From: Dimorphilus gyrociliatus
Lineage: Eukaryota; Animalia; Annelida
DNA length: 64,000 nucleotides
Assembly (NCBI GenBank): GCA_904063045.1
Contig: CAJFCJ010000011.1
Span: forward strand, 62,001 to 126,000
Direction: 5' to 3'
Part shown: piece by piece, positions 1-64,000 of the stretch
How positions within the stretch are numbered: the stretch's first letter is position 1
How the letters are laid out: each line of letters begins with the position of its first letter
Translations under genes and position numbers: made by a program
The notes under the pieces: generated by a model
What the model was told of the DNA's origin: nothing
What the model saw: only the letters and a program-made list of their open reading frames with translations
Database searches by the model: none

Positions 1-4131
<4,131 letters not shown>

Positions 4132-4187
4132 CTAATCCTATCCCGGGCTCCACTTGGCTGCTTTCCTCCGCTGCCAAGGTATTCGGA

Positions 4188-4195
4188 TCACGTGA
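4188..4195. promoter_or_regulatory. Palindromic E-box/CLEAR-like TCACGTGA in the EML-ZCRB1 divergent intergenic region
   Basis: Exact 8-mer within the 298-bp spacer between two divergent ATGs. Function is inferred only. Confidence 0.35.
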
Positions 4196-4393
4196 CACAG
4201 GTAAAATAAACTGGACCCGTATTCTACACGCATCGAATTGGTGCTTTCCTATGATGCTTTTACTACGCCTGCGCAGTTTATATCACAAGCTTAAAAACAA
4301 GCAGACGATATCGAAAAAGAAGAAAAATTAGACTTATTAATTGTTTTTAAAACATTTAAATAACTTACGCCAGGTTTACCGAGAACAGCGCCA

Positions 4394-5135
4394 ATGAGTG
4401 GTGGTATTGCACCAAGTAAAAGCACAGTTTATGCTTCAAATCTTCAATTTACCTTAACAAACAATGATCTTCACAAAGTATTTGAAAAATTCGGAAAAAT
4501 CGTCAAGTAATATTTATATCATGACCTCTAACATCAATTATAAGTAAAACTTTTAACAGAGTAACTATAGTAAAAGATAAAGAAACACGAAAGAGTAAAG
4601 GTGTTGCCTTTGTTCAATTTCTGGATAAGTTTGATGCCACAAAGGCTATAGAATCTTTAAACGGAACAGATTTATTCGGTCGCAAACTTAAGTGCAGCAT
4701 GGCGAAAGATAATGGAAGATCTACAGAATTTATCAAAAGAAGGCAATACACCGATAAATCTCGTTGTTATGAGTGCGGTGAAGAGGGTCATCTTAGGTAT
4801 GATTAATAACAAACAACTATTTATCTAAATAACTCAAATAGAAGATTTTCAGCTACAAGTGCCCGTTAAATGCTCTAGGAGATAGACAAGCTCCGAAGAA
4901 GAAAGAGAGAAAGGAGAAGATGAGAAAGAGGAAATTTGAACCAAATGAAAGGAATGTCGACGAAGAGGAAGAGAATATAGAATCTGACGACAATGCAGAA
5001 GATCCTGCTCTTGAATCTTTAGCAGCTATAATATGGGAAGAAACTGATAGAAAAAATGTCTCTCATGATGGATCTAAGAAAAAGAGAGTATATAAAAAAA
5101 GTTCATATTTTAGTGACGAAGAAGAATTGGAGTAA
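4394..5135 (+). CDS. ZCRB1: Zinc finger CCHC-type and RNA-binding motif protein 1 (U11/U12 snRNP 31K)
   Basis: [17 protein letters not shown]... RRM, followed by the [14 protein letters not shown] zinc knuckle. Exons 4394-4506, 4560-4796 and 4853-5135, with 53- and 56-nt GT-AG introns. Confidence 0.95.
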
Positions 5136-5185
5136 CTTTTTCCAACATTCTGTATATTTTTTATAAAAAACATGAAAACTACAAA

Positions 5186-6594
5186 TCATTCCAATTCAAT
5201 TATGTCCGGTGTACTTTTTGGTTTAGACAAGCTGAATGAGCTTACTTTTTTAACTTCTCGAGACGATTGTACAAACTTGTGACTTCCTCCAAGTCCGTTA
5301 TAGCCTCTAGAAATTACTGGACCACTGTTTGTTTTTTTCCATTGGAACGTTTTTGAACGTTTTAAAATATTTAAATTTTTAAGAGCTGAACTATTAGAGG
5401 CTTTTGGAGATTTCTCTTTAGAAAGCAAAGCTAAACAATGACTAGGTAATTGGGGAGAAGACATGTTGTTATCAAGTTTTAATCTTTTTGTAATAACTTC
5501 TTCGTCGTCAGATAATTCTATCTCTTCAGTTTGAGATTGTAACGGTGCAGGAGATTCTTTTAACAGTCTATGTGCAAAACTACTACGGGTTTCTGTGGGA
5601 GAGTCTATAGCTTTTGATAAAGCCTCAGATTTTTTTTTGTAACTCTCCGCTCGTTCCTCAAGAGTCTTGGCATTTTCTTCTAAATCTTCTATTAGCTTTT
5701 TTGATTGGTCCAGCTAAAGAAAAATATCAATTTTTATATTATATTTATAAATTATATAATCACGCGACCTCCAATTGCTTTTGCCGTAAACTCTTTTTAG
5801 CATCTACAACTTCTCTTCTCATTTTTTCTAATTTGGCTGAAACTTCGCTGGATTTCTTACGCTTCATATTTAATTCTTTAGTTAACATTAGACACCAGCT
5901 CTTAAGCTCATCTTTGCCTTGGTTTTCGACTGAGAGAGCAATTTCTTTATCGGATTTAATACCGTCCAATATATTTGACACTTCAACCAGTTCTTTTAGT
6001 TTCCTCTTAACGTTTTTAAGTTCCTCCGTCATATGATAAGCCTTTACCTCACATTCTTGCAAAGATGCTACTTGATCTTTAAGGCATTGTCTTTTTTTTC
6101 TTTCTTCATCCAATATCCTTTCCAGACTTGCTATTCTGTCTTTATCTAATTGTCGATTGCTAATACTCTGTGTCTACAATTTCAAAAAGTGGCTATATAT
6201 ACCATATATGATATATAATATATAAAATATTTTGTAACTGACTAATTTCTCCTTTGCATCTTTCGCTTCTTTCTCTTTGCCTTTTAGCTGGGCTTTAACT
6301 GACGATAGTTGATTCTTTAAAGTCGCTTCATCAATTTCAGGTTCGGTTCCCAATTGGAAAAAGAGCTTTGGTATATAGCCACTATTTGACGGTATATTCT
6401 GCCGGCAATGAGGACAACTTCGTCTCCGTTCGAGCCTATTTTAATGAATTTTTGCAAACTATTAGTTATAAAGGCAACTTTACAAACCATTGCTCAAGAC
6501 AGGTTGTATGAAAAACATGACCACATTTAGCGACAGCTATGTCAGTAAAATCATCATAAAAATCCGAGCAAATAACACAAACGGCGTTCTTCAT
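5186..6594 (-). CDS. TRAIP: TRAF-interacting RING E3 ligase (TRAIP/nopo-like)
   Basis: N-terminal RING (CVICSDFY...KCGHVFHTTCLEQW|LERRRSCPHCR), then KLFFQL..DEATLKNQLSSVKAQL, matching TRAIP KLFFDL..AEFLKNEL. A long coiled coil follows (ORF 5760-6113), then a low-complexity tail (ORF 5186-5464). About 4 exons. Confidence 0.82.
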
Positions 6595-7316
6595 AATAAA
6601 GCAGTATTTCAGTTAAAACATAATGTTTGAAAACAAAATCAAAATGTTCGGTGCCATTTTACATACTAGTTGGATAGGTGTCCAGTTCCACAGCGGAAGA
6701 AGAACCAGTCGGAAAAGAATTTAAAATTAAGAACTTTAATAATATTTATATTCTCTAGCCTGTGTTCTACTATTAATAATGCGAATATTTTTTTTATCAA
6801 TTATCAATAACTAATAAATAAGCTATTTTATAAAAGTTTTTTTTTAAAAACATTAAAAATTTTCATCGTTAATAATAAAGAATATAAAACATTCATCATT
6901 ATAAATAAAGCTAATATAAAAGATATATTTGTTTGAAACCGGTTCAAGTTAACCTGACGTATCTTTATCGAAAGGTAATGAAATACTAGAAGTACATGAG
7001 TTTGCGGAAAAGGTCGAAAAATGACTTCTTGGTTGTTGAGTTATTACGGATAATGAGTTTTTAGATAAGTTCTTCTGTCTCAATGGAGCGGGTAATTGTA
7101 AAAAGTTAGGGCTAGGAATTGGTTTTAGCTGAGATCTTTTTAATTTTTTGCCTAAAGTAGTTTGGGGAATTATACTGGATATAGGAAGTTGTAGTCGTTC
7201 TAAACGAGGTCGATCATCATTTATCACTAAAGCTCTTTTGCCAATATTCTTTTCCAGACTAAGGGAATTTATTCTCGTGGCAGGGGGCGCCAGAGTACCT
7301 AAAATAAGTGAAACTA

Positions 7317-7946
7317 TTAGAAATTATAGTTAAGACTCTCGCTAGTTTCATTTGTATTACTTCTATATTCTTTCCACTTTTTATTATGATCAGTAGCTAA
7401 TTTAATATGTTTAACCTTCTTTTTAGAAATGAACACATCTTCTCTGCTAAAAGTTGACAAACTATCTAAAGTATCATTAGAATCGGATAAAAATTCTGAA
7501 GAAATTTGAAGAGAATTGGATAAAAATTTCAGTTGATGCATCTCTTGATTAAGAGCGCAACAAGGGCAAAAACAATGAGTTAAGCAATCACCAAAATTAG
7601 ACCCTGGAATACGGAACTCTTTGCGAATTTTTCGTCTAAGTGTTAACCCCATTAGCCAATGCATACAAACCACAGTGGCAGCGCAATACAGACAAGTAAA
7701 TATATCTTTATATAGTACTTTTAAATAATTCATAGCAATTGCATTCATCACGTAAGTTCTGCAAGGAAATAGAACGGAAGATATAGGGCATTGTTCCATA
7801 TCACAAAGATTTATACTCCAATCCGGTTTGTAAGATGTCTCGGGAAATTCACAGTATACAGTTGGTTTCCTAGTTAAGCGATTGTCTCTAAGAGATGTAT
7901 AACATTTTTGAACAGCAGTGATAGGATATTGGTCTTTTTTATCCAT
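7317..7946 (-). CDS. PLAC8/cornifelin-family Cys-rich protein, copy B (possibly spliced onward to 6949)
   Basis: DWSINLC...FPC...GLTLRRKIRKEFRIPGSNFGDCLTHCFCPCCALNQE is the PLAC8 signature (R..IR..Y/F.I.G...DC..H..CPCCAL.QE). Confidence 0.85.
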   Translation of the reverse strand: MDKKDQYPITAVQKCYTSLRDNRLTRKPTVYCEFPETSYKPDWSINLCDMEQCPISSVLFPCRTYVMNAIAMNYLKVLYKDIFTCLYCAATVVCMHWLMGLTLRRKIRKEFRIPGSNFGDCLTHCFCPCCALNQEMHQLKFLSNSLQISSEFLSDSNDTLDSLSTFSREDVFISKKKVKHIKLATDHNKKWKEYRSNTNETSESLNYNF

Positions 7947-8248
7947 GTATTTGATATAATTTTCGAATATAGTATGATCTTTTTTTACACGTAAACATTT
8001 ACAAAACCATCATATTAAGATTGACTTGGAGTAATTACTATATATACAGGATATACATATATACTGTATTTCTTGTATATATAGAATTTTAATATAACAC
8101 TTCAAACTACCTATTTATTATATATATATATATATATAAAAAAGGAATCAATTTAATGATATTCTATAAAAAGAAAGTAAAACAAATTTATTTATATAAA
8201 GAATCGTTTCGACTATTGAGATCGTTTTTTTTTTTTTTAACTCTCAGT

Positions 8249-8791
8249 TTATTTGATTATTTATCGACCCAATTTCTTAATTGACTTCGTTCCTGAAACA
8301 ATTAAGTATTATATAAATTTTTTTGTTATTAGGGATATAAAAAATGACTTTTCGACCTGGATAAGCGCACAACAAGGGCACATAATATGTATGATTGTAT
8401 CGCAGATGGGGTGACTTACAATACCATATTCAGCCCTTATTTCTCCTCGAGTTAAACAACCAGTTACCCAGTGTAAACAACATAGTCCCAGAAATGCGTA
8501 GAGTAAACAATTTGCCAGCATAAATTGTTCACCTTGTCTCATTTCTTCTACTATGAAACCATACATACAACAAGGGCAACAGTAGGCTACTAGACATTGT
8601 TTGGGCTCCCTTATCATATTTGGCCCGCATAAATCATTTTCCCAATCTTCATAAGGGAGAAAAGACATTGGTTGATTAGCGAAACCGACATTTGCGGAGG
8701 AATAAGGGTTTTGTCCATGAGTTTGAAATGCATTTGGTTGAGTTTGAATAGCATTTGAAATAGACGGAACACTAGCTGTTAAACTATCCAT
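8249..8791 (-). CDS. PLAC8/cornifelin-family Cys-rich protein, copy A
   Basis: DWENDLCG...YCCPCCMYG...TRGEIRAEYGIVSHPICDTIIHIMCPCCALIQ, then a short intron (CAG|GTCGAA...TTTCAG) and last exon ERSQLRNWVDKIIK*. Confidence 0.88.
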
Positions 8792-9342
8792 TGATTTTAA
8801 TAGCGCAACATTCAGCTTTTATTCAAATTTTCAATTGATGTCATTGATTATTAATAATGGCGCGAGGAAATTACGTCAGAACAGTAAATTTCAAACAAAA
8901 ACAAAGGATTGAATAGATATGACTTCGTGGCATTTGTGATATTTTCGGTGAGTTTCTAGTTTTTAATATAATAAACTCAGGTAGTTTAGGTGAATGAAAT
9001 TATTTATGAAGAGATAACTGACAGAAATATAGGCCAATTTTTTAAAAATAAACTCTAGTAGATAGTATAAACCATGTTTAACGATAAGATTATATATTCT
9101 AAAAATAGAAATATATCATCATAGTAAAACAAGAAAAATAACACAAAAGAATGTTTCGTTTTATTATAAATGTAGAATTTATATGGAAAAAAATTGCCAT
9201 TTGTAAATTTTCTTTAATTTCGTTCTTAAAAAATAAATATGATAAATTTTTTTCCAGACATTTGTATATCACTACTGTTTAACGTCGATTAGTTTACATT
9301 CAATTATTAAGATAACACCTTCCCTTGTTTGAGGGCGTTACT

Positions 9343-9723
9343 TCAACTATTAAGAACTAATAATCCTCTTTTTGTTAAGCTTTCTTTCACGAGGTTGAAT
9401 ACTCTTAATTGATCTTCTTCTCTTAGAGCGAGTATTTGTTGAATGATTTTAGCTGGTTGCGCTAGTCTGTAATATTGATAGATGTTGTTAACTCTTCTTA
9501 CTTTTTTTTTTGTATACAAATAGGCTTTCTGTTTGCAAATCACATCAAATTCATTTATACTACAGCAATGCATGCCAAATTTACAATTATGGCAAAAAAA
9601 AAAGAAGAAAACAAAAAAAGAATAAAGAAAAGTTTAAGAAAAATGATTACGAGACAAACATGTACAAAGTATCACAGTTAATTGTTCAAAAATTGTCAAT
9701 TATTACCATGCTGCGTTGTTTTC

Positions 9724-9754
<31 letters not shown>

Positions 9755-9761
9755 TTATACA

Positions 9762-9798
<37 letters not shown>

Positions 9799-12700
9799 TC
9801 TGTACTCGAGCAAAACATTTTCGTTATGCCTTATTAATTTTAGTGTGGAACAAGACCCTTCCGTATCAGGTTGTCTTTTAACGTTTGATATAGTTCGATT
9901 TGGTCGGCGGAATTTAATTTGAGGATTGTTGAGAGTAACTTTGCCGGACCTACGGCTCTGAGAAAACATGCAAACAATTGTTAATAACTACAACAAAAAA
10001 AATTACAATGATTTAGCTTATTTTACTATAAACATCAAAATAATATAATACAAACATCAACTAAAATTATAGGAAATCGTGTGTTTTATACGATAGCTAC
10101 TATTAAATAGGGGAAATTTTTTTTTTAACTTACTTTATAAAGCTCGAATGGTAAACATGAACAAAAGTTGCCATTAAAAATTGACAATCGAATCTGTCCA
10201 TAATTCCTCCGTGGCCTGGGATTGTGTCACCAAAATCCTATAATTGAAAGAAAGAAAAAAAGAGATTAATTTAACTTATTAAGTTTAGCTTTATTATAAA
10301 GCTACAGTGCGTGTTATTTATTTATATGGCTTTTTGTTGATGTTGTTGTTATTTTTGTTTTTATACCTTAATTTTAAAAGCGCGTTTGAAACCGCTTGCA
10401 AAGAAACCACCAAAAGGACCAATAATTGATGCGAAAATCGAAAATGAGATAGAATGTAACATGAATGGGTACATTTTTACAGTTTCTAATTTCACCCCAA
10501 CCTGAAGAGACATAAAAATGCACATTAATTGATTTTATCTAAAAATAGTGTATAGTAAAAGCTATTTATTTACCAGTCCGTATAAAGTCTGTAGTACTTT
10601 TGGAAGTGTATAATCCGTTAATTGGAAAACGGGTACTCTTTCGCAGTCCATACTTAAGGAATCTTTACTTTCGTTGTATTCAATTGGACAAATGAAATAA
10701 TCGAATGATACGAGGCAATAAGATAACTGAAAAAAAAAAATTTAACCGAAACGATTGTTGCAGTTGTTTTACATTGGTATGTAAAAAGAGATAATTTTAA
10801 AAAAATCATATTAGGCAACCCACCACCATGCCAAATATAACAGTACTGAAAGCTCCGCCAATAAAACCTTCCCAAGTCTTTTTAGGTGACAGTTTTATTA
10901 AAGGAGTTTTACCAAAGAAGAACCCAAACAGATATGCCATGATATCATTGCAGATTATCATTGAAACCGGAACCAAGAACCTAAAGTGGTTTTAGAAAAG
11001 CGCAAAACGATTAGTGTAAACAACACGCAAACATAGTAATCAATAGATAGCATAAATCTGATAAACGACTACAGGATTATGATAAAACACAATAGATATA
11101 CTTTATAACGTACATTATATATTGAATTTTTTCAGTGCATTTAAACAATCTAATTCCTAATTATGTAACTAAACATAAAAGAATATGGTTTATAACTTTG
11201 TCAATTCTAGGAAAGAATTATGAATATAAATTCTTATATAATCCTTTTAAATTATGACTTTAGTCGTTTATCAAATATAACAAGAGAAGATATATTAAAG
11301 TAAAGAATATTACCATATGAGTCCTTCAAAGATATTTTGCATAATAAGATGGGATTGTGTGACAACAATCAACAGGGTTACGTGAGTCCATCCGAACTAC
11401 ATTAAGAAACAAATAGATTTTTTAACTCTAATAATAGAAAGGAAGATTGATAAAGTGCAAAATATAATTCACTTCTATTTCTCTTATTATGACTATAAGT
11501 TTTATAATAAAAATATAATTTACTTACAAGTGTAAATTGCTTTAGATAATGAGTTTTGACTAGGCTTAAAACAAAACCAACGAAGCCGCTAACGTATAGA
11601 GAGAAAGATATAAATCGATGGTAAGTTACAAATGGCTTGATAAAGTCCTGTATAAAAAAAAAAATAAATTATTTAAATAATTCTTATCTAATTAGCATAT
11701 TTATGATTATAGAATAATTACTGTTTTGCTGGCAAGTACACCAAAATATTGAATTAAGCTTTCTCCATAAAAAAAGTAGTTTGATGCTATTAAAAAGTAC
11801 CAGCTCAAGGTTCGGAACCAGGGTAAATCGTGAGATTTATAGACGGCGTAACCGATATTTATTATTTCATGAAAACATTTAATTTGTATAATAAAAATCT
11901 GTTTAGAATTAAAATTATATATAAAATATATATAGAAACATAATGCTATTTTATACTAACTAAAATCACTAAGGCCAAAGGTCCCAAGTATATGACTGCG
12001 GCAAAACCAAATATCATAACCCAAGTAAAAATACCGCGAATAATCCAATTTCTCCATCTAAACGAAAGTAATTTTTGAATATTAATTAAAGATTATCATT
12101 TTATTATAAGTTATAAAATAATTAAATTACCTTGGTGTTAAATCTTTTAAAGCGGAGTCAATTACTTCGGTTGTTTTATCGCTAGCTTGTGGTAGTTGTT
12201 GAGAAACATCTGGGTCTATAGACAAATCATCCGCTGTATCTCCCGAACCTGGATGATTTTCACTTCGCTATAATCGAAATAGGTGATATTCTATTAGTAA
12301 AATATATTAAAAATTATATATATATATATTTATACATATCTAAATTTCCAAACCAAGTTGGGCGATAATTTACTTACCTTTTATCTTATTAATCTTTATT
12401 CTAAGCATTTATTAAATCTATTTATAGATTGTGGGCAGTTTCATTTAGAATATATAGTAAAAATAATAGTTGGTCCATGAAATTCACAATACTTTGCAAA
12501 AATTCTGTATATAATTTTATATTTAACTTGTAGGTATTTTGCTATTTGCATTTATTCTTATTAATATTTTGAATAGTATTATGGTCTGAATTTTTGATAG
12601 TTTTTACATTGTTAGCTTTGCTTGATATAATCTATATTTTGTTGAGTCTGTATCAACATATTTTATAGTTATAAAACCATGTTGGCCGTTAATCATTTAT

Positions 12701-12962
12701 TGACCATAGTTTTACGATGACTGTATTCATTTCAATTTTTTAAAACTATTCCCAGTAAATTTTGCAAATGACAAAATTCCATTTAGAGTTTACTATTTGA
12801 AAGCGATTTCAAAATATGCTACTCTTAGTCAAGGTAACACCCAATTTAATCTTATAAAACAGTTTACTTGTCAGTGACTTAAATGTGAAAATTAAAATAA
12901 TCGTCAATTGATTAACTTACATCTGATTTGTCCTCAACTTTTCTCTGTCTTACGTCAGTCAT
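9343..12962 (-). CDS. CDS2: Phosphatidate cytidylyltransferase (CDP-diacylglycerol synthase, CDS1/2-like) with two alternative last exons
   Basis: Absent from the ORF track because the exons are short. Exon 1 (12962-12921) encodes [14 protein letters not shown]. Later exons encode [67 protein letters not shown] and [29 protein letters not shown] (the CTP_transf_1 signature). Last exon is 9957-9840 or 9466-9343. CDS1 versus CDS2 is not resolvable. Confidence 0.95.
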
Positions 12963-13062
12963 TGTTAAATGATATTAATTATTTTATGTAGAAAAGCCTT
13001 TTAAAACCCAAAATTAGCGAAATTCTTCAAAATTTTCGCATAATCTCGCTGACCAAACGGAA

Positions 13063-13072
13063 TCTCACGAGA
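13063..13072. promoter_or_regulatory. Near-palindromic TCTCACGAGA in the CDS-MCU bidirectional promoter
   Basis: One mismatch from the TCTCGCGAGA promoter motif, with flanking TCTCG half-sites at 13044 and 13074, inside a 288-bp divergent spacer. Confidence 0.3.
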
Positions 13073-13250
13073 CTCTCGGGTCATTAATTGTAACCTGGCA
13101 ACCTGTCCATTTTATTTGGTAAAGAATCGTCTTGTAAGAAATTGGGATTACCCAGAATAATAATAAATTTTTACTATTCCTACTATTATAGAATAAATTA
13201 TTTTTTGCGGATTATTATAGAATCCATATCAGGATCCCAGATCATTAGAC

Positions 13251-14919
13251 ATGGCGCTGGGTACGAGATGTTTGTTTGTTTGCTCTTATTCAAGGAGGTA
13301 TTTCTCCTGTCTTAGATCATCAATTCTAAAACAAAAGGTAAGAGTTGAGGAAAAAAACTATTTCTCACCATATATAGTAAAATTACGGTGAAACTTTTAG
13401 TAACTGTTACTTTTTTGCAAGGCTTTAGATTGGCGTAGTATTGTTTTATAAAGTCTGCAACATCAACAGCAATAAAAAGACGTAACTTGTTTTAATGAAT
13501 TTTAGATACAAAATAAAATGATATTTCCCCTGGCTTTTAATTTTATAGCGATCTCTAGGCCCCTTGCAATGTATTAGTATTCATTGATCGGTAAAACGAA
13601 CACTTCCGCGCCTAGTTGCCAGCTTCAAGGATTTGCTAATCAGAACGTATTGAATACAGATTTCATACCCGAGTGGCCTCTATGTACACTGCAGATTCTC
13701 ATCCGTCCAGTCTGGGAGTGGAGGTAAGTTGAAAAAAAAAAGATAAAAAAAATAGTAAAACTTAGAGATAAGAAATTGCTTGGAAAGCAGATAATTTTTG
13801 AAGAGCTATCCAGTAAATTGTATAATAAACAACGGCTCAAATGGCGATGTATATATGTATGTATTATTGATGACTGCACACTAATGGTTGGCGATCGATT
13901 CATAAAATGCGAAAAATACCAAATCGCCATCGCAAATTGCTAATAAAATAAAGAAAAATTGATAAGATTGCTTATGTCAACCATACTCGATGCTCGATAC
14001 CTCTTCAAAATGTTTGCAAACATTCCGCTAATCACTCTAGCGACTTGTTAGAAAATAAGAATAGTGTTTGTTTGGTATCGAAGATTGTCGACTTTAATAC
14101 ATCCCATTGACCTCTTGTTCAGGCAATTGACGCTTTGTTAATGACCACGTCGGTAGGCAGCCAATTCTCTCTCGTATTCCTATGCGACTTTATCAAGTAC
14201 AGAACACGACGCTTATCAATATTCATAATTGTAACGAATTCCTTTCACTCGACAAGAAATAGCTGATTATCTCAAACTTTTGATGTACAATTTAATAGAT
14301 TGCATACCATACTATATTAAATCCTTGAGCTAATTCACTTACAATTAATATACCTGTTGAAATTTAATTAGTGTTCGTAATTATCTAGGTTTCATTGCAT
14401 ATAATGAATGCTTACAGTTCAACAAGAGCGTCACTGTTCTATTTAAGTCATTTACAAATATCTGCTAGTGTCGTTTAGACCGAAAAAAAAAACCTAATGA
14501 TAGAAGACGGTTATTTGTTAAAGAAAACGAAGAAGAAGGGAGGAGGAGGGGGACGCGAGTGGGGAAGAGAAAAAAAAATCTTCTTCTTACGTGTCAACCG
14601 AATGTTTGTTTTACAATATATAATGTCTATTTTTTTCCCTTCACCAGTTTATTCTGTTTATGAATGAAGGATAGATCGTTAAATATAATGATATAATAAG
14701 AAAAGTATATATTATAGTTTATCGGTAGTTGTACTTTTTTTTTATTTTTTTTTTAATTTTCTCTGTGATAAAATCCATATTCTTAGTGAAAGCCTCCAGT
14801 TACGAAATGGCCCCTTTTATGGAAACACTGTACTAATATTTATCTAATAATTCCTTATTTTCTTCTCTGTCTTTAAATTCTGCTCACTCGTTTTTTTATC
14901 TTGTATATTAGATATACTA

Positions 14920-14973
<54 letters not shown>

Positions 14974-15076
14974 AATATTCCATTTACTTAAAACGATTCT
15001 TAGTCTGTTTGAAGAGATGATTTTAGCCTATCTGAAAGAATAATAATCGATAGTCAGGTGTATATCCTTTATAGCC

Positions 15077-15117
<41 letters not shown>

Positions 15118-18100
15118 AAAGATCTATACTATATTTTGATATAGAGTATTGTGCAACAAAAAGAAGGACTTTATGAAATTTGTCGTTGTTCTTTTTTTTT
15201 TAAAGTGTATCCAAATAGAAGCATTCATAAAAATTTAAGCCTAATTTGATAAAGAAACTACAAGGGTTCTATTTTAGTTCATTAAGTGGAAAAATACGTC
15301 AAGTGATCAATAAACACATAGCGAATGCATTAAAATTGAAAAAAAAAAATCGATAAATTTCCTGGCAATTTACCTTTTCCTCTAATGATAACAATATTGG
15401 ATTAATAAACAAATTGCATAATTTATATATATATATACAGTATAGACGTATATATAAGAGAGAACGAGAGGAAGGAACAAGGAGAGAAGGGGAAATTCCT
15501 CTTAAATTGCAAATTATATTTGGCCATGTAAGGGATGGATTTTATTTAGGGCTGAATATTTCTGGCCACGTTAATGCTAATTTTCTCCCTGTTTTTGGGA
15601 GGTTAAAAGGGTATGAGAGCAAAGCTCGATGCATTAATTTCCCGATAGATTAGAGCAATCCTAGTAAAAAAAAATTTTTTTTGCCTATTCTCTCTTGAAA
15701 ATATAGCCGTATTGATAATATAAACAAAAGATTTGGTGAAAAGTAAAAGAAAATACGATTTATTTCGACTTTGTCAATGTTTTTATGTATTGTTTGTTTC
15801 TTTCTCTCTTTAGTTTTCTCTTTCTTATCTAGTTTCTCTCCCTTTGTATTTAAATATGCAGTATATCCATTTTTAATCTCGACATACCAAACAAATACCA
15901 AAAAAAATAGTGAACGTTGACATATTCTTTCGAAAAAAGAGAAAAGAAATAAATAAAAAAGGCTTTTTTATACGTCAAGGTTTTATTGACAGATATCAAC
16001 TTCCGATACGAGAATGGCTTACCAGTTTTATCGTTACCGCTACCGTCGCGTGATGAAACTTACCAATTTACATTGAAGCCTATTTCAAACACATTAGGCG
16101 ATTTATTCAGGTGAGTGAGAAACTTTTGTTGTTCTTAACGTATTTAAATATAATAAAGATATAGTACTTAGATAACGTTCCGTAAAATAGTCTACATTCA
16201 TTAATAACTTGAAAACGCTTCTTTTTTTATTTCAAATGTAATTTCATCTTCATCATAAATGATACTCGAGTATAATGAAACGAGTACAGGAATGCTAACA
16301 TCAAGGGATTGTATATAAATAGAAGAGAGATTTTTACAGAGATGCGAGCAGAGGCGACTGTCAAGACAGATTAGACTAAAATAGCTCTCTTAAACGATTA
16401 ATCTTAAATGAGTGAAAAGATTTACAATTCTATAGATGAAGCCTATGTTATTTTTTACTTATAAAGGAAATAGGGAATAAACTGTAATTATTCTTATCTG
16501 AAGAGGCCAAACAAATATCCTACATAGATAACAAAAGAAAAGTTTTGTAAGGCGGTTAGCGTAAACAATCAACATATATGTGCTTTGACAGATTCGTCCG
16601 CAATGAGGATTCGTCTATTGAACGTCTGGCGGCATACACAACGGATGGCGAGAGATTAGCACAATCAACGCCGATGGAACACTTAATCCAATCAAGTTTC
16701 GAGCTCGTATTGAATGATAACAGGTATATGGTGCATCCAGCTGTTGTCGGTACTGTTTCCCACTTTCCTTTCAATATAGCGATTGATTTTGATGGAAATA
16801 TCTGTTTTTTTTCCTTCTTTTTTATATAAAAATCGATATTTAGAGTCGAGAACATCTAGTGAAGCCGTTAGCGATTTGGAGAAAATGAAAAATGGTATAG
16901 CCCAATTGTATAACACTCTTCATATCGACCAGCACCAAATGCAAAAAGAAAAGGTTCTTTTGGAGCGTTTAGAGGAGCTAAAGATGGAAATCGAACCGCT
17001 TGAAACAGGTAGAATGGAATTGGATAGAGCAGCAGAGAAGCGGACGAAATTTCTCTCGTGGTTTGGATTAGGACTTATGGGATTGCAGTTTGGACTATTG
17101 GCCCGTTTAACATGGTGGGAATACTCGTGGGATATTATGGAGCCGATAACATATTTTGTTACTTACGGGACGTCGATAGCCATGTTCGCGTATTACGTCG
17201 TCACGAGACAGGTAATTAGCGAAGAAAGAGCATGACTTAGTAGGCAAAAAGCGACTGATTCTATTTCTGTAGATTATTCCCTTCAGCTAGATCCGTATTT
17301 AACTAAAATGTTATTATGTCAAAAAACTATATCACCTGCACGCATTTATACATTCACTTTATACCCATGCATCAAGTATTTATACAACAGCAATATACCT
17401 ACGCCCGCAACGAATAGTAGATATATTCTGTATACAGTGTATATACCCTATATACTTGGAACTGTATGCAATTTCCTCCTCTGTATATACTGTCTACGTT
17501 TACACATACGTTTAAGTACATCTATACAAGCGCAGCAGAAATTATCAATAACTTACTATATTGATACGATATATTTACATATAAAGTCATTTATATTATA
17601 GATATATCTATAGTATTTCTTTTTACTGACTTGGTGACATCATGCCTTATCATCAAAACATTCATGCGAGCCAATTAGGCCTATTTCGAATAGAGAGGGA
17701 AGGGGCAGCGAAAGGGAAGAGGGAAACGTACGCCTCTAGAGGCTAGTCGTATGGAAAATCTTACAAAATTAAATCTTCGACCAACTACGCATATTTATTC
17801 CTACATAATTGGCTTTTTCTCTTTATTCTAATGCAAAATATATAAAATTTCATGTTTTTCTATAATAAGAGGATTTCTTTTTTATTAAGTCTTATTACGT
17901 TCTTGCTCTAATTTATTATCCTTATTGTGTATTTTGTCGTTAATCTTACGACTTGTTGGATGTTGGGTTTTGTTTAGTATTTTGCTCTGATAGTATTCGC
18001 CGTAAGGATGGGGGAATGGAAGGAAGGGAAGGGAGACAAATTGAGAGTGAAAACTGGTGAGAAAAGAAAAAAAATAGATAGTAAGGAGGGGGAAAGGGAA

Positions 18101-18300
18101 ATCCAGGGGTTAAATGTTGATGGATTAACTATTAAAAAAGCGTCGAATGATATTTATAGAATATAGGGTCGTATAGTTGAATAAAATATGAGATAGAACT
18201 TATTTTTACACAAGTGGTAACACATCAGATTGGGAAAACAACAGAACATTAACAGGAGGAAATTATTTTTTGTTTGAACATCTATATTTAGAAAGGGAAA

Positions 18301-18335
<35 letters not shown>

Positions 18336-18797
18336 TTCCGCCTTTTCCTACTTGAATAGTGTATTCATGTTAAAAAGTGATGGAAAATCTATAATAGTAG
18401 ATAAATATAAACAATTCGCTAGGGTATATAGATGTAGAAAGGCCTCTTGATACTTTTATATTCAAACGCTATTGTAAGAGAAAATGGCAGTTTATTGAGG
18501 CGAAAATTCGGTATGAACGAACCCAATTACTATCCGTCGCATTACTTTAATGTTTAACGATGGTCGTTTTTTTTATTGATTTAGGAATACAATTTCGTGG
18601 ACGTCCGGAATCGGGAATATTTATTAACAATGCATAGGGGAGCCAAGAAACGAGGTCTTGATATCAACAAATACAACCAACTAAAGGAAGAGATCTATCA
18701 AGTAGAATACGATTTGAAGCGACTTAGGGATCCTTTGCAGTTGCAGCTGCCGATTAACGCCTTGAAGCCTCAAGATAGGAGTGAAGATGTTGCTTAG
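13251..18797 (+). CDS. MCU: Mitochondrial calcium uniporter pore subunit
   Basis: Exons 13251-13337 (Arg/Ser-rich presequence), 13660-13723, 15993-16110 (YENGLPVLSLPLPSRDETYQFTLKPIS), 16592-16749, 16844-17211 (LARLTWWEYSWDIMEPITY, the DIME filter) and 18585-18797 (YDLKRLRDPLQLQLP). All splice phases are compatible. Confidence 0.96.
14923..14970. repeat. (TA)n microsatellite in an MCU intron; a second tract lies at ~15079-15114
   Basis: Direct dinucleotide run. Confidence 0.9.
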
Positions 18798-19576
18798 ATT
18801 GAATTTAGGAAGTGAGGGTGTACGTCTTTATCAGTTTATCTGTCATTTTTACCGAGGTAAAATTTAGTTATGTAAGTGGGACGAGATGCTTCTTTATCAA
18901 AAATTTAATTTCAGTCTTCTTTTTAACATTTTCTTTTTTAAATTAAAAAAAAGAATGCATTAAAAAACAAAAATAACAAAAAAAAAAACAAAAAAAAAAC
19001 GAACAAACAAACAAACAAAATATTAAAAATTAAACTTATTTTCGATCTTTTCACAAAAATTTGATTTAAAATGAAAATAATGGAAAATAATTTTATTTTA
19101 TCTCTGCAGTAAAAAAATAATAATAACAACAATAATAATAATTTTCCAGATTTTTCCTTATCAAGAATTTTTAACCTTTTTATAGATTGTAGTTTTTTCT
19201 TTTTCTCTTTCTTTTTAAAGAAACAAAGAAGAGAAGAAATGGAAAAAAATTATAGAGAAACAGTTATTTATTTTTTAAAAAATGATATAAAGCTTTGTTT
19301 TCTTTTTTTTTTTAATGTAAAAAAACTTTTCTTTTGCCATAAACTTAAAATCCCCCCCAGAAAATTGTACAAACTACAGATTTATATACTGTATATTATA
19401 CTATATAGATATATATAGTATAATGTTGAATAATAGTACTTTAATGTTTTAAAAAAATGAATATAATTTGATTAAAATTTCAATTAACTGTCATTTTAAA
19501 AAGAAAATTAACAGTTTTTTTAGTTTAATACTTTAAGACAAATTCTTTGAAGTGTGACATATCAAAAATATGATGA

Positions 19577-19579
<3 letters not shown>

Positions 19580-19611
<32 letters not shown>
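19580..19611. repeat. (TC)n microsatellite
   Basis: Direct dinucleotide run. Confidence 0.85.
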
Positions 19612-19616
<5 letters not shown>

Positions 19617-22600
19617 GATCATTCATGCTTACTTGTCTATTTGTTATACTAAAAAAAGAAATACAAAACTGGACGGAGAAGGCTCTTTCTTTTTGTGCGA
19701 TATTTTATTATCACTTATTACTCTTAGTTTATTTGAATGAAATACAAATCTTTTAAGCTTTTAATAACGAAATATAGTTTACACTCTTCGTCTATATGTT
19801 ATTTTAACGAAGTAACATATATATATATATATCAAATATTGTTTATTAATAATGAATGAAGTGTCTTAAATGGCAGTAATTAAAGAATAAAAAGTTTCTG
19901 CTATATATATATATATATATATATATGTAAAAAAAACACCTCTATTAACAATAGAGTCTTTTTTGGGTTTGTGGTGGCTCTTAGATATTAGCTTTTTATT
20001 GTTATTTAAGCAATATATTATGTTTCATTGTTTCATTTTAAGAAATAAGATATAAAGTAATTGTAACTATTTTTATTCAAGTAATTTATTAGTAAACTGC
20101 TTGATATTTACAGATCTATCAACTATAGATAAATCCTAAATGTCTTGTGTTTTTTTTTTTTTTTTCTCTTCCTTTTCCTTCCAAATCTCTTCCAAATCTC
20201 CCCTGCCTCGTTTTGGTTGTCTCTCATCTCTTCAATGAAATTCTCAAGGGTTTTGATAATGTCACAAAATGACCAATAATCGTTAACCAATGTATGAGAT
20301 TGAGTGTGTTCGACGATACCTTTTAGACCTTGCTTCAATGTTGGATAAATATCTCAAAAAGAGATCGCCCACTGCTGCTATATCAGCTCCTTACGAATTA
20401 GTTTGACTCAGTGGAGCGTCACAGAGGTTGTTGGACGAATAATCCGTGTCTTTTTGGCAGCTGACAGCTCTACGTAGTATTTGCACTTTTGATAAATTGG
20501 CTAATCATGATGATAACTATACTTTTTCATCATCGTATTTAAGGATGATAAAACTCATTCCAAGAAATAGAGATAACTATTAATTCTCTACTGTGCTTTT
20601 CTACAAATCTCAACTGTATACAGTATATATATACAGTGCCTTCGCCTATAGTTCATTACTCGAGGATACACAGTATCTCTTATTCTTTTTACTACTTTAA
20701 ACAAGACAATCTACACAGTTTTAACATCAAAGGTATCCGAATCTTCAATCAATAATGTAGCTAGGTCAACAGATAGAAAATCCGAATTTTTCACACCAAA
20801 CATACACATTTTAAAATGTTATTAGCGGCGTAATCCAGGGTAAGCGTCTCTTTTAAAATGTCAATGAATGATGTACATTCTCCAAAAACTTTAATGGCAA
20901 CTGCTAATTGACCATTGGAAGAACGGCCTAAATGACTACTTCCCTCTATATCTTGTAAAAAATCCTCACCCTGGGGTAGGTAGCCTTCTTCTTTTTCATC
21001 ATATCCTTCATCAGTTGCCAAAAAGACAAAGTTCATTTTTCATCTTTGTTGTGTCTTATCAAGGCCATACCAGAAAAAGGATTAATATATTTCCAAGGTT
21101 ATGAAAATCTATCATATTGAATTCAGTAGAAAAATTCCCCTTTATGTTCTTGCGCACAATTGAACTAGACTTTGGAATGGAATGAAATATTTAACGATCA
21201 ATATATAGAACATTCTTCTTGTTGGACAGACGTGTGGCGTATGTTTTTCTAACCCCAAGAGAAAATGTTTCTTTATTCTCTTCATATAACCAATATGGTC
21301 CAGATCGAAAGATTCTAAATTCCCCCATCCCCCTTTTCCCTCCTCCCTTTAATTTACCATAATATTCTGACGTCATTCGTAGATTAATTATTACTTTCAC
21401 TTGACATTTAAATAACAGTAGTTTTTTTCTGATTTAAAGTCTTCGATCATTCGTTTCCTCTCTTTGCACAGGTTCTTTTCCTTTTTATCTAGCAAATTTT
21501 CCTTCAAAACATACCATTTACAATAAGAAATAGTTTTCAACTCTTATTCAGAACTTTCAATTGTATTTTAATCCCTTCTCTTCAGATTTCTCAATTAAAT
21601 TTGTCTTCTTTAACAATCAAATTTCTCTTCCATGAAAATTATCTTTTTTTCGCTGGATAAAACTCAATAATAGTTCGTTACCGAATATTCTTCAGACTAA
21701 GCCTATCTCGAAAGATTTTCTACGCGCTACGGATCACATCTGTCTGGATTCCCTAAATGACCTTGAACCAGTTAATGTATTATTTTAAACATCAAAAAAA
21801 GAAGAAATAATAGAAAATCTATTCTTTTCTTCGTGAAATTCGATTAAAGAAAGTCATTAGCTTCAATTTTTGGAGAGAATTCATTTAGTGAACTTTGTAT
21901 TAGAATTACAAACCTTCCTTATGCCTATCAGTCACATCCCATCCTCAACAGAATCGTTTTCCTCCATCTATCTTTTTCAGTTTTTCAGCTTTCAAAAAGG
22001 TTTCGTATTTCGAAAGAGAAAACCATTTTTAAAAGTTACCTTAATCTGACACGCTCTTCTCACCTTTCATCTCAAATCAATCAGGCAGTCATCATAATTT
22101 AAAAGGAAGAAAAATAACTCTCACACGGATTCTACTATATCCTTTTACTTATATCATCTCATCTTATCTTTTGGATTCTATCTCATCATTCTGCAGTACG
22201 GTTTCGTTTCTTGATCCTCCTTAAAGTGATTTCAAACAAGTAATTAATTTAATTCCGCTTCGCCCTTTCTCCTCTTAAAATAATAGACGTCCAGTTTCAG
22301 TGCTCTAATAGATATTTCTTTCATTTTTTTTTAAAAAAAAAACATTAGACGCTTTTCGACGCCCAAAGCTGTTTCTTAACTATTTAAAAAAATTATTCTT
22401 ATTAATTGAATCAATTAGTGTTATAGGCCTTTTTTCTTTATCTTCCACTTTATCAAATTAAAATGTAATTCCCTGAGAATATTCTAAAATTTAATTAAAT
22501 AAATCGTTTCTACTTAGGTCATACCATATTAAATAGATTGGAAAAAGGGCCTTGTAGAAAAGGGCATAGAAGATTTTAAGAGAGGAAAGTATTTAAATAT

Positions 22601-23122
22601 TTCTTGATGACGTCACTAAACCCAATAAACCGTAATATCCTCAAACGCCTTTTACAGTTCGACTAATCAATCAGCCAGGGCATTAAATAATTTGAATAGG
22701 AACGTTCGAGTTGGAAAAAATTGCTAATTTCACTTGGGAAAATTTTTAAGAAATATTCAATCTATAGGCCTAAGTATATTTTTTTATTATTATTGTCAAT
22801 AAAACTTGTTTCTTGTAAGCAATTAATGTATAGATAAGAAGATTGAATAGAAAAGAATGTTAGACAGTAAAATATTGCATAAAAAGTTTGTAGTTATTAT
22901 AAAAAAACGCAAAGAGTAGTTTTTTTTTGTCTTGTTTGCTTTAAAGATAAACTGGTGGGAAGGTTTTTTCTTTCATATTTTTGTTTTGTATTATTAAACT
23001 TATTAATAATTTTTTAACAAATTTAGTACTGAAAAAATTCCTAAATTCTCCATATTCCAATGAAATACAATACACGACGACATACCAAGCGTGAAAAAAC
23101 ACAACCGACCAACTAAATATTC

Positions 23123-24789
23123 CTATTCCCATTCTGTGGTTCCTGGCGGTTTCGAGGTCAAATCAAAAAGAACTCTGGATATCCCGGGAACTTGTTTAAC
23201 TGCTTCTACCATTTTTTTAACGGTGGATTCTTTTATTTGTCGACCAGGTACTGCAGCAACACCGGTCATAAAATCATTTGTCAGGAATGGCCTCAATACG
23301 ATTGACCATTGAGCAGAAGGAATATTGCTGCCTGGTATTCTGTCAAAATGAATGGGGATCAAGACGATTGGCATCTGAGCTATACTTTTCATTTCGCCCG
23401 ATTCTTTTAACGCATGGGTTGCAACACTATCAGCTTCTCTCAATGTTTCTATAACCCTTTTCGAGAGCATTGTATGGGTAATTTCTGTAACAGGTTCAGT
23501 AATCTTTTGGCCAAATGCATAAACAACTCTATTAACGTTTCTACAAATCCTTGGTATAATCTGAGCAAAAGTCGACAAGTACTGCCAATTGGGTGACTCA
23601 TCGGATGAAAGAGCTGCTACGTAGCTATACGTTCTGCAATCACCTTGCACACCGACAGATTTTATAGGCAGTAGAGAAACCGATATACTGTAAGAAGACG
23701 TGATTTCTTCTAAGTAAATTTGTTCTTCTTCAGTGATAGCATCTCGAATCTTTTGTACTGTAGCTTGCGGTTTCTTAACAGCGCCAGAGAAGTTAACAAT
23801 TGCCTTAAGAATGATACTAGTTTCGGCAAAATCTTTTTCCATAAAGGGCGTTTCAGCGCAAATTATTCTAATAGCTAAACCAGGACCAGGAAAAGGGTGT
23901 CGCTGCACTATTTCCTCTGGCAAGTTCAAATCTCTTCCGAGAGAGCGAACCTCATCCTTATGAAAGTCTTTCAAGGGTTCAATTACCTGTCCTTGTCTAC
24001 GAAGTTCCCTAACCAAATCAGTATCGTTGTGATGTGTCTAAACAGAATAAAGAATAAAGCTAGAGAGATCTAATTTTTTTTCTAATTGAAGATAAATAAT
24101 TCTGTGACATATTTAATAATAAAATGAAAATAGAAAATTGTACCTTAATTGCGTCTGCCTTATTTGAAGCTAATTCTGAAGCGCTTTCAATTAAATCCGG
24201 TCTTAGAGTTCCTTGAGCTAAATAAACATCTTTAGGATTCAAGTTCAGATCTTCAATTAGGCTGTTCGCAATCTAAAACATAAAAAGATGAAAATAAAAA
24301 TTATAGATAAAATCTTATTATATATAATTAAAGAAAAATGACAAACATTCATAAATGTGTCTCCGATAATCTTTCTCTTCTCTTCCGGATCAATTGTCAA
24401 GCATAAGGGCTTTGTTGTCTTTCTAAAAGATAAATTATTATGTTAATAAAGAGGATAGTTGTATATAAAACTATAAATAAATATTTATTAATATATATAT
24501 AATATAAAGAGAGAGAGAGAGACGGAGAAAGACATATATTTCCATACAAGAAATCCTCTACTACCAAAAAAAAGAAAGAAATCTAATTAGGGCAATATAA
24601 TAGGAGGATATTTTAGTTATACTCCAGAAAAGAAAATACTTTACGTTGCATTATTTTAGAAAAATATAATAGGCAATTACACGAATCACATGATGATTTT
24701 AATTCTTGTAAAGGTCTAGTTTATAGATTATTTTATATATCCTTTCTGGTAATAAAATAAAAATAATACAGTACCGACTAATAAGTGCA

Positions 24790-24829
<40 letters not shown>

Positions 24830-26846
24830 GCACTGCTTACTTAAATATAGCTTTATATCCATTTAAAAAAATGGATCTTGCCTAAATGTTATAGAGATTG
24901 CAATTATTTATCATCATGGCCTTTATATAAATTTATAACATAAATCATAAGGAAAAAATGAGGAGAATAAATAAAAGCCAATTTACTTTATCTTAGTATT
25001 TTTATCTTCTATTATAGTTGTGGAGTCATAAAATATTTGAGTAGCGTTTGTAACGTCCAAGTGTAAACCGTTTTGTTTTAAGGATGCTTCAACATTTTTA
25101 CTTTCGTCTTTTCTCATAAAACCATTATCAATGTGTAAAGCGATTAGTTGATCTTTATTCAAAGCTTTATGTAGTAGTGCTGCACAAACAGTTGAATCTA
25201 CACCACCCGATACAAGCATCTAATTTGGAAAAAAAAACTATACTATTGATTGCTTGATTGATTGATTATAGTAGTAATAAAAAAGAAACAATAAAGAATT
25301 TTATCTAAGGTTGTTTTTAAAAGAAAACACTGTTAAATATTACTGCCTTACACATATTATTAATACTCTTATAGTTATTCGCAAATAGGCTTAAACCGTC
25401 ATGAGTAAACAATTCATTTAACGATGGTACCATATTAAGGTCACGGAAGATTACATATTGATTTACAATTATTTTAAGAAAATGATATAATCACAATAGG
25501 GATTAAACTTAATAGTATTATGTTTAAATTTATGCTAAAAATAGAAAACTAGTTTGATTGATTATTTATAAATCCGTAAACGTTTTTACGGCTCCATAAA
25601 TAATATATATACTCCCAAGGCTTTAGAGTAGATTTTTGTCATGAAGCAAATCAAACATTAGATTTACTGTTTTTCCAATAAATTAACATAAAAATTTACT
25701 TACTAATACTTTTGACTTTCCTACTGATTTCTTTATATAATCAATACATAATTGTTCACGAGACTCCATTGTGAATTTTGGTTTAAGTTTTGAAATTTCA
25801 AATAGGAAATTCTGAAATATCTTCTTTCCATTCTCAGTTAATTCAACTTCGGGATGAAATTGAAGACCGTAGAGCTTCTTGCTTTCATTGGCAATACCTG
25901 TATAATAGTTTCTAATGATTAAATTCAATAAAACTAATATTAATTAATATTTTTCACCTGCTGTAATATTTTTTGAATTACAAATTATTTTAAACCCTTC
26001 AGCTGGCTTTGTAACTGAATCTGAGTGAGTCAACAGAACTTTTTGCTCGGAATTTAAATTTCTAAGAAAATCACAAAATATAAAAGAATTTAATTATAAA
26101 CAAAACGATCAATCCTACTTGAAAAGAGAACATTTTGTATCAATTTTTATCTTAAACTGTCCATCTTCACGGCTAGTTGTCCGATTTACATCACCTCCAA
26201 ATTCTTTATTTAGCAGCTTTTTTTTATAAAATTATAATAGATTTTATGTTTAAAGTTCGTTTAATTGGCCTTTAATAAGTTAAATACCTGCATTCCATAG
26301 CATATTCCAAGTAGTGGTAGCCCGCATTGAAATATTGAAGGATCGTACTTGGGAGCGTTGTCCTCGTACACTGAATTTGGTCCTCCAGATATGATTATAG
26401 CTCTGTGAAAGAAATTTAATTTTAGTAAACGTTTAAAATTTTCAAAAGATGCGCTATATTGGTTTTCCGTTCCATAGATAAAAGTTCAATGTTATTGAAC
26501 ACAATGAAATTCTATTTTTAAAAACAATAATGGATTTATTACAGTTAAAGTCTTTAAATTTAACGATATTTCCAAAAAAATGATCTTGCTAAGTTTTGTT
26601 GTTTTATAAAAGAAATGAGAAATTAATAAGAATTATGGAAAAAAAAACCAACTTGTAATTATTCGCTAGCAGAAAGCTTGCAGTAGTTTCAAGGGGTAGT
26701 AGTTCTGATTTAATTTTCAGTTCTCGGACCTTACGGTCAATGACCTAAAAAATAATATGTATTATTATCCAAAACTAGCAATAATTGATATATACCTTTC
26801 CATATTGCGCTCCAGCATCTAAAATAGCAACTTTGTTTTCCTCCAT
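23123..26846 (-). CDS. GMPS: GMP synthase (glutamine-hydrolysing)
   Basis: [17 protein letters not shown]. GATase triad motifs LGICYGMQ and LQFHPEV. ATP-pyrophosphatase motif SGGVDSTV. Also [27 protein letters not shown] and C-terminal [13 protein letters not shown]. Multi-exon. Confidence 0.97.
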
Positions 26847-27987
26847 TAGACTAATAACAAAATAAGTCTTAGTATAAAGTATAAAAATTATTATTGTAAA
26901 TAAAATTACATTTATTATTTATAAAAATTATTTATTTAACGCGGTACGAAAATAAAAGACTGTCCAAAATTTGGATAATATTCGGTATCGAATTCACTAA
27001 TCTCAAAAGAATATAAAATAATAAATGTCTAGTTAAGTCAAGCAATACTTTTTCTATTGTAAAATAAGAAAATATTTAAAATAAATGATAAAATAATATA
27101 AATTTTTAAAAAAATCAAAAACCTGCCGTGTTATAAAGACGAATTTTAGAGATAGTGTGCAGCACGGTATAGCGATATTAAAGCATTTATGCGTGCGCAA
27201 TGAAAAAAATTTAATAAACCTATAGTTTTTTTCAATTATTTTTAAGTAATGAAAAAGTTTTTAAATTAAATTTTAACAAGTATGAAATAAACAATTTGTC
27301 GGTATCATTCGTACGGGCGGAAATATTTAGCGTATTTCCTTCCATAAATTATTAAATTAGATTTTTTAATTTATTAGAATATTTTTCTAAAAACAACTTG
27401 TCTAAAAAATAACTTACGTGTATCAGCACTAGATTTTAGACGATGCCTTTTATGATCCCTTAATGAATAGTCTCTATTCTGTTTATTTTGTCTTGTTAAC
27501 ATATACTCTACATATGGACGAACATATAAAAAATGAATAGTCAGAGCTGCTCAATAGAATTATTGGTTTTTATAATAATATTTAGTGGTTTTATAATGTT
27601 AATAAACAGAAAGGAAAAGTACAATTTTAGATAAAGATGATATGAGTATTTTAAAATCTAGGAATCATATTTTTCCAAGCAACATACTTCGAGTACTTAT
27701 TTGACTAGCCAAAACAAATAGTTGAAAATTCTATTATCATTTCTTCTGCGATTAATCAAACAAATTTCAAAAGAACCGCTTATTTGCAAAATATTCTTGA
27801 TCATGTGACTCACTCATAGCTACTTACGCATTTAGTGCTGAGCTACTATTAGATATCAGGAACGATTGAACTTTATTTTGTGTAAGTGACTGTAATAAAT
27901 AATATCTTTTGTTCCATTGGAATATGACAGTTATTTGTGATTTTTAACAGAACCAGCATAACAAATGTCAAAACAGTAAGGAATCTC

Positions 27988-27999
27988 TATCACGTGATA
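27988..27999. promoter_or_regulatory. Perfect 12-bp palindrome TATCACGTGATA (E-box core) 32 bp upstream of the Deltex-like ATG
   Basis: Seen directly. The regulatory role is inferred. Confidence 0.35.
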
Positions 28000-28030
28000 T
28001 TGAAAAGGATAAACCTATAACTAATCAGAT

Positions 28031-30593
<2,563 letters not shown>

Positions 30594-30796
30594 TAAGCCA
30601 TTTGATTGTTACCTTGATATGTCTCATTATCAACGTTGTTCAGACTAGACTAGATGTGTATATCGTTTTTTACACTAACAAATTATAGCGTATTTGTACT
30701 AATCACTAAACTGCAGATTTAATTGTTATTATAATCTTCTGCTCTAGGTTAAACAGAATTTTTATGATGAAAAACACAATACATTTTCAATTTCGT

Positions 30797-31993
30797 TTAA
30801 TCAGCTTGGCAAGCCGATTTGTCTTGACCAGTTTCACAGTAGTCGGAATATGGCCCTCTAACTTCTAAAATACCATATTCTTCAGGGTCTGCAACCGATG
30901 TTTTTCTATTCTTAGCTTCCTTTTCTGGTGGTGAAAATCTAGGAAGATATTTATAAACGAAAATTGCATAACCAATAGATACAATAACAGAAAAGAGAAG
31001 AAACAAAGCTATTAAAAAAAGTAGTGTCCACGTATCGGATATTGATGTTGATCGCTCTAAGTATTCAAGACCATCTTTTCGAATGCTACAATAAAATAAA
31101 AATTATGTTATGAATACACATATATGTATAATAAATAAATAAAATATATATATGTATATGTACAGGCTTCCTTGAAAGAGAGCATTTGAAAATGATTCAA
31201 AATATCTTCTATAATTTTCGGCTGGAAAACTTTTCATAGATGTTTCACATCGGATTCGGTTTAAACGATCGTCTTTATTGTTTTTCCTCTGTTGTATAAA
31301 TGCAATTGTATGGAGACTTGTTGGACACATCCATAGAGTATCAATTTTTAGTCTTTTGATATTGGACAACTTTGTTACATTCTTAATAATATACCGTGTT
31401 GAATGTCCTCTTGAATCTAAGTCAACGAGTTTTATTACACGATCCAAGGTTTTTGGACGAAATCCTAAAATATGACTGCCACTATCCACAAAGAATTTTG
31501 CAGTCTTGTTCAAATATGTGCTAACAAATATTGAACCTGAATCCAAAGCAGGTTCTTCAGCAGAACAGTGATTGATACGAAAATACTTGCTATTTGGAGG
31601 AAGTAGTGAAAATTCAAAAGCAAGATTTATTATACGATTACTTGTAAAATCGCACGGTATATAACTGTTTTTTAAAACTAAACTTTCTAATCTAGGCATA
31701 TGCAGATATTTCAATGTCATTCGATTCCAACAATCGACTAATTCCAACTCTCTAACACTTAGTGTAAATCTGTTTGAATCTTTATCTAAAGGAGTTTGGG
31801 AGGTCTTGTTACAAGCAAAAACAAGTTTTTTACGATCAACTACATTAACTTCGAATGATTCATTATTAGCTGACTCCTTAAAGTAGCATGTATTTTCGAC
31901 GCAATTATGAGAGAATTGAAAGGCAAAACTGATTGATATTAAATTATTAAATACTATATAAAAATAGAGCTCTTTTATCTGTTGTAATTTCAT
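30797..31993 (-). CDS. Uncharacterised type-I membrane protein: signal peptide, LRR-like ectodomain, one TM helix, short Tyr-containing tail
   Basis: ORFs 31103-31993 and 30797-31006 join through GT-AG intron 31163-31086 (GSL|IRKDGLEY...). LRR-like segments LELVDC and LESLVLKNSYI, an LRRCT-like WMCP...IRC, and TM segment LLFLIALFLLFSVIVSIGYAIFVY. Confidence 0.7.
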
Positions 31994-32060
31994 TTTTGTC
32001 TTTTAAAATTTAAATGCAACGAAATTATTTATATCATCTTAAATTATAAATGCAAATTAA

Positions 32061-35000
32061 CTATTCCAGTTGGTTTGCTTCATTCAAAGATTTAGTGTAT
32101 TCAAGACGGATTTCTCCTAGCGCACTTCGAATTTCATTTACATCAGTCATATTTTTATGCGCCAATTCTCTAATTCGACTTTGAGCATTAAAATCAGCCA
32201 TCTTCAGCTTCTCCTCACTTGTAAGGACACTCACATCCTGAAAGGTAATTGAACTAGAAAAATTTCATGATTTAAATAGTACATACAGCATGATCAGTCT
32301 TCAATATCTGATGATATTCTTTCGCTTTTAAGAGGACTGTCTTTGGCATACTCGAGAGTTCACACATTTGTATTCCTATATGAATGAAAATAGAATACTC
32401 AATTCTTAAGAATGTAAAAACACACCGTAGTCAGTTAGCCTTGTTTTACCCCTCTTCATTTGAAAAGTGTAAACATATTTGACATTACTATCACCGGTTG
32501 TTCTTTCCTGAGTTAGAACATCCATGTAAAAGCTAATTGATAATTATGATTTCCATTAAGTGTCTGTTTGCCTATATTTTAGATTCTTACTTTCCAACAT
32601 TATGATACATCGTTGCCAGTTTAGTCAGACGCAGGTAATGAGTAACTACAAACACAAAAGCCTGAAAAGTTTTTTCTCATTAGTACATTTTATAGCTGTA
32701 AACATGCTAACTTGTCTTGCAATAAGTTCCTCAATCATCGCTTGACAAATCGGATATCCGCTTTCCAACGATGTGCCTAAAAATATCAAATATAAACAGC
32801 TAAAAAAATTAATAAAACATACCTCTTCCTAATTCATCAATTATGATTAAAGAGGACTCTGACATGCTTTGAAGTATGTAATTCATTTCCTTCATCTTTA
32901 AATAAAAAATTGCAAAATTAAGTTCTTATGAATCGTATTAAACAACAATACCTCCAAACAAAATGTTGACGAGTTAGTTTCTAAATTGTCATCTGTGTTA
33001 ACTCTCGAGAATATTTCAGTAACTAGTTTAAATCTAGCACTTTCGGCGGGTACAAATGAACCCATCTGTGCCATAATTTGTAGGAGAACAACTTGGCGAA
33101 GAATTGTTGATTTTCCACTCTGTTTTAAGCGCTTTATAATTTATGAAACGATTTCAATTTTACAAACCATATTTGGTCCTGTAATAATATTGATATTTCC
33201 GCCTTGACAAGCAAACTAAAAATATTTCTCAGAGTCAGACAATTAGTCCCAGACAGTATAAGTACTTACAAAATCATTTGGCACAGGAGGCTCGCACCAT
33301 ATTCTATCAAGTATTGGATGCTTTCCTTTCTGAACCACAAGAGCCTCTCCCAAGATAGGTTTTACTATTTGATACGGTTTAGATATTATTTTGCGTAGTC
33401 TTTTTCTCAAACTCCTTACCATAGTTTGATAAAGCAGCATTCGTTGCGAAGCAGACAAGCATATCCAGGGTAGCAACGCATTCTGATAGTCTATAAAGAC
33501 AATGAACATGTTCCCTCACCTCATTCAAAACTTCATTCATTACTCTTTTAAAAATAATTAGTTGTTAAGTACTATGATTGAATTTTTAAAGCATTAACTA
33601 CATATTAGTCATCCGGTAGACTTCGTGAAGAATAGTTCTAGCCCTGTCTGTTGAGAATCAATTAAAATAGAATTTAATAATAATTGTCTCTACCATTAAA
33701 CTGGATCATTTCTTGAGTTGTAAAGCTTATTACATTTCTAAATCTATTAGCTTTAATAAAAGCTGGCGGTAGTTGTTTTAAAGAAAGACGTTTTTTTGTT
33801 GTGTTTCGAACCTGAAGAATCATCAGTTAATTTCCGATAACCATTTATTCCATTTGTATAAACCTGTAAATGATAACCTCTCACGCCGTTATATCTTAAT
33901 GTTACCCCTAGCCCATGTGTATCTCCAATTTGAACAGCTAATTCTGAAATATTTAAGCATTTAGTGTCAGCTTTTTGTTCACTTGATTTTAACCTGTCAT
34001 TTCGTCAACTATTTCTGTATAGCCCTTACGACAGACATCTAGCATTCCGTTTAGATTGAACTAATTAACATAAAAAATAAATATTCATTGATTTTGAATT
34101 ATTAAGATTGTACATACTTTTACAAGAAAACATTTTTGTACTATTTTGTCCAAAACGTTTTTAGTATAAGTAGTGTCTTCAGAGATGTATTTAGATAAAA
34201 TGTTTCTTATCGCTTGAAAGCCATCGTCTTGTAATCCCTAAATTTTTTAATATATGCATTGATTACTGTTTTATACAAATTTAATCTATTACTTCACGAA
34301 AACAAGAGAGAAGCTGATCGTCCGTTCCTTTCAAAGCTTCACAGATAGGGTCAACTAAATTGAGCATATGTTTCAGACAAATGACATTAGTGATTCTATA
34401 TTCGTAATTTTTTATTGTCTCATATTTAGGAATCTGTAATATTAATAATTATAACAATGGAGTTAACTTTAGGTTCAACACAGAAACCTGAATGCAAAGG
34501 CTTATTAAATGATCAAGATCAACACAACTAGATATTACAGACTTTAATGAATGATAAAGATTTTCATCCGATAGCAAAACTGCAACTGTATCATATCTAC
34601 TCTCAATTGTTCCAGGGTCTGTTGAAGATTGTAATAAAATATAATTATATTGTAGACTTGACTTATACACATTTAGATATGTATATTTAAATAAATTAGA
34701 AATATAAACCGCAAGGAGGCTGTAAGATATTTGCTCGCAGCATTCGCGATCCATTGTATGTTTTTGTTTGATTCAAACAACCATATAAGGTATTTGAACT
34801 TTTAGGATTTCTATTATTTCTTATCAACTCTAAATTTTTGGCAGTCGATGAATCTGTCGAAAGAGAAATTCTTTTTCTAATTTTTCTTAGATTTTGGAAC
34901 CTCAATTGAATAATAAAGATTTACCGATAAGTGTTGCATCTCTAAGGGCCTTATAAACAATTTTCAGTGATCCGGGAGCATAAACACATCTTTGTATATA

Positions 35001-35859
35001 TTCTATATATTTTAGAAGAGCAGCTACTGCTGCTAAGCAATAATATCTGAGCATTTAAATATCTTAATGATAGTATATAAAAGGATATGTAATTCTCTTT
35101 TACTTTGAGGCAATTTCTACTTCTATATTACGGGATTGAGGTAATCCAAGGGTCTTTACATATTCCATTCCTACAAAAATATAATCTGGAAATAATATTC
35201 GATTGTATTACACTCTTAACCTTTCTGGTCATTAAAATATTTTCTCTGAACTGTTGAAATAGAACAAGAAAAATTTTCAGATAACGCCTCGCTAAGATTA
35301 GTTTTTTTTGTGCAATTGAAATGCATAGAATCGGGAAGAATCATCTTTCAGAGAGAAAAAAAATGATTTTTTAATGAAAACTTTGAATTTGAAAAAACTA
35401 CTTCAATTGGGTTAAGAAAATTTAACTTTGCGATAATTTTGGAGTAATTTTGTCCGTCAGTGAATTCAGTTAATGTTAAAACAGATCGTCGAAGGTCAAT
35501 ACTGGCCATTCCAATCTGCCCTCTGGCATTTCCACGTCCTTCAGCGATAGCAACAATCGTACTTGGTTGTTCAATTCCATAAGAACTAGAAGATGCTCGA
35601 CTGGCGGATTGAGGAGTATGTGCGTGTCGCAGGAAAGATGATTCACTCCTTAGGATATATTTCTTCAATGTTTGAGCTTAAAAAATAAAATACTTACCTA
35701 TGTGCAGAATTTGACTTTGTTGATGGTGTTCTAAGTGAACTTCTTGGAGTTTTTGCCTCAAAATTGAAAACTAAAAAGTATATTCTTTAATTAAAAAATA
35801 AATCAAAATGTTGAACAAGATCAATAACCATATTTTGGTTTGTAATTTGCCTTTGACAT
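32061..35859 (-). CDS. MSH4: MutS homolog 4 (meiotic crossover, MutSgamma)
   Basis: IVAIAEGRGNARGQIGMASIDL, YYCLAAVAALLKY, AKNLELIRN, EHVHCLYRLSECVATLDML, QKGKHPIL and Walker A GPNMSGKST. Many short exons. The 5' exon at 35859 (MSKANYKPKY) is less certain. Confidence 0.94.
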
Positions 35860-36360
35860 ATGAGTAAACATATTGCTTGCTGTTAAAGTTAAATTTTGAA
35901 AATATTCTCCGAAAAGTTGCCTCAATTAAATCTATCTTCTTAAAGTTTTGAAGAACTTATCCAATTATACTCCCTCTATTCAAAATTTTATTTTGAATGC
36001 CTTTAAATACAGTTCTGAATCATAAACTTCAATAAAACATTTAATGTTCCAAACTTACTTCAGAATCGTTCTTCGAGTAGGCTTACACGATAAGTTCTTT
36101 GCTTTTTTTAGTGCTCCGTATCGATTTAGTCTATTATCTTCAGACTGGGAGTTAGAAACCTTACTAAATCTAAATGATATCTACCGGTCTGCAGATTGTA
36201 AAATTCTTTAAAAATCATTTCATTGTAATTCTTAAAATGTCAATTTCGTAGAAGTCAGTTATTGTAAAAATTTAAACCCGGCAGTATTGAACACAAAAAA
36301 TCTTCATTTCAAAGTCTTAAAAGTTTACAAATTGCATATATAGTTGAACATAGAAATACA

Positions 36361-38694
<2,334 letters not shown>

Positions 38695-38961
38695 TTTTTG
38701 ATAATTAATGTCTAAAAAATTCTAGAGAGCTGGAGTATACAAATTTTAATTTTCCATTCAAAGGAACTGGAAAAGAGATAATGACAAATTGTTCGTGGAT
38801 CAGGTTGCTCTGTATGTTTAGCCGGCTACTATTAAATACTATTATTTTCGTACAAATTTGAATATTTAAAATTAAACACGGAAATTTAAAGTTATAATTT
38901 TTTTTTAAATTTTGTTTAATTGTTCTGATTATGATTTCAATTTACATACGAAAATATAAAT

Positions 38962-39015
38962 AAAATGGCGTCACTTCCTCCTATGGCGGCTAAATCTGAA
39001 AAATGCGCTGATTGG
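38962..39015 (+). promoter_or_regulatory. Putative SS18 core promoter: YY1-like AAAATGGCG, ETS-like CACTTCC, a second ATGGCGGC, and inverted CCAAT (CTGATTGG)
   Basis: GC-containing motif cluster within an AT-rich 445-bp spacer, ~150 bp upstream of the ATG. Confidence 0.5.
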
Positions 39016-39139
39016 ACAATTGAGTTGAAAGATAGAGTATTTCGTTAAGAGGCTATTCGGGTTTCTTTCTAATTGTAAATAAAATCATTCCCCTCTGTTT
39101 ATTCCCTTTGGTCTTGAAGATCTGTAAGACACAGAAACA

Positions 39140-41915
39140 ATGTCTACTTCAACGTTTGCATCATCAAATCAACGAATGGTCGAACCGCCAACGCAATCTT
39201 CCATACAAAAGGTAAGGAAAATGCCGGATTGTACTTTTAATTACAATGGCCAGATCTGTTGTAGATGCTTGATGAGAACATTCATTTAATTCAAACTATC
39301 ATCGACTATCAAAATAAAGGAAAAACTCAAGACAGCGTACAGTATGTATACGTATAAAAGCGACTATTTCCGTGAATGCAAATGTGACCTCCTTTCAGCT
39401 ACCAGCAAATATTGCATAGAAATCTAGTGTATCTAGCTACAATTGCGGACTCAAATCAGAGTATGCAGAATTTATTAGTACGTATACTGGTATTAAGATT
39501 ACTACCAAATAGTTAATTATGTTTTTTTTTATCTCAGACCCAACCTCCTAATCAAAGGCCTCAAATGAATTCACCCGGTCCTAATATGATGGGAGGTAAG
39601 TTTCATGCCGATTTATCTATAGATAGCGTCAATATTTATATAATTTCTAAAAATAATTGCACAAACTACATGTTAAAACATAAATTAATTAATTATTTAT
39701 CGCAGGACCAACGCAACAACCCGGTGTATCACAAGCACCGAATTACCCTATGCAAAACACACCGTATAGCCAGCCTTCACAGGCACCTTCTGGAGGTAGT
39801 GTTTGCAGATGATTTTGATTCTAGCTAATTGTCGATTTATTTTAGGACCTCCGAATATGATACCCCAATCGAATCAAATGATGCCATCAGGCCCTCAATA
39901 TAATCATCAGTCTCCGCAACAACAGATGAATCAAAATATGCCACAAAATCGGCCGATGCAGAGACCAATGATGAGCAGTTATCAGCGTCCTATGCAAGGT
40001 AGAGCCCTTCATAAATTCAATTACGGTTTATGTTCACCAGTTAAATTGATAAGAGCGTAAAGGATTTGTTTATTTTTTATTAATAAACTAGTCTGGACAG
40101 TCTCGTAAGTTGTAGAAAATTCCCTTTTAAATTAACTTAGGGGTTTTTACCGTTCATAATGAAAGAAATGTACTTTTAAACGCTGGTGAATTAGACCTTA
40201 TTTGTTTCGTTACGTTTATATTTTTATTTGTGTGATACAAATGTACTGTTCGGTAAGGCGGCCAATACGGACAGCAGCAATATGGACAATATCCTCAGCA
40301 GTTTCAAGCTCAAAATTATGGCCAGCCTTATGGTCAAGGTTATAATCAATACATGCAACAGAATCAGAGTCAAATGCCTCAAAATCCAGTTCAGGTGCCA
40401 CCAAATCAGGCACCAATGCAAAACAGTCAAGCTCAATTACAACAAAATCAGAGCCCATTACAACAGAATCACTCCCCAATGCCTAATAATCAACCTCAAA
40501 TACAAACAAGTCAGGCACCTGTTCAGCAGCCGTCCCAATCACAAACACCACAACAGCCGACTCAACCACATCCACCAACATCAGGAATGGGGCAAAGTGT
40601 GGCTCAAAATCAGGCATCACCGGCAAACCAAAATCAGACAGAAGAACAAGCTGATGATCAAAGAGATGAGGGGGAAGATCGTTCATCAATTGATCAGGAG
40701 GAGAGGGAGGAAAGTTCTAAAACAAATGACAATGAGGAACACGCGCAACCCCCAGCTCAACCACAGCCACCACCACCGCCGCCGCCGCCGCCACCACAGC
40801 AGCAGCAACACCAAACACCTCCACAAACCCCTTCTCAACCACAATCTCAGCCTGCTAATCCTCAGCCACCTATAACACCTCATCCGCAGCAGGCCCATCC
40901 ACAAGCGGCTCATCCATCTCCTCATCAGCCACCGCATCAAAATCCACATCAACCACCTCATCAAGCTCAGCATCAGCCACCTCATCAGGGGCCACATCAG
41001 CCGCCACATCAGGCATCTCATCAACCTCCCCATCAGCCTCCGCATCAGCCTCCCCTTCAATCCCCTCATCAGCCGCCTCACCAGACTCCTCACCAACCTC
41101 CCCATCAGCCACCTCATCAACCTCCTCATCAGCCTCCCCATCAGCCTCCTCATCAGCCACCTCATCAACCTGCTCATCAGCCACCTCATCAACCTCCTCA
41201 TCAGCCACCTCACCAACCTCCTCTTCAGCCTCCTCATCAGCCGCCCCATCAACCCCCACACCAACCACCTCATCCACCTCACCAACAGCCACATCAACCC
41301 CCACATCAGTCACCACATCAGCCCCCTCACCAACATCCACATCAGCCCCCTCCCCATTCTCAGCAATCGAAATCTAGCTATCAGCAACCACCACAACCAC
41401 TACCATCACAGCCCCAACAAAATCAGCCACCTCAAAATCAGATGGCTCCGATGCCCCCGCCAGCGTATAATCAGAATATGTCTGCTTATCCAAACCAAAA
41501 TATGTACAATTCACCTCAGAATATGTACGGACAAATGTCTCCAGGTTACCAAGGCTATAATCAGCCTACTTATCCGGGCTATCAGAATCAACGACCTCCA
41601 CCTGTTTCCTCAGGCACGTATCTGATTGTAACGACGTAGAAAACCTGCACTTTTCTTTGACGTTTTTTTCAAATCTAGTTCTTTTTTTCCTAGATTAGCA
41701 TGTCTCATTGTTGTGTCATAGTCTGTGGTTTATTTGATTTCTAGCTTTCCTCTTTTATATGATTTTTTCCATTAACAGGTTATCACCAACAACAACAGTA
41801 TGCTCAATACTCAAACCAACAAAGGTTTCCTGGGTATCCTCCGCAACAGATGCCAAATATGATGCCGCCAGGACAACAAGGACAAATGCCCGGTAATCAG
41901 GGACAAATGCAGTAA
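39140..41915 (+). CDS. SS18: SS18/SS18L1 (CREST)-like BAF subunit: SNH domain plus expanded Q/P/G/Y/H low-complexity region
   Basis: SSIQK|MLDENIHLIQTIIDYQNKGKTQDSVQ|YQQILHRNLVYLATIAD is the SSXT/SNH domain, followed by QPGY-rich exons. The large exon ~40259-41613 contains the PPHQ array. Last exon 41779-41915. Confidence 0.92.
40917..41350 (+). repeat. Coding tandem repeat of ~35 xPHQ tetrapeptides (12-nt unit)
   Basis: Translation of ORF 40353-41639. Synonymous positions vary between units. Confidence 0.95.
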
Positions 41916-42617
41916 TGATAATGTTGAGGTTATAATTTTTTCATTATTGAACTCTAGCGTATACATTTTCAAATTAACTGTATATAAAACTATATGTGCA
42001 TATGTATAACAATATGCATAGAAACGTGTATACTTTTGTAAGTTGCAGAGAACTGTTAACTTATCAAGTATTTGTAGTATAAATGTATATATAAATGCAT
42101 ATATGTATATGTATATGTATATATATATATACAGTATATGTATATGTAAAAAAAAAAAAAGTAAAAGGCACACTGTTATAAGAGTGGCTTCTCTTTTTTA
42201 GAAAATATATTTTATATTGTAACTGTTATTGCTTCTTGAAATGCTTTTTTTAAATAGCATCTCATAACTCTTATCTTTCCCTCAACGTGTTCTTAAATTT
42301 GTTGTAGACATTTTTTTTAATTTATCCGATCTGTTAATGTGCATAATACGTCTATTGTTTAAAAACAAAACGAAAAACAGATATTTCGTCACATTACAAT
42401 TCTTTACTGAAATTTTCAGACTTAGGAAACAATTTCTAAAAAGTTTGGTTGCTTATCTTTTTACTTATATATTCAATATTTTTCCCGTTTCATTGATATT
42501 AATGGCAAAGAAAAGCGGACAAACTTATTTATTAAGTAAACTTATGCTTGTATCATTTTTTTATTTCAATATATATCTGATTGAAGTAATCATGATAATT
42601 TTTTGAAAGAGGCATTT

Positions 42618-43834
42618 TTATAACCTTGATGCCATACCACCAGTTATACAAATGGTTTCTCCCGTTAAATATTTTGAATCATCGGATGCCAAAAATGCTG
42701 CAGTTCCAGCTATATCTTCTGGTTTTCCCACCCTGAAAAATTTCAAATTTCTGGTTATTGTATTGTTTATCTTATATTTCAAATTTACCTTTGCATCGGA
42801 ACACTTTCCAATACTTTTGCTTCTGCTTCGGGATCACTTGTCAACTATAAAGATAATTGATTGTTGATGTAAAAATTAATAAATGAAAGGATTTTTACTT
42901 ACAGCTTGACTAAAATTTGTTTTAATGATTCCAGGAGCAATGCCATTAACTCTTATATTTCTTGAAGCTAATTCAGGGGTTAGCGCCTTAACTAAACCTA
43001 TAAGTGCTGTTTTACTAACACTATACGCTCCCAACAGCTGAAATGGGATATTAATAAAAATGGATAATGTTTGTGTAATATAAATTTTACCGAAAAAGGC
43101 TGATAACCAGCAATAGATGTGACAAACATCACAGAACCACCTCTGAAATATACTAAATATTTATAATTTACATAACTAATCCCCTCTACTTACCCTGCCT
43201 TTTCCATATAAGGTACGGTTTCCTTACATAAGAAGAAAGACGCTTTTACATTCAAGTCCATTATTTTACTCCAAGCCTTATCGTCTGTCTGCAACGCTCC
43301 GAGATTTAAGTAAATTAAACTTTAATATATCAAAACTAAACTTACATTTAACATGGGGCCAAAAACTGGGTTAACTGCAGCATTTGAAACTAGGATATCA
43401 ATGCTACCTTTGATTTTAGCAGCCTGTTTAAAATAATTCATATTTTATTAGGGCATAAGTTCAACTTTATTTATACCTCTTCTATTAACTTTAATCTATG
43501 ATCCTCCTTTCCAACATGGCAAACCAGACCATTAACTAATATTCCTTCTTGTTTAAGACTATTGACAGCCTTGTCCACTTTAGCTTCCGAGCGCGAACTT
43601 ACAACTACATGTGCTCCCTCTTGTCCTAACTGTCGAGCAATTGCAAAGCCAATTCTAGACAATTAAGAAAATAGACCTATGAAAAAAGAATTTTGAATAA
43701 GATCAATCAAAATCCAACCCTTCGGTAGATGCCGTAACTATAGCAACTTTTCCACTAAGCCTTCCTGAACTAGCCATTCTCGAAAAAAGTAGTCGTTTAG
43801 GAATGTTTCGAAACAGAATTGAATGGTTTATCAT
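42618..43834 (-). CDS. DHRS4: Dehydrogenase/reductase SDR family member 4-like (peroxisomal carbonyl reductase)
   Basis: [21 protein letters not shown]|[34 protein letters not shown] (YxxxK) and C-terminal [15 protein letters not shown] (PTS1 SRL). Confidence 0.93.
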
Positions 43835-44066
43835 TACAAGTGAGCTTGGTTCATCGGTCAGTCGTCTGCAGTTTTTGCACCCATACAAATATGGTTTCTG
43901 ACTTAAATAGAATAATAACGTAATATTTTTTCCAAATATTGCGAGGAACAGGTAGCCCTACAGGAGAAACTTTTTTTTTTGTTAGAAAGTAATACATACG
44001 ATATATATTATATTGTAATATAAATTTATTCATTAAGTCTTTCCGTAATAACAGTATTAAGCATTT

Positions 44067-46498
<2,432 letters not shown>

Positions 46499-46817
46499 TG
46501 CCAATCTCGGAAAAACTCTATAAATTTATTTATAATTTTCGAACAATTCTCTCGGCGAACGATAATAAAAAGTAAGCGAAATTGTTTCAAACAAAAGTTA
46601 ACTATGCCTCAATCAATAAAAACTTTTATATTCCAGAAGCTAGTAAAATGGATTGATAATAAATATATATAAGGCCAAATATAGTATATATAATTCTTTG
46701 TACTTTAACTAAACAAAAGTCTAAGCTATATGACAAGGTGGTATTATTATGAAATTAATTCTAGAAACTGGTAATAGTGGAATATATTTTGCTTTAGTAA
46801 CGGAATTCAACGAAAAG

Positions 46818-46826
46818 TCTCGCGAG
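46818..46826. promoter_or_regulatory. TCTCGCGAG palindromic motif in the NDOR1-IQCE divergent spacer
   Basis: Seen directly. It resembles the motif in the CDS-MCU spacer. Confidence 0.3.
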
Positions 46827-47130
46827 TTTTTCGGTTGCTGATGGATGTATATAAACAACAAGCGGCAACTCGCTTCTAGAGCAGAGAAAAATTCGCTATT
46901 CTTGAGAAAATAGCACTTCTTAATTTGAAAACTTTGATCAAAGTTTAAAAAATACTTTTATGAAGGTTGACAATACTTTTTAGTTTTATTGCTTGAATAT
47001 TTAATTAATTTGTAGCCTATTATATTTAATAATTGTTAAGAGAACGCTTGCAAAGCACATTTATCATAAATCGAATATTAAATCTGTCACTAAATCTGGT
47101 CAAATTCAAATACAGATTTAAAAAGAAAGC

Positions 47131-50100
47131 ATGGCAGGACAAGATAGTGAAGAATATTCGGACGAGTTCGAATCTGGAAACGATCAAAGGGTAAGAATAA
47201 CAATTTTTAGGATAAAATAGATATTTTTATCGTTATCTAACACTGAATCATCTAAAATTGTTAATCGAATATGAATTTTCTATTAAAATATAGTAAAAAA
47301 TATATTCAGCAATCTTCAAATTTAACGTTATTCATGACTAATTTGTAATATGAAAACCAACAGCTTACTTATGTTACAGATTATCAATATATGAGTTTGT
47401 TGACAATCCCATATTTGAATACGAGCAATTGCATGCATTTTTCTGATCAAATATACATTTATATACTTATCTAAATTTGCAGTAACAATCATTATCGCAC
47501 GAATTCTGTATAAAAAGTCAATATATATTTTTTAGGCCCTAGTATCACCAACTACTAAGAAGAAAGGGACTAAGAAAAGACCAAAGTCAGCGTCTTCCTC
47601 TCCGTATTCAATAAATTCGTCCAAAGTTGGTAGGAAAAGTGGAAGGAAATCAGCTACTGAAATGTACTTAAACTCTATGCAAACAACAAGTAGAAGAAAT
47701 AAAGCTGCAAATACAAAAAACAAAACAGCAAGTGAATACTGGACGGAAACTTTAAGAAGGTCGGGTCATGGATTATCTGGACAAACTAGAAATGCCGGAT
47801 TTTCGAATTTAGATAAAGGTCTTGCCAATGATATGGCTTATGGAAGTACAAGCCATTATCTTAGGCAAGTTGCAGGATTTGAAAGATCCGCAAATGGTAT
47901 AGAGAAAAATTGTAAGCTAATAGATTTTTTTTATTACTTATTAATAAATAAGGCGTCTCTTTAGCAAAATTAGCTTCAGGAAAGCCTGCATATAAGACTC
48001 CAGAAGAATATTACGATGATATAATAACGCTCAAAAAACAAATTAAAATTCTTACCGAAGAGAATTCTGTCTACAAATCAAGAATGAGAAGATTAGAAGA
48101 GGAAAATGCAAAAAAGGAGAAAGAAATTGATCAATTATTAAATCCGAATAAGAATGATGATATTAGAAGAACACTGGGTGATAGAAAACCAGATTCTGCA
48201 GCTGTTATTTATAGTATGAAACAAAAAGTATTCAAATTAGAGCAACAGTTGAGAGATAGAGAATCAGCCTTAAAGTTTGTCTTATAAATTATTATCTATA
48301 TTATTACTTTATTTGTTATCTTTAAAAAAATAACAATAGCAAAGTTCAAAGTGATTTGAAAACAACGAAAATTGAAGAATTACAAATTCAAGTTAAAGCT
48401 TATTTAGACGAAATCAAACGTCTTCAGACAGTCAAAGCCGTCCCTGTTCGAGTTACAGAGTGAGTAAAAAGTAATAGGAACACATAATAGTTTAATAAAA
48501 CTTTATAATTCCATAGTTCCCCTGTCTCGAGAAACGATTCGAAACAGCTTTCTTGTTTAAAGAAAACTGTTCACAAAATGAACGCCAGTATCTTTAAATT
48601 AAAACAGGAAAATACTGGATTAAAGAGAGATTTAGAAAAATTTCTATCAGGAGAAACAAGCTCCAGGCGTAAAAGAGACAAAAGACGAGGAGGTGCGGAG
48701 AATGATGATATTGTTGAAGGTAAAATTGATTTGTCAGGAACAATGGAACAAAGGCTAGATACATTGGATAATAGAGAAACCGAGCTACTGCAACAAATTA
48801 AAAAACAGCAAGAAACTATAAAGAGGCTGAGGGATGATGTAGCTCATTACAAGGATAAATATACTGATAAATTGTTTGTATTAAACTTAATCGTGTGCTA
48901 TTATTTTATTTATACTATTTTAATATTTGTGAATTTAGTAACGAGTGCAAAGATTTAGCGTTTCGCTTAGAAAGTGATAGTTCTCAGAGAAAATCACCTG
49001 GCCGTCCATCCAGTGCTCGTACTCCTAGGAATCAATCACCGAAAGTTTCCAGCAGATCCAGCAGGCCTATTAGGTTTGTATGCTTATTATCAAGAACGAA
49101 TGTGCTTACTTAAACGCAATTTAAAATACATTAGTGGCAGACGCCCAAGTTCAGCTTCTAGTAGGAGAAGCGATAGTGAAGAAGATAGGGTGATGAGAAT
49201 GAGGAAAAAACGAGCGGCAAGAGTAATAGAGAACAAATACATTGATTATAGAAGAGGAAAGAAGAGAAGAGAAGCAGAAGATGAGGTTATTATAGTTATT
49301 TAAAAATAATTATTATTAGTTAATTAGTTAATTACCTACCAAGTTGGTTTAAGTTTCAATTTATATATCATAAGAGCATTTACAAATCTATTTTAACGGC
49401 AATATGTCGATTTCATTTAAAGATCAAAGTCAAAAAAAAAGAACCTCTTTAATCATTCTAATTCTGAAACTTTTTGGTTTTTGAGGTCTTTAAATCGCTT
49501 TATTCACTTTATATATTTTTAATAACCTACATTACTTTACTATAGTTAAATATCTAGTTGTTTTTTGTTATTACTTGTAAACATTTTGCAATTTATGTTA
49601 ATTTAACAACTATCAAAATAATAATAAATAAAGAGTTTGTCAACTCTTTAGTATGAGAGAAGAATAGAGGAACTAACTCAGCATAATAGTGCAAAAAGGA
49701 TTCAAAGGAATTGGCGTAATCGTAATGATAACGATCACGTAAGGAATAGAAAAAAAAGAATATATAAAAAAAATGATAAACAAAATGGCGAATAAATATA
49801 CTATAATGCTTTTTTCTATGCTTTGTTTTTATATTTAGTATGCTTTTATAGCTTTTTGCATTCTAATAACTTTTAAAGTTTCTCTACAGTTCTCTTTGCA
49901 TATTTCCTCTTGAGAATTTGACAGCATCTTCTGTGTTTAGAATATTTATGTTCGAATATTGTTTGTACTAATTAAATTACTTTATATTAGGCTGCTGAAG
50001 TACTTCAATCGACCATGAGGGGACACCTACTGAGAAGGCAACAGATGAAAAAACAACATAGATATAGCTATAGCGATGATGATGATGTCGATGATGACGA

Positions 50101-50961
50101 TGATGATGACAGTGATGATGATAGAAATACTCCGACAAGCCAAAGGAATCAAAGGCGTTATAAGGAAACATCATCTAGACGCAGAGACGATAGCGATTCC
50201 TTAGAAGAATCGACCGAATTTTTGCAGACAACTTTCAGAGGATACAGAAAGAATAGAGATCAACTAAAATACGCAAGGTAAAAACTATTAGATTTAAATA
50301 GTCAAAATAGAGATTTTAATACTAATACAAAAGAACAATTAATAATTAGAGCCGAATTGGATTCTGATTTCGAAAATAACGTCGAATTCTTACAAAGTAC
50401 ATTAAAAGGCCATTTAAATCGAAAGAAGACAAATAGTAATAGGTATTTTTGAAAAAAGTCTAAGCATTTTTGACATATTAAGCTGGCTAAAATTAGTGGA
50501 ATGATGGTCTTGATCTCTTTGTCCATTTTATATATTTCATTATTAATTTGACTTTTGCATGATATGATCATATTACTTGTCTAGTCTGGCTTCCCTAATT
50601 TCTCAAATATTGTAGCATGATTATAGACTAACTGGATTCAACAATTCCATGTAGTACTAATTGTGTTCAGTAAAAATGAATTGAATAATTAAATACTCAA
50701 TTATAATAGTTAATTAGCTAATTAATTAATTAAAAATTTATAATGTTTCTTGTTTTTTTTTCATGCTACTCTTTTCCTTAAACCGAAAATAGAAAAAGAG
50801 ATGGTAAATAATAATGAAATTTTAAAGTTTTAATTAATAATTACATCTAATTATCTAACTAATTAAAAGATTTTGATGATGAGTCAGAAGATTCCTTAGT
50901 CAGTGGATCGAGAAACTCGAGGCCGTCAACAGCAACAACAAGAAGATCGTTTAGAAGATAG
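47131..50961 (+). CDS. IQCE: IQ domain-containing protein E
   Basis: EEYYDDIITLKKQ...RMRRLEEENAKKEKEIDQLLNP..IRRTLGDRKPDSAAVIYSMKQKVFKLEQQ...DLKTTKIEEL matches the IQCE coiled coil. Several C-terminal IQ-like motifs (KRIQRNWR, LQSTMRGHLLR, LQTTFRGYRKN, LQSTLKGHLNR). The last-exon junction is tentative. Confidence 0.88.
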
Positions 50962-51805
50962 AAAGGCTTAACTTGGAAATTATTACATTAAGAATTATCT
51001 TTCTCTTTAAAACAAAAAAATCTTATTATCTATTTAAAAAAAAAGGAAAATCTATATACTGTACTTTCTCCATTGTCTGTGATAGTTTAATCCATAAATT
51101 GCTCATTTTTTACAATGTATTTTCTATTAAAAGAAATACAATTATGAATTTTTTCCCTCGTTTTATATCTTCTTCTTGTATACTTAATATTAAGTAGTTA
51201 TACACTGTATGTAATCAATATATTATTTATTGGTTAATAAGATCAGTTTTTACTTGACAAATGTAATATTTAAACAAAGGAAACTAGGTCAAAGGTTAGG
51301 GAGGTTTCTTACAACAACTAGAACTATTAAACGCATTTATCTTGTTTATTTCAAGACTAGCGAATATAGCTATCTTATCAGAAAAAGTACGTAATTTCCT
51401 TCCAATCTCAAACACTTACAATTTGCAATTTTTAAGTACATTTTTATGAATACCCAACAGTACAGGAAACATACTCAATAGTACTATTCTCACTCTTTTT
51501 TAAAACCATTCATTATTAGTAAACTCTACGTGAATGAGAGCTGAACATTTGAATAAATATGTTTTTTGTAAAAAGAAAAAGCACAGGAAGTTAAAATATA
51601 TTGTTATACAATACAATAATATATAAGTAAAAATGGGTTTGTGAAAAAAATTAAAGAAACATGGCACAAAAAAATTATCCCTTTCAACTGTATCGTTGCA
51701 CAGAGAATTTGTTAATATATCCTTCCTTCCTTCCTTCCCTTCCTCCCTCACACACACACACACACACACACACTCTATCTCTCTCTCTCTCTGCTAATTA
51801 ATTAA

Positions 51806-53261
51806 TTAGCATACGGTGGATTTGTAAGGGGGTGACGCTTCATACGAATCGAAACCATTCGCCATAACTTCGTATTCTCCCGACGAATGTGCATTAGCTC
51901 TGTGCTCGTCACTTGAACGAGATTGCCTTGGGGTATTCGTATAAATATTTGGATTATCGGCTTTACGCTGTTCAGCAGATCTGACTCCGCCAACATATTC
52001 CTCGTGAATATAAATATTATCCATAGAAGCGTAAGATGTATCTCTCGAGGGCGTACTATGGCCGTTTGTGTTTACAGCGTGACCTTTAACCGGGTCAGGA
52101 AGCGACCTCATGTCGGTAAGAGTAGCATAACTTCCGGATGCTGATGCATATGCATTTGAAACTCCTGAAGTCAAGTTATAGCTTGTTTTTTTTATCAAAA
52201 ACAAAATATATAAAAGAATTGCTAACCAGAATGTTCCAAAAATTTATCATATATATTTCTTGAGACCTTCGACAAATGATTATCAAAGGAGGAATCTTCA
52301 GCTGTCTTCAACAATGCTTGCATATTTGCCATTTGAACGTTTAACATAACATCTGGAGTTAGAGCTACAGCTTTCATCTATTTTAAATACATCACAATAT
52401 AAGTAAATTTATAATAAAAAGGTCAAACACTCAAAAATAAAATTCCTAAAAATAAATACAGACCTGTTGAAAATTAACAGAATTTTCTACGTATTTCTCT
52501 AATCTGTCATAAATCATGCTATTTAAATTTAATCTCGTATTGAAAATGTATGTGCCATCGCCTGTCATCGATCTTCTGCCTGATGTAATTATAAATTGAC
52601 TAGAACCCCTTGAACAAAAATCCTTTATATGAACCAAAGGCCAATAAGCTAGAAGGGCTTTAGAGACTTCTAGCAATAAAATAATACCAGATGGAGAGAC
52701 GTGTAAAAGACATAAACTTCCTCTTGAACCTAAGGCATTGTGCTCACTTGTATTCTCTGGTCGGACTTTGAAACATTCTTCTTCTAATCCGTCTTTAAGG
52801 CGATAATTAGATAGCAAATAAAAAGCAAATAAATGCAAAATTCTCGCTGATTCGAACGATAATATTAATCTTTTATAGGGTAAATTTAAAACGAGATTAT
52901 ATTCCTTTCCATTTAAATTCTCGAAATACTTTTGAACGTGATAGCCATTATTTAAAATAATCTCAGATCTTCCTTTTTCCTTGTTTGTTCTCTCAGCTTC
53001 ATTATGAGTTGATGCGTCAGAATGGTAATAAACCAATTTAAGATCGGATTCTATTCGAATGAGACGACAAAATCTTTTACTCCAATGTGGACGCTTAAGT
53101 TTAAATCCGTTCTTGTGTTCTGTTCCACACAGTTTAAACGCCCATGTCTAAAAATAAACAGGAAAACAAAACTTAAAAAATGAGATGAAAAAAGTTTTAT
53201 TCTACTTTACCTGAAATATGACACCCGTCAAATCATTCGTAGATTCATTAAAAGAGTTCAT
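51806..53261 (-). CDS. DOK-family adaptor (PH + IRS-type PTB + Tyr-motif tail)
   Basis: PH-like region (HWSKRFCRLIR..LVYY). PTB region: CLLHVSPSGIILL..LLAYWPLVHIKDF...FIITSGRRSMTGDGTYIFNT (cf. DOK W.Y..LR.FG...F.FEAGRR...G.G.F.F.T). The tail carries YATL, YASM, YTNT and YEVM motifs. Exon joins and the 3' end are approximate. Confidence 0.78.
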
Positions 53262-53490
53262 AATAAAAGATTATTGCTTATTTGTTGAACCATTTATGAT
53301 TTATTTCGAGAAATTAGCTGATGAAGGCATAATTTACTTCGGAAAAGTAAGAATGGTCTTTGTAAAACCCGGATTTAAATTTTATTCTTTTCGTAGTACA
53401 ATGTTATATTTTTAAATTAAGTTTTTAGAACTGTTTATAGTAAATATTTTATCTAAAGAATCAAATATGGGCAAAATTCGAAAAGAATAT

Positions 53491-53500
53491 CCGCCATTTT
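53491..53500 (-). promoter_or_regulatory. YY1-like AAAATGGCGG ~230 bp upstream of the DOK-like ATG
   Basis: Exact consensus core on the sense strand of the downstream gene. Confidence 0.4.
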
Positions 53501-53874
53501 GAAGTAGAATTTAGGCGGGCCGCTTTGGAAATGAACAACCTTTAACTAGGTCAAACCAAAAAATTGTTTAAAAGAATACAACAAATGCTTTATTTCTATT
53601 AAAACGCTTTATAGACTCTTAAACGTATAAGATATTTAATTATTAGGTAAACATTTGAAGACGTTACGTTCTATTTCGTAAGTATTCTTAATCAATAACT
53701 TAATAATTTTACATTGAAAAAAATGAATAATATTTAATAAAATAAATAATATTTATGACATTCTTCTATTTAATGTTTATTACGCAATATTTAAAGCTAA
53801 CACAGATAATATAAGAAATTGGCTAAATTCTGTCTTTGAAAAACTTTCATAAAGCGAATTAATTGTACTCTTTA

Positions 53875-53877
<3 letters not shown>

Positions 53878-53929
<52 letters not shown>
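53878..53929. repeat. (TA)n microsatellite
   Basis: Direct dinucleotide run. Confidence 0.9.
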
Positions 53930-53931
<2 letters not shown>

Positions 53932-55149
53932 ATTGAATATAATTTCATTCACTTTAGATTATAGTTGTTGACACCTGTTCAAATTTTTGAGCAAGTGTCA
54001 ATTGTCTATAAATTTTAATAATTTTGATAAAAAAAACCTAATTAAAGTATACAAAGTAACGATTACTTTTTATTTGTTACAATATTATATTTTCAAGGTC
54101 AATATACTCTATTAAGTTTGAACTTCAATAATAAGTTCAATATAAAAAAAGTCATAGCCATTAGCAAGATTAAACAGTATAAAAAGATCCTCGGCTAGAA
54201 TGATTATTCTTTAAATAGAGCTTTTCTTTTTATAGAAAAAAAACAAGATATTGTTGCAAAAGCGTCTTTTTTGCGGTTCTAGGAAAATAAATTTATATAG
54301 AATCGTATGTCTGAGTTTAATATTAATTCCTTCCATTCATTTTATCCTTCAGATCGAATTTTTTCTTCTTTTCAACTGGGAATATTGAAGAATCAAATAT
54401 CAACAATTAGAAGTTAAATATATATACATATTACTTATTTTTACGTATTTTATATGATTTTGATATATTGAAATATAAATTATAAATGAATGAATCCTAT
54501 TTCTCTCTTAATTGGACGTTATAGCTCGGTCTCTCTCTCTCTCACTTTCTCTCTTTCGTATTCATTAATTAAATATTGCCAAAAATAGTATAATCTAGTA
54601 TAATCTTCATGAATTACGATCATAATAGCTTCTCTATGAAATTTTAAATACTCAATATTTTATAAATTTTATATTCTTACTCAGGAATTTGATACTTTGA
54701 ATTTTTTTAATTGACAATTGAAATCTCATTATTTTACTGTAAACTTCATAGAAGAAATGACTACGGAGTAAAGTTTAATTAATATATAAAGTATTGTAAC
54801 TTCAAAATATTTATGAATGAGTAAATTAAGAGTATTGTGAAAGTGCTGAAAAGCACTAAGCAGCTTTAGAAGAACACCCGCTTATGGAAAAATTCAATTA
54901 CCAGTTTCTTTTATAGATTTAAGCGTGCAGTTGTATTTCCGGGAAGATTGTTTTCTTTTTTTGTCTATAGATATACTATCTCAATCACTGTGATATTACA
55001 GGTAAATTTTTTTGAATTTACTATATGTTAATAAAATTAAAAATGCCGTAGCATATCCATCTGCTTTAACTCAATATTTCTGTTATTCGACAAAATAATA
55101 GGCGGCGTGAGTGATAATTCAAGAATTGTTTCTTTCTTCTAGAACAGAA

Positions 55150-56527
55150 ATGGTTAAATTATTCGTAGGGAACATCCCAGATGATCTATATAGCAATGAG
55201 TTGCGTGAACTTTTTCAAGAATATGGTTCAGTTGAAGAGGCAACTAGACTATCAAAATTTGCATTTGTTGTAAGTATAATTTATATCTATAGTTTTCTTT
55301 AATCTTGTAACATATTTTTTTGAATACAGCATATGCCGAATGAGGATGAAGCTGATCGTGCTTTGAAAGGATTAGACAAATATCATCTGAGAGGTTTTAA
55401 TATTAATGTGGAGGTACAATATCACTAGACTGCACTTCAACATATTTTCGCCATGACAACCCTTTATTTGTTTTAAGATTTCAACTAGCACAGCAGGAGA
55501 GAAAGGCGGACCGAGAAATAGAAATGAAAGAGGAAATTCCGCTGGACCTACGCGTGGTAGGGGGATGAATGACCGGGGAAGAGGAGGCGATAGCGCTTAC
55601 AGAGGAGGCCCACCTGGGGGTCAAAGTCATTCTAATAACCGATATAACCCATATAACGATGGACCTCCTGGTCCATATTATCAAGCGGGAAATCGATCTG
55701 AATATGAACGCTATTTCGAGAAGAGACCTCTTAATGATATGGAAAGGCGGCTGTTAAACGTACTTCTTAGAAGAAAGGAAGACTTTGATGGACCTCAGCA
55801 ACAACCCGTTTGGGATCCTTACAACAGGCCACCGCCGGAAGCCTACAAGAGGCCAAATGAAGGGTAAGCGACGCTTAAACACCAATGTCGTTTACGTGGT
55901 CATCAGGAATATTAGGTGAAAACTTTAATTACTAGATATTTGCTGCCTTTTCTCTCTAAATGATCGTTGAGCACTTTTTTAATTAAACCAAATTTGTCTT
56001 ACAATTACTTTTCTCATTTCAATTTTCTACTTTGTGGCATATAAGCTGACTTTAATTTCATTTAGCGTATTGATTGTTCAAGTATCGTACCAGCTTAACA
56101 GTATTTACTTAACACTACCTCTCCGACTAGAATTAATTTAATTTCTTTGGTTAATAGTGTTTACATCATGTAGTTCAAATAATTTGCAGCAAAGGTATGA
56201 CATTTTATATTATTGTTACTAAAGTTAAGAAATGTTACACTTCTGTGTCAAAATATCAGAATGAAAGCTGATTCGCCTATGTATATTAAATCAATCGGAA
56301 GTGAATTCAGTCAAGTACACAAATACTATAATCTGTACATAGACTTGTAATATGAAAAAATATGTTAAAGACTTATAGATTAAACCCTAGTAACTGTTAT
56401 ATGAGTAGAATGTGTATTTTCTTTCAGACCGGGGAGCTCCTATAAGGCCGCGATTACAACCAACAAGAGTAAATCAGGGGTTACTGGATCGACCATCTAT
56501 GGATCAACTCTGGGTGCCTACCAATAA
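55150..56527 (+). CDS. RBM4/lark-like RNA-binding protein with a single RRM and an RGG/PY-rich tail
   Basis: MVKLFVGNIP...LFQEYGSVEE...FAFV|HMPNE..A..AL..LDKYHLRGFNINVE resembles RBM4/lark RRM1. Exons 55150-55269, 55330-55413, 55478-55863 and 56428-56527 (last exon tentative). Confidence 0.78.
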
Positions 56528-56934
56528 GCATGTAGTAGATTATCATTGCTACTATTCTATGTATCTATTCTCTGCTCTCCTTCTATGTATATATATATAT
56601 ATATATGTATATGTACTGTATATATATAGGTATTAAGTGTATAAAAAAAAAAAGTTATCCATTTTATTCATATCTTTGTAAACAGCTATCTTGGAATCAA
56701 ATTCATATGCAGCACAAGAAAATTGCACTGTTATACTATACAAGACAAAATAACTTTTTGATAATAGCTTTTTTATTAAAAATTTATGATTTTTGTTTCA
56801 CTATTTTTGTCGATTTAAAACTGAAGATTTGTAATAAGGCGTTTTATTTTTTGTTAAAATATATGCTAGTAAACAGGTATTTTTTTAAAAAATACTTAAT
56901 TCTGTACATATATACTCTATATACTGTACATATA

Positions 56935-56967
<33 letters not shown>

Positions 56968-57007
56968 ATATATGTATACTGTGGGAAATCTCTTAGCAGG
57001 TTAATTA

Positions 57008-58050
57008 TTACAGAGCCGGATCAAATTTTTCCAATATTCTAAAGTGATTTGTCAAAGATGAATCTTGATTTTCAAAGTATCTCTTACTACTGACTCTCCC
57101 ACCTAATTTCTCTATATTGCTGACAAATGATGTATATTCCCTCGCTATCCATGGTCTATTTTCATCATCTATTTGATAGGGTGTTACGTGACATGAGAAT
57201 TTTTTATCAATTACTTCTTTCAGAATCTTATTGTCAGTCAAGTAGACATTTTTACCACCGTTGTGACCCCCATCTAGATAATAAAATATCTCTGCTCTTT
57301 TTGATAAGGTCGGCTTTTCTTCAGTCGATTTTGCAATTTCGAATAATAATTGATTTAGAACTATAATACCTTTACTAAATCCGACTATCCTTATAGGCGT
57401 GTTATTGTTGATCAACTCTGAATAGGAATCATCGAATTTTACAACACCTTCTAATAAACTCTCTAGATGGCGCCAAGAATGATAACATTCGGTATATTCA
57501 GTGGGATAGTACTTATTGTCCATTTTCAAGAAATTATGGTAACAGCTGAAAAAGAATTGGCTATTCAGAAATTATGCTAACATATCACACTAAATCATTA
57601 CATTGAATTTATACGTCATAAGATATCGAATCATTTACAATCTATGACCTGAAATAGACCTTTAACCTCTTTTTTTATTAAACAAGGACAATAAGAGAAC
57701 CTGCTTTTCCCTGTTAGTGAATATTTAGTCACAAGAAAATATATTCACATAGGCCTAATAACTATTTTTCTATACACGTAAAAGAAAACTACTAACCTGT
57801 ATGTTCCATAAGCATATTCACTAGGCCTAATGATAATTACGACGGAATTGAATTTGTTATGTAACACATCCGCTGTTTTCTCAAAGCTCCACATTGAATA
57901 CCTTCGATTATCTTTGTGATTTAGCATACTTTCTTCAAAATCCTGAACATCGCCACCAAAATAAACGACCACTCCCTTACTAAAATCTGTTCCATAAACT
58001 AGTACATCATTTTTACGATCATCAATTCCTTTGACGTTTACTAAACTAAG
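57008..58050 (-). CDS. C2orf69: C2orf69/UPF0565 homolog (alpha/beta-hydrolase-like fold); 5' end unresolved
   Basis: VVYFGGDVQ, WSFEKTA, |SCYHNFLK, IVGFSKGIIVLNQLLFE, YLDGGHNGG, HVTPYQI.DENRPWI and NHFRIL all match C2orf69 motifs. Intron 57796-57546. Confidence 0.88.
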
Positions 58051-60623
58051 TCTTTATTAGAGAGTAAAAAAGAGAATTACACCCTTAGGGCTTATTGCAT
58101 TGTTTTTTTGTTCTTTATTGAATAAACAGCTCGATAATAATTACATATTAAACTTTAATGAAAGCATTATTATGACATGTATCAACCTCAACCTCTCATC
58201 AGCCTATCGATCTTTAAACTTCCTAAATAAATAGAAAAGCATATATCTCTCTTCTATATATATAAAAGCACCCTTTAGTCAAAATAAACATTCGGTTATT
58301 AATATAATTAAAGAACTGTTAAAGGGTGGGGAGAAGTTAGTGTGAGGATAAAGAAACAATTGACAGGAGTGAAGGTTGGGGGCAGAAAGGGGAAGGGGTG
58401 TGGCTTAATAGAGGTTTGTAAAGAAGGTAAAATATGCTTGGCGGGAACAATTTTTTCAATGTTCAAACTCTAGTCATAGATGAGTCAAATGGGTGGTTGA
58501 CGACGGGAACAGAATTAAAACTAGGTCAAATTTTAAAAAATAAGCAAAAATGTTATTTTTTTTTTGTCTTAGTGCATTCGAGTACTATGAAATATTAACC
58601 AGACTAAAGGTTCTTTTTCACTCTCTAAAAGACCGTTTGGGTGTCGACATAGTGTACTTGCTAGTTCAAAAGGAAAGAATCTACTTATCGAGAAGATAAT
58701 AATAGCTCTTTTTAAAAAGCTTCGTCAGAAAGAGATCTGTTTATCGCAATAGTAAAAAAATATATCAGAATTATACATAAGCTTACTGTGCGACAGCCTT
58801 CATAGATTAAGCAGTAGGTCGTCCTCTTAACCTCAACCTGTACAAAAATAGTATCGTTTTGTTAATAAATGTTAATTGTGTTCACCTTCCAGTCTCTTAT
58901 AGACGAAGCGAACTCACGTCATCTACTTAACACCTGTTCTTTTTTATATATTTATATATATATATATGTATATATATATATCTCTTGAGGTTATGACCTA
59001 GTGATACACCCTGGTTTTTCTTCCTTTCAGATATTCACTTAATAAAACGTTAGATTTCACCTATTCAATACGAAAATAGAGTTTTTTTTTTTCTACTTAC
59101 TTATATAAGCTCTGACTCAATAATGCGTAATTTTCAATATACAATGTACATATATTGGAGATATTATATCACGAACGAAATTATGGATAATCGATAATAA
59201 ACATTATTAACAATTCGACAATAGCACTTAAAGGTCAGAAGAAACAGAATATTCTTTCTTTTTTTTTTCACTTTTATTAATTTACTGCTAAATAAGTAGA
59301 GTTTTCCGATTCTTCTCCGTTTCGTAGAATGAATATTGTCATTATTTTTATAAATAACAGGCTTAAACCGACTATTGCGCTTGCTTCTCTCTCTCTCTCT
59401 CTTTTTCCTTTATTTATTAATATTTCAGTCTGTTTTCGTAACATCAATCGTGGAAATTATATAGATAAAAATAACCCCGAATTACATTCTATTGTTAACC
59501 TGGTAATATAAAACGTGTGACGTGCATTATATCAATCATTTGCTAAACAATTTGTAAATAAGGCTAAAGCTTGTCTATAATCAAGAAGCAGGTATAGTTT
59601 TTAAGCTCAAAATGTTATTTACAAAAAAGACGTTAGTTAACTATGGAAAGGGATTTTATTTGTGTACAAACCGTATTATGTAATATGGAAAATTCCTCAC
59701 TCACCCTCCCCTACCTACCTACCTACCTAACTCTTGTAGTGCACTTTCCTCCTCCCCCTCCCCCCATCTTTGGCCCAGCCCATGAGAAAGCGCCACCTAC
59801 TAAAAGTCGTTGACTGGTGTAGTAGTATTCAGTTGAACGGCGCATCGAGAGAGTTTCATAAGGAATATATCGAAAAGAGGAGGAATAAATTTTTTTGTAT
59901 GATATAGCAGAATTATCTATTTAACGGGTGATACAGTTTAAAAGGATTTATCAAAGGACCAACCGCTATTATTCCTACTTAGGAGTTTGTTTTCGCAATA
60001 TCCAAGGTTTTTATTATGTTTTTATTCTATCCCCTAATTAATATTTCATATGTATAAACGGTTTTACCTGATAATAATTACTCAATGGTTAGATCTTTAA
60101 ATTAAGCGTTACATGTTTAAGGAACGTTTAATTTAATAAGTAGAATAATAAATAGGAAAAACAACAATATCTAGCCTATTACGCCTGTTCTCCTTATAGG
60201 CTGCTTTTAGAATAAGCTTTATCGAAACGAAACTAGGCCTACTTATCCTTTCAGTTCGTAGCTATTTATTTCTTAGGCCTAAAAAACCGGCCGAATCGAT
60301 CCTTCTTCACCTTCGCGCAGTTTGTTTTCAGGCGCAAACTGTTACGTACTTTATAGTAGAGAATGTTAAATGATAAGTACAGAGAATATTAGCGATGTTT
60401 TATTGTTAATCACCAAACTAGAGAGTGGAAGGAGTTAAATATCTGCAGCTTGATAAATAGAAAGGAGAGGTCGGTAAAAACTAGGGGGGGTGGGAAAATT
60501 GAGAACAGAGAAAGATACGTATATCTATCTTTCTGTATATATATATATATAGAACTAGATATATATTTATATGTAAATGGCGTACGGGTACACAGATAAA
60601 GCAACAACAAAAAGAACGAATAG

Positions 60624-60630
60624 AGTGAGT

Positions 60631-60679
<49 letters not shown>

Positions 60680-60710
60680 TGTGTGTGTGTGTGAGTGAGA
60701 GAGTGAGCGA
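60624..60710. repeat. Compound (GAGT)n(GA)n(GT)n microsatellite
   Basis: Direct inspection. Confidence 0.9.
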
Positions 60711-61276
60711 GCAAAAGGGAGTAGGAGAAGCTTTATGACATATAGATATATAAATAGCTATAAATAATATACGTAGACCTATAAGAAACAAAAAATTCAT
60801 TTGATCAAACTTTTGTACTGACTAATGTGCATATGAACTTTCTTATATATATATACTGTATATATATATGTAAATTTATTATATTATGTAGACTGGTATC
60901 GTTTTAAAAAACAAAAAAAAATCTGTATCGATACATTTTTATTCTCATGCTATATACAAAGATTAGAATAACTGATAAAAACTTTCTATTTTGTTCTCAT
61001 GTTATGAGAAACTATTCAAAATAACAAAACGTTTCAATCTGGTACCTAGAAAGAAAAATTTTTTTTTTCTTTTTTTTAGTACTAATCCTTTTGTTTTTTT
61101 TATCTATCTATATGTCTATTTGTTATTTATGGAACTCAAAAGGTACGGCGTTCTATTTTCCTTAATGGCGGACATTTTTTTATAGTAATTTCTCATTTTA
61201 AAGTAGAAAAACTGTTAGATATCGATCGACCGCTTTCCTTATCTTCCCTTCATGTCCCTCGTCTGTACGTTACATC

Positions 61277-61278
<2 letters not shown>

Positions 61279-61344
<66 letters not shown>

Positions 61345-61352
61345 TACACACT
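61279..61352. repeat. Compound (TC)n(CA)n microsatellite
   Basis: Direct inspection. Confidence 0.9.
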
Positions 61353-62223
61353 TGTTATAATTAACCATATTTTCTAATATGGAATCATATATTTATTAAC
61401 AAAGCGACAGAACGGGTTATTTTTCTTCGAAAAGGTACTGGCCAAAGAAAGCATTTTATAATTTACTTCCTCATGAATATTCATTTATTCATAAGTAGTT
61501 ATAAAAAGAATATCATATTTGATTTCGATAAGTTTCCTGAAACCATTATGCTACTTTACTGAAAAACTCGATAAAACAACACAAATGAATTGCGCAACGG
61601 ATTTTAGCCTCCGTACCTTAACCGGATGTCAAAGTGTAGCACTCATAGTAAAGTAAATTAGGAATTGATTAACGACCTCTCGCAGTAACTAGGTGAAAAT
61701 AATTTAATAGACGATTTTAGAAAACCTCAAATAAACACGTATAAACGATTAACTTCGTATTAGTAACCAAGCCTTTAATATAATTCTACCACGTTATTTA
61801 GAAAAGGTTAGGCTCAATTATTAGTTAGAGCTCCATCTATCGACTGTATAAAACACCTAGGGTTATCGTAACTGTAACATCAATAATTTAGGTAAAAAAA
61901 ATATTTTACCTTTAACAGAATCACGAAATAACTTTTTTTTAAAAAAAAGAATTACAAACGAAAGAGGAATTTTTATAAATAATAACCTTGGTAGTGTTTA
62001 ATGGTTAAGTGAATAGAAAATTAGTATATTACGACTTTTTAAAAGGTCTAGGCTTGATATAACGATAGGTCTTTGCTTGAGGTGCGGCAGGTCTAGGCAA
62101 TCGTTGACAATACAATAAAGCACTGTTCAAATGTTAAGATCGCTCTCTTTTTTTTCAATTTATATCGTAATCACCGGTGAATAATGAATTAATTCATGTG
62201 TTATTTTTTAATTTACTTATAGC

Positions 62224-63611
62224 ATGATGAACAATCGTGGTCCTCTGAAAATACGGGTAAAGCGAAAGCTAAACTCGGAAGATTGGTATCGAGAAAAGCA
62301 ATCCGATCTACATAACGAGTTTCTACTGGTACGAAAAGAAGAAAGAGATAGCATCGCGGATAATTCAATAGATAAGATAATGGTTGATAATAACGACAGT
62401 GATATTACAGTTGTTTATGAAAAGAAAGCCGAACCACATAAAGTAGAAGTGCTTGTACAACCTACCTCTAAAGCAGAAAAGCCAGTGAGGAAGAAGAAAT
62501 CGATTAGACGAAATAAAGATATCTGTAGTGCTAGAATAAAAAAAGAACAGCTCCAGGAGCTGTTAGAAAATCTCCAAAAGCCTGGGCCTTTAGTCGGTGG
62601 TTATGTGCTAAATAGTAGTGTTATGCGGTGTACTAATATAGCTCGAGATTTTACCGAGGCCGATGCTGTTAAAGAAGTAAATAGACATTGCTCAGATATT
62701 TTACACCGCCGTAGTAAATTGGTCGAAATACTGTTAGAAGGCGATCGGTCTAGATCCTTCTTCAATAAGGATTTCCGTTAGTATATATTTATAAAAGAAT
62801 TTTATATTTGTCCATTTCTGGTCAATGTGCTATAAGTTTCATTATCTTTTTAGCCTTCTTCAAAAGTCTAAAAATACCGAAATTTTGGTCAAAACATCCT
62901 GTAGAATTAGAAAACAACTCAAGAAAAAGCGTTTATTGGTCAGAAGTGTTAGCGAAATCAGATGAATATAAAATCATTTCAAATCTATTTCTAAGCACGG
63001 TTGATTCTTGCGAAGTCTCCACAATTTATAGGATACAAAATCCTTTTTTATGGGCATCCTATTGTTCGATGAAAGAACAAATGTTAGCCGAAAATTTACC
63101 ACTGTAAGTATGATTGAAATAGTCTATCGATCGATGGTTTTCCCATTATGAGATATTTTTTTTACTATTTTTTATTCCTCTTGTGAATATTCTCTTTCGT
63201 TATTAAAACAGTAATGAAAATCTTCTTTTCCACGGAACAACACACGAAGCCGCCGAAAGTATAGCTCGGGAAGGTTTTAATCGAAGTTATTGTGGTAAAA
63301 ATGCCACAATGTTTGGTAGAGGCGTGTACTTTGCCATAGATTCCTGTTACTCAACAAATCCTTTATATTCTCCTCCCAAAGAAGACGGTACAAGCGTCAT
63401 GTTTCTCGGAAGAGTTCTAATAGGCCTATCAATTCAGGGAGATAGCGGAATGAAATACCCTCCACGTATAGCAGATAAAACATCGAAAGAATTCAATCCA
63501 ACACAATATAACAGTACAGTGAACGATATGACTTTTCCTGGAATATATGTCGTGTATAAAGACTGCCAAGCGTATCCACAATACTTGATTGCGTTTAAAC
63601 GATCTAAATAG
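62224..63611 (+). CDS. PARP-family mono-ADP-ribosyltransferase (PARP12/14/TIPARP-type catalytic domain, H-Y-I), ~400 aa
   Basis: Exons 62224-62776, 62854-63103 and 63212-63611 are in frame (1203 nt). Motifs: IYRIQNPFLW, NENLLFHGT, GKNATMFGRGVYFA, MFLGRVLIG, STVND..FPGIYVVYKDCQAYPQYLI. An acceptor-like TAG just before the ATG suggests an upstream exon. Confidence 0.9.
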
Positions 63612-64000
63612 GCGATATATTTCATTTTTTTTTCATTACTATATAAATATACAAATTAAAACATTACTGTGTATTTTTTTCTTTCCCGTATTATTTATTA
63701 TATTCTCAGTTTTTTCTTTCTATTTTCTTCTATATTTTTTTTTTGTTCTCTTTTTTTTTATTTTTAATATCAAAGAAAAAAAAAACAAAGATTTTCTCGT
63801 CTTTCTACAAGAATATTTCTTTTCTTCCTTTAATAAAATGCATTAAGAAAAAAAAAAAGGAATACAATATCGATGATTAAGTGGCCATGTGCCCCAGGCA
63901 TATTTTAATTATGCATAACTTATATAGACAGTTAAAATACAGAGTATATACCAAATAATTCATTTAGATATATGAGAAATATTGTAATAGAACTAAAATT

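Follow-up and report, generated by a model that had tools for sequence, protein, structure and literature searches.

The CDP-diacylglycerol synthases (CDS) convert phosphatidate and CTP into CDP-DAG and serve as the gateway enzymes to phosphatidylinositol and cardiolipin. Vertebrates possess two versions of the enzyme, CDS1 and CDS2, with related but distinct C-terminal tails. These are whole-gene paralogues that differ over their full length, and the human pair differs in acyl-chain selectivity (PMC7018664). Alternative CDS messages are also made in Drosophila, where CdsA-RA is contained in CdsA-RB (PMC4736822). Tandem, mutually exclusive terminal exons have been described in the Drosophila pip clusters and in the 3' variable regions of PGRP-LC (PMC9013439).

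The 64-kb window studied here, by which we mean the whole stretch of Dimorphilus gyrociliatus DNA that was analysed, contains a CDS gene whose organization is in all likelihood explained by a tandem duplication of the last exon, with one gene producing two enzymes that carry alternative tails. The gene shares with pip and PGRP-LC the tandem arrangement of homologous 3' exons, the single upstream donor, the inclusion of one copy per message and the presence of a stop codon in each copy. It differs from them in having only two copies of 38-40 residues, which encode the peripheral tail of a membrane enzyme and not a domain. As in vertebrate CDS1 and CDS2, two enzyme versions with related, distinct C-terminal tails are encoded, but the worm isoforms differ in the tail alone. 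The predicted CDP-diacylglycerol synthase gene lies on the minus strand and comprises ten common exons and two alternative last exons:

12962-12921, minus strand, common coding exon 1, with the ATG
12267-12131, minus strand, common coding exon 2
12057-11961, minus strand, common coding exon 3
11898-11722, minus strand, common coding exon 4
11647-11528, minus strand, common coding exon 5
11396-11314, minus strand, common coding exon 6
10980-10824, minus strand, common coding exon 7
10726-10574, minus strand, common coding exon 8
10501-10367, minus strand, common coding exon 9
10237-10134, minus strand, exon 10, the last common coding exon, equal to residues 368-401 of the annotated protein DgyrCDS8296
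10133..10128, minus strand, common 5' splice site GTAAGT, serving either acceptor; both RNA joints described below begin at 10134
9957-9840, minus strand, coding part of the proximal last exon: one base completing the split Lys codon, then 38 codons and TAA at 9842-9840
9839..9467, minus strand, inter-exon stretch: 3'UTR of the proximal isoform and, together with 10133-9840, intron of the distal isoform
9466-9343, minus strand, coding part of the distal last exon: one base completing the split Lys codon, then 40 codons and TGA at 9345-9343
9342..9284, minus strand, distal 3'UTR, with an AATAAT hexamer at 9308-9303

The gene is a eukaryotic CDS by its match to the Pfam family PF01148 (CTP_transf_1), its signature motif, its CdsA fold and its orthology to animal enzymes; its catalytic activity is predicted. 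Against PF01148, whose curated cut-off is 24, individual exons reach 74.7, 38.3 and 48.6 bits, and a search of the whole genome with this profile returns one CDS gene only, at 75.7 bits. Exon 10 covers profile positions 232-264 of 264 (E 1.3e-12), and the family profile stops at the last residues of the exon. The signature KDX5PGHGGX2DRXD, defined in PMC7018664, is matched by residues 367-384 of DgyrCDS8296; it spans the junction of exons 9 and 10, with the PGHGG..DR.D portion borne by exon 10. Full-length identity to the CDS of Capitella, Owenia, Ridgeia, molluscs and arthropods amounts to 58-72%, and the best Foldseek match is 4q2g_B, the CdsA of Thermotoga maritima (probability 1.00, TM 0.63 by target). 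The phases and GT/AG sites of exons 1-9 were verified in the sequence, and the nine peptides they encode are exact substrings of DgyrCDS8296 (P0043). Over the first 20 kb of the window, no other exon of the gene turned out to be duplicated.

Both last exons join exon 10 in the same phase. Exon 10 ends in phase 2 (TTT ATA AA|GTAAGT), each last exon is preceded by CAG, and the first base of each, an A, completes the codon AA|A of Lys402, in matching phase to the one donor. The acceptor context is ...TTTTCTCAG directly before 9957 for the proximal exon and ...ATATTACAG directly before 9466 for the distal exon. The resulting isoforms of 440 aa (proximal) and 442 aa (distal) are identical through Lys402 and continue into tails of 38 and 40 residues, respectively. 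The proximal isoform was analysed at full length as the public protein P0043, and the distal isoform through its separate exons. No donor-like sites occur between 9957 and 9840, and the distance from the proximal stop codon to the distal acceptor is 374 nt. One tail copy is translated per message, as the proximal copy closes with TAA. The coordinates of both exons, the phase 2 end at 10134, the acceptors and the stop codons had all been proposed in a sequence-only reading of the locus, and each was confirmed in the sequence. That reading had also held that the proximal exon is hidden in the track of open reading frames. This is correct for the longest frame across the exon (72 aa, 9751-9969), which is not the coding one, but the correct frame does surface as an ORF of 45 aa, if only under a lowered length cut-off.

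The two tails align without gaps over their common 36 residues, and BLASTP finds 12 of 33 residues identical (36%) and 23 of 33 positive, with an E-value of 7e-9. A CDS tail profile was built from 117 tails of other animals, with Dimorphilus left out, and applied to the six-frame translation of the window. It recovers the distal tail at E 1.7e-14 and the proximal tail at E 6.2e-10, the next best match having an E-value of 0.26. Because an independent profile picks out exactly these two pieces of the window, the tail likeness is beyond chance. When all six frames of the complete 77.9-Mb genome are searched, these two tail copies are likewise the only ones to appear. The initial proposal that the exons are homologous, gap-free, open, in phase and recognisable as CDS tails is thus upheld, and the vertebrate CDS C-terminus that it gave agrees with vertebrate tails (P0011, P0032).

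Three public sequencing runs (X1, X2 and X3) share words with this stretch. X3 is a 2017 run from the same organism, with its library type not on record. A 1297-letter X3 contig with a depth of 842 lacks every one of the nine introns that separate the common exons and contains no mismatches; since the other introns of the CDS gene are all cleanly spliced out, X3 is clearly cDNA. The X3 joint 10236|10366 corresponds to the boundary of exons 9 and 10. Two further joints connect exon 10 to the last exons:

9957|10134, minus-strand gene, X3 joint to the proximal exon, 176 letters skipped, depth 903, one contig
9466|10134, minus-strand gene, X3 joint to the distal exon, 667 letters skipped, depth 444, one contig

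Both joints have CT..AC ends on the plus strand, equivalent to GT..AG on the strand of the gene. Their depths are similar in magnitude to that of the gene body, although contig depths are a poor gauge of the isoform ratio, and background contigs of X3 in intronic and intergenic sequence have depths of 9-17. The X3 contig of the distal exon begins exactly at 9466 and stops at 9284, and no joint of the proximal to the distal exon was seen in the contigs. Both tails are seen in use in RNA, on the basis of one run, one study and one contig per joint. The junctions from 10134 to 9957 and from 10134 to 9466, both anticipated by the sequence-only reading, are therefore observed together in X3, and not one of them singly.

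The two copies stand in different relations to the tails of other animals. A profile search with both tails over 1.84 billion representatives brought up, for the most part, terminal-exon ORFs from other animals. A word-index protein search with the ORFs of the proximal and distal exons gave no candidates and is uninformative on longer relatives. Compared with the best of the relatives' tails, the distal tail shows 58-69% identity and the proximal tail 28-50% (median 33%), and a distal-like tail is found in every retrieved annelid CDS, namely in Capitella, Ridgeia, Owenia and four transcripts. The identity gap and the uniformly distal-like tails of annelids mark the distal tail as the canonical, orthologue-like one and the proximal tail as a derived copy. 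The description of the exons as two related copies consequently holds for their homology but not for any equivalence between them. About two thirds of the positions in the proximal tail have changed. Of the 15 conserved columns (those with a residue class common to at least 90% of the other tails), it nevertheless preserves the class in 14, as against 8 of the 21 variable ones (Fisher p 8e-4). This pattern within one sequence suggests that the proximal copy is not decaying at random and may be under selection.

The AlphaFold2 model of the proximal isoform, based on a 62-sequence alignment, places helices in the tail at residues 406-415 and 418-435, with pLDDT of 81-89 over residues 411-440 and 66 over residues 401-410. 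Equivalent helices are located at 407-415 and 419-435 in a relative with the canonical tail (P0037), and the two Dimorphilus tails are alike in net charge (+2) and amphipathic moments. The sole solved CDS structure is that of the bacterial TmCdsA (4Q2E/4Q2G), and the tail falls outside its fold, since the sequence match stops at about residue 395 of the query. A search of PDB sequences with each tail gave chance matches only. Going by these models, the tail would be a eukaryote-specific C-terminal two-helix element appended to a catalytic body common to both isoforms. No function is assigned to the tail in the CDS literature consulted.

The public annotation represents one isoform of the two. 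DgyrCDS8296 (CAD5119705.1, UniProt A0A7I8VTR2, 440 aa) contains every exon translation of the window exactly and in order, and its C-terminus, residues 403-440, is the derived proximal tail. The distal tail is present in none of the retrieved public proteins, and the 90% cluster of DgyrCDS8296 has a single member; the distal isoform thus appears to be absent from the searched public set. An annotation carrying the derived tail only can mislead orthology-based comparisons of the C-terminus, the canonical tail being the one that is comparable across animals.

We examined 89 loci of relatives, ten of which are genomic and include exon 10 with the tail or an equivalent context. A single tail is found in all ten (L007, L008, L011, L012, L018, L020, L025, L028, L032 and L035). 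In L007, the protein sequence of exon 10 is 100% identical, with saturated third codon positions, and the canonical tail is reached through an intron of just about 158 nt, too short to accommodate a second exon. A second tail-like match in L010 (2685-2714) was attributed to chance, and L029 was rejected as a two-tail gene, its two tail starts belonging to two whole CDS genes in tandem. Among 120 full-length homologues, no two combine a common body with differing tails, and the annotated isoforms of 11 other invertebrates (9 further clusters) show no homologous tail swap. Isoforms in those 11 species have N-terminal differences, and isoform X2 of the scallop Argopecten lacks the tail. The annotated X1/X2/X3 isoforms of molluscs, a nemertean, a spider and a springtail are, like those of Dimorphilus, alternative CDS messages, but they involve no exchange of homologous tails. 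Alternative tails are not mentioned in a review of CDS enzymes (PMC7018664) or in the study of Drosophila CdsA (PMC4736822). The two-tail architecture is known in kind, and for CDS there seems to be no reported or annotated case.

Because all ten genomic loci are single-tailed, the duplication would have arisen in the Dimorphilus lineage after its split from all sampled relatives. At the level of these relatives, none of them close, it appears to be specific to that lineage. The exon duplication had been proposed to be old; the duplication itself stands, while its age is unproven with single tails in the ten loci.

Several other explanations of the two junctions were considered. Each joint is supported by one contig that extends only 29 letters on its shorter side, and X3 has no library type on record; on these grounds the joints might be graph chimeras of the X3 assembly, or X3 might not be RNA at all. 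We find this scarcely credible: the joints coincide to the letter with the predicted GT..AG boundaries and leave the frame intact, all other introns are cleanly removed in X3, the proximal junction is part of the annotators' own gene model, and the 29 letters on the shared side of each joint contig are what is expected of a k=31 graph that branches at a true alternative junction after the common first A. It is also very improbable that one tail matters and the other junction reflects splicing noise onto a decaying copy, be it a distal relic or a recently exonised proximal pseudo-copy. The restriction of the public annotation to the proximal isoform and the sufficiency of a single tail in relatives would be in line with such noise, but the distal tail is well conserved, both junctions (depths 444 for the distal and 903 for the proximal) rise far above the background, and both copies are open, have near-equal stop positions and score on a profile from which they were excluded.

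The tails might also be interchangeable, with both messages made and the duplication persisting as a neutral leftover kept by chance or dosage. We regard this as a real, if doubtful, possibility. The predicted two-helix layout, the charge of +2 and the similar amphipathic moments are shared by the tails, and the conserved core positions coincide. The combination of extensive change in the proximal tail with the retention of nearly all conserved columns, however, points to a constrained and re-tuned surface and not to drift, and both junctions are abundant. The genome of D. gyrociliatus is very compact (PMC7854359), which would make the upkeep of a useless 500-nt insert in the terminal intron less likely.

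Under the preferred explanation, the last coding exon of a single CDS gene was duplicated in tandem, and the donor of exon 10 would pick either acceptor. The locus would then act as an alternative-last-exon switch with one donor, two acceptors and a stop codon for each exon. Splicing from 10134 to 9957 would yield the 440-aa enzyme with the derived tail; splicing to 9466 would remove the proximal exon within a 667-nt intron and yield the 442-aa enzyme with the ancestral canonical tail. The tails may tune a non-catalytic property, such as partner binding, placement or stability. A bolder proposal is that they produce two functionally distinct enzymes, differing in partners, placement in ER sub-domains, stability or acyl-chain preference, and used in a stage-, tissue- or sex-specific manner; D. 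gyrociliatus has dwarf males. This is speculative and, in our estimate, unlikely. If true, it would make the worm gene a one-gene counterpart of the vertebrate split into CDS1 and CDS2, and the eukaryote-specific two-helix element a regulatory module. We found no evidence for a specific tie of one worm tail or the other to CDS1 or to CDS2. As an animal that has only one CDS gene and naturally swaps its tail, D. gyrociliatus provides a clean way into the role of that element.

Competition of the two 3' splice sites would decide between the tails, probably in conjunction with cleavage and polyadenylation past the proximal exon, where an AATAAA lies at 9755. The pyrimidine fraction over 20 nt is 0.70 at the proximal acceptor versus 0.50 at the distal one. 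In the search for competing RNA structures at the locus, only A/U runs were found to pair, and these are too weak and of low complexity. A contig of X2 (9433-9584) runs through the distal acceptor; it may stem from pre-mRNA, from DNA or from an extended 3'UTR of the proximal isoform. A 35-nt mini-intron that would begin with GTAAGA at 9501 and close with the AG at 9467 is unlikely, given that no confirmed intron of the gene is shorter than 62 nt and that X2 is unspliced at this place. The median intron of D. gyrociliatus is 66 nt (PMC7854359).

A hexamer scan locates the AATAAA at 9755-9750, 85 nt past the proximal stop codon, and a (TA)n tract occupies positions 9713-9803 between the two coding parts. 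X3 contigs reach depths of several hundred over the proximal exon and 212 over the contig 9502-9712, a drop consistent with most proximal messages terminating close to the (TA)n tract. Downstream of the distal exon, contigs of X3 and of an unrelated coral metatranscriptome, X1, both end at 9284. Contigs do not define RNA ends, but the coincidence of this end in two unrelated runs suggests a distal poly(A) site, and its position near 9284 is probable.

Around the two alternative last exons of the CDP-diacylglycerol synthase gene (CDS), and between the gene and its neighbours, the following features were recorded (window coordinates):

10118-10127, 9995-10002, 9593-9603 and 9502-9511: homopolymer runs, read on the RNA
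9713-9803: (TA)n microsatellite of ~90 nt in the proximal 3'UTR, surrounding the only AATAAA there
9501-9496 (region 9495-9511): strong donor-like GTAAGA, 35 nt upstream of the distal acceptor and directly following an A10 run
8309-8791, minus strand: next gene downstream of CDS, an intronless-looking cysteine-rich ORF of 160 aa
13271-13723, plus strand: neighbour diverging from the CDS promoter region, with a GT..AG intron at 13336-13657

On the RNA, the shared donor is directly followed by an A10 run, the proximal acceptor is preceded by a U8 run, and the distal acceptor has both a U run and another A10 run upstream of it. The A and U runs, weak and of low complexity as they are, could by their sequence pair in alternative ways, resembling a selector and docking arrangement. 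The (TA)n tract could form a near-perfect hairpin; the comparison of contigs from RNA runs passed over it as a repeat. One contig of the fully spliced D. gyrociliatus transcriptome (X3) ends exactly at 9502, beside the GTAAGA. For this end and the donor-like site three readings are possible: the assembly graph may branch at the homopolymer, the position may be one of internal priming or polyadenylation, or U1 may bind there.

The cysteine-rich ORF is spanned by a low-depth X3 contig (8266-9072), and its transcript starts only ~200 nt past the probable distal CDS poly(A) site. The intron of the plus-strand neighbour is removed alike in X3 and in a coral metatranscriptome (X1). The latter, together with an RNA run labelled 'invertebrate metagenome' (X2), contains near-identical spliced pieces of the D. 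gyrociliatus CDS gene, which suggests that this species or a very close strain was present in both samples.

CDS loci from other eukaryotes display duplications of other extents:

L012, 2456-2551 and 3237-3332: two copies of exon 3, 97 nt each, both flanked by splice sites (AG acceptor, GT donor)
L029, 1619-2716 and 3940-5064: two complete CDS genes in tandem, on a eukaryote contig from a metagenome

The gene of L012, on a 50-kb contig of a compact AT-rich genome, has a single tail, yet the exon for the first transmembrane helix, exon 3, occurs in it as two tandem copies. Inclusion of both in one message would break the reading frame; judged from the sequence, they are a candidate mutually exclusive pair. 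Exon 3 of Dimorphilus CDS is present in one copy only. The L029 pair is a duplication of the whole gene, not of an exon. An annotated scallop CDS protein (P0162, Argopecten irradians isoform X2) stops directly after exon 10 (…SFISTR) and lacks the entire tail; tail-less CDS messages may thus occur in other species.
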